Shown here: in pieces, positions 1-64,000 of the stretch
Layout: every line of letters starts with the position of its first letter
Numbering within the stretch: the first letter of the stretch is position 1
Assembly (NCBI GenBank): GCA_050010515.1
Contig: JBEKKX010000010.1
Span: 1-64,000, forward strand
DNA: 64,000 bases
From: Candidatus Bathyarchaeia archaeon
Lineage (GTDB): Archaea; Thermoproteota; Bathyarchaeia; Bathyarchaeales; Bathycorpusculaceae
Direction: 5' to 3'
Made by a program: the position numbers and the translations under genes
Notes under the pieces: model-generated
The model's input: only the letters and a program-made list of their open reading frames with translations
The model's database searches: none
Told to the model about the DNA's origin: nothing

Positions 1-940
1 CGGCTGCGAAATAGCTGTCTTAGACTTAAACGAGAAAATCCTTGACGTAGTACAATTAGCCGACATAGTTTTTTGGCCAGTAGCCATCGACATCAAGTAC
101 AAAGATGTTGAAGCGATGCCTGACAAATCTATTGACATAACTTTCTTTAACGGTTCAATACGCAATTCCGAACAGGAACACATGGCTAAAATGCTGAGGC
201 AAAAATCTAAAACCCTTGTTGCTTTCGGCTCATGCGCCCACGAGGGAAGCGTACCCGGACTAGCAAACTTGAACAATAAACAAGAAATTTTCGATCAAGT
301 TTACATAAAAGACAAATCAAACATCAATCCACAAGCAACTACACCTAAAACTCAAACCCAAGTTAAGGAAGGCACTCTAAAAATCCCCGAATTCTACGAC
401 ACAGTAAAAACCTTAGCGCAAACAGTTGACGTAGACTATTACCTGCCAGGGTGCCCGCCCCCAGTCAAACTAATCGCCGCGGCAGTAGATGCAATAGCAA
501 GCAACAAGCTACCGCCAAAAGGCTCAGTACTCGCACCACTCAAAGCAGTATGCGACGAATGCCCAAGAAAACGCGAAAACAAAAAAATCGGCAAAATCTA
601 CCGAGTCTACGAGAAAGCTCCCGAACCAGAAAAATGCCTCCTTGAACAAGGTATCCTCTGCATGGGACTCGCAACTAGAAGCGGTTGCGGCGCTCAATGC
701 TTAAAAGTTGATATGCCCTGCACAGGTTGCGGCGGTCCAGCTCCGAACGTGCCAGAGCAAGGTGCAGCAATGATTACTGCTTTGGCTTCCATTTTGGGAT
801 ATGATGGTGAACCAGGCAAAGTAAAATACACTGAACAAGAGATTGAGACGTTGATGAGCCAAGTGAAAGATCCAGTTGGTACATTCTACATGTACTCACT
901 TCCAGCTTCAATTCTTAAAAGAAAGGTGATTAAAAAATGA
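1..940 (+). CDS. mvhG: F420-non-reducing [NiFe] hydrogenase small subunit (5'-truncated by window edge)
   Basis: Frame is open from base 2 (GCEIAVLDLNEKIL...FWPVAIDIK); AFGSCA, LPGCPP, CDECP, CLLEQG..CMG..TRSGC, PCTGCGG Fe-S motifs; overlaps the large-subunit start. Confidence 0.9.
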   Translation, partial: GCEIAVLDLNEKILDVVQLADIVFWPVAIDIKYKDVEAMPDKSIDITFFNGSIRNSEQEHMAKMLRQKSKTLVAFGSCAHEGSVPGLANLNNKQEIFDQVYIKDKSNINPQATTPKTQTQVKEGTLKIPEFYDTVKTLAQTVDVDYYLPGCPPPVKLIAAAVDAIASNKLPPKGSVLAPLKAVCDECPRKRENKKIGKIYRVYEKAPEPEKCLLEQGILCMGLATRSGCGAQCLKVDMPCTGCGGPAPNVPEQGAAMITALASILGYDGEPGKVKYTEQEIETLMSQVKDPVGTFYMYSLPASILKRKVIKK

Positions 941-2391
941 AAGAAATAGTTATAGACCCAATCACACGTCTTGAAGGACATGGAAACGTATCCATATTCC
1001 TCAACGACCAAGGCGAAGTAGAAAACGCTTACCTTAAAATTCCGGAACTTAGAGGCTTCGAGAAATTCTGCATTGGCCGAAGAGCTGAACTCATGCCGCA
1101 GCTCACAACCAGAATCTGCGGTGTCTGCCCTGTAGCTCACCATTTTGCAGCAGTGAAAGCCTTAGACGCAGCATTCAATGTTGAACCACCCTCAGCCGCT
1201 AAGAAACTTCGCGAGCTAATGTACAGCGGCTACTTTATCTACGACCACATACTCCACTTCTACTTCCTCGGCGGACCAGACTTCATAGTTGGACCAGACG
1301 CACCGCCAGAAAAACGCAACATACTCGGCGTCATCGAGAAAGCCGGTATGCCAGTTGCGAAAGAAGTCATAAAACACCGAGCATACGGACAAAAAATAAC
1401 TGAAATAATCGGTGGAAAAGCAACCCACCCAGTCTGCGGACTACCAGGCGGAATCTCAAAACCACTAAGCGAAGAAAACAGGCAAGAAATCGAACAAATG
1501 GCTTCTTCATGCGTAAACTTCGCACAGTTCACGCTTAAAATTTTCCATGACATCGTTTTAGGCAACACCAAATACGTTGACCTAATCAAAAGCCAAGCCT
1601 ACACAATGCCAACCTACTACATGGGCACAGTTGACAAAAACAACAAAGTAAACTTTTACGACGGCAAAATCCGCGTTGTAGACCCAACCGGCAAAGAATT
1701 CCTCAAGTTCGAATCAAAAGACTACCTCAACCACATCGGCGAACACGTTGAAGAATGGACATACAGCAAATTCCCATACCTCAAAGCAGTAGGCTGGAAA
1801 GGCCAAGTTGCAGGCGCAGACAGCGGTGTTTACCGTGTCGGTCCACTTGGACGCTTAAACGCTTCTGACGGTATGGCAACACCCTTAGCGCAGGCAGAAT
1901 ACGAGGTAATGTACAAGACCTTAGGCGGCAAACCAGTCCACAGCACACTGGCTTTCCACTGGGCGCGACTTATCGAGCTACTCTACGCAACAGAAAGAAC
2001 CATGGAACTAGTCAAAGACCCAGAAATCACCAGCACAAACGTCCGCAACAAGCCAGGAGAACCAGGCGAAGGCGTCGGCATCGTCGAAGCCGCAAGAGGC
2101 ACACTAATCCACCACTACACATTAGACAAAGACGCGCTTGTCAAAGACGTAAACCTAATCGTTGCAACAACAAACAATTACCCAGCAATATGCATGAGCA
2201 TACGTGACGCAGCCAAAGGCTTAATCCACAACGGCCAAGTTGACCAAGGCATACTGAACATGGTTGAAATGGCTTTCAGAGCCTACGACCCATGCTTCGG
2301 ATGCGCAACACACTTTGCAGTCGGACAAATGCCACTAACTGTTGAAGTCTTCAACGCTGAAAAACAATTAATCAGCACAGTAAAACGTTAA
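937..2391 (+). CDS. mvhA: [NiFe] hydrogenase large subunit, group 3c type
   Basis: ITRLEGH, RGFE, L1 RICGVC, L2 DPCFGCATH followed by a cleavable C-terminal tail. Confidence 0.93.
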   Translation: MKEIVIDPITRLEGHGNVSIFLNDQGEVENAYLKIPELRGFEKFCIGRRAELMPQLTTRICGVCPVAHHFAAVKALDAAFNVEPPSAAKKLRELMYSGYFIYDHILHFYFLGGPDFIVGPDAPPEKRNILGVIEKAGMPVAKEVIKHRAYGQKITEIIGGKATHPVCGLPGGISKPLSEENRQEIEQMASSCVNFAQFTLKIFHDIVLGNTKYVDLIKSQAYTMPTYYMGTVDKNNKVNFYDGKIRVVDPTGKEFLKFESKDYLNHIGEHVEEWTYSKFPYLKAVGWKGQVAGADSGVYRVGPLGRLNASDGMATPLAQAEYEVMYKTLGGKPVHSTLAFHWARLIELLYATERTMELVKDPEITSTNVRNKPGEPGEGVGIVEAARGTLIHHYTLDKDALVKDVNLIVATTNNYPAICMSIRDAAKGLIHNGQVDQGILNMVEMAFRAYDPCFGCATHFAVGQMPLTVEVFNAEKQLISTVKR

Positions 2392-2399
2392 TTTAGCCC

Positions 2400-2445
2400 A
2401 TTTTTCTTAAGGGCAATCTTTTTTTATTTTATTTTATTTATTCTT
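2400..2445 (+). terminator. T-rich archaeal terminator region after mvhA
   Basis: Runs of T immediately downstream of the stop codon. Confidence 0.5.
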
Positions 2446-2448
2446 GCT

Positions 2449-2849
2449 ATAGTTCGTTTTTAACTTTGTTTATTACATCGTCGCTGATTCTAAAGCCAGG
2501 TTTGGACTTTTCTTCCATGAACTCATCTGTTGAATTATGCGTTAGCAATTTGCGGAAAGAGGTGTACCAGATTTTATCTTCTAACTGCTCATCCTTAACT
2601 TTAAGGTGGATAAGAACCTTAATGGGTTTACCCTCTGGAACTAACAGCCTTTCTCAAAATCAGACTTAGATTATTGCGTTTGTGATTGTTGTACTCTTTT
2701 CCGAAAGTGCGCGCTTTAACGATGCATTTTGGTACTGGAACAGCAGCGCCATAAGATTTTTCTAGTGCTTTTCTGCATTTTTCAACAAATTCATCGTTAA
2801 GATTTTGGACATATTCTTGATTTATCATTTCATTCCTCGATAATTTCAA
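2449..2849 (-). pseudogene. Probable frameshifted hypothetical gene
   Basis: ORF 2628-2849 appears to continue in another frame (LVPEGKPIKVLIHLKVKDEQLEDKIWYTSFRKLL...) down to about 2449. Confidence 0.3.
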
Positions 2850-3181
2850 CTGTCATTCTCCCAAAAGCACTGTGAATACTTGTGCTTAACTTCTGGACCA
2901 TTCTGCCAAATCTTGTCATAACCTGCGATAAAGTCTTTGCTTGATGTTTTCCTCACTGTTACACCAACCAATAGTATTAACACTAAAGATTCAATATATA
3001 ATCCTCATTATCAGAATCAGAATATGTCAAAAAACGATATACCAGAAAAGAAGCGTGAATCGTTTTGGGTTTGGGTTAGGGTTAGAGCGCGCTTGTTTGT
3101 TGTAAATACTAAATCGAAAAGGGTAAGTGTCAAAGATGCTACTGGTGATGGTAACAATGAAAGAAATTTTTTTACAGCATG

Positions 3182-3685
3182 CTAATTGTAGACGGGGATT
3201 CCGAGCGCTTGTGCGAGTTTTTTGCATTTGTTTTGGAGTTCAAGGATTTCTGTTTTTAAGTTGTTGATTGCTGTTTTCTTTTTGTTAATTTCTTCGATAA
3301 GTTTGTTGTGGAGATTTTGTATTGTTGTTAATAGGTTTTGTTTTTGTTCGAGTAGTTCTTGTTCTTCTGTTTTCATTTTTTTGAAAGATTCCAAAAGGTC
3401 TAAGTCGGCAGGTGCGTTTGGTGGTTCTGCAATTTGCGGGGATTCTATTTGTTTGGGTCTTTTAAGTGTTCGACGCGGTTTGGGTTTTTGGATTACTTTG
3501 TAGTTTGGATGCATTTTTTCTAATTCTTGAATAACGGCTTCATGATTTTGTGTGGTTAAAGTGGGCGGCTCTGGTTTTTTTAAGGAGTCCTCGCTGGCAT
3601 TTTGTTTTGTTTTGTTTCTTTTGTATTCTTCTTCTATTATAAACACGTAGATGCTTTCGTTTTCTTTGTTCATGCCGTCACTCAA
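3182..3685 (-). CDS. Coiled-coil hypothetical protein (paralogue of next gene)
   Basis: C-terminal DLDLLESFKKMK..ELLEQKQ..KKKTAI..LQNKCKKLAQALG shared with 3748-4149. Confidence 0.75.
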   Translation of the reverse strand: MSDGMNKENESIYVFIIEEEYKRNKTKQNASEDSLKKPEPPTLTTQNHEAVIQELEKMHPNYKVIQKPKPRRTLKRPKQIESPQIAEPPNAPADLDLLESFKKMKTEEQELLEQKQNLLTTIQNLHNKLIEEINKKKTAINNLKTEILELQNKCKKLAQALGIPVYN

Positions 3686-3747
3686 ATTATGCGGTGTATT
3701 TGGATATGATAAGTTGATATTTTGAAGTTGAAAAAATCTGTCTACAA

Positions 3748-4149
3748 TCAGTTAATTGTAGACAGGGTTCCGAGTGCTTGTGCGAGTTCCTTGCATCTGT
3801 TTTGAAGATCCGGGATTTCTGATTTTAAGTCTTTAATTGCAGTCTTCTTTTTCTCAATTTCCTCGGTGATCTTGCTCTGAAGTTCTTGCTCTTTTTTTAA
3901 TAAGTCTTGTTTTTGTTCCAGCAGCTCTTCCTCTTCTCTTTTCATTTTTTGAAAAGACGCCAAAAGGTCCAAATCGTTAAGTTCATTTGGTGATTCTGCA
4001 TTTTGCGGTGGATCTGTTTGTTTGGGTGGGTCAGTGGTTTGAGGCGCTTCGGGTCTTTGAGTAATTTTTTCTGCGTCTGAATCTGGCTTTGTTTTATTTG
4101 ATTCCGGATCTGTTTCTTTTTTCCATGCTTCAAACATCGTTTTCACCAT
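3748..4149 (-). CDS. Coiled-coil hypothetical protein (paralogue of previous gene)
   Basis: DLDLLASFQKMK..ELLEQKQ..KKKTAI..LQNRCKELAQALG; Pro/Gln-rich linker. Confidence 0.75.
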   Translation of the reverse strand: MVKTMFEAWKKETDPESNKTKPDSDAEKITQRPEAPQTTDPPKQTDPPQNAESPNELNDLDLLASFQKMKREEEELLEQKQDLLKKEQELQSKITEEIEKKKTAIKDLKSEIPDLQNRCKELAQALGTLSTIN

Positions 4150-4764
4150 GATAATGTATCAAATATTAATATATAAGAGTTGTTGTGTACCGATCCACCC
4201 AACATTCCCCAAAACCAATATGTTCTCAAAAACGAACATATCTCCCCAGCGCGCTTGCTTGTCCTTTTATTTGTTAAAGTGCAATTATAACGAAAAGTTG
4301 ATATGTCGATTTTGGATACATGTCTCCAAACAAAATAATCATTATTATATATCAATGCTGCAGATATGTGTAGGTGCAACATTTGAGCAAAGCAAAGCTT
4401 CAGTTTATCAGGTTACTCGTGAATTCTGGGTACTCCCAAAAAACCGTCGATGCAATCTGGAATTTTTACTATCCCTCAGAAAAAAGGCATTGAAAGTGTT
4501 TAACTTCTTCAACCATTACATGCCAAGAAAACATAAGTTTTTAGCAGTTTTCTCTAACCGTTTAAACGCAGAAAGTCTAACAGCCTTCAGTAAAACCCAA
4601 AAACCTTCAGAGTTAACAAAACCTTATTGCTACCCTAAGCCAGTGTCTTTGACCTCGGTTCTTATTATGACACTTGTGAGTGGTTGAAGAATTTGCAGTA
4701 AGCTATATGAATGCAAGAATATCCGTTGCATAGAATCTTATAGTCTTCCGCTATTAGCAAAGTG

Positions 4765-5178
4765 CTATGCTCGGCTTTCGAACTTTTTCTTTATACATTC
4801 TTCGCAAAAATTGTTCTTGAGCCTTCTTATTCGTCTGGACTGAAAGAGTTTTCCGCAACCACTGCACTTTATTTGATTAAGCCCCTTAGGGTCAAGCAAC
4901 ATGAGTCTTCTCTCAATCTCAGCTTTAACCTCAGAATCATCCTCCCGCTCCCAAGCAGCTTTCAGCAAAGCCTTAGCTTGTTCAAAGCTTTTGTCTTTGA
5001 AAACATGAAGGAAAACACTATCTGATTTTCCTACTCCTAAGTTTACTGGTAATACGCAAACAAAATTTTGGGGATAACTCTTAGATTTACTAAAGTCAAC
5101 AACAACGAAGCGAAAGCTTTTCCGCAAATAATTATTATAATCCGCATAATACTCGAAAACTTGTAGCCTAATGTCCAA
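4765..5178 (-). CDS. Hypothetical protein with C-terminal zinc ribbon
   Basis: CSGC...FCEEC; probable TTG start at 5178. Confidence 0.65.
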   Translation of the reverse strand: MDIRLQVFEYYADYNNYLRKSFRFVVVDFSKSKSYPQNFVCVLPVNLGVGKSDSVFLHVFKDKSFEQAKALLKAAWEREDDSEVKAEIERRLMLLDPKGLNQIKCSGCGKLFQSRRIRRLKNNFCEECIKKKFESRA

Positions 5179-5378
5179 GTTGATAAACCTTGAACGGAAG
5201 AAAAGACAAATCAAGTTATAGAAGATTGTGGATTACTTGGAATTCGTTATCCATCTGTGTTTTCAATTTCTGCATTATTTCATCCATATCCGTCATTTGC
5301 TTCGAGATTTTCTTTAGGTCTTGGTCAAAAAAAGGTGAACTGAAGCTCAAACTATGGAATAATCTAGGAAGTCCATCC

Positions 5379-5792
5379 TTATTCTGTGGTTTTTCCGTCG
5401 AAGTGTTCTTCTTTAGCCAGAGCTTCTGCTTTGGTGCGTCGCAAAGTGCCATCCTGGTGCTCTGGCGGAGAGTAGATCGTGTACAGTTTCAGAGCCTGCT
5501 TTTTGGAGATGTTGATTACGTTGTGTTTAGCACCTGCTGGCACGATTACGGCGTCTCCGTCTTTGACTAGATGTTTTTTGCCGTCGATGACAACTTTTCC
5601 TTCTCCTTCTTCAAACCTGAAGAATTGATCCACATCCTCATGCGTCTCTTCACCTATTTCTTCCATAGGCTTCAGGTTCATGAGAACCAGCTGACAATAC
5701 TTTCCCGTGTACAACACACGACGAAAATCAGCGTTTTTCCTTGTCTCATTCTCAAGATTAACTACGCATCCTTTCATGTTTATCATCTTCAA
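5379..5792 (-). CDS. Cupin-domain protein (mannose-6-phosphate isomerase-like)
   Basis: EIGEETHEDVDQFFRFEEG, VPAGAKHNVIN, LYTIYSPPEH. Confidence 0.88.
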   Translation of the reverse strand: MKMINMKGCVVNLENETRKNADFRRVLYTGKYCQLVLMNLKPMEEIGEETHEDVDQFFRFEEGEGKVVIDGKKHLVKDGDAVIVPAGAKHNVINISKKQALKLYTIYSPPEHQDGTLRRTKAEALAKEEHFDGKTTE

Positions 5793-6002
5793 TTCTGTTT
5801 AGAATGCATTATCTATTTAACGTTTTTTTTGGGGCTAGCCTAATAATTGAGTAAATGTACAATTTTTACAGACTTCCCCCCATTGCATTGGACAAATGTA
5901 ATTTTTGGTTGCCTTTTTTAGCGTTTATGCATAATTTTATTAACGATTAACAGCAGATAGAGGTTCAGTGGTTAGATTACTCTTAAACAAGAGGTATCTT
6001 GC

Positions 6003-6383
6003 TTGGACAATGAAAACGAAATATTGGAAGAGTTAAAGAAAATTAGAGCTGCCGTTGAAAAAGCTCCACCACCAGAACCGCCCAAAGGCTTATGGAACGA
6101 ATTCAAAGATTTCCTATCATCGTACAAAGTTCTTGGTTTAGCTGTTGCTTTCGTCTTAGGTTTGTATCTTGGCGCTGTGGTTAAGGCGGTTGTCGCAGAC
6201 TTCATTATTCCGCTCTTAGGCTTAGCGATTCCAGGCATGTCAAACTTAGCTACATATGCAGTTTCGGTTACGAAGCAGTCGTTTGTCATCGGCGACTTCT
6301 TGGTGGCTCTAATTACCTTCATCTTTGTGGCACTTATCGTGTTCCTCATAGTGAAGGTAGCCAAAAAATGGAAAATAGATTAA
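6003..6383 (+). CDS. mscL: Large-conductance mechanosensitive channel family protein
   Basis: EFKDFL..KVLGLAVAFVLG..VVKAVVADFIIP, GDFLVALITF. Confidence 0.85.
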   Translation: MDNENEILEELKKIRAAVEKAPPPEPPKGLWNEFKDFLSSYKVLGLAVAFVLGLYLGAVVKAVVADFIIPLLGLAIPGMSNLATYAVSVTKQSFVIGDFLVALITFIFVALIVFLIVKVAKKWKID

Positions 6384-6869
6384 ACCTTCCCTCTTTTTTT
6401 CTTTTTTTAAGAATCATTTTTAAAAAAATGATGGTTGATTAGCCTTAAGGGCTAAAGCCCTTTGAAGTCGTAGTTTGTCCAGTTTTGAAGCTAAGCAATG
6501 TATAGATTGGGTTTCTATTAAGCCCTATTAAGCTCTTTAACTAAGTTTACGTCGCCTTTAAATCCTGTATTGCAAGGAAGAACTATGTTTTCTTCTGAAG
6601 GAAGCATTGCTATCTTGAAAGTCTAATGTTATTTTTGGCGTCACTTAAACTGTGGGTAGTTGTCTTTCCATGTTAAAAAGTAAAAGCAGATCTTTAGTTT
6701 GGGCTCACATAAACTTCATGAACTAATTCCAAAAGCGTTGAAGATCATGCTCTTTTCTTAAGAGCTATCAATTCGTGAGCTAAACTTCCAAAGAATGATA
6801 ACTGTACAATCATGCTGGGAATTGATTTATTTAGGTAAAATTTTTATTCAAATAAACATAATTCAAACT

Positions 6870-7835
6870 ATGGCTAGATTCCTTTCTTGCGGGGAACTTT
6901 ATGAAACGATTCAACAAAAATCCTTAGAAGCAAAAGACGTTTTATGGGTATGTTCTCCGTATCTTGGGCTAGACGCTCACAAAATCTTTTCCCAAGAAAT
7001 CCTGAAGAATCCTCCGGCGGATATTCGGTTTATTTTTAGAGTTAATGATGTCGCCGTCAAAAGAGGCGAAGTTAATCCATATGAAATACAGTATTTCATG
7101 GAGCATTTTAAGGGCAGTAGTATTAGGTCACATGATACTTTTCATTCGAAAATTTATATTTTTGACGATTCAGCATTAATTACATCAGCAAATTTAACAA
7201 AAGCTGCTTTTGAAAGCAATATTGAAGCGGGAGTACTTCTCGATGCCTCACAAGTTGATGAGGTCAAAAGCTTCTTTAGCACAAGACTTTGGGAAAACGC
7301 AAAACCGGTAACCGACGTTAAGAAATATAAGAAGTTGTGGAACGTAGTAAAAAAGAATGGGTACGCTGTAGATTTAAAGAAAAATAAGGCACATACAAAA
7401 ATCAGGGAATGGACAGATGATTATGTTAGTACATGGTATTTTGCTATTCCCGACCAGATGACAAAAAAAACTGAGCGAAAGATTAAGAAAGAATCAAATT
7501 GGGCAACTGAGCTCTCGGTAGTGGGTGACATTGGTCCTGTTCCTTTCAAGCAACTTAAACTCGGTGATTTGGCATTTATAGTTAACTTAAAGAAGAGGCG
7601 AGGCAAAATAGAGGTTGAATTAGCTAGAGTATTTGACAAAAGTAGGGTAGAGACAGACGAGGGCGATCTTCATTTTGCTTATGAAACAAAAAAGACATAT
7701 TCAATCGAAAGAAATCAATTCTATCAAATGTTAGAAAATGCAAATATTAGACCTAAGAGTTATGAAATTCTACTTAATGAAAATCAGGTGGAGCTCATTA
7801 CGAAAACTCTTTCTTCAAGCAAGTCAAAAAAATGA
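6870..7835 (+). CDS. Phospholipase D-family (single HKD) nuclease with uncharacterised C-terminal domain
   Basis: CSPY, FHSKIYIFDD, ITSANLT..AFESNIEAG; probable ATG at 6870. Confidence 0.8.
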   Translation: MARFLSCGELYETIQQKSLEAKDVLWVCSPYLGLDAHKIFSQEILKNPPADIRFIFRVNDVAVKRGEVNPYEIQYFMEHFKGSSIRSHDTFHSKIYIFDDSALITSANLTKAAFESNIEAGVLLDASQVDEVKSFFSTRLWENAKPVTDVKKYKKLWNVVKKNGYAVDLKKNKAHTKIREWTDDYVSTWYFAIPDQMTKKTERKIKKESNWATELSVVGDIGPVPFKQLKLGDLAFIVNLKKRRGKIEVELARVFDKSRVETDEGDLHFAYETKKTYSIERNQFYQMLENANIRPKSYEILLNENQVELITKTLSSSKSKK

Positions 7836-7988
7836 ATGATGCGTAAAAACAGCTGTTTCAACTGATACTCAAATTCAGTCTTGATTGATTGTATATTCCC
7901 ACAAAATGATTTGAACAGTGTCCGAGCCCCCGAAGACGCACAAAAAAACTTGCCCACAGTTTGGCGAATTATGTAAATTCCATTTTCT

Positions 7989-8420
7989 CTAGGAGCTTGG
8001 GTCACATTCCCTAAAATATTGCAAAGCATCATAGCTTGTGATAATATCAGTGACTCTGTTTCCATTCCTAACTAAGACAAAAGACCTGTTGGCTAATGTA
8101 TCTAAAAGATTGAGCAGGTCGTCTTCACTGCTAAACATAGGAGCTTTTTCCATTAAATCTTCTACTCTAAACTTGGAAGGTGGCTTCATCTTGCTACCCA
8201 AGAAATTAAACAGAGCATTTGTCACAGATTCATAGGAGATTACTCCCACGACTTTCTCTTTCTTAATTATAGGAAGCTGGGAATATTTGTTTTCCATCAT
8301 TAGCCTAATGGCTTTTTCAACGCTGTCCTTATAGTTAACAGTCACTAACTTGGATTTTCCTTTTGCCTTAAGGAAATCAAGGAAAGTTCTGGTCTCTAAC
8401 AGCTTTCCCATGTAAGTCAA
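7989..8420 (-). CDS. CBS-pair domain protein
   Basis: DSVEKAIRLMMENKYSQLPII..VVGVIS; second CBS VTDIITSYD. Confidence 0.8.
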   Translation of the reverse strand: MTYMGKLLETRTFLDFLKAKGKSKLVTVNYKDSVEKAIRLMMENKYSQLPIIKKEKVVGVISYESVTNALFNFLGSKMKPPSKFRVEDLMEKAPMFSSEDDLLNLLDTLANRSFVLVRNGNRVTDIITSYDALQYFRECDPSS

Positions 8421-8610
8421 CTCTGTTTAAAGAATATGAGGACACACACATAAATAATGTTATAAAACGTGCCTTATTGGTTGCTATTGGGTGTTTTCGG
8501 TCTTAAGTTTGCTCCACATATTTTTCATGCAAAATTCTCTCATGTAAATGGCATTTAGTAAATCTTATAAGCGATTGCTCTTCAATACAGCTTGTTGGCT
8601 GGGAATAAAA

Positions 8611-9084
8611 TTGAAGAGTCTTGTTGTTTACTATTCCCGAACTGGTAACGCACGCTTCGTCGCTGAAACCATAGCGGCAGAGATCGGCGCGGACATCGAA
8701 GAAGTTATCGACCTAAAAAAGCGAAGCGGCGCATTTGGCTTTCTTAGTGGCGGTTTTGCTGCTAGGCGCGGCAAAGAAACCGAAATAGCCCCAACTAAAA
8801 AGTCACCCGCCGGCTACGACCTAGTAATCGTTGGAACTCCTGTCTGGGCTGGACGACCAAGCCCCGCCATCCGCACCTACCTGAAGAAGAACGACCTTTC
8901 AGGCAAGAAAGTTGCCGTTTTCTTTGCGCGGGGAGGAAAAAAACCGCGGGCTATTGAGCAAACTAAAGCATTAATGCCAAACTCTAACTGCATCGGAGAG
9001 TTCTCAATAGCTAACCCTTTAGCTAACAAAGAGGAATCTGAAAAACAAATCGCTACATGGTGTCAAACACTTACCGCCAATTAG
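8611..9084 (+). CDS. Flavodoxin family protein
   Basis: VVYYSRTGNA, YDLVIVGTPVWAG; probable TTG start at 8611. Confidence 0.85.
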   Translation: MKSLVVYYSRTGNARFVAETIAAEIGADIEEVIDLKKRSGAFGFLSGGFAARRGKETEIAPTKKSPAGYDLVIVGTPVWAGRPSPAIRTYLKKNDLSGKKVAVFFARGGKKPRAIEQTKALMPNSNCIGEFSIANPLANKEESEKQIATWCQTLTAN

Positions 9085-9159
9085 ATAGCTCAGTTCTTTA
9101 TGATGTATGTGGTAAACTTTTTCTACCTTTAATGCTCATTCACTTGTATTGGTGCTTCC

Positions 9160-9645
9160 ATGGCTGAGGAAATCGAAAAAGAGCTCAAAAACTGGTTCGT
9201 AGACGCAAAGAAAGTTGTTATAGCTGGGATTGGTAACCCCATACGCTCAGACGATTATGTAGGATTAAACATCGTTGAACAATTAAAAGGTAAGTTGCCA
9301 GAAACCGTTTGCCTGCTCGAATGCGAAACGGTCCCAGAGAGCTACCTGTTAGACATAGAGGAGTTTAACCCGACGCATGTGCTGTTGATTGATGCTGCTT
9401 TTTTAGGTTTAAATCCCGGGGAAGCCAGCTTGGTCGATGCTGAAAAGATAGGGGATTTTTCGGCGATAACGACGCATTTGCTGCCTTTGCGGATTTTCTG
9501 CGATTACGTTAAGCAGGCAACTGGAGCAAAAATTGCTTTATTATTAATTGAGCCGAAGAGTATGGAGTTTAGTGAAGGTTTAACCGCTGAAGTTCAAGCG
9601 GCAGCTGAAAAGTTAACGAAGATTTTGCTCGGTTTGCTTGGTTAG
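9160..9645 (+). CDS. hycI: Hydrogenase maturation endopeptidase, HycI type
   Basis: GIGNPIRSDDYVG, ETVPES, LLIDAA, TTHLLPL. Confidence 0.85.
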   Translation: MAEEIEKELKNWFVDAKKVVIAGIGNPIRSDDYVGLNIVEQLKGKLPETVCLLECETVPESYLLDIEEFNPTHVLLIDAAFLGLNPGEASLVDAEKIGDFSAITTHLLPLRIFCDYVKQATGAKIALLLIEPKSMEFSEGLTAEVQAAAEKLTKILLGLLG

Positions 9646-10000
9646 GGTCCTCTTTTAAAACCTATGCAGTGGGTAGGTTTATTTCGCCTTTGGAATAATC
9701 TGTTTCCTTCACTTCAATTTGGTCTTTAATTAGCTATTTTGCCGTTATCTGTTCCTCTAAATCTTCATTTTCATAGGTTCCTTCCAATTTAACTCAGGAG
9801 TTTTGTCATCCTTCCAGTTGCCATCATGGTTATGTGCGTCATCTTCTAAGGTGGATGTTTTGCGTCATAAAAACAACCATGAAAAACATGTACAAACAGG
9901 GTAAATTGTGTAATGAAGAAATGTGACTGGTATGGTGCAACGCTGTTTAGATAGGTTAGTTAATTAGCCTGTTTTTAGTTAGATTTATTGGGAATCAGTC

Positions 10001-10480
10001 ATGGTTGGAAAAGCATTAATTGTTATGGGTTCAGAGCGGGATTTGGATTTTTCCCGAGAAATTGCAAAGTACCTTAAGCTTTTGGGAGTTAGCTATGAGT
10101 TTCGGGTTGCTTCTGCGCATAAAACTCCAGAAAAAGTAATTGAAATAATAAAAGAATTCGAAAATGAAAAGCTAGTTTACGTTACTGTTGCCGGACGCTC
10201 GAATGCTCTAAGCGCTTTCGTAGATGGCAACACTTCTAAACCAGTCATCGCTTGCCCCCCTTACAGTGAAAAATTCGGCGGAGCAGACATTATCTCCTCG
10301 CTCAGAGTGCCAAGCGGAATAGGCTCCGTAGTAACTATTGAGCCTGAAGGTGCAGCGATTGCTGTTGCGAAAATTTTTGCTTTGGGGGATAGCGAGATGG
10401 CTGAGCGCGTTAAGAATTATCAGGCGGCAAAGAAGAAAGAGCTTGAAAAAGCCAATGAATCAGTAAAGAAACTAAAGTAA
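10001..10480 (+). CDS. purE: AIR carboxylase / N5-CAIR mutase
   Basis: MGSERD, SAHKTP, AGRSNAL, PVIACP, SLRVPSG. Confidence 0.93.
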   Translation: MVGKALIVMGSERDLDFSREIAKYLKLLGVSYEFRVASAHKTPEKVIEIIKEFENEKLVYVTVAGRSNALSAFVDGNTSKPVIACPPYSEKFGGADIISSLRVPSGIGSVVTIEPEGAAIAVAKIFALGDSEMAERVKNYQAAKKKELEKANESVKKLK

Positions 10481-10614
10481 ACTTTAACCTTATTCTATTT
10501 TTAATCGATGTATAACCCTTTGTTTTGTGGCTAACATAGCGAATGCTAAGACTAAATCGATATAAGCTAAAATAGAATACTCTGCTAGAACTAAAGATAA
10601 TAGGGATAACAGCA

Positions 10615-11667
10615 ATGGGCAGCGTAAAAGACCTCGAAGTAATCAAGAAACCAACTAGGCAAGCTATGGGCATAGGCAGATTCGTCTTTTCAGACCGCTA
10701 TAGCGTTTTTGACTGGGGAGAAATGCCTGATCACATTGACGGTAAAGGGGCTGCTCTGTGCCTTATGGGTGCTTACTGTTTTGAACAATTAGAGAAGAAA
10801 GGGGTTAAGACTCACTATAGAGGTTTAGTTGACTCAGATGGCGAAGTCGTCAAGTTTAGCGAGTTAAAGCAGCCCTCAAGCATCATGGAAGTCAGTTTAG
10901 TTAACGTTTACAAGCCACAAACAAGCGTAATTAACGGCAAAATCGTACATGACTACAGCATCTACACGCCTAACCTAAAAAACTGCCTGATTCCGCTTGA
11001 AATAATCTATAGAAACGGTTTGCCCGAAGGCTCATCAGTTTTCAAACGGCTCGAACAAGCAAAAATCACTCTGAAAGATTTAGGTTTAGACCATTATCCA
11101 AAGCCAGGCGAACAGTTAGCTAAGCCAATTTTTGACGTTAGCACCAAACTTGAAGAAACCGACCGCTACATCACATGGCAGGAAGCACAGAAAATCGCCG
11201 GCTTAACCGACGAAGAATTAGCCGACGTAAAAGCTGTCCTGCTTAAAGCGGATGAAACAATAACCAAAGTCGCCTCTAAAGCTGGGCTAAAAAACGAGGA
11301 TGGAAAAATCGAGTTAGCCTTCGACGAAGAAAGAAAACTCATGATAGTTGACGTGGTCGGTACCCTTGACGAGTGCAGATTCACCTACAGCGGTGTGCAT
11401 GTAAGCAAGGAAGTTGCCCGGCAATTCTACAAGAAAACAAGCTGGTACAATGATTTGGAGCAAGCGAAAAAAGCTGCTGAAGCCAAAGGCATACAAGACT
11501 GGAAGGCACTGTGCAAGTCGCCGCCTCCTAAACTTGACCTCAAGCTTAAAGCAATCATAAGTGAAATGTACATGGCAGCGGCAAACGAGATGACAGACCG
11601 TAAACTGTTTGCTGCTCCTAAACTTTCAGAGGTAATCGCGAAGTATAAACAATACATGAAGGAATAA
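10615..11667 (+). CDS. purC: SAICAR synthetase
   Basis: MGSVKD, FSDRYSVFDWG, PLEIIYRN, STKLEETD, DGKIE, DVVGTLDECR. Confidence 0.93.
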   Translation: MGSVKDLEVIKKPTRQAMGIGRFVFSDRYSVFDWGEMPDHIDGKGAALCLMGAYCFEQLEKKGVKTHYRGLVDSDGEVVKFSELKQPSSIMEVSLVNVYKPQTSVINGKIVHDYSIYTPNLKNCLIPLEIIYRNGLPEGSSVFKRLEQAKITLKDLGLDHYPKPGEQLAKPIFDVSTKLEETDRYITWQEAQKIAGLTDEELADVKAVLLKADETITKVASKAGLKNEDGKIELAFDEERKLMIVDVVGTLDECRFTYSGVHVSKEVARQFYKKTSWYNDLEQAKKAAEAKGIQDWKALCKSPPPKLDLKLKAIISEMYMAAANEMTDRKLFAAPKLSEVIAKYKQYMKE

Positions 11668-11669
11668 GC

Positions 11670-12767
11670 ATGTTAAGCGATAAAATTAAGCAAGTAATAA
11701 AAAAATACAATCCTGAAGAGATTCGCATAGGCGTTTTAGGTTCACACTCGGCGCTTGAGATTGCTTCAGGCGCAAAACAAGAAGGCTTAGAAACCGTAGT
11801 CGTATGCCAGAGGGGCAGAGAAAAAACCTACTCTAAATACTACCGAAACCTCTTTGACCATGTGATTATGCTGGATAAATTTTCGGAGATAACAAACGAG
11901 ATTAACGTTAAAAAGCTGGTTGATCTGAATACGGTTTTTGTTCCTAACCGCTCATTCTCAGTTTACGCTGGTTATGAGGCAATAGAGAACCAATTCACTG
12001 TGCCCTTGATGGGTAACCGAGCTATGCTACGGACTGAAGAGCGCAACACGCCGAGAAACCAGTTGTACCTGCTTCAGAAGGCTGGAATTGCAACGCCGAA
12101 AACCTTCGAGTCACCCAGCGAAATTGACCGCTTGGCAATCGTGAAAGTTCCCGAAAAAAAACGAGCAATTGAACGAGCCTTTTTCTATGCTTCTTCTCCT
12201 GAAGAGTACGTGAAAACATCGCAGAAACGCATAATGCAAGGCATAATAACGTGTGAAGCGCTGAAAAACTCGGTAATAGAGGAGTATGTTATCGGAGCAA
12301 AATTTAACGCTAACCTGTTTTGGTCACCATTAACCGACGAAATTGACCTCTTAGGCTTTGACAGGCGCATTCAAACAGACCTTGATGGAGTGCTGGATTT
12401 GCCAGCGATAGAACAGTTAGAGCTACACATTCCCACTCAAAACATTGAAATCGGCCACATGGGAGCCACCATGCGTGAGAGCCAAATAGAAAAAATCTTT
12501 GAGGCAGCAGAACGCTTTGTGGACGCCTGCAAAAAAGAGTACCCACCAGGAATGATAGGCTTATTTGCATTACAAGGTGCCGTAACGAAAGACTTGGTGT
12601 TCTATGTTTTCGACGTCAGCCCACGAGTCCCAGGGTGCCCATGTGTTGAGTCTACTTCGCCTTACATGAAGTACAAGTATGGTGTGGAAGTTGGTCCTGG
12701 CAGACGCGTGGCCATGGAAGTTAAACGTGCAGTTAAGGAAGGCAGGCTTGAGGAAGTGGTAACATGA
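11670..12767 (+). CDS. purP: PurP-like ATP-grasp ligase (copy 1)
   Basis: LGSHSALEI, PNRSF, DRRIQT, EIGH; lies in purine operon. Confidence 0.85.
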   Translation: MLSDKIKQVIKKYNPEEIRIGVLGSHSALEIASGAKQEGLETVVVCQRGREKTYSKYYRNLFDHVIMLDKFSEITNEINVKKLVDLNTVFVPNRSFSVYAGYEAIENQFTVPLMGNRAMLRTEERNTPRNQLYLLQKAGIATPKTFESPSEIDRLAIVKVPEKKRAIERAFFYASSPEEYVKTSQKRIMQGIITCEALKNSVIEEYVIGAKFNANLFWSPLTDEIDLLGFDRRIQTDLDGVLDLPAIEQLELHIPTQNIEIGHMGATMRESQIEKIFEAAERFVDACKKEYPPGMIGLFALQGAVTKDLVFYVFDVSPRVPGCPCVESTSPYMKYKYGVEVGPGRRVAMEVKRAVKEGRLEEVVT

Positions 12768-13849
12768 TAACCAGCACGGAAATCGCCAAAATAATCGAGA
12801 AATATGACCAGAAAAAGCTAGCCATCGGCACTTTAGGCTCCCACAGTTCACTGAACATTTTCAAGGGTGCCAAGGAAGAAGGCTTCCGCACAGTATGCGT
12901 CTGCAAAGAAAAAGACGCTATAATGTACAGGAAGTACCCGCTTGTTGACGAGCTAATCATCGTCAAAGACTTCACTGAACTCTTAAATGAGCAGTTGCAG
13001 GAAAGACTGCGCAAGCTAAACGTCATTTTGATTCCACACGGCTCATTCACCGCTTATTTGAGCACTGAAGAGTTAACTGACAGCCTTTTGGTGCCTATGT
13101 TTGGAAACCGTCAACTGCTCCATTGGGAAGCGAACCGCAAATCCCAGGAAGAATGGCTACGCCAAGCGGGACTACACTTGCCAGCAACATTCAAAACTCC
13201 TGAGGATATTGACCGCTTAGTCATCGCCAAACTGCCCGGAGCAAAGGGCGGAAGAGGATACTTCCTGGCTAATTCACCAAAGACGTTTCACAAGAAATTT
13301 AATGAGTTGGTGAAACGTGGCTTGCTTAAAGAAGCTGATTTAGGTGAGATTCACTTGCAAGAGTACGCAATGGGAGTGAACGTTTACCCAAGCTACTTCA
13401 GCTCAATCCTAAACGACGACGTGGAATTGCTTTGTGTTGATAGGCGTTATGAATCAGCCGTGGACTCCATTGGCAAAATTCCTGCAAGCGAACAGTTAGA
13501 GATAGATGTTAATCCCACATACACTGTAGTCGGCAACTTCCCCATCGTAATACGCGAATCGTTGCTGCCTGAACTGATGCGCATGGGCGATAGCGTACAT
13601 AAGAAAGCCCGAGAGCTCGCACCACCAGGAATCATAGGCCCATTCTGCCTGGAAACCGTAATAACTGACGATTTGAAAATTTTCACCTTCGAGATTTCCG
13701 CTCGCATCGTAGCCGGAACCAACGTTGGCATTGGCACTTCACCGTACGCTTACCTGAAGTACGGCGAAAACATGTACATGGGCAGACGTATAGCTATGGA
13801 AATAAAAGAGGCTAAAGAACAGAAAAGACTTCAGGACATTTTAGCTTAA
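12764..13849 (+). CDS. purP: Formate--AICAR ligase (copy 2)
   Basis: LGSHSSL, PHGSF, GAKGGRGYF, DRRYES, FEISARIVAGTN. Confidence 0.9.
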   Translation: MITSTEIAKIIEKYDQKKLAIGTLGSHSSLNIFKGAKEEGFRTVCVCKEKDAIMYRKYPLVDELIIVKDFTELLNEQLQERLRKLNVILIPHGSFTAYLSTEELTDSLLVPMFGNRQLLHWEANRKSQEEWLRQAGLHLPATFKTPEDIDRLVIAKLPGAKGGRGYFLANSPKTFHKKFNELVKRGLLKEADLGEIHLQEYAMGVNVYPSYFSSILNDDVELLCVDRRYESAVDSIGKIPASEQLEIDVNPTYTVVGNFPIVIRESLLPELMRMGDSVHKKARELAPPGIIGPFCLETVITDDLKIFTFEISARIVAGTNVGIGTSPYAYLKYGENMYMGRRIAMEIKEAKEQKRLQDILA

Positions 13850-13890
13850 CTAAATGCTTAGAAATTATCAGTACCATTTTATAAAAGTGG

Positions 13891-14103
13891 TTAAAGTGTG
13901 GTTATGTCTGTGATTTCTACGGCGGCTATTTTGCCTTTTTTGTCATAGTGAATTATTGTTTTTCCGTCGTTTGTTGGTTCGCCTTCAGTTGCGTCAGCGT
14001 TTTTGAATCGTATGTAGAGGTCGCCTATGTCTTCGTCATAGTCTATAGTTGTTACTGTTCTCGGCAGCTTCAAGCAGTATTTCGCTTCAACTTGTTCAAG
14101 CAC
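13891..14103 (-). CDS. DUF2283-type small acidic protein (putative antitoxin)
   Basis: DYDEDIGDLYIRF...IIHYDKKGKIAAVEI. Confidence 0.75.
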   Translation of the reverse strand: MLEQVEAKYCLKLPRTVTTIDYDEDIGDLYIRFKNADATEGEPTNDGKTIIHYDKKGKIAAVEITDITTL

Positions 14104-14120
14104 TTTTCGGGCATCAATGT

Positions 14121-14429
14121 CTAGGAGGGTTTTAGCTTTCTGAATGCCTTATACCTCCTCGTTTTTCTTATGGTACTCGTATAGTATGCGGTTCTTATAT
14201 AGCCTTCATCATTAACGCTGTAAATTACAACGAGAAAATCAGAAAGACCACTCACACGTTTTAAAGCATGAAAAGCACCCGTAGGATCAACATACACCTC
14301 ATCAGGATGAGCAACAACCTCTAAAATCAACTCAGCCGTATTCTTCAACTCAGGATGCCTCAAAACAATATGGCGCCAACGCTCATGCCTCAGTACAACC
14401 TTTGTTCCATCGAAAGCAATACTGCTCAT
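14121..14429 (-). CDS. Small RelE/barnase-like fold protein (putative toxin)
   Basis: ERWRHIVLRHPEL..PDEVY..FLVVIY..GYIRTAY; upstream of DUF2283 gene. Confidence 0.6.
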   Translation of the reverse strand: MSSIAFDGTKVVLRHERWRHIVLRHPELKNTAELILEVVAHPDEVYVDPTGAFHALKRVSGLSDFLVVIYSVNDEGYIRTAYYTSTIRKTRRYKAFRKLKPS

Positions 14430-14483
14430 TCGAACGCCTTGAAAGCATTTAACGCTCTAAATATTTAAAACTACTAGATTAAG

Positions 14484-15251
14484 CTAAGAAAGGCAAACCT
14501 CAAGCAAGCCCTCAAAGTTGCTTCTAATTCTGTTTTTCTTGTAAGCCTTCAATGCGTCAATCAATTCCAATCGATTCCTTTCTCCAAAAATTTCAGCCAA
14601 AACCTTCGATGCAGTGCTGTTGCCTGCAAAAAGATACTGGCAAACCGCCGTAACATTCGCCACTCTCCGCTCCACGCTGGCGGTTTCAAAATCTACAATG
14701 AAGGGTTTCTCAGTCTTGTCCACAAGCAAGTGTTTAGGTGCTTTGCTGAGTTCACCGTGGTCCAAGCCGACTTGGTCCAGTCTGAAGCACTGTTCTAAGA
14801 CTTCCCCCAAAACTTGCTTCACCGCTGCTGCATCTTTGTTTGTTTCCAGCCAATTGGGAAGTAGGCTGCCGTCAATCAGTTGCATGAGAAGAAAGTTTTT
14901 GCTTGCTGTCATCAGTTTCGGAGCCACGTTTACCGAGTTCGCTTTGGACAACATAAGCGCTTCATGAAGCAGGTCGGCTCGGTCTGCGTCTGCCCTGCGG
15001 ATTTTGACAGCCACTCTCTTCCCGTTTACGTGCACGATTACTACGATGCCGACAAAGCCCTTGCCCAAGACTGGAACCGCAACGCCGAAGAGGCTAGCTG
15101 TCCCCGAAAACTCAAGAGCCGTGACGCCGTGGCTGCGCAGTTCTTTGAGGCGACTTTGCAGTTCCGTTTCGCTGGGATTTGGGAAGCACAGGACCGAAGC
15201 ATAAGGTTCTTGGATCAGTTGGTCAACTGGGACGATTATGGGCTTTTTCAC
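14484..15251 (-). CDS. Atypical (RIO/Bud32-related) Ser/Thr kinase
   Basis: LGKGFVGIV, VAVKIRR, DHGELS, IVDFETAS. Confidence 0.82.
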   Translation of the reverse strand: MKKPIIVPVDQLIQEPYASVLCFPNPSETELQSRLKELRSHGVTALEFSGTASLFGVAVPVLGKGFVGIVVIVHVNGKRVAVKIRRADADRADLLHEALMLSKANSVNVAPKLMTASKNFLLMQLIDGSLLPNWLETNKDAAAVKQVLGEVLEQCFRLDQVGLDHGELSKAPKHLLVDKTEKPFIVDFETASVERRVANVTAVCQYLFAGNSTASKVLAEIFGERNRLELIDALKAYKKNRIRSNFEGLLEVCLS

Positions 15252-15494
15252 CTGTCGGTTCCTTCTAGGTTATGATTACTACGTCGGCGAGATTATAAAT
15301 TTAATATTAGGCACAAGAAGAGTCGTCCATTGAAACTTTGATTAATGAAGAGGCATCGCTGTTAACGGGCTATTTACGGAACGAAAAGAAAACTTCCTCC
15401 CAAGAATCGGAATTACAATATAAACTCTTATCCCCATCAATTTTTGAATATGTTGTGCGAATGCACTATAAGCCGCGAAGCGTGTATAACGGAG

Positions 15495-15692
15495 ATGGAA
15501 CCTAATCAGCAGAGGAGCCAAATCAAAGCGGGTATCCGCGTAAGAATCGTCTTGAAGCAAGACCAGCGGAGCGGCAAATTAACTGAGGGTGTTGTGAAGG
15601 ATATCCTCACCAACAGCTCAACTCATCCTCACGGAATCAAGGTACGACTTACAGACGGCAAAGTCGGCAGAGTACAATCAATAATAAAATAA
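15495..15692 (+). CDS. YwbE family protein
   Basis: IVLKQDQRSGKLTEGVVKDILTNSSTHPHGIKVRL..GKVGRVQ. Confidence 0.88.
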   Translation: MEPNQQRSQIKAGIRVRIVLKQDQRSGKLTEGVVKDILTNSSTHPHGIKVRLTDGKVGRVQSIIK

Positions 15693-15755
15693 TGCAGCAG
15701 CATGGCTGAGTTGCGCGCAAAAATACTGGAAACGAGCCTTAAGTAAAACATCTGG

Positions 15756-15785
15756 TTAGGTCAAAACAGATTTTTTTTGACCTAA
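15756..15785. terminator. 11-bp inverted repeat (probable terminator hairpin)
   Basis: TTAGGTCAAAA-N8-TTTTGACCTAA downstream of ywbE-like gene. Confidence 0.4.
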
Positions 15786-16225
15786 AACTTCCTTAACAAC
15801 CTGTAAAACCAGTATTTGTCTTCCGAGTCAACATTAATCGGAGTTGTCTCGGGAACATCAAAGTTTTTGGTGGGGCATCAACTGACATATTCCTTTTGTT
15901 TGTATTTGGTTTCTGTCGCGTTGAGTACTAAAGCTGCTTCAAATATTATTGCATCGACGGTGTCAAAGGCTGGTTTCACAGCAACTCTTATTTGAGTCAA
16001 ATTTCAAGTCACCAATCACCAAGCCAGCTTACCCGCGAGCTTGCTAAAATTCAACGTAAAGAGATATCGCGGTTCTTCTGGATCGTTACTTTACCCTTTC
16101 TCAAGATTGTTAATATTCCTTTGTGGTTTCATAAGCACACCAACAAAAAAGATGGGGCGGTTTGGGTTTGGGGTTATAAATTTAATAGGGCGACGACATT
16201 ATTGGGATTCTGTTTGGTATTAGCT

Positions 16226-18358
16226 ATGCCGAGATTCAAGCAGTTAGCGCAGATTCAACAGCTCATGAGCAGAAAAGAGCTTATCAGAAACATAGGCATA
16301 ATCGCCCATATTGACCATGGCAAAACAACGCTTGCCGATTCCTTGTTGGCAGGGGCAGGTTTATTGTCGCCTGTAATGGCTGGTTCCGCGCGAGTGCTTG
16401 ATTATCTTGAGGAAGAACAAAAACGCAAGATTACCATAAAAACAGCCAACATCAGCTTGCTGTACAAAACCGCAGGCAATCCTTACATTATCAACCTTGT
16501 GGACACTCCTGGGCATGTGGATTTCACAGGCAAAGTCACCAGAGCCCTGCGGGTTATTGATGGTGCAGTGGTGATTGTGGATGCTGTGGAGGAGATTATG
16601 GCCCAGACCGAAATTGTCACTCGGCAAGCGCTTGAGGAACGGGTCAGGCCTGTGCTTTTCATCAATAAGGTTGACCGCTTAATTACTGAGTTGCAACTGA
16701 ACGAGGAGCAAATCCAAAAGAAACTAGACCACATAATCAGCAGTTTCAATGACCTCATAGAACTCTACTGCGAAGAACCCTTCAAAAACCAATGGAAAAT
16801 TGATGCTTCATTGGGCAATGTGGCTTTTGGAGCAGCGCTGCATGGTTGGGGCTTCACCTTAAACACGGCAAAGGAGAAGGGCATAAAGTTTTCAGACATC
16901 ATAGAAGCCTACATGAAAGGCGAAGATAAAAAGCTGGGGAAAACGTTGCCTGTTTACGAAGCAGTTTTTGAGATGGCAATCAAGAAACTTCCAAATCCAA
17001 GGGAAGCGCAATTGTATAGGCTAGAGAAGATTTGGGACGGGCATGTTGACTCACCGATTGGGCAGGCATTAGTTGAATGTAGCGATGATGGACCAACTGT
17101 TTTCTGCGTAGCCAACGTGCATTCTGACTCAAACGGCGGCACAGTTGCCATAGGAAGGTTGTTTTCTGGCAAAGTTCAGAAGGGTGATAGGCTGCATCTT
17201 GTAGATGCTTTAGCTGAAACAGTGGTTAACCAGGTCGCTATTGATATGGGCTCATTCAGAGAAGAAGTCAGCTGGGTTCCAGCGGGTAACTTAGCATCTT
17301 TAACTCTGACAGGTGAGGTTAAGGCTGGCGAAACCCTCGTTGACCTTGCGCATAAAGCCGACATGGTTCCTTTTGAAGAGATAAGCTACGTTTCAGAAGC
17401 CGTGGTAACCTTGGCAATTGAACCAAAAAAACCCAAGGATACCCCAGTTTTGCTTGAGGGACTGGAGAAGCTTGCAAGTGAAGACCCAAATCTTAAAGTG
17501 GTGGCGGATAGGGAAACTGGCGAGTACCTGCTAAGCGGGATGGGCGAGTTGCATCTAGAAGTCGCTATCAACCAGCTAAAAAGTTCCAGCGGCTTAGAGG
17601 TTAGGGTTTCTTCGCCCAGAGTTGTTTACATGGAAAGCGTTGAGAAAAAAGGAATTGTTGCTTTAGCGAAGAGTCCAAATAAACTGAATAGCTTTTGCGT
17701 GCAGGTTGAGCCCGACCAAGAGGAACAAGCAAAATCACCTGTGGATGAAGCGTCAGGCGGTATTCTTTCAGTTGATGAGCATCGAAACGTGCTTTTAGAT
17801 TGCAGTGGAAAAACTCAGCAAGTTCCTGAAGAGGTTCTGGAGGCTATTATTGCTGGCTTTGAGTTTGCTTGCAAAGCGGGACCGCTGTGTGGTGAACCAG
17901 TGCGGCATTTGAAAGTTAACTTGGTCGATTTCCAACTAAGCGGCAGCGAGGAATTTAGTTCTGTTGAAGTTATGCGTGGAGTAGGCAAGGCGGTCTTTGG
18001 TTCTTTCTTGACAGCGCAGCCAGTTCTGCTAGAGCCTATTTACAAAATAATTATCACTGTTGCATTCGAATTAGCAGGCGAATCCTCAAGAATGCTAAGC
18101 AGCAGGCGCGGAAAAGTCACTTTGTTTGAACAGAAAGGGCTTCTAACAAGTATCAGCGGCTTTATCCCAGTCGCTGAAACCTTCGGCTTCTCAAAAGAAC
18201 TTCGGTCGGCCACTTCGGGCAGAGCTTTTTGGCAAATGTTTTTTGATCACTGGGAAAAAATGCCTCAAAAACTAGCTTTGCAGGTTATAAGTGATTTGCG
18301 CCAGCGTAAAGGTCTCTTGCCAGAGGTGCCTAAGCCAGAAAAGTTCATGGAGCAGTAG
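16226..18358 (+). CDS. Elongation factor 2 paralogue (aEF-2p), translational GTPase
   Basis: AHIDHGKTT, RKITI, DTPGHVDF, NKVD, GMGELHLE, LRSATSG; HRG diphthamide loop absent; probable ATG at 16226. Confidence 0.88.
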   Translation: MPRFKQLAQIQQLMSRKELIRNIGIIAHIDHGKTTLADSLLAGAGLLSPVMAGSARVLDYLEEEQKRKITIKTANISLLYKTAGNPYIINLVDTPGHVDFTGKVTRALRVIDGAVVIVDAVEEIMAQTEIVTRQALEERVRPVLFINKVDRLITELQLNEEQIQKKLDHIISSFNDLIELYCEEPFKNQWKIDASLGNVAFGAALHGWGFTLNTAKEKGIKFSDIIEAYMKGEDKKLGKTLPVYEAVFEMAIKKLPNPREAQLYRLEKIWDGHVDSPIGQALVECSDDGPTVFCVANVHSDSNGGTVAIGRLFSGKVQKGDRLHLVDALAETVVNQVAIDMGSFREEVSWVPAGNLASLTLTGEVKAGETLVDLAHKADMVPFEEISYVSEAVVTLAIEPKKPKDTPVLLEGLEKLASEDPNLKVVADRETGEYLLSGMGELHLEVAINQLKSSSGLEVRVSSPRVVYMESVEKKGIVALAKSPNKLNSFCVQVEPDQEEQAKSPVDEASGGILSVDEHRNVLLDCSGKTQQVPEEVLEAIIAGFEFACKAGPLCGEPVRHLKVNLVDFQLSGSEEFSSVEVMRGVGKAVFGSFLTAQPVLLEPIYKIIITVAFELAGESSRMLSSRRGKVTLFEQKGLLTSISGFIPVAETFGFSKELRSATSGRAFWQMFFDHWEKMPQKLALQVISDLRQRKGLLPEVPKPEKFMEQ

Positions 18359-18362
18359 TGCG

Positions 18363-19223
18363 ATGCGGCTGGATGTTGCGTTTGATTTGGATTTTTCGCT
18401 TTGTTGCGGGCAGGTTTTCAGGTGGAAAAAAATTGGTGAGTGGTGGTATTGTGTTGTCGGGGAAAACGTGTTTAAGATTCGCCAATGTGGCGCTGAATTG
18501 GAGTTTGACGGCGTCAGCGGCGAGTTTGTGAGATGTTATTTTGGTTTAAATGACGATTTACAACAAATCAGCCGTTGCATTGGCAGGGATGATTACGTTA
18601 GGCAGGCTTTGCGCAGGTTTGAAGGACTGCGGATTGTTCGTCAGCTGCCTTGGGAGTGCCTTATCAGTTTTATCTGTGCAACCTACAAGAGCATAGCAGC
18701 AATCGAACTTATGCTAAGTAAGCTCTCCAGAAAGTTTGGGGAAAAGGAGACCTTTGACGGATTGGACTTTTACACTTTCCCTACTGCTGGTAAACTGGCT
18801 TTGGCAAGCGAGAAGGGGTTGCGCGAGTGCGGTTTAGGTTATAGAGCAAAGTATGTGCAGGCAACAGCCAAAAAAATCTACGAAGAAAAAATTGAATTTG
18901 AAAGCTTGAAAAGCCTGCCCTATCTGGAAGCTAGAGAAAAGCTTATCGAGTTTCCAGGGGTTGGCTTGAAAGTGGCTGATTGCGTGCTGCTGTTTTCGCT
19001 TGAAAAACTGGAAGCTTTCCCAGTGGACATTTGGGTTAAACGTGTAATCCTAAATCATTACGCAAGTCAGTTTCCAGAAGCGCTCGTAAAAAAACTTTCA
19101 ACCCAAGAATCCTTAAGCAACAGTGAATACGAAAAGCTTAACGCTTTCGGCAGAAGCTACTTTGGAAAATACGCAGGTTACGCTCAGGAATACCTATACC
19201 ACTACGAAAGGACACAGCGTTGA
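18363..19223 (+). CDS. 8-oxoguanine DNA glycosylase (OGG1-type, HhH-GPD)
   Basis: CGQVFRW, WECLISFI, GLGYRAKY, PGVGLKVADCVLLF..AFPVD, GYAQEYLY. Confidence 0.9.
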   Translation: MRLDVAFDLDFSLCCGQVFRWKKIGEWWYCVVGENVFKIRQCGAELEFDGVSGEFVRCYFGLNDDLQQISRCIGRDDYVRQALRRFEGLRIVRQLPWECLISFICATYKSIAAIELMLSKLSRKFGEKETFDGLDFYTFPTAGKLALASEKGLRECGLGYRAKYVQATAKKIYEEKIEFESLKSLPYLEAREKLIEFPGVGLKVADCVLLFSLEKLEAFPVDIWVKRVILNHYASQFPEALVKKLSTQESLSNSEYEKLNAFGRSYFGKYAGYAQEYLYHYERTQR

Positions 19224-19301
19224 ACCGTCAGGTTGATTAGCGAAAATGCGGAAAATGTTTAAATCTGCTATGAAACAGCAATAATAAGAGAATAGCGTAG
19301 T

Positions 19302-19399
19302 GGACCCGTAGCTCAGTCCGGTTAGAGCGCCAGGCTCATAAGCGCCCTGACGGGTGCCGAGAAACCTGTTGATCGCCGGTCCGAATCCGGCCGGGTCCA
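19302..19399 (+). tRNA. tRNA with CAU anticodon (likely Ile2, possibly Met), 23-nt intron at 37/38 (19341-19363)
   Basis: Acceptor GGACCCG/CGGGTCC-A, D arm GCTC/GAGC, anticodon loop CT-CAT-A|A, T arm GCCGG/CCGGC; intron hairpin gcgccc/gggtgc. Confidence 0.88.
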
Positions 19400-19434
19400 C
19401 TGCAATTAAATACTCATGTAGAGAGCTATTGTGC

Positions 19435-19968
19435 ATGGCTGAAGCTAACTCTGGACAAACAAATCCCGTTTACCAGATGGCTAATTTTGTCAAAGAGCAT
19501 CAATTGTCAATCGGCTTGCTGCTGACTTTTTTTGGAGTAGCTGACTTATGGTTTGTTATGCCAAATATGTATGCTGTTTTACTTGATTGGCATGTTAGTG
19601 GGCCAGTTTTCAGTTTTTATATGCCCGAATGGGTTTTTACTATTCCCATCCTTCTAATTATTAGCCTGATTGGAACCTTAATGTTATGCGTGTATAGTAT
19701 AAGAGACATACGACCTGAAAGCGTTGACAATAAAGAACACGCTGCAATACTGGTAACAGCACTCGGATTCACCTATCAAGTGATTGGGGCGTGGCCTCTT
19801 TGGAATCAACCATACTCATGGCCATGGCAGGCAGAAATCGCAACCTACGGGAATTTGCTTGTATTTCCGCTTTTTATCGGTAGCCTCTTAGCGCTAATAA
19901 TCGGAGCCTCCTCATTGTACATTCACAGCAAAATATACCGCGAAAAACACCCTGAAATTTTGTCTTAA
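19435..19968 (+). CDS. Multi-pass membrane hypothetical protein
   Basis: About four hydrophobic helices; start placed after the tRNA. Confidence 0.7.
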   Translation: MAEANSGQTNPVYQMANFVKEHQLSIGLLLTFFGVADLWFVMPNMYAVLLDWHVSGPVFSFYMPEWVFTIPILLIISLIGTLMLCVYSIRDIRPESVDNKEHAAILVTALGFTYQVIGAWPLWNQPYSWPWQAEIATYGNLLVFPLFIGSLLALIIGASSLYIHSKIYREKHPEILS

Positions 19969-20222
19969 AAATATCATTTTAACCAATAGATGGTTTAGTT
20001 GTTAAGAGTTCAAGCTGCTCTTTTTAGACGTGATTTCACCAGTCAAATAGCAATACCCTATCTTGGTAAAAGCAAACGCTAAAAATCTAGTGAAGCAGAG
20101 AAAACGGTGGTGCAGGCGACATGCCTCCGAATGGCATGAGGATAAGGTTGTGGAAAATTGGCTTCTACTAACGGGCTAAAATACCTTATTTTTTATTATA
20201 AGCCTAAAAATGAAAATGTAGT

Positions 20223-20705
20223 TTAGGAGGGGTTTAGCTTTTTAACCAGTAAAGCCACGTTTCTTCCAAGCGTTTCGCATTCTGCAAGGTCTCTTTTCTT
20301 AGGAGCACCAGTCGCAGCAACGCCATAATGCTTGTCGTCTGCTCTGCCTTGAACAATCATCCCGTGAATAAGCATCGCTTGCACAATGGACAGCAACGTG
20401 GTTTCGCCGCCTGAGGCTGTTCCTCCGCTGCTTGTGAAGGCGCCGCCAACTTTCCCTGTTAAATCCTTGTGAACTTTCACTGACTCGTCAATGACTGCTT
20501 TGAGCTTGGCGGACATTTGCCCAAAATACGTCGGTGACCCCATAATTATGCCGTCCGCAGCAAGGAGGTCACTGTTTTTTGTTTCCTCAGCCCTCTTAAC
20601 TGTAACCTCTAGGTCGCCTGCCATTTCAGCGCCTTTTGCCACAGCTAACGCCATGGTTTCAGTGTTACCAGACTTTGAATCAAAAACAACCAGAATTTTC
20701 GGCGT
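20223..20705 (-). CDS. WrbA-family NAD(P)H:quinone oxidoreductase / flavodoxin
   Basis: PKILVVFDSKSGNTETMA..GSPTYFG..GGAFTSSG; N-terminal FMN loop lies upstream of the first ATG, apparent start codon is ACG. Confidence 0.85.
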   Translation of the reverse strand, partial: TPKILVVFDSKSGNTETMALAVAKGAEMAGDLEVTVKRAEETKNSDLLAADGIIMGSPTYFGQMSAKLKAVIDESVKVHKDLTGKVGGAFTSSGGTASGGETTLLSIVQAMLIHGMIVQGRADDKHYGVAATGAPKKRDLAECETLGRNVALLVKKLNPS

Positions 20706-20711
20706 AAATTT

Positions 20712-21305
20712 TCACTTCACTATTTCCCTGATTATGTCATTAACCATCATTATTTTGGCGTTGTAGACGTATTCTAGGTATTTTAGGCCTTGATCTTGGT
20801 CCTCTTGGGTGAATGCTTCTACGCCGTCTTTGGCGATTACTATGTGGTATCCTCTGAAGAAAGCGTCAGCAGCTGTATGTCGCACGCACATATGTGTATG
20901 TAAGCCGCCGAGCACTACGGTTTTTACGCCTTCACTCTTGTAGAGGCTTCGCAGAAGCGAGTCTAAGCCTGTCTCGAAAAAGCCGCTGTAAGTGCGCTTC
21001 TCCACAATGTAATCCTTGCCTTCTTCAGGCTTAAGCTCAGGAATAACCTGTGCACCAACTGTGCCTTTTATGGCGTGGTTGCCCCATTTCCGCGTTACTT
21101 CAACGTCTTGAGGGTAGTGGGCGTCATTGCTGTAGATGACGGGCACATCGTTTTTGCGTGCAGCTACAACAAGTCTCTGCAGCGGCGGAATAACGGTTTT
21201 GGCACGTTTAACTTCTAAAGCTCCAGTGACGAAGTCGTTTAACATGTCAACGAGTATAATGGCGGGTTTATCCAAACATTCACTCTCAAACAAAAAAATA
21301 ATCAT
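20712..21305 (-). CDS. Isochorismatase/nicotinamidase-family cysteine hydrolase
   Basis: LVDMLNDF, EKRTYSGF, HMCVRHTAADA. Confidence 0.9.
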   Translation of the reverse strand: MIIFLFESECLDKPAIILVDMLNDFVTGALEVKRAKTVIPPLQRLVVAARKNDVPVIYSNDAHYPQDVEVTRKWGNHAIKGTVGAQVIPELKPEEGKDYIVEKRTYSGFFETGLDSLLRSLYKSEGVKTVVLGGLHTHMCVRHTAADAFFRGYHIVIAKDGVEAFTQEDQDQGLKYLEYVYNAKIMMVNDIIREIVK

Positions 21306-21327
21306 GTCGCACTCTATTTAGTTTTCC

Positions 21328-22401
21328 TCAAGGTGCGTTTGCCAAAGCGTAGGGTCCAACTGTAAGCTTCTCAGCGCCATCCTGCGTGACAAGGACTGTG
21401 TCTTCGATTCTGACTCCGCCGTAACCTGGCAGGTAAATTCCAGGCTCATCGGTAATCACGTTGCCAGCTGCTAACGTGTCTTTGCTGTCGGGGCTCAAGG
21501 TTGGTGCTTCATGAATTTCCAAGCCTACGCCGTGACCAAGGTTGTGAACGAAAAACTCTCCATAACCACCTGCTTCAATTGTCTGCCTAGCTGCGGCATC
21601 GACTTCTTTGGCTGGAATGTTGGGTTTTATGGTTTGGAAGGCTTTTTGATGCGCAAGTTTGACTGTTTCATAAATTTTTCTTTGTTTTTCGGAAGGTTTT
21701 CCAGCTGTGAAGGTTCGGGTCATGTCTGAGCGGTAGAAGTTGTAGGTTGCCCCTAAATCCACAACTACCAAGTCGCCTTCACGGATTGTTCTGTCTGAGC
21801 AGGAGCCATGTGGGAAAGCTGAGGCGGCGCCTGAAGCAATAATGGTGTCAAAGCCTGTTCCGTCTGAACCTTTCTTGCGCATGGCATACTCGATTTCTGC
21901 TGCCGCTTGCTTCTCTTTTATGCCTGGCTTGATGGTTTCAAATGCTACTTGCATGGCTATACTTGCTAAATTGCAGGCTTCACGGATGCTCTGGATTTCT
22001 TGATGATCTTTGATTTTTCGCATCTCGCGGATTAAGTTGTTGGCTGGTTCGAGTTTTTCTTCGCCGCCGAATGCTTTGGCAAGGGTACGCCAACTTTCAA
22101 TTGGTAGAGTGTCCACGGCAAACTTGCTTGGCTTCTTGGAGGCTGTTCGGTTGGCGATTTTTCCCATTAGGTTTTCGCCTCGTTTTAGAAGTTCCACTGT
22201 TAACCCGTTGGTTTCTGCTTTTGCCTGCTCGTAATTGACTGCTGAAACGTATAGGACGCTTTCGCCTTGTTCAGGAATTAGCAGTGCGGTTGCTCCTGGG
22301 AAGCTTGTGAAGTATGTTAGGTTGGCGTTGTTAAAAATTAGGAAAAAATCAAATTTTTCTTCTTTAAATGCTGATTGCTTAAGGGCGTTTATTCTGTTCA
22401 A
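21328..22401 (-). CDS. Xaa-Pro aminopeptidase (M24)
   Basis: DLGA..YRSDMTRT, HNLGHGVGLEIHE, EPGIY, GVRIED. Confidence 0.93.
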   Translation of the reverse strand: MNRINALKQSAFKEEKFDFFLIFNNANLTYFTSFPGATALLIPEQGESVLYVSAVNYEQAKAETNGLTVELLKRGENLMGKIANRTASKKPSKFAVDTLPIESWRTLAKAFGGEEKLEPANNLIREMRKIKDHQEIQSIREACNLASIAMQVAFETIKPGIKEKQAAAEIEYAMRKKGSDGTGFDTIIASGAASAFPHGSCSDRTIREGDLVVVDLGATYNFYRSDMTRTFTAGKPSEKQRKIYETVKLAHQKAFQTIKPNIPAKEVDAAARQTIEAGGYGEFFVHNLGHGVGLEIHEAPTLSPDSKDTLAAGNVITDEPGIYLPGYGGVRIEDTVLVTQDGAEKLTVGPYALANAP

Positions 22402-22578
22402 GTTTTTTCGCCTATCAGGAAGAGGGAATGTTTTTTGGTCGGTTTAAGTTTTTGCTTCTTTTTTGCGTTATGTAAGGAAAAACACGTCGGTTTTAACCGT
22501 GAATTTTTAAACGAATCAGCCATTAACTTAATATACTTTTCAGTTGAATTTCCCTCATAAGAATTGAGGGAAAAATGT

Positions 22579-24450
22579 ATGTTTGCTTATGCAGGAAAAA
22601 TTTTACATGTTAACCTCACAACTGGAGAAATAAAAACCGAGCCATTATCAGAAGATATGGCTAAACAGTACATCGGCGGAATAGGATTAGGCATACGCTT
22701 ACTTATGGACAATTCAAAACCAGGCACAGATGCCTTTGACCCAGATAACCCATTAATTTACTGCTCTGCTCCACTTAGCGGCACCATGGGTCCAACCGCT
22801 GGAAACGGTTACGCTGTTGTCTCCAAATCACCTGCCACAGGCGGAGTAGGCGAAGCCAAAGCACACGGGTTCTTTGGTCCAGATCTTAAACGTGCAGGAT
22901 ACGATGCAGTTATCATCACTGGCAAAGCACCAAAATTATCTTACCTCTGGATTGACGATGACAAAGTTGAAATCCGAAATGCTGAATACCTAAAGTACGC
23001 AACACCTAACGATACTGACCATAAAATCCGAGATGAACTCGGCGACTTTTACATCCGCGTTTCAGCCATCGGTGAATCTGGCGAAAAACTTTGCCGTTTT
23101 GCAGCAATCATAAATGACGAGTTCCGTGCAATTGGAAGAAGCGGCATGGGCGGAGTTATGGGCTCCAAAAACCTCAAGGCAGTCGCTGTCCGCGGAACAC
23201 ATGATGTTAACGTAGCAAACCTTGAAGGGTTCAAAGAATTTATCAAAATGATTCATGAACGCATGAAGGGTCCATCAACCAAGAAATACAAAACTTTAGG
23301 CACACCCGAGAACGTTCTTGTTCTCAACTCGCTTTCAGCTTTGGCAACGAGGAACTGGACTAACGCCACTTTTGAAGGCGCAGACAAAGTCAGTGGTGAA
23401 TACTTAAACGAGCACTATGTAAAGAAAATTGTCGGTTGCGCAACCTGCGGCATGCGTTGCGACCACATTGCAGTTGTGCCAGAAGGACCATACAAGGGTT
23501 CAACTTCAAGGCTTGAATTCGAGTGCCTCTGGAGCATGGGACCATTATGCGGTATTGACCGATTAGACGCTATTATTGAAGCTATGCGAATCGTTAATGA
23601 ATACGGCATGGACGGCATATCCATCGGTGTCGTCGTCGCATTTGCCATGGATCTCTATGAGCACGGCATAATCACAAAAGAGCAAACTGACGGCATTGAT
23701 CTTCGCTTCGGAAATGCTGAAGCGCTCATAGCCATAATTCACAAAATCGGCAAACGCGAAGGCTGGCTAGGCAATATACTTGCGGAAGGAGTAGCAAAAG
23801 GTGCAGAATTAATCGGCGGAGACGCATACAAGTACGCTTGCCACATTAAAGGCTTAGAATTACCAGGCTATGACCTTAGAACGCTAAAGACTGCGGCACT
23901 TGGCTTTAGTGTCTCGTTCCGTGGTGCATGCCACCTCAGAAACGGAGCTTACTCACCTGACGTTAAAGGCAAAACAAACCGCTTCAAGATTGAGAAAGGA
24001 AGAGGCAAAATAATCGCGGACGAAGGCAACATGTACAACATCATCGACTCACTTATCGTTTGCAAGTTCAGCAGAGGCACATACTACGACGGTTGGAAGG
24101 ACTTGGCAAACTATTACACATTAGCCACAGGACTACCTATGACTCCAGAAGAAATGACCAAAGACGGCGAACGCATAGAGAACCTTGCAAGACTCTTCAA
24201 CATCCGAGAAGGCAAAGGCACACGCAAATATGATGATGTACCTTACAAGATAAAGAATTATCCAGTGCCAGATGAGGGACCAGCCAAAGGCGCCTGCGTA
24301 AACGATGAAGAAATGGGAATAGGCTTAGATGATTACTACTCTGTCAGAGGCTGGACTGCCGACGGAGTGCCAACAACTGAGAAGCTCAAAGCGCTAGGTC
24401 TCGGAGACTTAGCGTATGTTACTGAGAAAGCAACCACAGGAGGCGCATAG
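22579..24450 (+). CDS. aor: Tungsten-dependent aldehyde:ferredoxin oxidoreductase family protein
   Basis: KSPATG, GRSGMGGVMGSKNLKA, CATCGMRC, EFE, GMDGIS, RGACH, DSLIVCKF. Confidence 0.92.
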   Translation: MFAYAGKILHVNLTTGEIKTEPLSEDMAKQYIGGIGLGIRLLMDNSKPGTDAFDPDNPLIYCSAPLSGTMGPTAGNGYAVVSKSPATGGVGEAKAHGFFGPDLKRAGYDAVIITGKAPKLSYLWIDDDKVEIRNAEYLKYATPNDTDHKIRDELGDFYIRVSAIGESGEKLCRFAAIINDEFRAIGRSGMGGVMGSKNLKAVAVRGTHDVNVANLEGFKEFIKMIHERMKGPSTKKYKTLGTPENVLVLNSLSALATRNWTNATFEGADKVSGEYLNEHYVKKIVGCATCGMRCDHIAVVPEGPYKGSTSRLEFECLWSMGPLCGIDRLDAIIEAMRIVNEYGMDGISIGVVVAFAMDLYEHGIITKEQTDGIDLRFGNAEALIAIIHKIGKREGWLGNILAEGVAKGAELIGGDAYKYACHIKGLELPGYDLRTLKTAALGFSVSFRGACHLRNGAYSPDVKGKTNRFKIEKGRGKIIADEGNMYNIIDSLIVCKFSRGTYYDGWKDLANYYTLATGLPMTPEEMTKDGERIENLARLFNIREGKGTRKYDDVPYKIKNYPVPDEGPAKGACVNDEEMGIGLDDYYSVRGWTADGVPTTEKLKALGLGDLAYVTEKATTGGA

Positions 24451-24452
24451 AA

Positions 24453-24965
24453 ATGGTGCGACCGCAAGACAGAAAATTCGTAACAGCAGACCCAGAGAAA
24501 TGCATCGGCTGCTGCTGCTGCGAGTACGCTTGCTCGATGGTTAACGAGAAAACCTTCAATCCAACAAAATCACGCATTCGCGCTATGAGAATGGGACCAC
24601 TCGTGAACCTTGCTGTCACCTGCAGGCACTGCGAAGATCCAGCATGCGTAGCTGCGTGCCCAAGAGATGCGCTCTCGCAAGAAGAGAACACTGGCATAAT
24701 TCGCGTTGATGAGAACGCTTGCAACGGTTGCGGATGGTGCATCAGCGCATGTCAATTCGGCGCCATGAACATGCATCCAGACAAGAAAATCGTTTTCACA
24801 TGCAACAGTTGCACAGACACCGAAACCAAAGAGCCGCAATGTGTCGAATGGTGCCCTGAAGAAGCATTAACATACGTTACTGCAGAAACACTGGCGCAGA
24901 AATACAGGCAGAAAGCTGTTAAAAACCTGTTCCAAACAGCAGAAGCCGAAGCCAAAGCAAAATAA
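24453..24965 (+). CDS. 4Fe-4S dicluster electron-transfer subunit
   Basis: Four Cys groups: CIGCCCCEYAC, CRHCEDPACVAACP, CNGCGWCISAC, CNSC..CVEWCP. Confidence 0.9.
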   Translation: MVRPQDRKFVTADPEKCIGCCCCEYACSMVNEKTFNPTKSRIRAMRMGPLVNLAVTCRHCEDPACVAACPRDALSQEENTGIIRVDENACNGCGWCISACQFGAMNMHPDKKIVFTCNSCTDTETKEPQCVEWCPEEALTYVTAETLAQKYRQKAVKNLFQTAEAEAKAK

Positions 24966-24976
24966 GCTCGATTTTA

Positions 24977-25015
24977 GCGCTTTTAAAGCGCTCTCTTTTT
25001 TAATTTTCTTTTTCT
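24977..25015 (+). terminator. Hairpin plus T-tract terminator
   Basis: AGCGCTTTTAAAGCGCT followed by T runs, between convergent genes. Confidence 0.55.
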
Positions 25016-25027
25016 TATGCCAAGTCG

Positions 25028-27085
25028 TTAGGTTGTTTTCTGTGTTATCATACCTTTCGTGTAAGGCACAAACTCCCTAATCTGCTCAATCGACGTTTTT
25101 CCAGTTTTCTCCCTTTGCTCTTTTGGCAGCTTGAGCATTAGAGATTTGAGAATTTGCTGCAAAAGCTCTTTGCCAGTCGAATCACCGGGCGCAAGGACAA
25201 CGTAAGTTTTAGTTTTCGCTTTAACCGCATCTATAGGTCCGCCAGCAAAAGAGGTTTCCTCATTAACAACTATGCCAACGGCGACCTTTAGCGGTACACT
25301 TCGCATCCAGTTGCGTTTGCCAACAACTGCGAAGGCGCCATGGGGAACAGATTCTCCTGAAGGACCACTTTTGCTTAGCTGGTCAAGTTTAACCCAGTAG
25401 ACATCGGCTGAGCCGGCGTTTTCACGCCAAGCACGCGAAAAAGACGCTGCGTACTCGCCAGCTTCATGAAGCGTTTGCTCACTTATGGTTTTGCCTTCAG
25501 ATTTAACAACTACAAATGGTGCGCCTGAGATTTCTGCGTGAAAAACCGCATCCTCCTGAGTACTGTACTTCTTAATGAGCACTTCGTTGCTGACTGTGTC
25601 TTTGCCTGCAACCACCAAGAAACCGTCGGAAGAGGTGAACCAGCGGAATTTTTCATACCATTCCTTATTCTCCCTCTCCACCTTACGTTTAGAGAGCGCT
25701 TCAATAATTTCCGCTGGCTTGAGACTTTTCAGCTCTTCCGCTTCACGCAACTCACGCTCGATTTTAGCTAACTTTTTCTTTGAATCCTCCAATGCTGCCA
25801 ATGCGCCTGCTGATTTCTGCTTCGCCTTTTTTCCGCTTTCATAATATTCATTAGCATTATCGAAAAGTGAATGGCGCAAGTTAATGCTAAACCGCAAGTT
25901 ATCCATGCAAAGATTAAGCGCAAGGTTGCGCCCATCAAACGATTCAAGGTAAACCTCAGGTATACTGCAGGTTTTTTTAGCCGTTAATGCTTCATTGATT
26001 AACGTGTTCCAGTCTTTACCTGCCATGTTTGTATTCAAAAGCTTGTCTTGGAATGTTTGAAGCTCATTGAAGTGAGCATAAATGGCATCGCCAATCAGTT
26101 TGTCCCGTTCCGCTTTAGCTTCATCTTCATGTATGGATTTTTCTTGTTCCGCAACCACTCGTTTTAGCCGTTCTGCTTCCTGCTTTAACTTATCAACGTC
26201 AACGCTGGCAAGCGCATTCTCAGCCGTCGTTACCCGAAGGTAAAATTCATCTAACGCTTGATTAAAACTGCTGTAAACTTGAGTTTTGCAGCTTTCATAA
26301 CGCTTAAGCTTGAAAGGCACAACATCCAAGAAGCCTCCATCTTCGCCGAGAATTATGCTTGGTTCGAAATTACCCGATGAAACCTTTGAAAGCAAACTCT
26401 GAAGCGCATCAAAAACCGCCTTAATTTCCATGTCTGTTAAGTTTTTGCATAGCTTAGCTTTATCGACGCCAGCTCTAAGCAATACTTCTTCGGCGTAAAC
26501 TCCACCGATGCCTAACAAACGGGCTGCTGCTCTGACAACCTCAACTTCACCCGCATTTTTGAGGGCTTCCTCCAGTTCAGGTGGGGAAACTTTGAAGGGG
26601 TTCTTGCCGCTTGGAGGAGGAAACACCAAGACTTCGTTGCGTAAGATGTTGCGGTCACGCATGCGCTTAAAGAATAGAGCCTGCAAAATCATGTTTTTCT
26701 CGTTTGTTAATATGACGTTGCCTTCGCCGAAAAGCTCTACAACAAGCTCAAGTAACCCTTCTTTAGTCCTAAAACTCACCGTTACAATTCTTTCAAACTC
26801 ATACTGCTCAATGCCCACTATCCATGCTCCACGCAAATACTTTCTTAGTGACATGCAAAATGCTGGCGGAGTAGCTGGGCTTTCCTGCGCGTAAACGGTT
26901 GAGTGCAATCTTCGTCCTGCTTCCACGACTAATCGTATTGGTGGCAGGTTGATTTTGTGGAGCTTGAAAATCAATGTTTTCTCGTCAAGCTGGTAGATGT
27001 TGTTAACTCTTGACTCAGCGATTAATTCCTTTAGTTCACTGATTGCCGCGGCAATATCGAAGCTTGTGAATTCTTTTTTGCGCAA
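25028..27085 (-). CDS. rqcH: Ribosome quality-control protein Rqc2/NEMF (NFACT)
   Basis: FCMSLRKYL, FERIV, ELFGEGN, WYEKFRWF, AGKD..SNE, FHAEISGAP, GAF.V.GKRN. Confidence 0.92.
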   Translation of the reverse strand: MRKKEFTSFDIAAAISELKELIAESRVNNIYQLDEKTLIFKLHKINLPPIRLVVEAGRRLHSTVYAQESPATPPAFCMSLRKYLRGAWIVGIEQYEFERIVTVSFRTKEGLLELVVELFGEGNVILTNEKNMILQALFFKRMRDRNILRNEVLVFPPPSGKNPFKVSPPELEEALKNAGEVEVVRAAARLLGIGGVYAEEVLLRAGVDKAKLCKNLTDMEIKAVFDALQSLLSKVSSGNFEPSIILGEDGGFLDVVPFKLKRYESCKTQVYSSFNQALDEFYLRVTTAENALASVDVDKLKQEAERLKRVVAEQEKSIHEDEAKAERDKLIGDAIYAHFNELQTFQDKLLNTNMAGKDWNTLINEALTAKKTCSIPEVYLESFDGRNLALNLCMDNLRFSINLRHSLFDNANEYYESGKKAKQKSAGALAALEDSKKKLAKIERELREAEELKSLKPAEIIEALSKRKVERENKEWYEKFRWFTSSDGFLVVAGKDTVSNEVLIKKYSTQEDAVFHAEISGAPFVVVKSEGKTISEQTLHEAGEYAASFSRAWRENAGSADVYWVKLDQLSKSGPSGESVPHGAFAVVGKRNWMRSVPLKVAVGIVVNEETSFAGGPIDAVKAKTKTYVVLAPGDSTGKELLQQILKSLMLKLPKEQREKTGKTSIEQIREFVPYTKGMITQKTT

Positions 27086-27233
27086 TGCTTACACCATCAC
27101 ACGTGCTTGTTATACTGAAACTTGATTAAAATAACCTTTTCACTAAAAAATTCGCAGAGCCTAATTAATTGCATTTGGAATGCAGAAATGATTAATATCT
27201 AGGCATGTTTTTTAAGTAAGAATAAAATATACT

Positions 27234-27548
27234 GTGCCAAGGATTAGATACGACATGACGCCTGTAGTACAACTTTACTGGATAAGAACCGTGTTAGGCA
27301 TAATTGCGGGAGCATTAAGTGCAATAGTAGCTTTTCTGATGGGTAACATGACTGGTATAGACACTCTTGTTGACAGTTTCACAATAGCCCTAATAATTTA
27401 CTTATTATCCTACTACATTTTGAAACCAGTGTTCCAAAACAAGATAGAGAAACAATCAAAAATATTGAGTACAGGAGTAGCCATGTACTTCTTCGCTTGG
27501 TTACCCTTCTTCGTACTGTTCTTTACACTAATAAAAATTTACGCGTAA
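27234..27548 (+). CDS. Three-TM membrane protein, EMC6-like
   Basis: YWIRTVLGIIAGALSA...TGVAMYFFAWLPFFVLFFTL pattern resembles EMC6. Confidence 0.55.
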   Translation: MPRIRYDMTPVVQLYWIRTVLGIIAGALSAIVAFLMGNMTGIDTLVDSFTIALIIYLLSYYILKPVFQNKIEKQSKILSTGVAMYFFAWLPFFVLFFTLIKIYA

Positions 27549-27562
27549 GCTTTAAAATAAAT

Positions 27563-28024
27563 TTATTCGTCTTCACTTTTCTCGATGAAATTAGCAATCG
27601 TAGCTTGGCTCTTGTCGCTTCTTAGGGTTTCTATTTTTTCTTCTCCAGCTACTTTGTCATTACCATTTTGCGGGCTGGGGATTTCCATGCGTGTTAAGAT
27701 GCGCATACAGTCTGCCCAAGCTGAGAAGTATCCGCGGTCAAAATCTCCATGCAAGCCGTTGCGCATGTGGTCGAGAAATTCTTTTCTGTAAGCATGCAAA
27801 GCTACTGTGTCGCTTAAATCAAGTTTTGAAAAGAACGCGTAGTCGTCAGTAGCACCATTTTTCCGTGAAAGATACATTCCATATAATGCTCGGAAGTATC
27901 CTCTGTTCCACTCTGTTTTCTGCATTTTTTGCTTAATTCGTTCCAACTCCCGTTCAGCTTCGGTGAATTGCCTGCTGACTATAAGTTGGAAGTACCGTGT
28001 GACTAAGGCTTGCGGTGTTGGCAT
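27563..28024 (-). CDS. Hypothetical protein, probably co-transcribed with radA
   Basis: Starts 3 nt after the radA stop; helical, repeated RGYF motif. Confidence 0.75.
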   Translation of the reverse strand: MPTPQALVTRYFQLIVSRQFTEAERELERIKQKMQKTEWNRGYFRALYGMYLSRKNGATDDYAFFSKLDLSDTVALHAYRKEFLDHMRNGLHGDFDRGYFSAWADCMRILTRMEIPSPQNGNDKVAGEEKIETLRSDKSQATIANFIEKSEDE

Positions 28025-28027
28025 GTT

Positions 28028-29098
28028 TTAGCGTCCACGACTTTTGTTTGCTTTCTCTGCTTTCTCTTCTTCAGAGATATCTTCTATTCCATTCTCGGTT
28101 ACTTTAAGTATTTCCTCTCCTTCAGGCAAATACGGACTTGAAACTAGCCTTGCAATTCGCGTGGGGCCATGGGGTGCTTTTCGGAGGTAGATTCGTGTGT
28201 GGCTTGTGTGGCCGACGATGTTTCCGCCGATTGGGTGGATTGCATCGCCGAAGAATTGGTCTGGTTTAGCCATTACTTGGTTGGTAACGACTGCTACCGT
28301 GTTGAATGCTCTGGCTAAACCGATTAGTTTGTGCATGTGCTTGTTTAGTTTTTGTTGTCTTGAAGCTAACATTTCTCTTCCGAGATATTCACTTCTGAAA
28401 TGTGCTGTTAACGAGTCGACTATGATTAGTTTGACGTTGTTCGCCTTGATTATTTCATCAGCGTTTTCAAGAAGGAACATTTGGTGGTCTGAAGTATATG
28501 CTTCAGCGTAAATAATTTTTTTTGCTACTTTTTCAGGGTCTAAGCCTAAAAATTTAGACATTTGCACTATACGTTCAAGCCTGAAAGTGTTCTCTGTATC
28601 CACGTACAATGCGGCGCCGTTGAGTCCACCTCGTTCTGGAGGCAACTGAACGTTTACGCAAAGCTGATGGCATATTTGGCTTTTTCCACTGCCATACTCG
28701 CCGTAAAATTCTGTTAAAGTTTGAGTTTCTAAGCCACCATCTACTAATTTGTCTAAGGCTTTGCTGCCTGTGCTTAATCGTAAAACGCTTTGGCGCATTT
28801 TAAAAAGTTCATCTGCTCGGACGAAGGCAATTCCGATGGATGAGCGTGCCGCTTCTATGATTTGGAAAGCCTTTTTTTCGCTTACTCCAACTGGGTCCAG
28901 CTCTCGTGCTGTCGCCATGGCTAAAGATTCAACAGTGTGGTAGCCGAGTTCTCGGAGTTTTTGGGCTGTGGCTGGACCAACTCCTGGAAGGTCTTCTATG
29001 AACTCGTATTTTTTCTGTTCTGGCTCTGTTGTTTCTGTTTCTGTATTTTCTGGCTCTTTTTGGTTTTCAACGTCTTCGTCTTCAATCATTATGTTCAC
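28028..29098 (-). CDS. radA: DNA repair and recombination protein RadA
   Basis: HhH LPGVGPATA, GEYGSGKS, DTENTF, IVDSLT.HFRSEY.GR, TNQV, SPYLPE. Confidence 0.96.
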   Translation of the reverse strand: MNIMIEDEDVENQKEPENTETETTEPEQKKYEFIEDLPGVGPATAQKLRELGYHTVESLAMATARELDPVGVSEKKAFQIIEAARSSIGIAFVRADELFKMRQSVLRLSTGSKALDKLVDGGLETQTLTEFYGEYGSGKSQICHQLCVNVQLPPERGGLNGAALYVDTENTFRLERIVQMSKFLGLDPEKVAKKIIYAEAYTSDHQMFLLENADEIIKANNVKLIIVDSLTAHFRSEYLGREMLASRQQKLNKHMHKLIGLARAFNTVAVVTNQVMAKPDQFFGDAIHPIGGNIVGHTSHTRIYLRKAPHGPTRIARLVSSPYLPEGEEILKVTENGIEDISEEEKAEKANKSRGR

Positions 29099-29524
29099 GC
29101 TTTGAAGATGATGTAATGTTTGGCTATTTAAAACAACCTAAGAATAGGATTATTTGCCTAGTAGAGGGGTAAGTGAAAGTGAATCGTTTTTGGTTGGTTA
29201 TTGCTATAAATTTCGTTGAGTGAACTCTAGTGTTTAGAGCAATTATGGTGTTCCCTTTGTATAAAGCAGTCAATTAACACATGGTTACTCTCTTTGGCTA
29301 ACCCCGCATATATTAAACTAAAAAGAAATGTCTTAGAAAATTTTTTACTCAGAAAATGTTGACAAGACACTTTTATCGGCGCAATCAGAAGTTAAAACAG
29401 TAGAAAAAGAAAATTACAACAAAACTCAGATGTTTTCAAAAAACAACTCTCAAGGAACCGCTTGCAAGCATCGACTGTTATGTTCACCGACGCTTTACTG
29501 GTTTATTTCAAAAAGCTTAAAAAA

Positions 29525-29806
29525 TTATTCTTTGCATTCTTTGAGGTTGCGGAGCTCCTGCATGGTTTGGTTTAAGATAGCTGTGTCCTTAATCGTTTTA
29601 ATGGCGGAAACTGGCAAGCAAACCACCACTTTGCCTAGAAAAGGCCTCTTGAACCCCAGCTTTTTCGTCGCTTCATCCGTTAAACCTACATAAAAATTCG
29701 TTATTTGCCAAGTGTTCGTGTCCAATTCAGCACTTTCCACTTCGCCCAGCAAAGATGCGTCCGAAGTAAAAGCTTTTTTCCAAAATAGTCTTGTAATTTC
29801 AACCAT
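29525..29806 (-). CDS. PRC-barrel domain protein
   Basis: KKAFTSDASLLGEVESAELDTNTWQI..LPVSAIKTIKDTAIL. Confidence 0.75.
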   Translation of the reverse strand: MVEITRLFWKKAFTSDASLLGEVESAELDTNTWQITNFYVGLTDEATKKLGFKRPFLGKVVVCLPVSAIKTIKDTAILNQTMQELRNLKECKE

Positions 29807-29917
29807 ATAAAAGACCTCGGTATTAAATTAACAAGTGACCTCTATATTTGTTTGTCGGCGACTAATTGCGACAGAATGCTTTTTACAATCCAAAAGCATC
29901 AGTTATAATGGTAAATT

Positions 29918-30298
29918 ATGACTACTTCTCAAAAGGAAACCAAGAAGCTTACTCCCCAAGAGGAACGCGTGATAGTCCAAAAAGGCACCGAAATGCCCTT
30001 CACCGGCAAATACTACGCTTTTTGGCAAAAAGGCACTTACGTTTGCAAACGCTGTGGAGCACCCCTCTACCGCTCAGAAAACAAGTTTGAAGCAGACTGC
30101 GGATGGCCAAGCTTTGACGAGGAAATTCCGGGCGCAGTTAAGCGACTGCCTGACCCTGATGGGATACGAACTGAAATTCAATGCGTCAACTGCGGCGCCC
30201 ACTTAGGCCACGTCTTCACCAGCGAACATTTCACAGAAAAAGATACTCGGCACTGCGTAAACTCGATATCCATGGATTTCATCCCTGACAAAGAATAG
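29918..30298 (+). CDS. msrB: Methionine-R-sulfoxide reductase
   Basis: GTEMPFTG, CKRC, CGWPSF, CVNCGAHLGHVF, RHCVNS. Confidence 0.95.
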   Translation: MTTSQKETKKLTPQEERVIVQKGTEMPFTGKYYAFWQKGTYVCKRCGAPLYRSENKFEADCGWPSFDEEIPGAVKRLPDPDGIRTEIQCVNCGAHLGHVFTSEHFTEKDTRHCVNSISMDFIPDKE

Positions 30299-30375
30299 AA
30301 CCCACTTTTTTACGCAAAAGTCTTAGGTATCCTGCTTCTAAAATTAAATATTAAGAGATTGAGAAAGTTTAAACT

Positions 30376-30711
30376 ATGAGCAAAAAAGATGCACCTAAAC
30401 TCGTCGCAAAAGCCTCAAGTCTTGAGGGCTTGATTGATTATCAAGAAGGCTCAGTTGTAAGCCGCACAATTATTGACAAGAAAACAGGAACCATAACACT
30501 GTTTGCGTTTGATGAAAATCAAGGCTTAAGCGAGCACACTGCACCCTACGACGCAATGGTCTATGTGCTTGACGGCGAAGTAGACATTAACATATCGGGC
30601 AAGCAAATCTGGCTAAAGCAAGGTGAAATGACCATCCTGCCTGCTAACCAGCCGCATGCTTTAACTGCAAAAACAAAGTTCAAAATGCTCCTAATAATGA
30701 TAAAGTCTTAA
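30376..30711 (+). CDS. Cupin-domain protein
   Basis: LFAFDENQGLSEHTAPYDA, PANQPHAL. Confidence 0.88.
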   Translation: MSKKDAPKLVAKASSLEGLIDYQEGSVVSRTIIDKKTGTITLFAFDENQGLSEHTAPYDAMVYVLDGEVDINISGKQIWLKQGEMTILPANQPHALTAKTKFKMLLIMIKS

Positions 30712-31325
30712 CTAAGCTTCCTGCCCCATCTATCCCTGAAACAGTAATCATCAAGCATTTTTCTAGGCGGCTTAGGCGGTTTCTCAGCTGGATAGCCCAT
30801 CGCAATTAATGCCTCAGGCTCAGCCTCATCAGGAATTTTCAGCACTTTCCTCACCGTTTCTTTGCAAAAACCTGGCGCACAAAACCAACATGCCCCCAAA
30901 CCTTTCGCATATGCCGCCAACAGCATGTTCTGCAAGGCTGCCGCTAAACTTTGCATTGCCAAATCCCGCTCGCACTTTTGTCTCTTTTCATCAGAAAAGT
31001 TATCCATGCCATCCATAGTTAAGCAAGCAAGTATAAGCACGGGTGCGTTTGCGAATCTTTCAACCCGAAACTTGAACTTTTCTGGTTCAATGTTTAATCC
31101 ATCTTTAGCAATGTCCACAGCCCAAGATTCAGCCATAGCCTCAGCCAATTCCCGCTTAACTAAAGCATCTGCTAAAATTATGAATCGCCATGGTTGAACG
31201 TTATGCGCTGAAGGCGCCCAACCAGCAGCCACCAAAACCTCCTCAATCACCTCTTGCGGTACAGGGCGAGCTGAATATTTTCTGACGCTTCGCCGCTCTT
31301 TAATCGCGTCTAACACGTGTGACAT
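30708..31325 (-). CDS. Nitroreductase family protein (FbiB C-terminal-like)
   Basis: RRSVRKY, APSAHNVQPWRF, QNMLLAA..GLGACW. Confidence 0.9.
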   Translation of the reverse strand: MSHVLDAIKERRSVRKYSARPVPQEVIEEVLVAAGWAPSAHNVQPWRFIILADALVKRELAEAMAESWAVDIAKDGLNIEPEKFKFRVERFANAPVLILACLTMDGMDNFSDEKRQKCERDLAMQSLAAALQNMLLAAYAKGLGACWFCAPGFCKETVRKVLKIPDEAEPEALIAMGYPAEKPPKPPRKMLDDYCFRDRWGRKLS

Positions 31326-31366
31326 GATAATGTGTATGTTTGTGTTGCTTTTTATCTCTTACAAAC

Positions 31367-32395
31367 TTAAACTCTGTTAGGCTCCAAAATAACCTTCAAC
31401 GATTGCCCCGCCTCAGCCATCAACCTGAAGCCTTCCTGCGCCTCGCTTAAACCGAGCCTATGAGTAATCATATCTTTAACATTCAACCGTTTAGTTGCCA
31501 AAACACGCATCGAATCTTCCAAATCGTTAGGTGCCGCGCCGTAACTAGTGCGCATTGTAATCTCATTTCTCCAAAACTGGGTAATTGGCACTGGAAGCTT
31601 CACACTTGGGTCTGGCACAGCAAAAAACAGGATGGCTCCGCCGTTTTCTACGCAATCTAACGCTGTTAACGCGGCTGAAGTGGCCGCGGTGCAGACGACA
31701 ACTTGGTCTGCTAATCTTCCACCGTTTACATCTTTAAGCTTCTCTGGCAGGTTCTCTTTGGCATCTAATGCGTGGTCTGCGCCGAATTTTTTGGCAAGCT
31801 CTAGCCTGTAAGGGTTAATGTCGGCTACAACTATGTTTTCTACGCCTTTAAATTTGGCAAGTTGCGTATGCAAGATTCCTGCTATGCCGCTTCCAATAAT
31901 CAAGAGCGTATCGTCTTTTTGCAGGTCAGCCAAGCGTTGACCGCGTGACACGCATGCTAATGGCTCAATGAATGTGCCTTCTTCAAAAGACATGTCATCT
32001 GGCAGCTTGTACACGCCGAAGTCAACGTTTATTTTTGGAACGCGTATGTACTGTGCAAAGCCGCCTGGGAAATAATTTGTTGTATGCAGCGTCTGGCAGG
32101 CGGTGTGGTGACCTCTCTGGCAGTAACGGCACTGGTTACAAGGTACGTGGTGTGAAACAAAGACTCTGTCGCCGACTTTGAGGCTGGTAACTTTACTGCC
32201 GACTTTATCGATGACGCCTGTGGCTTCGTGACCAAGCACCCGCGGAGCCTTAGGAATTCGGTACCATTCAATAACATCGCTGCCGCATATGCCGCTCGCC
32301 ATAACCTTCAACAATGCTTCATCCTCGCCGATTTCGGGAATGGCCATTTCTTCAATGCGGACGTCATGGTTGTTGTAGTAGACGGCGGCAAGCAA
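31367..32395 (-). CDS. Zn-dependent alcohol/polyol dehydrogenase (MDR)
   Basis: GICGSD, LGHE, CNQCRYCQRG..C, EPLAC, IGSGIAG. Confidence 0.9.
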   Translation of the reverse strand: MLAAVYYNNHDVRIEEMAIPEIGEDEALLKVMASGICGSDVIEWYRIPKAPRVLGHEATGVIDKVGSKVTSLKVGDRVFVSHHVPCNQCRYCQRGHHTACQTLHTTNYFPGGFAQYIRVPKINVDFGVYKLPDDMSFEEGTFIEPLACVSRGQRLADLQKDDTLLIIGSGIAGILHTQLAKFKGVENIVVADINPYRLELAKKFGADHALDAKENLPEKLKDVNGGRLADQVVVCTAATSAALTALDCVENGGAILFFAVPDPSVKLPVPITQFWRNEITMRTSYGAAPNDLEDSMRVLATKRLNVKDMITHRLGLSEAQEGFRLMAEAGQSLKVILEPNRV

Positions 32396-32427
32396 GAGGC
32401 TTCACCAAGAAAAAGAAAAGTGCTGGG

Positions 32428-33225
32428 TTAAGCCTTTCCGGCTTTTACCTGATTAAACAGGTCCAGTGCTTCTTGCGGAGTAAAGTTATCGTGGACAACT
32501 GCTCTAATTGCCCTGATTGCAGCTACTGGATTCTCGGTTTGCCAAATGTTCCTGCCCAAGTTAACGCCTATAGCGCCTTTTTGCATGCCATCATAGACGA
32601 AGTCAAACACTTCCTTTTGCGTTTCAGTTTTTGGTCCGCCTGCAATAACCACTGGCACTGGACAGCCATCAACGACTTTTTCAAAGTTCTCTTTACAATA
32701 GTAAGTCTTAACCACACGTGCGCCGATTTCAGCTGAAACTCTTGCAACCAACGCTAAATAACGGGCTTCACGTTTTTCAAGTTCCCTTCCCACGGACGTG
32801 ACAGCCATAACTGGTACACCATAATCTTCGCATTCATCCACGAGTTTGGCTAGGTTGCTGAGGCTTTTGTTCTCGTATTTTGTGCCGACAAAGACGGACA
32901 TGGAAACTGCCATGGCGTTTAATCGTAGAATTTCTCGGATGGATGTGACTATGCTCTCGTTTGCCAAATCTTCGCCTACCACGGTTACGGCTCCTGAAAC
33001 TCGCATTATGATTGGTTTCTCAATCGCTGGGTCAATGCAGTTTCTCAGAACCCCGCGGGTAAGCATGAGCGCGTCTGCATACTGGTAGATGGGTTTGATT
33101 GTTTCTGCGGGCTTCTCAAGGCAGTGTGTTGGTCCTTGGAAGTATCCGTGATCAACGGGTAAGAAGAGGGCTTTCCCGTCTTTTTGGATAAGTCTGCTTA
33201 ACCTGTTTTTCATTCCCCACTCCAT
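32428..33225 (-). CDS. lsrF: LsrF-type thiolase (DhnA class I aldolase family)
   Basis: WGMKNRLSR..DHGYFQGPT, VKTYY, IAGGPK, GRNIWQ. Confidence 0.85.
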   Translation of the reverse strand: MEWGMKNRLSRLIQKDGKALFLPVDHGYFQGPTHCLEKPAETIKPIYQYADALMLTRGVLRNCIDPAIEKPIIMRVSGAVTVVGEDLANESIVTSIREILRLNAMAVSMSVFVGTKYENKSLSNLAKLVDECEDYGVPVMAVTSVGRELEKREARYLALVARVSAEIGARVVKTYYCKENFEKVVDGCPVPVVIAGGPKTETQKEVFDFVYDGMQKGAIGVNLGRNIWQTENPVAAIRAIRAVVHDNFTPQEALDLFNQVKAGKA

Positions 33226-33477
33226 ATTTATTTCTCCGTGAAACCTTTTGTTTTAAGAATTAAATAACCTTTCCTACCCTTGCTAAGAAAAACTGTTTGG
33301 ATTTGAATCCAAATTGAATTTTTCGATAACACATGAGACTAGCCACAGTAATCATAGCCGGCGTATTTAGTATCTTAGGAGCTGTAACGTCAGCAGTCGG
33401 TGGGCTCATGGGCAACTGGATCTCGAGATAGATTCCGCAGAAACGTTAAGCGGTTTTTTCGGGGACCACATGCTTTC

Positions 33478-34182
33478 TTAAATTTCTAAGGTTTGGGAAG
33501 TGTAGGGCGTAGGTATGATTACTTTTGTCTGAGGCATTTTCTCTTTTAATATGTTTTCGAATTTTTTGTGTTGCACTTTGGATCCGTGCATGGCAACGAC
33601 CACATTTGGTTTTAATTCAGATGCCATTTTGAAGGCGTTTTCGGGAGAAGCCGTTGGGGACCAGCGGCCTGTGGGCAGAAAAGCTATTTGTGACTGATAG
33701 TCTTTCATGGGCACGTATCCTGAATCGCCCGCGTGGAATACGAGAAGGTTCCCCATTTTTATTTGAAAAAGCATTATTGGGCCACGGTGAACCCCTTGAA
33801 CCGCCTTCACAGTGAGGTCTCCGTAAGCGTACGTTTGACCAGACGTCGCACTTGTTAACTTTTCGCTGGGGATGATTCCTTTCAATTTGTTGGCGACTTT
33901 TGCCTCGGCCAATATAGGCGCTCCTGTCTTCTTGAATAGCTTCAACGACTTGCCAGCACTGAAATGATCCAGATGACTGTGCGTAAAGAGCAGAAGGTTG
34001 ACTTCTTTGAGGGCCGTCGTCTCGTCATCCTTCAAAAAGCCTGCCGCATCTATTAGAACGCTTTGTTTCGAGGTTCTTGCGAGGATTCCTGAAGCCCCCA
34101 GATATATGACAGCAATCTGGTTCTCAGAAAGCCCTAAAGCAAAAAAATTGCCAATTTCCTCAGCCTTGCTTGCTCTAAACAT
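33478..34182 (-). CDS. Metallo-beta-lactamase-fold hydrolase
   Basis: THSHLDH, FHAGDS, AMHG. Confidence 0.88.
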   Translation of the reverse strand: MFRASKAEEIGNFFALGLSENQIAVIYLGASGILARTSKQSVLIDAAGFLKDDETTALKEVNLLLFTHSHLDHFSAGKSLKLFKKTGAPILAEAKVANKLKGIIPSEKLTSATSGQTYAYGDLTVKAVQGVHRGPIMLFQIKMGNLLVFHAGDSGYVPMKDYQSQIAFLPTGRWSPTASPENAFKMASELKPNVVVAMHGSKVQHKKFENILKEKMPQTKVIIPTPYTSQTLEI

Positions 34183-34337
34183 AAATGATCGCCATCCCGT
34201 TGTGGGAGCTACCGACTTAAATAATCTTTGTTGAACCAGTTTGATATTTTCTATTTTTTGAATGAGTTATGCACGCTGCTGAAACATTCCAGATTTGAGT
34301 GATGAAAGACTATATTTCTCTTTAAAGTGCACTTCAT

Positions 34338-34700
34338 TTATTCTTGCTGTTTTTTGTATTGCGCTATAGCATTTTCAATCAATTGGCTTCTGTCTTTAAA
34401 ATTCCCTTTTTGGACTTGCCTGTCAATCCACTCGACTAGTTGCTTGTCGATGTTTGCTAAAACTGTTGTTTCATTATTTTTTAGTTTCGAGCTGACTGAG
34501 ATAATATATCCTTTTTCTATTAGCCAGTGGTGAAACTGCCATGTGGTATATAGGCATCCGCTGCTGCACTTTTGCCTTGTCTGCTCGTAAACTGGGGAAG
34601 CCTCTGTTAGCTTGTTTAGCTCCATCTGTACAGGGCATTTTACGTCTTTGCAGAATTCTCTTCGCTTATACTCAACAAATCCTTCAAGAGCCATCTTCAT
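34338..34700 (-). CDS. Cys/His-rich domain fused to ribbon-helix-helix DNA-binding domain
   Basis: FCKDVKCP..CSSGC..FHHWL; C-terminal IDKQLVEWID..KGNFKDRSQLIENAI. Confidence 0.7.
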   Translation of the reverse strand: MKMALEGFVEYKRREFCKDVKCPVQMELNKLTEASPVYEQTRQKCSSGCLYTTWQFHHWLIEKGYIISVSSKLKNNETTVLANIDKQLVEWIDRQVQKGNFKDRSQLIENAIAQYKKQQE

Positions 34701-34835
34701 CGGTGGCTTACTCCTCGTTTAGGCTTAATAAGCCTTGTTCATAGGGAGATGGGTCTACTTTTATGCAAGTAAATTTGGTCTAAAAAGCTAGTAAGTAGCA
34801 TGCCCTTTTAAGGTGCGTTTTCAATTTGTGCTTGT

Positions 34836-35465
34836 ATGCCCCAACTTTATCTCTTAGGCGGAGAAAACGTCTTTAAAAGAAGTGCGAAGGAAATAAACGA
34901 GAGCGCTTTCCAAGATGCAGGAGAACCTCTGGTTGTTCTTGTGTTTCCTTGGGCAAGAGCATCATTCGACAAAGGCTATAAGAAAAGGAAGACATTGGTT
35001 GATTATTTTATAAGTCTTGGCGCCAGCACAATCAATTTTATAGAATACTCTGATTCCAATGAAACGATTGCCAAAAAAATGGCTGATTCTAACATAGTTT
35101 ATTTAACGGGTGGACTTGCAAACGTTCTAGTTGAGCGCCTGAAAAACATGGGTGTTGACCGTTTGCTGCATGACTATGGCGGAGTCATCATTGGGCGAAG
35201 TGCTGGAGCGTTGGCGCTTTGCCGAAAATGCATAATCACCTGCCGCAGCAATTCAAAAGTCAAAATTATCGACGGCCTCGGTTTGGCAGACCTCACCCTT
35301 AAAGTTCACTATAAACCTGAAAAAGACGTAACGCTGGAGCGGCTGTCGACACAGGAGAAAATTTACGCTCTACCTGAGGGTTCAGCGATTGTTTACAATA
35401 ATGGCGCTTGCTCATTTATGGGCGAAGTGTATCTGTTTGAGAATGGCATAAAGCGGATGTTATAA
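34836..35465 (+). CDS. Peptidase S51 / class I glutamine-amidotransferase-like protein
   Basis: VYLTGG, GRSAGA, VHY. Confidence 0.85.
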   Translation: MPQLYLLGGENVFKRSAKEINESAFQDAGEPLVVLVFPWARASFDKGYKKRKTLVDYFISLGASTINFIEYSDSNETIAKKMADSNIVYLTGGLANVLVERLKNMGVDRLLHDYGGVIIGRSAGALALCRKCIITCRSNSKVKIIDGLGLADLTLKVHYKPEKDVTLERLSTQEKIYALPEGSAIVYNNGACSFMGEVYLFENGIKRML

Positions 35466-35651
35466 TCGTTGTCTTACTTTTTCTGTAAGACGCCTCACAA
35501 CTTCTTCCTTATCTTTTTCAATAAAATTTCAAAGTTACTTGCTTTCATTATCCGTTGAAGCATCTTTTTTGTAGCTGTTTTTTATGCGCCATAAGCTTCT
35601 GTTCTCAATTTCCAGTTGCTCCATCAAGTTGCACGTATCGTTATCAAGCAT
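35460..35651 (-). pseudogene. Small helical protein gene with two internal stops
   Basis: Hand translation MLDNDTCNLMEQLEIENRSLWRIKNSYKKDASTDNESK*L*NFIEKDKEEVVRRLTEKVRQRL; stops at 35535-37 and 35529-31. Confidence 0.55.
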
Positions 35652-35930
35652 CCCTTTTCCAAATGCCCCTTGTTTACATGGTTCGTTTTAAGCTTTAGTT
35701 TGGCCTTCATTTTCTATTTCCATGCATACTATTTGACACCTATCTTTTTCCACATTTTTACATACCATAATGTCAGCGTCCCCTTTGCTGGATACTGCTG
35801 TAAGTGCCTCCTCCTTTTCTCCAGCTAAAAGTATCCGCCTCCAAAAGAACAATGACAAATCAAACTAAGCAGGTTAACACACTTAAGCATATGTGATTGC
35901 AAAAAGCTGACAACAAAATTATTTTTAAAA

Positions 35931-36170
35931 TTAAAAGTTAACAAAATTATTCTTTCTTTGAAGAAACGCTAGAACAACGGTTGCCAATATAAGCATCAAG
36001 AGCGCTGCACCGAAAATAATGAGCGGAATTCTAAAGGCTGGCTCGTTATGCAGAACAGTGGTTGTGGGTAGACCTCCCAGATAAGCTGCTAAGAAAATAC
36101 CCACGAAAACGGTGCCTACGCCTTCAAGGGAAAATAAAATTGTGTTTAATTTTTTCTTAGCTAAAGTCAT
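35931..36170 (-). CDS. Small two-TM membrane protein
   Basis: Two hydrophobic helices. Confidence 0.6.
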   Translation of the reverse strand: MTLAKKKLNTILFSLEGVGTVFVGIFLAAYLGGLPTTTVLHNEPAFRIPLIIFGAALLMLILATVVLAFLQRKNNFVNF

Positions 36171-36334
36171 TTAAGTCCTTCTGTGAGCTATGTTTTAATT
36201 AAGAGTAAATTTGTATTTAACTTTAACCTTTATCTCTTGAAAGAAGCGGTCTGAAGCTAGTTTGGACGGCGGTAAAACCGCAAATATAATATACTTAAGA
36301 GAATGAAGTTTCTTGTACAGCCGAGTTAAAGGTT

Positions 36335-37273
36335 ATGACTGAAGAAAAGTTCTATACGCCGCTAAAAATAGGATTGTTGATAGTCGTTTTATCTTATTTC
36401 CTGTTCACTTTACACGCAACGTTTACCCTCTCATGGATTGGTGAATGGAACCGAGGAGGGCACTATTACTTTGACATTTTTATTACAGACATTTCGGGAT
36501 TAGTCGGACTTATTTTTAGATTTGCTGCAAGCATCTTAGCTCTAGGGGCAATGATCTTTTACTTTGCCAAGAAGAATATTTCGAAACCCGCAGCTTACAC
36601 AATACTTAGGTGGATTTTGGTCTTGGAAGGAATTTATTGGTTGAGTCTTCTTACAACTGGAGTAACGGATGTTCAAAGCTTAATTTCAGCTTCAAGTCAT
36701 ATGAACCTAAATTCATTGCTACGTTCATTTGCATTGGGGGCTCTTCCTAGTTTGGTAGAATCCATAGCTCCTCCCATCGCGCTTTTCATATTTGCCTTAA
36801 AACTGAGTCCTAACAAGCCCGCCAAGAATGCGATAAAATGGGGATTAATTACAGGTACAATCTACATTTTTGTGTTTTGGTTGACCAACTCAAGCATGTG
36901 GCTTATAACGTGGGAGGTGAAAGGAACTGGATACCTGGCTTCTTACCAGGAAAACCTGCTCAGCTTCATCTTAACTATATTCGGGTTGTTGGCGTTGTCA
37001 ATTTACACAGCGTCTTTTGCGAAGAAATCCATCGGAGCGGAGACTTTGCAAGAACTGAAACTAAAAACTATCGGTGCTATTATCTTAGCGTTTGGAATGT
37101 ACTTTCTCTGGAACTATTTAACATGGATTTTCTTTGGAGGCAATTACTTGTGGAGCACATGGTATGCATGGTTCTTGGGGCACAACATGGATTTGTGGAT
37201 GCTTTCACTTCCATTGCTTGGAATACCGCTACTTTTCGCCGATAAGATTCATGAAAAAAATGATTCTCTGTAA
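36335..37273 (+). CDS. Polytopic membrane protein of unknown function
   Basis: About eight hydrophobic segments, Trp-rich C-terminus. Confidence 0.75.
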   Translation: MTEEKFYTPLKIGLLIVVLSYFLFTLHATFTLSWIGEWNRGGHYYFDIFITDISGLVGLIFRFAASILALGAMIFYFAKKNISKPAAYTILRWILVLEGIYWLSLLTTGVTDVQSLISASSHMNLNSLLRSFALGALPSLVESIAPPIALFIFALKLSPNKPAKNAIKWGLITGTIYIFVFWLTNSSMWLITWEVKGTGYLASYQENLLSFILTIFGLLALSIYTASFAKKSIGAETLQELKLKTIGAIILAFGMYFLWNYLTWIFFGGNYLWSTWYAWFLGHNMDLWMLSLPLLGIPLLFADKIHEKNDSL

Positions 37274-37342
37274 TAGCTATTCAAATGGGGTAAATTGTCA
37301 AAGCGGAGTTCTGCCTTGAAGCTCAAGCTGTAAAAGGGGTTT

Positions 37343-37470
37343 TTAGTCGGTTCCTCGCCTGCTTTTGTCTGCCATGAAGAGCAGCGGGTCGCTTGGTTTA
37401 ATTTTGAGTTCCTGACAGGTTTGGAAGGAATAACTATTTAGCCTCAGTCGCCGACTTTGGCTGTTCCATC
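37343..37470 (-). pseudogene. Decayed AbrB/MazE/SpoVT-family gene
   Basis: GTAKVGD*G*IVIPSK, then a frameshift to QELKIKPSDPLLFMADK; matches the family pattern KVGERGQIVIP..L.IKPGD.L. Confidence 0.6.
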
Positions 37471-37596
37471 TGATTATGTTTTTTCTTCATCAATTGTAAT
37501 GATACACACTTTTCATATAGTTCATGCTAAAAACGGAAAACACGTTTGCGTGCCGAAATCTGATAACCTTTAAAAGTGTAAAAGCAACAGGACAAT

Positions 37597-38274
37597 TTGA
37601 CCTACATGCATAAATCAAGATGGCTTGCAATCACCCTGACAGTGCTTATCATAACCGTTTCATTTACAGCAGTAGCTTTTGCCAATCCCATTGTTGGCGT
37701 AAAGAAAGGCGACTGGATAAAATACCAAGTAACAGTAACAGGCAATCCACCACCAGACGAAAACATAACTTGGGCAAGAATGGATATCACGGGCGTTCAA
37801 GGCGAAACCATAAACATTAATGTCCAAACTGGATACGCAAACGGAACTATATATCCAGAAAACGGAATAACCCTCAACCTAGCGACAGGCGCCATAGGAG
37901 ACGGCTTCTTTGTACCCACAAATCTAACTCCAGGCGATCAATACCGCACTGAATACGAAGGCACCATAAACATAACAAGCGTTGGGCAAATAGAAGCTGG
38001 AGGCGCCGAACGAACCGTTCTCTCAGGCGTTTCAAGCCAGACCACCTATTACTGGGACAAGCAAGCAGGCATCATGGTTGCAGCAACGTCAAACCTCACG
38101 GGATATACGATATTTACAAAGACAAGCGGAACCAACATTTGGCAGCCCCAGATTCTAGGATTAGATTTAACCGTCTTCTATACACTTATAGTTGCAGTAA
38201 TTGCAGTCGTGGTAGCCTCAGTAGCTATTGCGGTGATTTTAGTTTGGCGCAAGAAAGTGCCCGTAAAAAACTAA
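37597..38274 (+). CDS. Secreted, C-terminally anchored surface protein
   Basis: Signal peptide, GVKKGDWIKY, YYWDKQAGIMV, C-terminal TM plus RKK. Confidence 0.8.
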   Translation: MTYMHKSRWLAITLTVLIITVSFTAVAFANPIVGVKKGDWIKYQVTVTGNPPPDENITWARMDITGVQGETININVQTGYANGTIYPENGITLNLATGAIGDGFFVPTNLTPGDQYRTEYEGTINITSVGQIEAGGAERTVLSGVSSQTTYYWDKQAGIMVAATSNLTGYTIFTKTSGTNIWQPQILGLDLTVFYTLIVAVIAVVVASVAIAVILVWRKKVPVKN

Positions 38275-38344
38275 TTTTTTTGACAAACTTGAGGATGGTT
38301 AAGCGCACGCGCTCTGGGCTTGGCACGAATTTATGCACAAACAA

Positions 38345-39028
38345 TTAACTATCGTGGATTAGGACAGTACCTAAATAAATAATACAGCACTTCAGCGAAG
38401 CAACAATTATCCTTAAGTTAGCTCTAATTTTGCCGCCAATCCGCGGGTTACTGCGCCTAGGCGGAGGCTCATACAATACTTCGCCAATCTTAAAATCATG
38501 CTTTTTAGCAATAACCAGTAATTCGCCGCCAAAGGTTTCTCCACCTCGCAAGCTAAAGTGGGCAATTGTTTCTTTTTTGTAAGCCCTAAAATTTGAGAAA
38601 AAATCTGATACCCCAAACATTTTACCCAGCGTCTTGGAAGCCAGCCTCTCTGAAAACCTTGGAACAACCGTTCTTGACGCTACAACTAAATCAAACTTGC
38701 CGAATCTGCTAATAAGGCTGGGTATAAAATCTGGGTTATTTTCTAGGTCAGCATCTATTGTTACTATTACAGGAAACCTGGCTAGTTTCATCCCATACAA
38801 TAAACCCTTAGTTTGCCCTTCCCGAACTTTTGAAACCGCTAAATCAGCAAAGCACTTAGCAACATCAAATGTCCCATCAGAAGAGCTATCGTCAACAACA
38901 ATTATTTCATGCGGAAAATCTCTGAGTGCTGACCTTACTCTAAGAATTAATTCCTTAATATTTTTTCTTTCATTCCCAGTTGTTGTAACCACGGATATGC
39001 CCTGAACCATTTCGCCGCCGACACTCAT
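38345..39028 (-). CDS. GT2 glycosyltransferase (Dol-P-Man synthase-like)
   Basis: EIIVVDDSSSDGT, TIDADL, VVASR. Confidence 0.85.
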   Translation of the reverse strand: MSVGGEMVQGISVVTTTGNERKNIKELILRVRSALRDFPHEIIVVDDSSSDGTFDVAKCFADLAVSKVREGQTKGLLYGMKLARFPVIVTIDADLENNPDFIPSLISRFGKFDLVVASRTVVPRFSERLASKTLGKMFGVSDFFSNFRAYKKETIAHFSLRGGETFGGELLVIAKKHDFKIGEVLYEPPPRRSNPRIGGKIRANLRIIVASLKCCIIYLGTVLIHDS

Positions 39029-39240
39029 GAGTAGCCATAGCCATCTTTGGGTTATAAATTATGTTGCTTGAAAAACTTCAAGAAATCTCATTTTGAGCAT
39101 GGCGTTTAGGTTCTTTTCAGGTGGTCTTGGATTTTCCAGTCATGCTGCAAGCGGAAACAACATCGTAATCTTAAAATAATTGGAGGACTGATGTGTTAAC
39201 GAATTCATAAATTAGGTTAAGATTAATAGAGGAAGAAAAA

Positions 39241-40545
39241 ATGAGCAAACAAGAAAAACCCCACTTAAACCTCATCATCATGGGGCACGTTGACGCTGGA
39301 AAATCCACAACAACGGGGCACTTACTTTACTTAGCAGGCGCAATTGACGAGAGAACAATCAGGGCATATGAAGAAGAAGCCGAAAAAATGGGCAAAGGCA
39401 CATTCAAGTTCGCTTGGGTACTGGACAACCTCAAGGAAGAACGAGAAAGAGGAGTCACAATCGACCTTAGATTCCTGAAATTCGAAACCAAGAAATTCAA
39501 CTACACAGTCATCGATGCACCAGGACACAGAGACTTCATAAAAAACATGATTACCGGCGCAAGCCAAGCCGATGCTGCCGTACTCTTCGCCTCAGCCAAA
39601 AAAGGCGAGTTTGAGGCAGGCATTGGTGCAGGCGGCCAAACACGCGAGCACGCCTTTCTAGCATTTACTTTAGGCACTCGCCAAATAATCGTTGCAGTTA
39701 ACAAAATGGATGATGCATCCGTTAACTGGAGCAAAGATAGATATGAAGAAATAAAGAACGAAGTTTCAAGAATGCTGCGAATGGTCGGCTTCAAAATCGA
39801 TAAAATCAACTTTATACCTGTTTCAGGCTGGACAGGCGACAACCTGATCAAGAAAAGCGACAAAATGCCATGGTACACTGGTCCAACCTTAATTGAGTCA
39901 CTAGACCTTTTAGAAGTACCCGCTAAACCAACTAACAAGCCCTTACGCGTTCCAATTCAAGACGTTTACAGCATCACTGGCATCGGTACAGTTCCAGTCG
40001 GCAGAGTCGAAACAGGCACTCTTAAAGCAGGGCAAAACATAATTTTCATGCCCAGCAACAAAAGCGGCGAAGTTAAATCAATAGAAATGCACCACACCAA
40101 CATTCCAATAGCTGAACCAGGCGACAACATCGGCATGAACGTAAGAGGCATCGCAAAAACCGACATCCACAGAGGAGACGTAGCAGGACCAGTTGACAAT
40201 CCGCCAACAGTAGCTAAAGAATTCATCGGTCAAATCATAGTGATTTACCACCCAACCGCCATCGCAGCAGGATACACACCGGTACTCCACTATCACACTG
40301 GACAAATCGCATGCAGATTCACCGAACTAATAAAGAAAATCGATCCACGCACAGGTCAAGTAACTGAAGAGAAGCCAAGCTTTCTCAAAACCGGCGACGC
40401 AGCCTGGGTAAGAATGGAACCATTGCACCCAATAGCCGTAGAGGCTTACACAGACTTTCCAGAGCTCGGACGATTCGCCATCAGAGACATGGGCACAACC
40501 GTAGCTGCAGGTGTCATAAAAGAAGTCACCAAAAAGGGACCGTAA
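39241..40545 (+). CDS. tuf: Translation elongation factor EF-1 alpha
   Basis: [46 protein letters not shown]. Confidence 0.97.
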
Positions 40546-40746
40546 ACCTTCCATTTTATTTTTTGTTTAATTAATCAAACATGTCTTTTTAACTTTAATT
40601 TGCTATATTTTCAGTTGTAACAGGTTAGACTATTCAATTTTTAATTTGTTCCGTTTAATTGATGAAAGCTTTGTTGTAGTCATGTGACAGTCACAAGTAC
40701 ATATATCGTATGATTGGGAAAGTGGCTTAACTAAAGGCGAGGGTTA

Positions 40747-40914
40747 ATGGATTATCAAAATGAGAAATCCAGCATGCCGTTAAACAAGAATTTTGATAGG
40801 GCTAAAAGGGGACGCTTAAGCCAAAAGCTTGAGTCTATATCATTGAGAGATGTGTCACTCAAAGATAGGCGCAAAGAAGCAAAAAAACCATTATTCTTAA
40901 TCAGGTACGAGTGA
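40747..40914 (+). CDS. Possible small basic protein (55 aa)
   Basis: Hand-read ORF MDYQNEKSS...PLFLIRYE after GAGGG; below ORF-track cutoff. Confidence 0.3.
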   Translation: MDYQNEKSSMPLNKNFDRAKRGRLSQKLESISLRDVSLKDRRKEAKKPLFLIRYE

Positions 40915-41097
40915 AACCGATTAACAAAGCAAACGATTAGTTTAACTCGTAGTTTCTTCTAACGTCTTAACTGTTTTTTACTGGAAAAGCTGGCATTTTT
41001 CAGTCTTAAATTGTTTTTTATATTTTTAAATTACTGATTCTTAGAAGCGCAAGCAAAATAAACATGCAGTTATGGTTACCTATTAAGAGTTGACTGC

Positions 41098-41823
41098 ATG
41101 TCCGGAACTGAAACGTTGATTCCTTACATAAATGATAAAAAGAAGAAGGGTGAAGAACCCACCATAATAGTGGATAGCCGAGAGGCAAGTAGTGCAGAAA
41201 AGATTGTTAAAGGCTTAATTGAACGGGGAGTCAACGTTAAAACTGAATTATTAGAGAAAGGCGACTACATTCTCTCTGATCAATGCGCAGTAGAACGTAA
41301 AACTGTCAACGATTTTGTTTACACCCTCACGCGGCGGTATCTTTTCGAGCAGCTTTTCGGGCTTAAAGAGGCTTATCCCAAATCGCTTATCGTTCTTGAG
41401 GGTTACCTGCCGATAATCTACAAGTACAGCAATATTCAGCCTAGCGCAATTTGGGGCGCGATGTTTAATTTAGCCAAAAACGGAATTTCGCTGGTTAACA
41501 CAGCGTCATATAAAGAGACTATTGATTTCCTTTATGTAGCGGCTAGGCAGGAGCAAATTGTTGAGAAAAGAAGCCCAGTTGTGCATGCCTTCAAAAAATG
41601 CGAGACGCTATCGGATGCGCAAGTATATTTTGTTGCCAGTTTGCCTAATATTGGACGGGAAAAAGCAACAGCCATACTGGATTCTTATCAAACACCGATA
41701 AACGCGTTAATTAACGTGGATGATTGGTCGAAGGCTGTGAATGGCCTTGGTCCCGTGATAACTAACAAGGTGAAAGAGGTTTTAAGCACACCTTACAAGG
41801 ATAAAACATGTGTAGAACAATAG
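41098..41823 (+). CDS. xpf: Short-form XPF/ERCC4 structure-specific nuclease
   Basis: VDSRE, GDY, VERKTVNDF, two HhH motifs (LPNIG, VNGLG). Confidence 0.88.
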   Translation: MSGTETLIPYINDKKKKGEEPTIIVDSREASSAEKIVKGLIERGVNVKTELLEKGDYILSDQCAVERKTVNDFVYTLTRRYLFEQLFGLKEAYPKSLIVLEGYLPIIYKYSNIQPSAIWGAMFNLAKNGISLVNTASYKETIDFLYVAARQEQIVEKRSPVVHAFKKCETLSDAQVYFVASLPNIGREKATAILDSYQTPINALINVDDWSKAVNGLGPVITNKVKEVLSTPYKDKTCVEQ

Positions 41824-41887
41824 ATACTTTAGGCTCTGTTTAGCAAAAGATTAAAAGCTTGTAGTAACTAACGAGACTGCGGATGGC

Positions 41888-42436
41888 ATGGACAAAGTAA
41901 AGATCGCCTTAACAATACTTTCGATAGCAATTGTGATTGGTCCTCTCGTTGGCGTAGCGTACGTTTATAGGGATAATTTGCTTGGTTTAGTGGTTCCTCC
42001 CCAAGTTAAGAGCCTCTTAAGCGGCGGTAATTCCACTGGATCACAGTCTCAACCAGAGTTTCAACCGCCCCAGCTTGTAGGGCAACCGCAATATAATGCT
42101 CAGACGGGCGCGGTTACTGTTTCCTTCAACTTTACTAACCCCTTAACAAATGGAGTTTCAATCGATAAACTGTCAGCAGAGGTACAATCCGAAGAAGATG
42201 GTGTCTCCTTAGGCAATATATCAATAAATCAACCAATCCAGATAACGCCAGGTGAAACTTCCACCATAAATGTTTCTGGAATTTTGAATCAAAATGCAAT
42301 AAGTCAATTTGAAGCTCAAAATCCAGGAGTCAACGGCATCAACATTTCCCTTGAAAACTTAAATGTTGACGTTGCAGGCGTCACCGTGCATATGGACCAG
42401 GTAAATAATGTTGGGCAGCTTCAATTGCCAGGGTGA
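41888..42436 (+). CDS. Membrane-anchored beta-rich extracellular protein
   Basis: N-terminal TM; FNFTNP..I.PGET..I pattern (LEA/Ig-like). Confidence 0.7.
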   Translation: MDKVKIALTILSIAIVIGPLVGVAYVYRDNLLGLVVPPQVKSLLSGGNSTGSQSQPEFQPPQLVGQPQYNAQTGAVTVSFNFTNPLTNGVSIDKLSAEVQSEEDGVSLGNISINQPIQITPGETSTINVSGILNQNAISQFEAQNPGVNGINISLENLNVDVAGVTVHMDQVNNVGQLQLPG

Positions 42437-43059
42437 ACATGATGGGTCGAAGCATAAACTGGTTTGGTCTCTCCGCTGGAATCATCACTTTAATTGTGCT
42501 TGTTATTTCCTTTTATGTTCCTTGGTGGCAGTTAACGATTGGTGAAAACCTCATAAAAGTTAATGCCTCGCCAGTTAACACAAATTTCGGCTTGTTCGGT
42601 GGTGCTCAATTTACGATACCGTTAATTTGGGCTTTGAACCTTATATGCATATTAACGTTTACCGCCTGTGGTCTTGTTATGCTGATTTACTCACTGAATC
42701 CGACAAAATCTTACTCTAAATATCTGCTTGGCTTCTCTTACAAAAAGCCGTTATATGTGTTGATATCTTTCGTGGCTGGTCTAGTAGTAATTATAGCAAT
42801 CGCTGGGTTCCTTGGAATGAGTATTCCTCTTATGGGCTCAGCAACCCTTTCTTTGCCGACGCAATTCATGCCCACGGGCTTAAGCATCAACGCTTTAGTT
42901 TCAGGAAGCTTTCAATTGCCCTTCTACCTTGCAATAGTAGCCGCCGCACTATGTATCGCAGCACGCTTATACCACAAAAACCTCGCTAAAATCCCAAAAA
43001 CAGGGCCAGAAACAGCAGCTTCGCCGACTGAGACTACCTCAACCAGTGTATCGACTTAA
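42433..43059 (+). CDS. Four-TM membrane protein
   Basis: PWW after TM1; four hydrophobic helices; overlaps previous gene. Confidence 0.75.
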   Translation: MNMMGRSINWFGLSAGIITLIVLVISFYVPWWQLTIGENLIKVNASPVNTNFGLFGGAQFTIPLIWALNLICILTFTACGLVMLIYSLNPTKSYSKYLLGFSYKKPLYVLISFVAGLVVIIAIAGFLGMSIPLMGSATLSLPTQFMPTGLSINALVSGSFQLPFYLAIVAAALCIAARLYHKNLAKIPKTGPETAASPTETTSTSVST

Positions 43060-43167
43060 GCCACTATTTCTTTTCAACAACAAATGTTGCCTGACCGTTA
43101 AAGTTTAAAGCCTAAGCCAACATTATTCTATGAACCCGCAAAAATAGCCGTCTAAAAGCGATTTGAA

Positions 43168-43245
43168 GGGGCTGTCGGCTAGCTTGGTCTAGGCTTGTAG
43201 CCTCGGGCGTTATAGACGAGAGTTCAAATCTCTCCAGCCCCACCA
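43168..43245 (+). tRNA. tRNA-Pro (CGG), CCA encoded
   Basis: Acceptor GGGGCTG/CAGCCCC-ACCA, anticodon loop CT-CGG-GC, T arm GAGAG-TTCAAAT-CTCTC. Confidence 0.9.
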
Positions 43246-43693
43246 AAAATCTCTCATCCCGTTCTTATGAGAAAATCGTTAAAACTGGTACACGCACATT
43301 TAGGTCAAGGATTATCAACGCTTCAGAAGACTCGTGCAAGGCAGCAAGAGACATGGAGGAAGCAATGCAATGGTAGAGCAAGGCTTCGAGTACGTCACAG
43401 AAATGGATTCTACAGATGCCGAAGATTTGTTTTTCCAGAAAATCATTTGAATAAATACTCTTTTCCTAGTTCGATTATCTGTATATTGTCGCAGATAGAC
43501 TTGAAGAGGTTTTGATTTTCTGTATGTACTGGAAAAGCTTGTTTCGGGTCAGTATGTTCATCATTTCAACTAGTTGGTCTTTGGTCATGTGTCCGGATGC
43601 ATGCAGCTGATGGAATTTGCATTTTGGAGTGGTTCATCCAGTTATGCATAACTTGACGCTTCTTAAATACTTCAAGTACGATAGGTTTTGTTC

Positions 43694-44551
43694 ATGGGAT
43701 ACCAACCGCCGATAAAGTCGCCTCGAGCCTCTGGTCGAGGATACAGAAAGTCGCAACATGAAAAGGTCAAAGATAGAGGACGGAAGCATAGATCTGTAGG
43801 GGATTCCATGCGGGAGGAGAAGCATGTTGCTACTATGAAAGAGGTTTCGGATAAAACCCTCAAGCGACTACGTATTTTGGGAAGCCAGAGATTTGGTTCT
43901 TCCCCGTTCAGCGAGCACTTCGACCGTTGGCTAGTGAACCTAACAGATGTCCTGTCTGAGTTTGAGTCAAGTCCAAACATAAGCGCAGATGATCAATTCG
44001 TAAAGGAGCGCTCACAAATACTCTCCATTGTTAAGATTGAGCTTGAGGAAAGACGCCGTAAGGAGGCTTCTCTCGAGGAGGCTATGAAAAGTCTATCGAA
44101 TAGCAAAAATCTTCTTGAACGAATCAAGGAAGAATATGCTACTGGGACGAGGGAGATTAAAGGGCAAAAAAATAGTGAAATCAAGCGTCTGTATAACAAT
44201 ATTGATGGTCTCAGAGAAGAACTGGATTATATAGTTCGGCTGAAAACTGGCCTCTTCAGAGGCATCTCCAAGAAGGATAGGGAACAGAAAGAGATAGAGA
44301 CAACTCAGGAACTGAACACCGAACAAAGGGAGCTTGAATTAGCCATGCTGGATTTCACTGAAGTACAAGAAAGGCTCCGAGACGAGTATGAAAGAAAGAG
44401 GCAGCCAGTCATCGAGCAGATAAGAGATTGCCAGAAAAAGATTGAGAACCTGGAGACTGATGGTTCTCGAGAAGACAGATGGTTTGCTTGCGAAGCCCTC
44501 GTAGATTCAGTGAATGCACTTCTCCAAAGAAAAACGCTCCAGCTTCATTAG
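43694..44551 (+). CDS. Coiled-coil hypothetical protein (islet cargo)
   Basis: Long E/K/R-rich helices; basic N-terminus; lies between att-like repeats. Confidence 0.75.
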   Translation: MGYQPPIKSPRASGRGYRKSQHEKVKDRGRKHRSVGDSMREEKHVATMKEVSDKTLKRLRILGSQRFGSSPFSEHFDRWLVNLTDVLSEFESSPNISADDQFVKERSQILSIVKIELEERRRKEASLEEAMKSLSNSKNLLERIKEEYATGTREIKGQKNSEIKRLYNNIDGLREELDYIVRLKTGLFRGISKKDREQKEIETTQELNTEQRELELAMLDFTEVQERLRDEYERKRQPVIEQIRDCQKKIENLETDGSREDRWFACEALVDSVNALLQRKTLQLH

Positions 44552-44635
44552 CCCGCTTAATGCTGCCCATTCCAGTATTTTCTGAGTTGCGACGATTTTT
44601 TCAGTTCTCGGACCCGAACCCGTTAGGTTCAGGAA

Positions 44636-44684
44636 TCTCCAGCTCCACCAAAAATTTCTTGAATTGCCCTTGAGAAAATCGTTA
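44636..44684 (+). repeat. Degenerate copy of tRNA-Pro 3' end and flank (att-like)
   Basis: TCTCCAGCTCCACCAAAAATTTCT..TGAGAAAATCGTTA versus 43231-43281 TCTCCAGCCCCACCAAAAATCTCT..TGAGAAAATCGTTA. Confidence 0.75.
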
Positions 44685-44968
44685 GAATCTGGAAAATTAT
44701 GTTTTTGATTACTATTTTTTAGTGAATGTTTTCAGTTATTAACTCGACGAATTCTTCTGCCCATTTAACTGCCTGCTCAGCTTCGCTTAGCGAGACAATA
44801 TCCAACAAGAAACAATTATCGGGGTTTAACACAAGTTTAGCTAGTAGTGCCACCCGGGTTTTTGACCCGAATAGATTATCTATTTTAGATGTCATATGAC
44901 CTATTTAATATGTCAAAGAAAATCTAAAATTTTCTAACCAAACTAAGTTGCCTTTGGGATTGAGGGCT

Positions 44969-45156
44969 GAAGCATATTTGGAGCATATTTGAACATCTAA
45001 AACTAAGCTTCTTCAACATGTAAAACAGCTTATTTCATGTTGAAAGTGCAGGGATTAATTCTATGTTGAACTATGTTGAATCATATTTGGAGCATATTAG
45101 AAGCATATAGTAGACCGGGCGGTAGGCTGTAGCGCACACAGATCTCGAAGGCTAAA
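44969..45156 (+). repeat. Left copy of ~160-bp imperfect inverted repeat with 10-11-bp internal units
   Basis: Units GAAGCATATTT/GGAGCATATTT and CTATGTTGAA x2; 45001-45156 aligns with reverse complement of 49412-49577. Confidence 0.8.
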
Positions 45157-45255
45157 GCCAAGAGAGGTAAATTTGCACCCATTTTTGTTTTAAATTTAAG
45201 GTAAAGATTGTTTGAGGCTACTCCAAACGTAGGGTCTTATTGTTGATGGGTGTTT

Positions 45256-45489
45256 CTAGCTTTCCCATTCGTATTGGCTGAATGGGGTTAGTGCATTTGT
45301 AGAAATGAAATAGCACTCGCTGTCTAATAGCAAACTTAGTTTATGTTGATTGACAAAATTTGTTATAAATACAAGGTCGTTACTGTTGACCAAGTTTTGC
45401 TCTATGCTTAAAACAACTCCATCCCTTAAGGTATCAAGCATCTTTACATCTATACTACAGCTTGACCCTATTTCTCTTTTAAACACCAT
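45256..45489 (-). CDS. Small hypothetical protein
   Basis: 77-aa ORF with ATG start; no recognised motif. Confidence 0.5.
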   Translation of the reverse strand: MVFKREIGSSCSIDVKMLDTLRDGVVLSIEQNLVNSNDLVFITNFVNQHKLSLLLDSECYFISTNALTPFSQYEWES

Positions 45490-45822
45490 CGCATCAAATA
45501 CGTTAATGTGTCTTCACCTGTTCCAAATTTAGCTACTCACATCAGCCAAAAATATCTGGACAGGTGATTCCAAACTTGGTTATTACTATATAAGCTTAAG
45601 CACTCTTAAGGCTTCGCTTAAAAAGAGACGAAAAACAACAGTAAAAACAAAACAAATACACAATACATAAAATAACTAATTAGCAGATATCTCAGCTTAC
45701 TATTATCATCTAACGCTCTGAGTCGTTCGCTTTTCTATCGTCAGTTTGTTTGTGCTTCCAGAAATTTTCGGTTCAGCCCCCATAATCTTGGTGACTTCGG
45801 AAATTGTGGACCTATCGCTTGA

Positions 45823-46149
45823 TTAGAGAACGCCTAACAATGCTGCTACTACAACAGCTATTGAAACTGCGGCAACCAGAAATATCAGTCCTTTTGATTT
45901 GAAGAACGAGTGTGTTGCTGCTTCGCCTTCTTGGAGTTCATATTCTTTTATTTCTTTTGTTTTAGAATTTATCTGGACTTTAGCTGTTAGTTTTTGAAAC
46001 ATCATCTCAACTATGTATAGTTCTCCATCAAGCGAAACTTTCATCGGTAACCAGCTTCCTTTGTACCCTAACCTTTTCAGGAAGTCAGCTGTCATGGTTG
46101 TCGCATTTTCGGCGTCGAACCGTGGAGCCTCTGCTGTTTCAGTCGACAT
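45823..46149 (-). CDS. PepSY-like domain with C-terminal TM anchor
   Basis: ADFLKRLGY..VQINSKTKEIKEYE then TM. Confidence 0.65.
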   Translation of the reverse strand: MSTETAEAPRFDAENATTMTADFLKRLGYKGSWLPMKVSLDGELYIVEMMFQKLTAKVQINSKTKEIKEYELQEGEAATHSFFKSKGLIFLVAAVSIAVVVAALLGVL

Positions 46150-46263
46150 GAGTCTTCTCCGAGAGAAATTGGCGCTTTGACATTTTAGGATTTATGAAGC
46201 CAGAAACCATATTTCAAATCAGCAGAACACCCGCTAGGAAAAAGCTACCGTTTTAACGGTAGT

Positions 46264-46515
46264 TTACGGCGTTGATTGGCTTGGCAGTTGCGGTTGAGTT
46301 CCATTAAATAGGTTGGTTTGGTTTAGAAGGTTGTTTTCAAGATTTTTTAGTGGGCCAAGTTGTGGGATGTTGTTTGTGTTAAGAGTTTGTTCTACAGTAC
46401 TTACGGCATAGGTGACAACTACGCAAGTAAGCACCACAGCTGCCGTTATTAAAAGCAAAGTAGCTACTGCTGTCTCCAAAGCTTTCTTCTCCTTCCTCGA
46501 ACCATACTTTGCCAA
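46264..46515 (-). CDS. Small archaellin/type IV pilin-like protein (class III signal peptide)
   Basis: KKA|LETAVATLLLITAAVVLTCVVVTYA. Confidence 0.6.
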   Translation of the reverse strand: MAKYGSRKEKKALETAVATLLLITAAVVLTCVVVTYAVSTVEQTLNTNNIPQLGPLKNLENNLLNQTNLFNGTQPQLPSQSTP

Positions 46516-46669
46516 AAAATCATTTAATAGATTATTCTTTTTCCCGAATTATTCCTATTTCAGGGATATGTCGAAAATGGTAATAACGCGCGTTCGACTA
46601 GTTAGTTATGCTTTTTACTGCTTAACTATTTCAAGTAAGCTCAGAAACTTTTTCTTTTTTAATCTTCTA

Positions 46670-47260
46670 TTAACTTGGCGCTTGCTTTTCTGCAGTTGGC
46701 GCAGCAGAAGCCGCAGGAGTTGCCGCTGGCGGTGTTTCAGGTTTTTCTGGTGGCGGTTGGTTTTGGGGTGTGCTTGATAATATTTGTATTTTTTCTGCCA
46801 TTGGGTGAAGAAGGTCTGGCGGTGGATATGGCGTGTTTAGGTTGGATGATAGCATGTAGATTGAGTTAAAAACATGCTGATAGATCGTGAAGAGGATTTG
46901 GGGAATTTTTGTTTTAGGATTAACCTCAAGTTTTTTCTTGATGTCATCCGCTTTGCCTACCAGAGTTACTGTGCCTGTAGTGCTGTATTTTACAACGTTT
47001 GGCTTGGTTGAGATTACCAAGGCGAAGTTGAGTGTTACTTCGTTTGTGCCTTTTTTTTGTTCTTCCAGCTTTGCGTTGACATCAAAAAACAGTTCTTCTT
47101 TTGAGAGGTATTCGCCGGTTCGTTCAGCCTGTAAACTATTAAGGTTGATGGAAACGATGACTCCTGAGACAGAATACTGCGGGTTTACGGCTGATTCCTC
47201 TGCTACATCATTGCTGTGATTTTAATATTTAACTTTGTTTGTAGCCAGCACGCTGACCAC
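46670..47260 (-). pseudogene. Hypothetical beta-rich protein; GTG start separated from the body by an in-frame TAA
   Basis: Frame open 46670-47221 with no ATG/GTG/TTG until 47020; TAA at 47222-24; GTG at 47260 in the same frame. Confidence 0.5.
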
Positions 47261-47284
47261 CCTTGCGGTCGATAGGTTCCGGTT

Positions 47285-47869
47285 TTATGGTTGGTCGGAA
47301 CTGTAGAATGCTGGCACAGAAAACTCCGTTATAAACTTGAAGGCTTCATCTCCTTTAGTGTTTGCTTTTGGTTTTAACACGATTTTTTTAGGGACGTCTT
47401 CTTCAATGTAAACTATGTAGTCAACAGTTGTTCCTAACCCTAGGCGAGCAAGTTGCTGCACGGTTGCCTTAAATTTCTCATTTTCCTGAATTTTTTTATT
47501 TATTTTTTCGATCGCCTCAAACAGGATTTCTGTTTGTCCCTGTTCCGTGAATGATATTGCAATGTCGCCTGATTGAACCCAGCCTGAGGTTTCTTCTTTT
47601 CCTTTGGCCCCCTTTTTCCCTTTATCTGCCGTTTCTGTAGGTTTCTTTGATTGGCTGCGCAGGTTTTTTTGGAGGGCTGCTGATTTTTGATACCATTCTT
47701 CGTTTTTATGGGCGTCTTCAAAGTCTCTTAGTAACGTGCCTAGCCATTGGCTGTAATCTTCAAATAATGCTCGATACTGTAGAGTTTGGTTTGCTAGAAA
47801 CTCTGTAAGGTCTTTTAGTGACGTGAAGGTACGGATTTCTGTTCCCGTTTTTTCCACTTCCTTTTCCAC
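47285..47869 (-). CDS. Hypothetical helical protein
   Basis: 194-aa ORF, same strand as neighbours, short spacing. Confidence 0.75.
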   Translation of the reverse strand: MEKEVEKTGTEIRTFTSLKDLTEFLANQTLQYRALFEDYSQWLGTLLRDFEDAHKNEEWYQKSAALQKNLRSQSKKPTETADKGKKGAKGKEETSGWVQSGDIAISFTEQGQTEILFEAIEKINKKIQENEKFKATVQQLARLGLGTTVDYIVYIEEDVPKKIVLKPKANTKGDEAFKFITEFSVPAFYSSDQP

Positions 47870-48287
47870 ATTTTCCTCGGGGATTTGGCTTTGGATGTAT
47901 TAATACGGTTAGTTTTTGGATAATAGGATTTGTCTATTGCAGAAATTACATACTTTTTCAGGGGTGCGTCGAGAAAGTTTTGTTTTGCGTTGTCTTTTGG
48001 TTGGTTGTTGGAAGAGGCTCCTGTGGTTTAGGGTAAATATTGCGGAGGCAACTGAGCTAAACCCCACACTTCTTCTTTGAATCGTTCAAGCGGTTGCTTA
48101 AGCGATCCATCGTTTGCTAATAGCTCAATGGCTTGCCGTCCACTTTATATTGCCCTTTTCCACATGATCCTCTTCCATGGTTTGGCTCTTCTGGTTGGAA
48201 AGGTCTTGTTTTACTTTGTCGGGTACAATATAAAAGTATTATGTATTGCTACACAAGACGCGTAAACAGTAACAGCCGTCAGTGTTT

Positions 48288-49367
48288 TCAACGATTTCTA
48301 GCTTGGTCATAAGCCTTCGCTACGGCTTCACTTGTAAGAACACCCACCACTTTTGTAGGCGATTCCTTATCGACAACAGGTAGCAGGTCGATTTTTTCTT
48401 TTGTCATAATTTTGTATGCTTCAAACACTGCTTCATCTGGATGGGTTGAAATGTTCTTTAGGGGCATCTGCTCCACTTTCAGGTTACCCCGCTGCTCTGG
48501 TGCGACCTTGATTATTTCATTCCAAATCACTACGCCTTGAAAAACGCCATCTCTCTCCACAAGAGCATCATGATAGCGATTCTTGAACATAACTTCGAAA
48601 GCTTCAGCGAGGGTTTGGTCAGGATGAACCGCGCCCACCTCAGATTGCATGACATCTTTAACTTGAACACTTGCCAGCGTCGTGGAAACTATCGTTTGCT
48701 CTGCTTCTTCACTGGCACCAATGTAAATAAAAACGCCAATTATTATTAAAAACGGATTAATAAAAAATCCCACTACGACCATTAAGATGCCAAATATTCT
48801 GCCAATATACGCCGCGTATTTGGTTGCCTGAGAAAACTTCATCCGTTCAGCCAGCAAAGCCCTGAAAACTCTGCCGCCGTCCATGGGAAAAGCTGGAATA
48901 AAATTGAATGCGCCAAGAAACAGGTTCAGGTATCCTAAGTCAAGCAGGATGTTTCCTGTAGAAAATAATAATACGGAAACCGCTGGAAATAACGGTATCT
49001 TTACTGGTAACACATAGTTTACGCCAATCAGGGCTGCTCCAAGCGCTAAGCTTGTGAGGGGTCCAGCAGCTGCCATTCGCCACTCTATTTTGGGGTTTTC
49101 TGGTATTTCCTCAATTTCTGACACTCCGCCGATTGGGTAGAGAACAATTTTACGTACCTTAATATCGTAGCGTCTTGCAACAACACAGTGCGCAAGCTCA
49201 TGGAAAAGCACGAAAACAAATAGGAACACTATGAGAATGAAAGCGTAAATTTGATTATAATAGATAGTTAAACCTAACACGGCTAAAATTAACAAGATAA
49301 AAGTAAGATGCAGCTCAATGGGAATCCCCCATGCAGAACCAATTTTAAAAGACAACTTCATAACCAA
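48288..49367 (-). CDS. Site-2 (M50) intramembrane metalloprotease with CBS pair
   Basis: HELAH, AGP, FNFIPAFPMDGGR, C-terminal CBS domains. Confidence 0.92.
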   Translation of the reverse strand: MVMKLSFKIGSAWGIPIELHLTFILLILAVLGLTIYYNQIYAFILIVFLFVFVLFHELAHCVVARRYDIKVRKIVLYPIGGVSEIEEIPENPKIEWRMAAAGPLTSLALGAALIGVNYVLPVKIPLFPAVSVLLFSTGNILLDLGYLNLFLGAFNFIPAFPMDGGRVFRALLAERMKFSQATKYAAYIGRIFGILMVVVGFFINPFLIIIGVFIYIGASEEAEQTIVSTTLASVQVKDVMQSEVGAVHPDQTLAEAFEVMFKNRYHDALVERDGVFQGVVIWNEIIKVAPEQRGNLKVEQMPLKNISTHPDEAVFEAYKIMTKEKIDLLPVVDKESPTKVVGVLTSEAVAKAYDQARNR

Positions 49368-49411
49368 AAAGAAGACAATGTTTGCTTTTTAAATTTTCTA
49401 TAAGTATGCAT

Positions 49412-49577
49412 TTTAGCCCCGCTCTTAGGGGGATTTGTGTGTGTGCACAACCTACCCTCCTAGGGTACTAGATGCTTCTAATATGCTTCAAATATGTTTC
49501 AACATAGTTCAACATGGAAATAAGTCGCGCACTTTCTGCATGAAACAGTGCTTTTTCTGCATGTGAAGAGTTTAGTT
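49412..49577 (-). repeat. Right copy of ~160-bp imperfect inverted repeat
   Basis: Reverse complement reads ..CATGTTGAACTATGTTGAAACATATTTGAAGCATATTAGAAGCATCTAGTA..GGTAGGTTGT..CACACA..GGCTAAA. Confidence 0.8.
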
Positions 49578-49688
49578 ATATTGGTTTTAGACAAGTTTTG
49601 AAGCCTTCCCGAGTTAAGTAGTCTTCAAGGCTATTTTCAGCAATATTGTTATAAGTAAGAATATTCTTACTACGCGTGGTGAGAGAGC

Positions 49689-49949
49689 ATGGTGGAAGCA
49701 TCAACAACTAAAGTTTCCTCTAAAGGGCAAGTGGTTATCCCAGCGAACGTGCGCAAGGCAGCTAACCTGAAGAAAGGCGAGAAGATCCTGGCAATAGCTG
49801 TTGATGACATGGTTGTTCTTAAAAAAATAATTGATAAATCCTTTGAAGAAACTATGAAGCCAGTATGGGCTAAAGTTAGGCAGATGGGTCTTTCGGAGGA
49901 AGATATAAACGCCCTCATCGAAGAAGCAAGAGCCAAAGGTAGTTCTTGA
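49689..49949 (+). CDS. AbrB/MazE/SpoVT-family antitoxin
   Basis: TTKVSSKGQVVIPANVRKAANLKKGEKI. Confidence 0.88.
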   Translation: MVEASTTKVSSKGQVVIPANVRKAANLKKGEKILAIAVDDMVVLKKIIDKSFEETMKPVWAKVRQMGLSEEDINALIEEARAKGSS

Positions 49950-50355
49950 CACAAACGTTTGGATTTCAGTACTGCTTTGGGGCGGCAAACCCGCAGAAAT
50001 CATAAAAGCAGCCGAACAGAACAGAGTCAGCATCCTAACCTCTGAAGAAATCATTGCCGAAATCAGCCAGGTTTTAACTTACCCCAAACTCAAGAACATC
50101 TACCAAGCTGAGGGATTACGCAGTGAAGACTTAATTGAAACAGTCCTGAAAATTGCAAAATTCGTCAAAGTTACAAAAAGAATTAATTTTATTGTGGAAC
50201 ATCTGGCAGACGACAAGTTCATAGAATGCGCCCGAGCAGCAGGGGCACACTACATAGTTAGCGGCGACAAACACCTCCTCAAAGTAGCATGCTACAAAAA
50301 AACGCAAATAGTGTCAGTGAACGAATTTCTCAAACTCATAGAAACCAAAAGATAG
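49909..50355 (+). CDS. PIN-domain (VapC-like) toxin, missed by ORF track, no canonical start codon
   Basis: Hand translation KVVLDTNVWISVLLWGGKP..SEEIIAE..DDKFIECA..YIVSGDKHLL; overlaps antitoxin 3' end. Confidence 0.85.
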   Translation, partial: TPSSKKQEPKVVLDTNVWISVLLWGGKPAEIIKAAEQNRVSILTSEEIIAEISQVLTYPKLKNIYQAEGLRSEDLIETVLKIAKFVKVTKRINFIVEHLADDKFIECARAAGAHYIVSGDKHLLKVACYKKTQIVSVNEFLKLIETKR

Positions 50356-50457
50356 CCCGCAAGATTTCTTCAAAATTCAATGCGCCTGCGAGCTCTCGAC
50401 AGCTTTTGCAATATAATTATATAATTCTTTAAGCTTATGTTTCTTTGAGGAAACTGT

Positions 50458-50829
50458 TTGTCAGAGTTTGTTTGGAATAAACCTGTCATATGCATTTTTA
50501 AAGAGCGTGACGTTAACCCTGAAATAGACCCTTTTGTAGTTGTTAAAGCCAAAAAAATAATGCTTTCCCGCGCCGAAAACTCTCAAGTAACTGGCAGCCT
50601 TGTAGATTTCTTCACTTTGATGGGTGATGCTGACTATCTTTTATCGCCTGAAGGCGCAGTTGACCATTATGTAATGTGCTGGTTTGATGACACCGAGCCA
50701 GATATGACTAAAGACCTGAGGCGTTTAAGAGGAGTTACCCTTAAGGGAAAAGTTGTTTGTGCACTTAACGTAGCCGGCAAAAGGACGTATAATGCTGCTT
50801 TCAAGGCTGAGCACGCCAAACTCAAATAA
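50458..50829 (+). CDS. Hypothetical protein
   Basis: 123-aa ORF after GAGGA; DPFVVVKA, CWFDD. Confidence 0.7.
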   Translation: MSEFVWNKPVICIFKERDVNPEIDPFVVVKAKKIMLSRAENSQVTGSLVDFFTLMGDADYLLSPEGAVDHYVMCWFDDTEPDMTKDLRRLRGVTLKGKVVCALNVAGKRTYNAAFKAEHAKLK

Positions 50830-51009
50830 ACCTGCTTTTCAGGTAATTTTACTTTTCAAATACCTTTAACTTCGGTAAGTCAAGCTGTAAGCAGCTTTAA
50901 GGATGCGCTAAGTCGCTGCAGTGTATCGAGTTAAAGGTGAATTTTACATTTTTCTTAAACTTAATTTTAAATATAACTGCATAAACTCTATTGGGTAAGG
51001 TCGTAGACC

Positions 51010-51411
51010 ATGGTAGAGCAAAAGTTACATGCAATTCTAATTACTGGTAGAACAATCGATCAAGGTGTTGGAAAAGAGATGGGGAAAGGCTCAAAAGAGT
51101 ACTTTGACAGCTCCGCCCTCTGCTTTATTGATGAATCTGACATGAAAAAACTGGGCATTAAAAGTAGATCAAACGTTAAGGTTACTTCAAAGTATGGTTC
51201 AGTCATCGTTAAAGCAGCCAAGAACCCCTATGGCTCCGATCCTGGCTTGGTTTTCATCCCTTGCGGTTTATGGGCAAATGCCATCTGCGGAGATGAAACC
51301 TTCGGCATGGGCATGCCTCTGTTTAAGGGTTTCCAAGTTGAAGTTGAACCTGCCCCAAACCAAGCTATCTTAACGCTTGATGAACTTTTGAAAGAGGAGT
51401 ATGGAAGGTAA
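51010..51411 (+). CDS. fwdD: Formylmethanofuran dehydrogenase subunit D
   Basis: LITGRTIDQG, FIPCGLWAN, GMPLFKG. Confidence 0.9.
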   Translation: MVEQKLHAILITGRTIDQGVGKEMGKGSKEYFDSSALCFIDESDMKKLGIKSRSNVKVTSKYGSVIVKAAKNPYGSDPGLVFIPCGLWANAICGDETFGMGMPLFKGFQVEVEPAPNQAILTLDELLKEEYGR

Positions 51412-51416
51412 TCGGG

Positions 51417-52901
51417 ATGACAGAAGTAAAATCAGTTGTTTGTCCGATATGCGGCTGCTTATGTGATGACCTTGAAGTAACAGTGGAAAATAACGAGATT
51501 GTTAAAATGAAGAATGGCTGTTCCGTCTGTGAAGCGAAAATGGTTCACGGCTACAAGAGCGACGAGCGAATTTTAAAGCCGCTGATACGAAAGGATGGTA
51601 AGTTAGTTCCTGTATCGATGGATGAAGCAGTACACAAGGCAGCCCAAATTCTCACAGACGCAAAGTATCCACTGCTGTTCGGCTGGAGCAGTTCAACCAG
51701 CGAAGCGCAGCGAATTGGTGTTGAATTAGCTGAAGAATTAGGCTCAGCACTTGATAACTGCTGCAGCGTTTGCCACGGTCCATCAGTTATGGCAACACAA
51801 GAAATCGGTATCCCCTCATGCACTCTTGGGCAAATCAGACATCGTGCAGATCTAATAATTTACTGGGCATGCAACCCATGGACTTCACACCCAAGACACC
51901 TTGAAAGATACACCAGTTTCACTGACGGACGCTTTGAGGGTAGCGAATGGAAAAGTTATCTGGAAAAATTAAAAGGAACCCAAAGCAAGAAAAAAGTGGT
52001 AGCAGCTTCACGGCGAATCATAGGTGGATATGAACCGACGCCTCCTCCGCAAGCTTACACTGTGGATGCGCCGCCACAGACAATGCAGAAGGCGGGGCGT
52101 AAACTGATTGTTGTTGACGTAAGAAAAACCATGACTGCCGAGGCAGCTGATTACTTTATTCAAGTTCAACCAAACAAGGATTATGAAATACTTGATGCGC
52201 TTAGATGTTTAGTGGTTGACCAAGAACTGGACGTTGACAAAGTTGGCGGTGTTCCAGTTGAATACCTCAAAGAAGTAGCTGACGAAATGGTGAACTGCGA
52301 GTTTGGCGTCATCTTCTTCGGTCTCGGCTTAACTCAAAGCGCTGGCAGATTCAGAAACGTCGAAATAGCAATTGCATTAACACGGGACCTTAATAGAAAA
52401 ACCAAATTTGTAATTTCGCCTATGCGAGGGCACTTCAACGTTACAGGCGCAAACGTGGTTTTCGCTTGGCAAACAGGTTATCCATACGCCATTGACTTCT
52501 CACAAGGGTACCCACAATACAACCCGGGAGAATTCACAACCATCGACCTTTTGAGACGCGGCGACAACGACGCAACACTAGTTATTTCTTCAGATCCAGG
52601 GGCGCACTTTCCTAAACCAGCCATGCAAAATATGATGAAGCACCCGTTAATCACCATTAATCCAGATATGAACGCTATCTCAAGGCTTGGCGATGTGGTG
52701 TTTCCAACGCAGTGGTGCGGCATTGAATATGAGGGCACAGCTTACCGCATGGATAACGTGCCAATAATGCTCCGCAAAGTCGTTGAGCCACCGCCAGGAA
52801 TCCTAAACGACGAGCAACTTCTAAAGAGAATCCTTGATGAAGTCCGAGTAATTAAAGCACAAAAAGCAAAGAAAGAGGCTAAAATTGAGGCGGCTTGCTA
52901 A
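51417..52901 (+). CDS. fwdB: Formylmethanofuran dehydrogenase subunit B (Mo/W-bisPGD, Cys ligand)
   Basis: CPICGCLCDD, SVCHGPS, HPRH, PMRGHFNV, GTAYRMD. Confidence 0.93.
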   Translation: MTEVKSVVCPICGCLCDDLEVTVENNEIVKMKNGCSVCEAKMVHGYKSDERILKPLIRKDGKLVPVSMDEAVHKAAQILTDAKYPLLFGWSSSTSEAQRIGVELAEELGSALDNCCSVCHGPSVMATQEIGIPSCTLGQIRHRADLIIYWACNPWTSHPRHLERYTSFTDGRFEGSEWKSYLEKLKGTQSKKKVVAASRRIIGGYEPTPPPQAYTVDAPPQTMQKAGRKLIVVDVRKTMTAEAADYFIQVQPNKDYEILDALRCLVVDQELDVDKVGGVPVEYLKEVADEMVNCEFGVIFFGLGLTQSAGRFRNVEIAIALTRDLNRKTKFVISPMRGHFNVTGANVVFAWQTGYPYAIDFSQGYPQYNPGEFTTIDLLRRGDNDATLVISSDPGAHFPKPAMQNMMKHPLITINPDMNAISRLGDVVFPTQWCGIEYEGTAYRMDNVPIMLRKVVEPPPGILNDEQLLKRILDEVRVIKAQKAKKEAKIEAAC

Positions 52902-54593
52902 ATGACTGAGTTACTTATAAAAAACGGCTTCGTCTTTGACCCCATAAACGGGATTAACGGCGAAAAAATGGACATAGCAATCAAGAACGGCAAAATCGTT
53001 GCAAAAATCACGCGCAGAACTCAAGTGATTGACGCCTCAGGCTTAACCGTTATGCCGGGCGGTGTTGACATTCACACTCACGTTGCCGGCGGAGAAGTTG
53101 ATACTGGCAGAATTATGCGTCCAGAAGACCACGTTAAAGATGTTGAACGCAAAACAGCCCTAACACGCTCAGGCACCGGCTATTCGATTCCATCCACTTT
53201 CACGACGGGTTACCGTTATTCACATATGGGTTACACAACAATCATGAATCCATCTATGGTTCCGCTAGAAGCAAAGCATACGCATGAAGAATTAAACGAT
53301 ATTCCGCTCGTTGACAAAGCCACATACCCGTTGCTGGGCGACTGGTGGTTTGTACTGGAAAACCTGAGCAAAGGCAACATTGAAGAATGCGCACGGCATG
53401 TCGCTTGGATGCTTGATATAACTAAAGGCTATGCCATAAAAATCGTCAACCCAGGCGGCTTAGAATCGTGGGGTTTCGGGCACAATGTCCACAGCATCGA
53501 TGACCAAGTTCCAAACTTTTGCATTACCCCACGCGAAATAATGAGGGGCTTAGCTAAAGTTAACAAACTGCTAAATCTGCCTCACACGATTCACCTTCAC
53601 ACTAACAACCTGGGCTTGCCAGGCAACTACACCACAACCCTCGATACCATGAGGGCGCTTGAAGACTTATACACAGACGGCAAACCAGTTGCGCACATAA
53701 CTCACTTGCAATTCAGCAGTTACGGCGGCGACGGTTGGAGCCACTTTAAATCGGAAGCAGAAGAAATCTCAAGCTACATCAACGCTCACAGCCACATGAC
53801 CTTTGACATGGGACAAATCATATTCACAGACACTACAACCATGACTGCTGACGGCCCCTTCGAGTTCACGCTCTACGAGCTAAGCGGTCACAAATGGGTT
53901 AACAGTGACGTTGAAACTGAGACAAGCGGCGGAATCATACCCTTCCAATACAAGAAAAACAACGCCGTCAACGCAACCCAGTGGTCAATCGGCTTAGAGT
54001 TAGCCTTACTGATTAAGGACCCTTGGAAAATCTTCCTGACCACAGACCACCCCAACGCCGGACCATTCTTCGCGTACCCAAGAATTCTCGCTTGGCTAAT
54101 GAGCAAGAATGCACGTACGGCAACGTTGAATCATTGCCATAAGAAGGCACAGAAAAAGAGTCTGCTGCCCTCAATTGACAGGGAATTGTCGCTCTACGAG
54201 TTAGCAATAATGACCCGTGCGGGACAAGCTAAAGCTTTAGGGCTCAAAAACAAGGGTCACTTAGGTGTTAGTGCTGACGCAGATATTGCAATTTACAACA
54301 TTAATCCTGAAACAACCGACATAGCCCGAGAGTTCAAGACGGTGCGCAGAGCCTTCAAACATGCGGCTTACACGATTAAGGATGGCAAAATCGTGGTTAA
54401 AGACGGCAAAGTAGTAGGCGAAGCTAGCGGCAGAACCATGTGGCTTGATGTCCAAACAAAAGAGCCATGCATAATTGACGAAGAAATGAAACGCAAATTC
54501 AAGCAATACTGGACAGTTGAATACGACAATTACCCAGTGTTTGACCACTACCTGAAGGTTCCAGAAAAATTAACCATAAAAGCAAGTGTCTAA
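52902..54593 (+). CDS. fwdA: Formylmethanofuran dehydrogenase subunit A
   Basis: DIHTH, KIVNPGG, HLHTNNLG, TTMTADGP, TTDHPNAGPF. Confidence 0.95.
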   Translation: MTELLIKNGFVFDPINGINGEKMDIAIKNGKIVAKITRRTQVIDASGLTVMPGGVDIHTHVAGGEVDTGRIMRPEDHVKDVERKTALTRSGTGYSIPSTFTTGYRYSHMGYTTIMNPSMVPLEAKHTHEELNDIPLVDKATYPLLGDWWFVLENLSKGNIEECARHVAWMLDITKGYAIKIVNPGGLESWGFGHNVHSIDDQVPNFCITPREIMRGLAKVNKLLNLPHTIHLHTNNLGLPGNYTTTLDTMRALEDLYTDGKPVAHITHLQFSSYGGDGWSHFKSEAEEISSYINAHSHMTFDMGQIIFTDTTTMTADGPFEFTLYELSGHKWVNSDVETETSGGIIPFQYKKNNAVNATQWSIGLELALLIKDPWKIFLTTDHPNAGPFFAYPRILAWLMSKNARTATLNHCHKKAQKKSLLPSIDRELSLYELAIMTRAGQAKALGLKNKGHLGVSADADIAIYNINPETTDIAREFKTVRRAFKHAAYTIKDGKIVVKDGKVVGEASGRTMWLDVQTKEPCIIDEEMKRKFKQYWTVEYDNYPVFDHYLKVPEKLTIKASV

Positions 54594-54595
54594 AA

Positions 54596-55411
54596 ATGAT
54601 AACGCTGATTCCAAAAAGAAAGTTTGAGGTGCCCGTTCAGGCGGCATGTATTAGCCCAGACGTCTTCAAAGGCAAAACCGCCGCTGAAATAGCAAACTTA
54701 CCCGTTACCGAAGGAAACCGCCAACTGAAACTATGCGACCTCTTTGAAATAACAGAAGATAACGCTGAAACCCCAGCCATAACCATCAACGGCGACGTAA
54801 GCAAAGTCAAACGCATAGGTTCATGCATGAAAACTGGCGAAATAGTCATCAACGGCGACTGTGGCATGCACACAGGCGAAAAAATGCTGGGCGGCAAAAT
54901 CACAGTAAACGGCAATGTAGGCGGATGGACAGGCAACGAAATGAAGGCTGGAACAATCGAAATTCATGGAGACGCAGGCGACTACTTGGCTTCACCATAC
55001 CGCGGAAGCAGCAGCACAGGCATGAAAGGCGGCTTAATAACTGTTGACGGCAAAGTCGGAAGCGACGTAGGCTGTTACCTGCACGGGGGAGTACTCAAAA
55101 TCGGCGGCGGCGCAGGCAGATTCCTAGGCTACCACATGAGCGACGGCGCAATCCTTGTTGACAAGGAAACTGACACTCGCGCCGGCGCATGCATGACAGG
55201 CGGTAAAATAGTCATAACCGGCACAATCCAAGAAGTAATGCCAACATTCACAATTGACAGCGTCAAACCCAAAGTCAAAATCGACGACACACAAAGCGTC
55301 GCTGGACCATTCTACGTGTTTCTCGGCGACTTAGCAGAACACGGCACAGGCAAAATCTTCGTCTCCAAAGCAAACAACCCACAACTAAAAACGTACGAAA
55401 AATACCTATAA
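54596..55411 (+). CDS. fwdC: Formylmethanofuran dehydrogenase subunit C
   Basis: Repeated GxxMxxGxIxxxG beta-helix. Confidence 0.93.
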   Translation: MITLIPKRKFEVPVQAACISPDVFKGKTAAEIANLPVTEGNRQLKLCDLFEITEDNAETPAITINGDVSKVKRIGSCMKTGEIVINGDCGMHTGEKMLGGKITVNGNVGGWTGNEMKAGTIEIHGDAGDYLASPYRGSSSTGMKGGLITVDGKVGSDVGCYLHGGVLKIGGGAGRFLGYHMSDGAILVDKETDTRAGACMTGGKIVITGTIQEVMPTFTIDSVKPKVKIDDTQSVAGPFYVFLGDLAEHGTGKIFVSKANNPQLKTYEKYL

Positions 55412-55639
55412 TTTCTTTTAATGGGCAACGCTTCAGGCGTGAGCTCGCTTCTATTTTTTTAAATATTTCTGCCTCTTACTGCGGTTGTTTTACGTTTATT
55501 TCGGTTAACAGGGCTTGCTGCGGTCTTATTTTTGACGTCACGCATATACATGGATACTAGTCACGCATGTCCATTGTTACCTGTCACTAATTTTTCTTAA
55601 GCGTGCGGTTAGAATAGGTCAACGCTTGCTTCTTCTTGC

Positions 55640-55691
55640 TCGTTTACTATAGTAAACGAAACTTAAGAATTACGTTTACTATACTATACGA
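55640..55691. promoter_or_regulatory. Tandem palindromic operator-like sites upstream of fdhD-moeA
   Basis: Perfect 20-bp TCGTTTACTATAGTAAACGA plus degenerate copy CGTTTACTATACTATACGA 32 bp downstream. Confidence 0.55.
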
Positions 55692-55880
55692 ATCGCACTT
55701 TCGCCTCATTTTAATTCGACGTAATAAGCTTGTGCGGTTTATACTTTTTCAATCCTTTTTTCTTTGAACTTCTCTTTTGATTTTAAGACTTTGATTATTT
55801 CAATAAAGGTTTTGTAACATAGCCGAATGCCTTATCAACAGCGCTGAGTTCAAAACACAACAACACAAGAGGACAGCATT

Positions 55881-56666
55881 ATGCGTCAAGTGGACATGGT
55901 GAGGCTTGACTTATCAACTGGGAAGGCGGAGATAACAAAGGATTGTGTTGCTGAAGAAGTCCCCCTTCAAATCTCGTTAAATGATGTTTATACGTTTGTG
56001 ATTTGGTGTTCTCCCTCGCAGTTTAAGGAGCTTGCAGTCGGCTATTTGCTTGCCGAGGACATTTTACGGGGGGTTGACGAAATCGAATCCTTAAGCTCCA
56101 GTGAGAAGGAGAGCAGTTGCCAGGTTAAGCTAAAGGCAAGCGTGGATTTGGATGAGCGAATGAAAAACTCACGCCGAAGCACCCGCATCATCCCCCTCAT
56201 CAAAGCCAGCACATCGCCCTACCAGCATGACGAGCAAATACCCGTCGTAAAATCGCAGCTGAAAATTAAAGCACAAGTTATCCTAGACGCAATAAACCAA
56301 ATCAATAGCCTTGCTAGGGGTTTTAAGGAAACTGGGGGGCTGCATGACTCCGCCATTTTCAAGTCAGACGGCACAATCGTGGCTTTCTCCGAGGATGTGG
56401 GAAGGCACAACACCGTTGACAAAGTCATAGGTCAGGCGTCACTAAACAAAGAGGACTTCACCCAGTGTTTCATGATAATAACTGGGCGGGTGCCAGGCGA
56501 CATGATTTATAAAGCGGCAAAAGTTGGCTTGCCCATCGTTGCTTCCACGGCTGCTGTTCTTAACTCAGGCATTTCCTCAGCTGAAAAAGCCAACATTGCC
56601 CTAGTAGGGTTTGTACGTGGAAAACGCATGAACATCTACACTGGGCTCGAAAGAATAATCATTTAA
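55881..56666 (+). CDS. fdhD: Formate dehydrogenase accessory sulfurtransferase
   Basis: EEVPL, LAVGYL, TGGLH, EDVGRHNTVDKVIG, GFVRG. Confidence 0.9.
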   Translation: MRQVDMVRLDLSTGKAEITKDCVAEEVPLQISLNDVYTFVIWCSPSQFKELAVGYLLAEDILRGVDEIESLSSSEKESSCQVKLKASVDLDERMKNSRRSTRIIPLIKASTSPYQHDEQIPVVKSQLKIKAQVILDAINQINSLARGFKETGGLHDSAIFKSDGTIVAFSEDVGRHNTVDKVIGQASLNKEDFTQCFMIITGRVPGDMIYKAAKVGLPIVASTAAVLNSGISSAEKANIALVGFVRGKRMNIYTGLERIII

Positions 56667-56669
56667 AAG

Positions 56670-57947
56670 GTGTTTTTCATGAATAGACCCGATATTAGGC
56701 GACTGCCAAAGCGTGCAAACCCCCAAGAAGCATTAAACAAGCTACTTGACGCAGTGCGCTCAAAAACGTTGTCAAGCGAGAACATCGCCTTAGCTGAGGC
56801 TTTAGGCAGAGTATTAGCAACAGATGTCTATTCAAACGTTAACATACCCAGCTACGATAAAACCTTCATCGACGGCTACGCAATCAACCCACAAGACACC
56901 GCGGGCGCATCAACCACAAAGCCTGCAGTGTTTAAAGTTGTTGGTAAACTCTTCCCTGCTGACTACCCAACTAATGCCCAGGTGGCAAGTGGAGAAGCAA
57001 TTTACGTTGCATGTGGAGCACCCCTACCTAAAGGAGCAGCATCAACCGTTAAAGTGGAAGAAACCCGATTAAACGGCGATAGAATCGAGGTAGTCAGAGA
57101 AATAAAGCCAGGCGAGGGCATTATACCGCTTGGAGACGACGTTAAACAAGACGCATTAATTCTTAAGCGAGGGCAAGTTTTAAGACCGCAAGACATTGGG
57201 CTGCTCGCATCGATTGGAATGTCTGAAGCTGAAGTGTTCAAAAAGCCAAGCATCGCCATTCTATCCGGTGGAGACGAACTAATCAAACAATGCAAAAAAG
57301 ACCCAACAAAAATCTCAAATAACTACGCCTTAGTTGTTGCAGGGCTAGCATCTGAATTAGGTGCCGTAGCAGAGTTGAAGGGTATAATGCCTGACGCTTT
57401 AGACCAAGTGCAAGCGAAAATCGGCGAAGCCTTGCTGGATGCCGATATTGTTGTTACTATCGGCGGCTCCTCGGTAGGCATGAAAGATTTTGTTCCAGAC
57501 GCTATAAATAATCTTGGACAACCAGGCGTAGTTGTGCAAGGGGTTTTGTTGAGGCCTGGCGCTGTTTCAGGCTTCGGCGTTGTTAAGGGTAAGCCAGTTG
57601 TGATGTTGCCGGGTCACATCGGGTCTTGCATCGCTGGGTTTTACCTTTTTGTAGCTCCCTTAATCCGCCTTTACTGTGGTCTGCCAGGAGACGGTTTGCT
57701 CCCATGTTTAACGGCTGAGTTGACTGAAGCGGTTGATTCTGGTCCGCAATTCAGGTTTCTGCTCCTTCACCTAAAACGAGCCGAAGACAAACTCTTAGCA
57801 GAGCAGGTTGAGGGCGGTTCAAGCGCGTTAACAACCATTGTCAAATCAAACGGGTACTCGATAGTTCCGCCGCACACAAATTTAGCTAAAGGCACAAAAG
57901 TAGAAGTCTACTTGTTCGGAAAACTAGAATTGGTGCAGATCACCTAA
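56670..57947 (+). CDS. moeA: Molybdopterin molybdo/tungstotransferase
   Basis: ALGRVLA, DGYA, GGDEL, GGSSVG..D, LPG. Confidence 0.9.
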   Translation: MFFMNRPDIRRLPKRANPQEALNKLLDAVRSKTLSSENIALAEALGRVLATDVYSNVNIPSYDKTFIDGYAINPQDTAGASTTKPAVFKVVGKLFPADYPTNAQVASGEAIYVACGAPLPKGAASTVKVEETRLNGDRIEVVREIKPGEGIIPLGDDVKQDALILKRGQVLRPQDIGLLASIGMSEAEVFKKPSIAILSGGDELIKQCKKDPTKISNNYALVVAGLASELGAVAELKGIMPDALDQVQAKIGEALLDADIVVTIGGSSVGMKDFVPDAINNLGQPGVVVQGVLLRPGAVSGFGVVKGKPVVMLPGHIGSCIAGFYLFVAPLIRLYCGLPGDGLLPCLTAELTEAVDSGPQFRFLLLHLKRAEDKLLAEQVEGGSSALTTIVKSNGYSIVPPHTNLAKGTKVEVYLFGKLELVQIT

Positions 57948-57953
57948 AGCAAG

Positions 57954-59042
57954 TTACGGTACTTTGGGCGGATACCTGTGAATATGACCTTGTTTTCCCA
58001 TCGCCCATGATTCGCACCATGATTTATCAGCCAAAGCTCGTTCCGCCAGAAGTATGCAACGGTTTTCCTCGTGTATTTCAGCTTCTATTCGATAGTTGTT
58101 TGCAGCCCTAAGGAAAGCCTCTTTGCCCTCAAAATCCAGTTCAGTAGCCGCTTTGGAGTCAAGTTGCTGCTGAGACAGCTTCAGAAGTGCTTCACCTTGG
58201 TTTTCTCCGCTTACTGCTGCCCAAAAAAACGAGTTATAAACCTCAAAGTTGCTGGTGCATGAAGCAAACGTGCTCTGTGCCTCTGAAAGGTTGCCGCCTT
58301 GGAACATTTCTGTGCCCTTTCGAAGAAGCTTCAAATCAGAAATTGATAAAACGCCCAAGTTTACTTGCCGGTCTTCTGTGACTGGACCGTGAGTGCGGCG
58401 GGTCTGCAGCTGATTTAAATCTTCTTTAAAGTTAATGTTGATGAAACTTTTGAGTTCTGGGTCAAGCGTTTTGATATGGTTCACTGGAGAAGCAAACAGT
58501 ATTTTGGAGGCGCCTCGTGGTATATCGTCTGAGCGTGGCCGCTTCAACTTGCACAGTGTATCGGTGATTTCTAAGCCGCTATGCCTTTCAAGCACCATTA
58601 TGAGGGTTTCAAGCCTGCCGTTAGGCCACATTGGAACAACCACCTCAAAACCTTCCGCCTCATTAAACAGGTAATTAGCAACAGATGGTTGCAGAAAGGG
58701 CATGTCACAGGGCAAAGTAAGACAATAATCAGCTTGAACCGATTTCAACCCAGACATAACTGCCACGTTAGGACCACTAATATGACTATTTTTTTCATCA
58801 ACAACTATCTGAATGTTTGTCAGAGCATATTTTTTTAGGATTTGGGCATATTTTGCTTTCCGTTCCTCGTCGTTTACGGATATTGCAATTTCATCAACAA
58901 CGCCTTGAACGCTTTCAATAGCGCGAATTAAAAGTGGCTTTCCTGAAAGCTTGGCGAGGGCTTTGTCTTGCCATTTTTTGCCTTTCGACTGGAACCTGCG
59001 GCTTTTTCCTCCTGCCAGTATGAGTGCAGCCCGTTTGGTCAT
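57954..59042 (-). CDS. mobA: Molybdenum cofactor guanylyltransferase with C-terminal helical extension
   Basis: LAGGKSRRF, DKA, PCDMPF, SFININ. Confidence 0.85.
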   Translation of the reverse strand: MTKRAALILAGGKSRRFQSKGKKWQDKALAKLSGKPLLIRAIESVQGVVDEIAISVNDEERKAKYAQILKKYALTNIQIVVDEKNSHISGPNVAVMSGLKSVQADYCLTLPCDMPFLQPSVANYLFNEAEGFEVVVPMWPNGRLETLIMVLERHSGLEITDTLCKLKRPRSDDIPRGASKILFASPVNHIKTLDPELKSFININFKEDLNQLQTRRTHGPVTEDRQVNLGVLSISDLKLLRKGTEMFQGGNLSEAQSTFASCTSNFEVYNSFFWAAVSGENQGEALLKLSQQQLDSKAATELDFEGKEAFLRAANNYRIEAEIHEENRCILLAERALADKSWCESWAMGKQGHIHRYPPKVP

Positions 59043-59053
59043 TGTGTCTTTCC

Positions 59054-59653
59054 TCAGTTAACAGTTTTTGCTGGGTTTGTTCTGTGCTTTTCTAATTGTT
59101 TTTTTATTAGTTCTACGAGTTTTTGCCCGTCTTCGGGAACCTTAATTATTGGTATGTTAGTGTAGGTTAGGTTGCTTGTGTTTTGGGCTATTATGCCTGC
59201 AATCGCTAATATCGGCTGAATTGTGCCCTCTAAAGTCTGTTCGAGGCCATTTTGGTCTTTTGCAGTAATAATCTTGGGTACGTCTTGCCTTTTAGCGATT
59301 AAACTGTGGAAGCCTTCAATGAAAACAATGTCGAGTTTTTCTTGTTCAAGTAGAGCGATTATTTTGTCTAAATCGTTGAGCGCCATCTGGGTTTTCTTAA
59401 TGATGTCTATTTCTTCAGGTGAGATTGCTACGATTACTTTGGCGCCTGCTTTAGCGTATCTCCAAGTGTTAGTGCCCTCTTTATCCATCGAAAAACCTTT
59501 GTGGTGGACATGTTTTATTGAGCCGATTTTGTAGCCTTCGGCTGAGAGGTGAGAAATTAAGTATTCTAAGGTTACTGTTTTTCCTGAACCGCTCACGCCG
59601 ACAGCGGCAATAACTAAAACCGTACCGGGTTCACGCTCCTGTTTGAAAATCAA
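59054..59653 (-). CDS. mobB: Molybdopterin-guanine dinucleotide biosynthesis protein B (copy 1)
   Basis: GVSGSGKT, IKHVHH, AGA, IEGF. Confidence 0.88.
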   Translation of the reverse strand: MIFKQEREPGTVLVIAAVGVSGSGKTVTLEYLISHLSAEGYKIGSIKHVHHKGFSMDKEGTNTWRYAKAGAKVIVAISPEEIDIIKKTQMALNDLDKIIALLEQEKLDIVFIEGFHSLIAKRQDVPKIITAKDQNGLEQTLEGTIQPILAIAGIIAQNTSNLTYTNIPIIKVPEDGQKLVELIKKQLEKHRTNPAKTVN

Positions 59654-59748
59654 TTTGCTTGGCTTTATAAATTGTGCCTCATTTTTTGTTTTTATGCATT
59701 AAACAATATATGGCTCATTTACCGTACAAGCTTGATAGGTGCAAACAT

Positions 59749-60255
59749 TTGCCAAAACTTGTTGCGGTTGTCGGGGGGAAGCATTCGGGAAAAACCACGG
59801 TGATTGAGCATTTAACATCGGAGCTTAAACGTCGCGGTTACCATGTTGGAGCAATCAAAGAGATGGTTCGCATCCCAACTTTGGATACCCCCGCCACTGA
59901 AACCGACAGGTACAGCAATGCAGGAGCAGAAATAATAGTTGCAGTTCCACGAGATGAGACAGTAGTATTTATCAAAAAACGGCTTACTGTAAAAGAGGTT
60001 TTACCATATCTTGAAGGGTTAGATTATGTTATTTTAGAAGGCTTCGAGCAAGAGAGAACGGTTCCGAAGATAATTGCGGCAAAAACGGCTGATGAAGTAA
60101 AGGGCTACTTGGATGGCTTAGTCATTGCCGTTTCAGGTTTAATAATGGAGTCTGATGATGAACGAAAGAAAGCTGAAGGGTTTCAGATTCCGATGTTTAA
60201 AAGTCTAACTCAAGCTGGAGAACTTGCTGATTTAGTAGAGCAAAAACAACGTTAA
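59749..60255 (+). CDS. mobB: Molybdopterin-guanine dinucleotide biosynthesis protein B (copy 2)
   Basis: GGKHSGKTT, DT..TETDRY..AGA, LEGF; probable TTG start at 59749. Confidence 0.8.
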   Translation: MPKLVAVVGGKHSGKTTVIEHLTSELKRRGYHVGAIKEMVRIPTLDTPATETDRYSNAGAEIIVAVPRDETVVFIKKRLTVKEVLPYLEGLDYVILEGFEQERTVPKIIAAKTADEVKGYLDGLVIAVSGLIMESDDERKKAEGFQIPMFKSLTQAGELADLVEQKQR

Positions 60256-60276
60256 AAAAATGTGAAAATGAAATTT

Positions 60277-60780
60277 TTAGCTGGCTTCGATTACTACGAC
60301 GCCTTCGACCCACCTTTGCGCATACTGATCATTACCTATGATAAGCCGAAATGGTCCTTCGCCACCGTTTTTGAGGGGCGTCAAGAGTTTGCCGTCTTTC
60401 TGGTAAGCAATTATGGTGTTTTGTCTCATTGCATCTTGCATTGAAATTGTAGTTCCGTAACCGTCTGAAGCTTGAATGTAAACTGAAGTGGCATTTGACG
60501 ATACATGGGCTTGTTCCAGCAGTGTTCCAAGAGGAACGCCCGTGTAGTTGAAGACGCCGTTAGCTGAAGGTTGACCGCTTGAGGATAAGGTAACTTGAAC
60601 AGTCACTGGTGTGAACGTTTGAAGTTGACTTAAAGTAACGTTCAAAGGATTGCTTACTTGTCCCTTGATCTGAAGGGTTCCTTCCTGCACCGCAGCTGGC
60701 CGCGTATAAAAATAGAGGGGAACTGCTGCCGCAACTAAAACAATAATCAATGCCAAGGCGATTTTTTTATTTTTGTTCAA
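60277..60780 (-). CDS. Membrane-anchored sulfite-oxidase-fold molybdopterin-binding domain protein lacking the Mo-ligating Cys
   Basis: N-terminal TM; L.I.G.V, YTGVPL, ASDGY, IAYQKDG, GPFRL, RWV; no Cys in the protein. Confidence 0.8.
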   Translation of the reverse strand: MNKNKKIALALIIVLVAAAVPLYFYTRPAAVQEGTLQIKGQVSNPLNVTLSQLQTFTPVTVQVTLSSSGQPSANGVFNYTGVPLGTLLEQAHVSSNATSVYIQASDGYGTTISMQDAMRQNTIIAYQKDGKLLTPLKNGGEGPFRLIIGNDQYAQRWVEGVVVIEAS

Positions 60781-61351
60781 TGTTTATTTTTCCTCCGAAA
60801 CCGATTTTTCCTATTCTAACGAGAAGCATGTTTGCGATGAATCCGCCTATGCTGCCGCTTATAGCAGCAATAACAGCCAAAAATGACAAGACAACCCAGG
60901 GTAATACGAGAACTAATGCGCCGACCAAGACGGTTCCGACAGCGTTAGCAATTGCCGTAGCTATCATACAGCAGGGTGCGCAGCATGCTTTGTGTCTTGA
61001 GAGCAGAAAGAAAGCGTCTATGGCTAAGCCTGGCGCAAGGTAGATGACGAATGATAAGAGCCCGAAGTTGCCGAAAGGCATGACTAAGCTGATGAATGCT
61101 TGAGTTAGCGAGGTCATTGAGGCAGCGCCTACCTTACGCACGAAGCCGAACGCCAAAACTGGCCACATCATGTAGACTCCGCCAGCGACGGCGCCAGCTG
61201 GAATGTAGAGTGGCTCGGTTATTACGGCAACGAGCGGGTGGACGATGTTTTTTGTTGCTAAGCCTAAACTGGCGAAGAGCGTCATTAGTACTAGGTCTAT
61301 GGTTGCGATTTTCAGGTTGCTTTTGTGCATGCTTGGAATGTTTGGATTCAC
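60767..61351 (-). CDS. ECF transporter S component (YkoE-like)
   Basis: About six TM, DLVLMTLFASLG, VRKVGAA, PGLAID; overlaps previous gene. Confidence 0.75.
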   Translation of the reverse strand: MNPNIPSMHKSNLKIATIDLVLMTLFASLGLATKNIVHPLVAVITEPLYIPAGAVAGGVYMMWPVLAFGFVRKVGAASMTSLTQAFISLVMPFGNFGLLSFVIYLAPGLAIDAFFLLSRHKACCAPCCMIATAIANAVGTVLVGALVLVLPWVVLSFLAVIAAISGSIGGFIANMLLVRIGKIGFGGKINIEQK

Positions 61352-61361
61352 GGCTCTACTC

Positions 61362-61385
61362 CGATGTTATCAGTTTGTAACATCG
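61362..61385. promoter_or_regulatory. Palindromic operator upstream of ECF S-component gene
   Basis: CGATGTTA-N8-TAACATCG, 10 bp upstream of the start codon. Confidence 0.6.
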
Positions 61386-61455
61386 CTAAATAAACCTTCT
61401 GCTAGAACAAAAATCTATATCTGTATTAATTACCCGTCAAAGGCTGCCTGTGCAA

Positions 61456-61785
61456 TCAAGGAAGTTCTTTCAAAACTCCGTCAAGCCGAGCCTGGGCTTT
61501 CCTATACCGCACAACTAGCTCTTTTCCGAAATCTGTAACCTCAGATGATCCGCCGCCCTTGGCTCCACCGCGAACCCGCGTAACCAGCGACTGCCCAAGA
61601 CGCTCCTCCGCCAAAGTGATCCTGTGCAATGCGTATCGATATGACATCTCCAAATGCTTTGAAGCCTCCAAAAGTGAATGATACTTTTCAATCGTCTCCA
61701 GCAACTCGGCTAAGCCGTCGCCGAAAACTGATTCACCCTTCTCGTTAACCATCCAAAGCTTAACCTCATAACGCAGGGGGCTCAC
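61456..61785 (-). CDS. ModE-family winged-helix regulator (DNA-binding domain only)
   Basis: VFGDGLAELLETIEKYHSL..ASKHLEMSYRYA..LVTRVRGGAKGGGSEVT. Confidence 0.88.
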   Translation of the reverse strand: MSPLRYEVKLWMVNEKGESVFGDGLAELLETIEKYHSLLEASKHLEMSYRYALHRITLAEERLGQSLVTRVRGGAKGGGSSEVTDFGKELVVRYRKAQARLDGVLKELP

Positions 61786-61843
61786 TAGGATTCACCAACG
61801 TTACTTAGAAGCGTTTAGAAGAATTAAGTTTAACGTTATTTTC

Positions 61844-62872
61844 TTACGCTTCTGTAACCTTAACGTTCTTGAGAACCTTGACGCTCCCGGCGCCTTCAGT
61901 CACGTAGCCAACTTTGAAATGTTTAACTTTCCGTTTATTCAACTCATCCTGCAAGTCATCTGAGTCTTCTTTAGCCACTGCGATTAGCATTCCTCCTGCA
62001 GTTTCCTTCGCTTCACCAGTCAACAATGGGTAACCGAAAAGTTCCGCCAAGATTGGCGTCCCACGAATCACCGCCAACTGATCAATCACAATGTCAACTT
62101 TGCCCAGAACCGCCATGTTTCCGGCATGACCTTTAAGACCAAAGCCTGTCACGTCAGTTGCTGCGTGAACTGGAACTTGCTGCATGGCTTCAGCAACCGG
62201 CTTATTAGAACTAATCATTTCATCAATGGCTTCATTAACAGCTGCTTCAACAAGTTCTTCTGGAACCTCTCTGAGTAATTCTCGTCCTTCATCCTCTTTC
62301 CTCAGTCTGTAGGCAGCCATCGCAGGCGCAATCCCAAGCGGCTTAGTCAAAAACAGCCTGTCACCCGCCTTCGCGCCACGGGTATACACAATCTTTTCGG
62401 GGTCACCAACACCAGTCGCTGCGCCACCAATAATTGGCCAAGGATTCCGAATCGTGTGACCGCCCAAAACGGGTGCACCCATTTCGCGGCAAAAATCCCC
62501 AAAACCCTTCAACATGCCCACAGCTAACTCGTCAGGCATGTTCTCGGGAAACGCCATAATCGACAAAACACTGACAATATTGGTAACCGCCAAAGCGTAA
62601 ATGTCACTCGTCACGTTGTTTCCAGCAATCCTGCCTTGAATTTCAGGTTCATCAACCATAGGAGTGAAGAAATCAAGCGTATTTAGTATTGCAAGGTTAT
62701 CGGCGATTTTTACTACGCTGGAGTTCTCCCAAGGACCAGCCAACACATCCTCGCCGAAATCAGCCGTCAAACCAGCTTTATCCAGCAATTCGCCTAACTG
62801 GTACTGTGGAAGCTTGCAACTGCAACCATGCACTGGAACAACTTTAGTTAACCTATAACCCAACCTTCTCAT
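61844..62872 (-). CDS. selD: Selenide,water dikinase (Cys form) / SelD-like protein
   Basis: HGCSCK, DFFTP, SDIYA, GGHTI, LTKPLG, TDVTGFGL.GH, ETAGGML. Confidence 0.9.
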   Translation of the reverse strand: MRRLGYRLTKVVPVHGCSCKLPQYQLGELLDKAGLTADFGEDVLAGPWENSSVVKIADNLAILNTLDFFTPMVDEPEIQGRIAGNNVTSDIYALAVTNIVSVLSIMAFPENMPDELAVGMLKGFGDFCREMGAPVLGGHTIRNPWPIIGGAATGVGDPEKIVYTRGAKAGDRLFLTKPLGIAPAMAAYRLRKEDEGRELLREVPEELVEAAVNEAIDEMISSNKPVAEAMQQVPVHAATDVTGFGLKGHAGNMAVLGKVDIVIDQLAVIRGTPILAELFGYPLLTGEAKETAGGMLIAVAKEDSDDLQDELNKRKVKHFKVGYVTEGAGSVKVLKNVKVTEA

Positions 62873-62910
62873 TTCTCCTAAACTTCAGTCCTCAGTTTTC
62901 TCATATAGGC

Positions 62911-63135
62911 TTAATATTTTTTTATTATTATTCGAAACTCATTCTCTGATTTGGACGTTTCAACCACTTCATGCCCATTATTTTTTACCCAACGCTGAAT
63001 ATTCTCAAACTCCAATTCGCCTTCACCAACCACCTCAAGCAACTGCCCAGAAGCCATGTTTCCGAGCTTGCGCTTTGTAAACGCTACAGGCATGGGGCAC
63101 ATTTTTCCCTTAACATCCAATCTTTCAATATCCAA
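62911..63135 (-). CDS. tusA: TusA/SirA-family sulfur carrier
   Basis: LDVKGKMCPMP. Confidence 0.88.
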   Translation of the reverse strand: MDIERLDVKGKMCPMPVAFTKRKLGNMASGQLLEVVGEGELEFENIQRWVKNNGHEVVETSKSENEFRIIIKKY

Positions 63136-63144
63136 AAATTGTCA

Positions 63145-63510
63145 CTAGAAAACTATTACCTTGTCACTATTAACTGTCCACTCAACAAGTTCATGGACAG
63201 TCGCGATTTTTACCCCATCAATCAAGTCAGCTTGGGTTAAGCCGCGTGCTTCAACGCAGACAACGCAGGCTTTCACTTCAGTACCGCCTTTCATTAAGTC
63301 TTCTAGCATTTGGCCGTAATTGATTAAGCCTGAAGCAGGTTTTTGCCCCTTTTTTGCAAGGTACACCCCGTTTTCAAACAACCAAATTCTTACTTTATGT
63401 CCTTCCACGTCGCAGGTCCAAGCGAATCTTAAAGCTGAGAGTGCACGTTCTTTTGCGTATGGGGCTTCATTTATTATTAATGTGAATGTTACCATGTCAT
63501 TCAACCTCAA
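63145..63510 (-). CDS. DsrE/TusD-family sulfur relay protein
   Basis: APYAKERALSALRFA, NGVYLA, CVVCVEARG, SDKVIVF. Confidence 0.85.
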   Translation of the reverse strand: MRLNDMVTFTLIINEAPYAKERALSALRFAWTCDVEGHKVRIWLFENGVYLAKKGQKPASGLINYGQMLEDLMKGGTEVKACVVCVEARGLTQADLIDGVKIATVHELVEWTVNSDKVIVF

Positions 63511-63528
63511 ATTTTCTTATGATAATTT

Positions 63529-63846
63529 TTATGTTTCTTCTTCAATCTTTACACAGATTTTGCCTGATATAATTTTATGCTCATAGATTGTTAACTTTAT
63601 CGCTGGTTCATCTTCATATTCGCCTGTTTTTAGATTAAAGCGCCACTCATGGCAAGGGCAAACAATTACTAAGCCCTCAAGGGTGCCGCCTGAAAAAGCA
63701 CAGCCCATGTGTGGACAGCGGTTGTCGATGGCGAAAATTTGGCCAGACTGTTTAATCAGTAAAACTGGTGAGCCTTCAACTGACACAAGCTTCATTGCGC
63801 CTTCTTGTAGATCTTTTTCTTTTAAAACAGGAACAAAATTACTCAT
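63529..63846 (-). CDS. Rieske [2Fe-2S] ferredoxin
   Basis: CPHMG...CPCHEWRF. Confidence 0.9.
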   Translation of the reverse strand: MSNFVPVLKEKDLQEGAMKLVSVEGSPVLLIKQSGQIFAIDNRCPHMGCAFSGGTLEGLVIVCPCHEWRFNLKTGEYEDEPAIKLTIYEHKIISGKICVKIEEET

Positions 63847-64000
63847 CTACTCAACTTCTGTCTCTGCCAGATGTTACTCGTTAATTATGAGATAAGTTTT
63901 GCGGCTTCTACCAATTACGTCGGAGAACTTGCCTTAGCCACCTTTAGGGTTATTCCGCGTTGGTTGTTTTGCGGGTCTCATTTACCTCTGAACTTTAAAA

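Follow-up and report, generated by a model that had tools for sequence, protein, structure and literature searches.

A candidate ECF-type importer for the pterin cofactor of tungsten and molybdenum enzymes in Bathyarchaeia and Bacillota

The locus and its conserved gene pair

The window, the whole stretch of 64,000 nucleotides that was analysed, belongs to contig C10 of a Candidatus Bathyarchaeia archaeon genome (assembly GCA_050010515.1). It holds genes for a ModE-like regulator, an ECF S-component and a protein of the sulfite oxidase (SUOX) fold, with further Moco genes beside them (Table 1). A preliminary description made from the sequence alone had reported the S-component and SUOX-fold genes as overlapping, inside a moeA/mobAB/fdhD/fwd locus. 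All three ORFs were found where it had placed them, those of the S-component and the SUOX-like protein sharing 14 nt on the minus strand, and Pfam and NCBIfam searches confirmed FdhD, MoeA, a MobA-like protein and two MobB proteins among the neighbours, where fwdDBAC is present too.

Table 1. Features of the locus and of its surroundings in the window
Feature	Position	Strand	Details
ModE-N-like winged-HTH regulator	61456..61785	-	109 aa; presumed local repressor
TATA-box-like TTTATTT	61388..61394	-	read from sequence; putative S-component promoter
Palindromic operator candidate CGATGTTA-N8-TAACATCG	61362..61385	.	10 nt upstream of S-component start codon
ECF S-component, distinct YkoE-like subfamily	60767..61351	-	194 aa, GTG start
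Cys-less SUOX/PruR-fold protein, membrane-anchored, extracytoplasmic	60277..60780	-	167 aa, TTG start
MobB-family P-loop protein	59674..60255	+	193 aa; PF03205 72 bits, TIGR00176 81.5 bits
Second MobB	59054..59653	-	199 aa; PF03205 103.5 bits; first gene of mobB-mobA-like operon
MobA-like NTP transferase	57954..59042	-	362 aa; PF12804 106 bits; NF001457 MobA E 5e-23, below cut-off
MoeA, metal-insertion enzyme	56670..57947	+	425 aa; PF03453, PF00994, PF03454 matches
FdhD/NarQ-family sulfur carrier for bis-MGD enzymes	55881..56666	+	PF02634 218.8 bits

The 193-aa MobB gene is convergent with the SUOX-like gene, and the top NCBIfam match of its product is NF011064, of the MobB/FeS-domain type. 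Identity to the MobB of the Bacillota operons treated below is 35% for this protein and 31% for the 199-aa MobB. In Bathyarchaeia MoeA, the MobA-like protein and FdhD (clusters c11, c14 and c17) are conserved as neighbours in 11, 10 and 8 archaeal loci, respectively.

The S-component matches PF09819, the YkoE-type ECF S-component family (E 6.6e-15, 55.8 bits, cut-off 25.2), and is the sole PF09819 gene of its genome; no NCBIfam model matched, and the names found in the ESM Atlas are generic, such as 'ECF transporter S component family protein'. Its AF2 model (pLDDT 86.6) has six membrane helices (residues 8-48, 52-71, 76-90, 99-118, 125-147 and 152-183). The best solved match by Foldseek is the S-component entry 5edl (E 1.2e-4, TM 0.67), followed by RibU, PanT, ThiT and a biotin S-component (4dve). 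Entry 5edl is named YkoE, is annotated as an HMP/thiamine permease protein, and is the only solved PF09819 member; by sequence its similarity to our S-component is remote (profile E 0.018). Residues 120-128 form an H-K-x-C-C-x-x-C-C motif, whose CCxxC part is conserved in most of 71 S-component homologues from both domains of life (C127 in 92%). Selenocysteine was considered for the homologues and rejected, the in-frame TGA codons being a mere stop codon near the C-terminus.

The 167-aa product of the overlapping gene matches PF00174, Oxidored_molyb (E 2.2e-19, 70 bits, cut-off 24). It had been described as a Cys-less, membrane-anchored SUOX-fold protein with the motifs TGVPL, DGY, GPFRL and WV, and this holds: the translation contains these motifs and zero cysteines, and the AF2 model (pLDDT 93.8) has an N-terminal helix at residues 3-25. 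In the profile alignment Ser67 falls where canonical SUOX domains have their Mo-ligating Cys. Foldseek finds catalytic SUOX proteins at E 6.6e-10 to 3e-6 (SorA 6.6e-10, YedY 5e-9). The model covers PruR proteins almost fully (TM by target 0.74-0.78 to 7kom, 7kos, 7kou, 7rkb and 7kp2), and the best PDB sequence matches are PruR-type as well (7kom 1.7e-5, 7kos 5e-3). In size the protein resembles PruR, and where SorA carries an inserted stretch it has the short loop of PruR; Pro71-Ser72 stand in place of the Pro-Trp motif that PruR has at the former Cys position. No DcpA-type GGDEF-EAL partner was present in the window neighbourhood or among the annotated recurrent clusters that were checked.

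Across the 173 SUOX-like domains of the loci compared, Cys never occurs in the Mo-ligand column (0/173). The best conserved family columns are G81, D106, G107, Y108, P143 and W157; the Y108 column is Tyr in 149/173 domains and the W157 column Trp in 111/173. In PruR a Tyr and a Trp sandwich the pterin ring, according to the part of PMC11194511 available to us, and by our reading of the alignment Y108 and W157 probably match this pair (PruR Y104 and W160). As far as the available text of the PruR papers goes, these proteins bind tetrahydromonapterin and their truncated cleft is probably unable to hold a whole Moco.

A search with the S-component alignment found 350 relatives in species genomes, and the loci of the best 79 were examined (35 Bathyarchaeia-type and 44 bacterial, from Bacillota). 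The S-component ORF was called in 34/35 of the former and 40/44 of the latter. A SUOX-like gene lies within 3.5 kb of it in 72/74 loci (34/34 archaeal, 38/40 bacterial), and within 250 nt in 33/34 archaeal and 28/40 bacterial loci; P0243, P0274, L068, L091 and L097 encode the two domains as a single-chain fusion. Genes of the MobB cluster occur within 6.5 kb in 26/34 archaeal and 22/40 bacterial loci. Besides MobB (22), the 40 Bacillota operons contain a lipoprotein with an alkaline-phosphatase/phosphodiesterase domain (17) and an APH/Bud32-like kinase (15), and the operons encode several SUOX-like proteins each, which are membrane-anchored or lipoproteins. The preliminary description would have been contradicted by homologous pairs lying mostly in cobalamin or thiamine contexts; this is not the case, and MobB, MobA, MoeA and FdhD are the conserved neighbours.

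Redox modules accompany a subset of these operons. A c30-cluster gene was found in four loci (L069, L073, L093 and L101), and in L073 ApbE, an FMN_bind~SUOX fusion and a membrane protein of the NapH-like/FMN_bind type come with the c30 member and its neighbours. A pure binding role leaves these modules unexplained.

Co-folding of the pair, one of the checks first proposed for it, weakly supports a predicted S-SUOX pairing. The score was 0.35, above the best of three controls (0.01), with contact agreement between runs of at least 0% and partner pLDDT of at least 73. The mark used here is passed by 58/80 solved complexes and 2/110 mismatched pairs; passes scoring 0.60 or less comprise just 7 of the 80 solved complexes, plus both passing mismatches.

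Regulation and the EcfAA'T module

The 109-aa regulator scores 54.6 bits (E 8.6e-15) with TIGR00637, the ModE N-terminal repressor domain, short of that model's cut-off of 98.5, and matches PF00126 HTH_1 with E 5e-5. The ModE-like regulator first noted upstream would thus have a ModE-type N-domain alone: no TOBE or Mop match, the sign of a molybdate-binding domain, was obtained in Pfam or NCBIfam. An orthologous gene lies directly upstream of the S-component in 27/34 Bathyarchaeia-type loci with a called S-component ORF.

Between the two genes we find a palindrome, RTTA-N8-TAAY, mostly flanked by CGAT/ATCG, which keeps a fixed position in 24/29 archaeal loci while its spacers vary. Its distance from the TTTATTT element is constant across the archaeal loci displayed, and we take TTTATTT as the likely promoter of the S-component gene. 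The strict form of the candidate operator has a single site in the 2.38-Mb genome, and loose forms number 3 in the genome versus 1-4 in shuffles. A wider regulon was considered and dropped, since an operator confined to the S-component promoter lends no support to control of further Moco genes by the ModE-like protein.

Bacillota carry a different element. The Moco/Tuco riboswitch RF01055 lies upstream on the operon strand in 13/25 Bacillota loci searched, at 62.7-78.6 bits versus a gathering score of 36, in a search that covered bacterial homologues. Apart from it the only Rfam families reported were T-box leaders of L071 and L092, which lie on the other strand. Stem P3 is missing in 4/4 of the riboswitch alignments shown, and the P3-less type was linked to the tungsten cofactor by Regulski et al., in the portion of PMC2408646 that we could consult. 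Taken with the enzymes described below, the riboswitches suggest tungsten (Tuco, AOR) no less than molybdenum.

An S-component needs an energizing module to be sought in its genome, as had been suggested from the start. In the window genome a predicted shared EcfA-EcfA'-EcfT module is present at C50:6011-8537, where a CbiQ/EcfT match is flanked by two ABC-type ORFs. Bacillota have their own module inside the operon: in the 40 loci with an S-component ORF, EcfA was found in 30/40 and EcfT in 27/40.

Cofactor biosynthesis genes and pterin enzymes in carrier genomes

The preliminary description had noted the lack of moa genes around the pair. This is right for the contig, C10 having none of moaA, moaC and moaE. 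In the genome, MoaC and MoaA occur only on contig C25 and MoaE only on C7, so that their local absence is not gene loss and uptake in this genome would be supplementary. The genome also carries three MoeA.

Other carriers differ. MoaC and the MoaA C-domain are both missing in 14/42 carrier genomes, one of which (L052) is labelled complete; of these 14, 13 also lack MoaE and 7 lack MoeA. All 14 nevertheless have pterin enzymes (AOR in 12, XDH-type in 3, DMSOR-type in 7), and a riboswitch precedes the operon in four of them (L070, L071, L086 and L098). The L098 genome, that of a cultivable isolate, has XDH- and FDH-type genes. The remaining 28/42 have MoaA/MoaC, as does the window genome, and the system is therefore not tied to auxotrophy. 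These gene-absence counts come from assemblies whose completeness is stated for a minority of genomes, MoaE detection is weak in Bacillota, and joint absence of moaA and moaC, which are often adjacent, counts as one event.

Co-occurrence with Moco loci and with loss of moaA/moaC had been named as a check on the idea of salvage, and its outcome is favourable: the S-component is enriched in MoaA/MoaC-less genomes that keep pterin enzymes. In a second, independent sample of 151 Bacillota genomes (the phylum of G328), it occurs in 7/10 genomes with AOR and without MoaC, versus 11/81 with both (Fisher p 3e-4), 1/26 with MoaC and without AOR, and 0/34 with neither. Among the Bathyarchaeia of a 301-genome phylum sample it was found in 3/6 MoaC-negative versus 2/38 MoaC-positive genomes (p 0.013). 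As related genomes are not independent, both p-values overstate the case. Some apparent auxotrophs have AOR and no S-component (G133 and G216 in Bathyarchaeia; G407, G418 and G449 in Bacillota), so either other routes exist or these assemblies are incomplete. The available part of the Bathyarchaeum tardum paper names AOR and several cofactor deficiencies, with molybdopterin not among them.

Interpretation and comparison with known systems

The Mo/W cofactor is generally regarded as made by each cell for itself. The genes present, their folds and conservation, the regulatory elements and the phyletic pattern, all observed here, lead us to favour, with some confidence, a different possibility for these organisms: that the S-component and the SUOX-like protein belong to an ECF system importing Moco/Tuco or molybdopterin, in which the proteins that capture the pterin are extracytoplasmic. 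This was the central idea of the preliminary description, a Cys-less capture protein and an S-component acting together in molybdopterin cofactor salvage, and the conserved pair, the fusions, the operons, the riboswitches and the phyletic pattern support it. The system is widespread, and strict anaerobes most likely use it to take up the ready-made pterin cofactor of W/Mo enzymes in place of synthesis.

On which ligand is carried, in which direction and through what hand-over, and on what MobB and the Cys motif do, our inference is as follows. The pair would be the substrate-specific part of an ECF-type importer whose substrate would be the pyranopterin cofactor of W/Mo enzymes, as Tuco/Moco or as metal-free molybdopterin. 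Outside the cell the SUOX-like domain would capture the pterin moiety, and since it has no Cys ligand it would neither fix the metal nor catalyse; it would then hand the ligand to the S-component. The Cys cluster of the latter, in the TM4-TM5 loop, may hold the thiophilic metal-dithiolene part. Transport would be powered by the shared EcfAA'T of contig C50 or, in Bacillota, by the dedicated EcfAA'T of the same operon. Inside the cell MobB-family proteins, together with MobA, MoeA and FdhD, may deliver the cofactor to AOR, Fwd and related enzymes. Expression would be set by cofactor status, in Bathyarchaeia probably through the ModE-N-like repressor and an operator overlapping the promoter, and in Bacillota through the P3-less (Tuco-type) Moco riboswitch. 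For a prototroph such as the window genome, this would be a supplementary salvage route.

The system could instead be a new ECF-type route of tungstate or molybdate uptake, in which the SUOX-like domain would bind the oxyanion or metal outside the cytoplasm and the S-component would hold metal at its Cys cluster. We hold this to be unlikely. ECF systems specific for metals do exist (CbiMNQO, NikMNQO), the conserved CCxxC is thiophilic, and in the window genome a tandem Cys-less SUOX-like gene adjoins a transporter made up of SBP_bac_11, a permease and a TOBE-ATPase. Moco riboswitches and ModE-type regulators, moreover, classically control oxyanion transporters, as the section of PMC2408646 at hand describes. 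However, the 14/42 carriers without MoaA and MoaC (7 also without MoeA) all have pterin enzymes, and for them an oxyanion alone would be insufficient. The window genome already has a separate Mod/Wtp-type ABC system (C16:33093-36120), the closest Cys-less relatives bind pterins and the stacking Tyr/Trp are conserved, and the phosphodiesterase and kinase of the operons have no role in oxyanion uptake. Those same carriers speak against transport in the reverse direction, in which the ECF module would export Moco/Tuco to load Sec-exported surface SUOX-fold proteins that would be true redox enzymes: a third of carriers are unable to make a cofactor to export. A directional ECF exporter has a precedent in EetB/FmnA for FAD (PMC9973259, from the part accessible to us), the operons encode multiple membrane-anchored or lipoprotein SUOX-like proteins, and the ApbE, FMN_bind~SUOX and NapH-like/FMN_bind genes of L073 make up an extracytosolic electron path (PMC8238504, likewise in part). 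We still judge export very improbable, as the Mo-ligating Cys is kept in none of the 173 domains, the S-component is enriched in precisely the MoaC-negative, AOR-positive genomes, and riboswitch control is that of biosynthesis and uptake genes.

The substrate may be questioned as well as the direction. If the link to Moco genes were regulatory or coincidental, another small pterin or an unrelated vitamin would do: a pterin of the monapterin or neopterin type, a precursor of folate or methanopterin, or, by analogy with YkoE, thiamine/HMP. The sole solved PF09819 member does bear the name of an HMP/thiamine permease protein, and PruR, whose short loop the window protein shares, binds tetrahydromonapterin in a cleft too short for Moco (PruR papers, available text). 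Against this the riboswitch class is Moco/Tuco; the conserved neighbours, MobB, MobA, MoeA and FdhD, do not belong to thiamine or folate metabolism; the system follows AOR and MoaA/MoaC loss in its phyletic distribution; and the similarity to YkoE in sequence is remote. We would be surprised by such a substrate.

We see about an even chance that import of the cofactor by this system is the first dedicated route known in any organism for the intact W/Mo pyranopterin cofactor, with PruR-like capture domains, to which Bacillota would add a surface phosphodiesterase, a cytoplasmic kinase and MobB for processing. Our literature search found no description of a Moco/Tuco transporter, and the gene lists of the riboswitch surveys PMC2408646 and PMC3766115 may already include these genes as neighbours downstream of Moco RNAs. 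If cofactor import is correct, Tuco/Moco would be a traded 'vitamin' of anoxic communities, a new cross-fed micronutrient in sediments, digesters and guts, and the use of AOR, FDH and XDH by Bathyarchaeia and Clostridia without moaA, moaC, moaE or moeA would be explained. It would suggest a supplement for growing Bathyarchaeia and syntrophic Clostridia and open Moco/Tuco trafficking to direct study. It would also provide proteins able to bind and stabilise a cofactor known for its lability, and a case in which an ECF transporter works with a capture protein on the outside.

Among known systems, YkoE and the ECF S-components share with the window type the small six-helix membrane protein and the Pfam match above cut-off, and the Bacillota homologues are encoded with EcfA, EcfA' and EcfT while the window genome has the predicted shared module. 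The window type differs in its conserved H-[KR]-x-C-C-x-x-C motif, in its near-constant pairing or fusion with a binding-type domain outside the cytoplasm, something that classical ECF transporters lack, and in its control by a Moco riboswitch or ModE-like regulator and not by TPP. EetB/FmnA of Listeria is likewise an ECF-type S/T pair for cofactor trafficking to extracytosolic proteins (PMC9973259, in the part available), but it serves FAD export and ApbE flavinylation, whereas the phyletic pattern of our system argues for import. ModABC, WtpABC and TupABC work for the same pathway under regulators of the same kinds, ModE and the Moco riboswitch; they are of the type I ABC architecture with a periplasmic binding protein, and carry molybdate or tungstate.

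The catalytic SUOX proteins (SorA, YedY/MsrP, sulfite oxidase, assimilatory nitrate reductase) have the same Moco-domain fold and PF00174 match. The window protein differs from them in lacking the Cys ligand, a dimerisation domain and a haem domain, in its shortened active-site loop, and in its probable export by a Sec-type membrane anchor, while they are exported through Tat as folded holoenzymes. PruR is closer: it too is exported, consists of a minimal SUOX fold of ~130 residues, has no Mo-ligating Cys and conserves the Tyr/Trp pair stacking on the pterin ring. Where PruR carries Pro-Trp in place of the Cys, the window protein carries Ser/Pro-Ser. PruR is a soluble proteobacterial protein that acts in signalling with the c-di-GMP enzyme DcpA, whereas the window-type protein is membrane-anchored, found in archaea and Bacillota, and partnered by a transporter and Moco genes.

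The three-gene locus and its products

The row of three genes overlaps by 14 nt between its SUOX-like and S-component members (Table). The neighbouring genes named in the preliminary description are present as profile matches: two MobB, MobA-like, MoeA, FdhD and fwdDBAC, with SelD on the opposite side of the row from the Mob/Moe genes. Close homologues bear Bathyarchaeia MAG names. A SelD-sized neighbour cluster (c10) recurs in 11 archaeal loci, and the aldehyde:ferredoxin oxidoreductase (AOR) encoded in the window is likely to use the cofactor.

Table. Features of the window, of its genome (G000, by contig) and of related loci
Feature	Location	Strand	Remarks
ModE-N-like protein, 109 aa	window 61456-61785	-	TIGR00637, E 8.6e-15, below cut-off
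S-component, membrane protein, 194 aa	window 60767-61351	-	PF09819 (YkoE-type), E 6.6e-15, over curated cut-off
SUOX-like protein, 167 aa	window 60277-60780	-	PF00174 Oxidored_molyb, E 2.2e-19, over curated cut-off
Promoter-like TTTATTT of S gene	window 61388-61394		read from sequence
Palindrome CGATGTTA-N8-TAACATCG	window 61362-61385		after TTTATTT, 10 nt before GTG start codon of S
Selenium/sulfur relay cluster	window 61844-63846		directly upstream of regulator gene; SelD (342 bits), then TusA-like, DsrE-like, Rieske
AOR	window 22564-24450		AFOR_N + AFOR_C
Shared EcfA-EcfA'-EcfT module	G000 C50:6011-8537
Mod/Wtp-type ABC transporter	G000 C16:33093-36120		SBP_bac_11, permease, TOBE-domain ATPase
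Locus L121	G000 C16:30055-36120		SUOX-like protein beside the Mod/Wtp-type transporter
Locus L122	G000 C8:9341-10884		SUOX-like protein with Cys
Transporter set upstream of S	L067:522-5943		DUF364/DUF4213 'putative heavy-metal chelation', FecCD permease, ABC ATPase, Peripla_BP_2 binding protein, TiaS/'methanogenesis marker 11'-like protein
Small membrane protein (cluster c20)	L086:3786-4382		7 loci, 156-198 aa

The SUOX-like protein was modelled as a helix (residues 3-25) followed by a SUOX-fold domain (AF2 pLDDT 93.8) that Foldseek matched to SorA, YedY and sulfite oxidase. The model covers PruR pterin-binding proteins almost fully (TM by target 0.74-0.78), and PruR-type chains are the top PDB sequence matches (7kom, 1.7e-5; 7kos, 5e-3). 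That the protein is Cys-less was borne out: it has no cysteine, and in a profile alignment Ser67 occupies the Mo-ligand column of canonical SUOX domains, a column with Cys in 0 of the 173 SUOX-like domains of the loci examined. PruR, as described in PMC11194511, is without the Mo-ligating Cys, has a shortened cleft and binds tetrahydromonapterin, the pterin ring being sandwiched by a Tyr and a Trp. By our reading of the alignment this pair would correspond to Y108 and W157, whose columns are among the best conserved in the SUOX-like family. A short loop is common to PruR and the window protein, and because of it the binding of whole Moco is put in doubt.

The S-component model has six helices in the S-component fold (pLDDT 86.6), and the closest solved structure is 5edl, an S-component entry named YkoE. 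Residues 120-128 form a motif, H-[KR]-x-C-C-x-x-C-[CAS], that the majority of 71 homologues from both domains of life retain; in the model it falls in the loop between TM4 and TM5 and on the beginning of TM5, and from standard S-component topology we take this loop with its Cys motif to be on the cytoplasmic side. Co-folding of the S-component with the SUOX-like protein scored 0.35 versus 0.01 for the best of three controls, with contact agreement between runs of at least 0% and partner pLDDT of at least 73. Of 80 solved complexes, 58 reached the co-fold mark, as did 2 of 110 mismatched pairs, and passes at 0.60 or under comprised only 7 of the 80 solved complexes plus both passing mismatches. 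At this level the predicted complex lends weak support to a physical pairing.

The adjacent regulator was described as ModE-type; its match to the ModE N-domain is below cut-off, and an NCBIfam search of the 109 residues found no Mop/TOBE domain. RTTA-N8-TAAY occurs at the palindrome position, with varying spacers, in 24 of 29 archaeal loci, and the strict palindrome was found nowhere else in the G000 genome; we infer that it is the putative operator of this protein. Among 25 Bacillota loci searched with Rfam, 13 have the Moco/Tuco riboswitch RF01055 upstream on the operon strand, the only other matches being two T-box leaders on the opposite strand. Stem P3 is absent from all four RF01055 alignments printed, and Regulski et al. 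linked P3-less Moco RNAs to tungsten cofactor metabolism (PMC2408646).

Conservation and gene order

Scanning a single genome per species yielded 350 relatives of the S-component. We examined the best 79 loci by means of our own ORF calls, BLAST clustering, profiles from alignments A1 and A2, and Pfam on cluster representatives. Their split into 35 Bathyarchaeia-type and 44 bacterial loci is provisional and follows locus number; three bins inside the former group and one just outside it bear other titles, probably a binning matter. In loci L045, L061 and L062 the sequence is Bathyarchaeia-like (58-87% identical to the window protein) and the bins are titled Saccharibacteria, Nanoarchaeia and Limnocylindrales, a mismatch that is probably binning contamination, not gene transfer.

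The S-component ORF was called in 34/35 Bathyarchaeia-type and 40/44 bacterial loci. A SUOX-like gene lies within 3.5 kb of it in 34/34 and 38/40, and within 250 nt in 33/34 and 28/40, respectively, and the two are fused in proteins P0243 and P0274 and in loci L068, L091 and L097. A MobB-cluster gene is close to S in 26/34 archaeal and 22/40 bacterial loci. The usual Bathyarchaeia order is ModE-N-like, S, an optional tandem SUOX (~305 aa), SUOX (167 aa), MobB, MobB, MobA-like, MoeA and FdhD. The usual Bacillota order is one or two SUOX-like genes, S, an optional lipoprotein joining a SUOX-like N-terminus to an alkaline-phosphatase/phosphodiesterase domain, SUOX-like (~170 aa), EcfA, EcfA', EcfT, a MobB/FeS-type protein (249 aa) and an APH/Bud32-like kinase.

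Other modules accompany some of these loci. In several Bacillota operons the first gene behind the riboswitch is that of the small membrane protein of cluster c20. The set upstream of S in L067, also present in L078, L082, L087 and L088, is by its gene content a second transporter near S. Four Bacillota loci (L069, L073, L093 and L101) all have a gene of cluster c30 upstream of S; a riboswitch was found in the first three and none in L101. The c30 member of L073 (407 aa) is a polyferredoxin of NapH-like type that carries an FMN_bind domain, and by Pfam this locus also encodes an ApbE flavin transferase and an FMN_bind~SUOX-like fusion (534 aa). The ApbE/FMN_bind/NapH-like set is an extracytosolic electron path to the Cys-less SUOX domain, and may keep captured pterin reduced.

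Cofactor synthesis in carrier genomes

The window's own genome is 98.5% complete and a prototroph, with moaC and moaA on contig C25, moaE on C7, three moeA and four AOR matches, of which the window has one. Because G000 has moaA, moaC and moaE, the absence of moaA/C/D/E from the window, on which the preliminary description drew, is not a sign of loss, and salvage by the system would supplement the cell's own synthesis in this genome. The ecfAA'T genes that the preliminary description proposed to find do exist, as the shared module on C50; a second ECF-like set is on C46.

In L121 the Mod/Wtp-type transporter is adjoined by a tandem Cys-less SUOX-like protein with a TM anchor (327 aa, divergent) and, in the same direction, a TM-anchored protein of 632 aa that matches nothing in Pfam; by this arrangement SUOX-like surface proteins also accompany an oxyanion transporter. 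The TM-anchored 305-aa SUOX-like protein of L122, whose gene is followed by that of an anchored protein (209 aa) without a family match, keeps Cys in the canonical ligand column and may be a true surface molybdoenzyme.

We searched 42 carrier genomes, G000 and 41 reached via the loci. MoaC was matched in 28, the MoaA C-domain in the identical 28, MoaE in 22, MoeA in 34 and the AOR N-domain in 39. The 14 carriers without MoaA and MoaC, among them the L052 genome, titled complete genome, also lack MoaE in 13 cases and MoeA in 7, and each of the 14 has genes for pterin enzymes (AOR in 12, XDH-type in 3, DMSOR-type in 7). Four of them (the genomes of L070, L071, L086 and L098) have the riboswitch before the operon. 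Inability to make the cofactor, combined with an ECF operon under a riboswitch that senses it, is what classically marks a vitamin importer.

A close S homologue was found in 5 of 301 genomes sampled from the window's phylum; among the 44 Bathyarchaeia of this sample it is present in 3/6 MoaC- versus 2/38 MoaC+ genomes. In an independent sample of 151 genomes from the Bacillota, S occurs in 7 of 10 AOR+ MoaC-, 11 of 81 AOR+ MoaC+, 1 of 26 AOR- MoaC+ and 0 of 34 AOR- MoaC- genomes, counts that leave out four more weak matches (~1e-16) in longer frames. Fisher p-values (0.013 for the Bathyarchaeia, 3e-4 for 7/10 versus 11/81) are only indicative, because related genomes are non-independent and completeness is not given for the genome handles. 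The remaining three MoaC- Bathyarchaeia lack S: G197 has MoaA, while G133 and G216 have no MoaA, MoaC or S match despite 4 and 6 AOR matches, respectively, and one weak SUOX-like gene each, that of G216 on the same contig as AOR genes. Three genomes of the Bacillota sample (G407, G418 and G449) have AOR without a MoaC match and without S. Such genomes may use another uptake route or may reflect assembly gaps.

Proposed substrate and direction of transport

Import of a pyranopterin cofactor fits the pterin-binding fold with no catalytic ligand, the ECF architecture, the MobB/MobA/MoeA neighbours, the two kinds of cofactor-responsive regulation and the phyletic pattern. By analogy with other vitamin salvage routes, the Bacillota phosphodiesterase and kinase suggest that dinucleotide or phosphorylated forms would be processed outside the cell and re-activated inside. 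Oxyanion uptake cannot meet the need of carriers without MoaA, MoaC, MoaE and MoeA. Export of the cofactor, in the manner of EetB/FmnA (PMC9973259), is a possible account of the ApbE, FMN_bind and NapH-like modules of L073 (compare PMC8238504), but it is impossible where no cofactor is made and is at odds with the Cys ligand being kept in none of the domains. A smaller pterin is suggested as ligand by the PruR-like short cleft, but neither the neighbours nor the class of riboswitch back it.

The finding is real. At the comparative-genomic level, the conserved pair, the riboswitches and the pattern of MoaA/MoaC loss support its interpretation as salvage, proposed in the preliminary description. 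No ECF-type or other prokaryotic Moco/Tuco importer was found in the open full-text literature, although an earlier mention in a gene list is possible. In their accessible portions, a regulon survey does not list a Moco transporter under any of its categories of coenzyme uptake (PMC3766115), a 2026 review of pterin signalling does not mention ECF systems, and the Bathyarchaeum tardum paper reports AOR and several cofactor deficiencies, molybdopterin not among them. Pending biochemical proof, the system would be an ECF transporter whose substrate class is new and which has a capture domain outside the cell.
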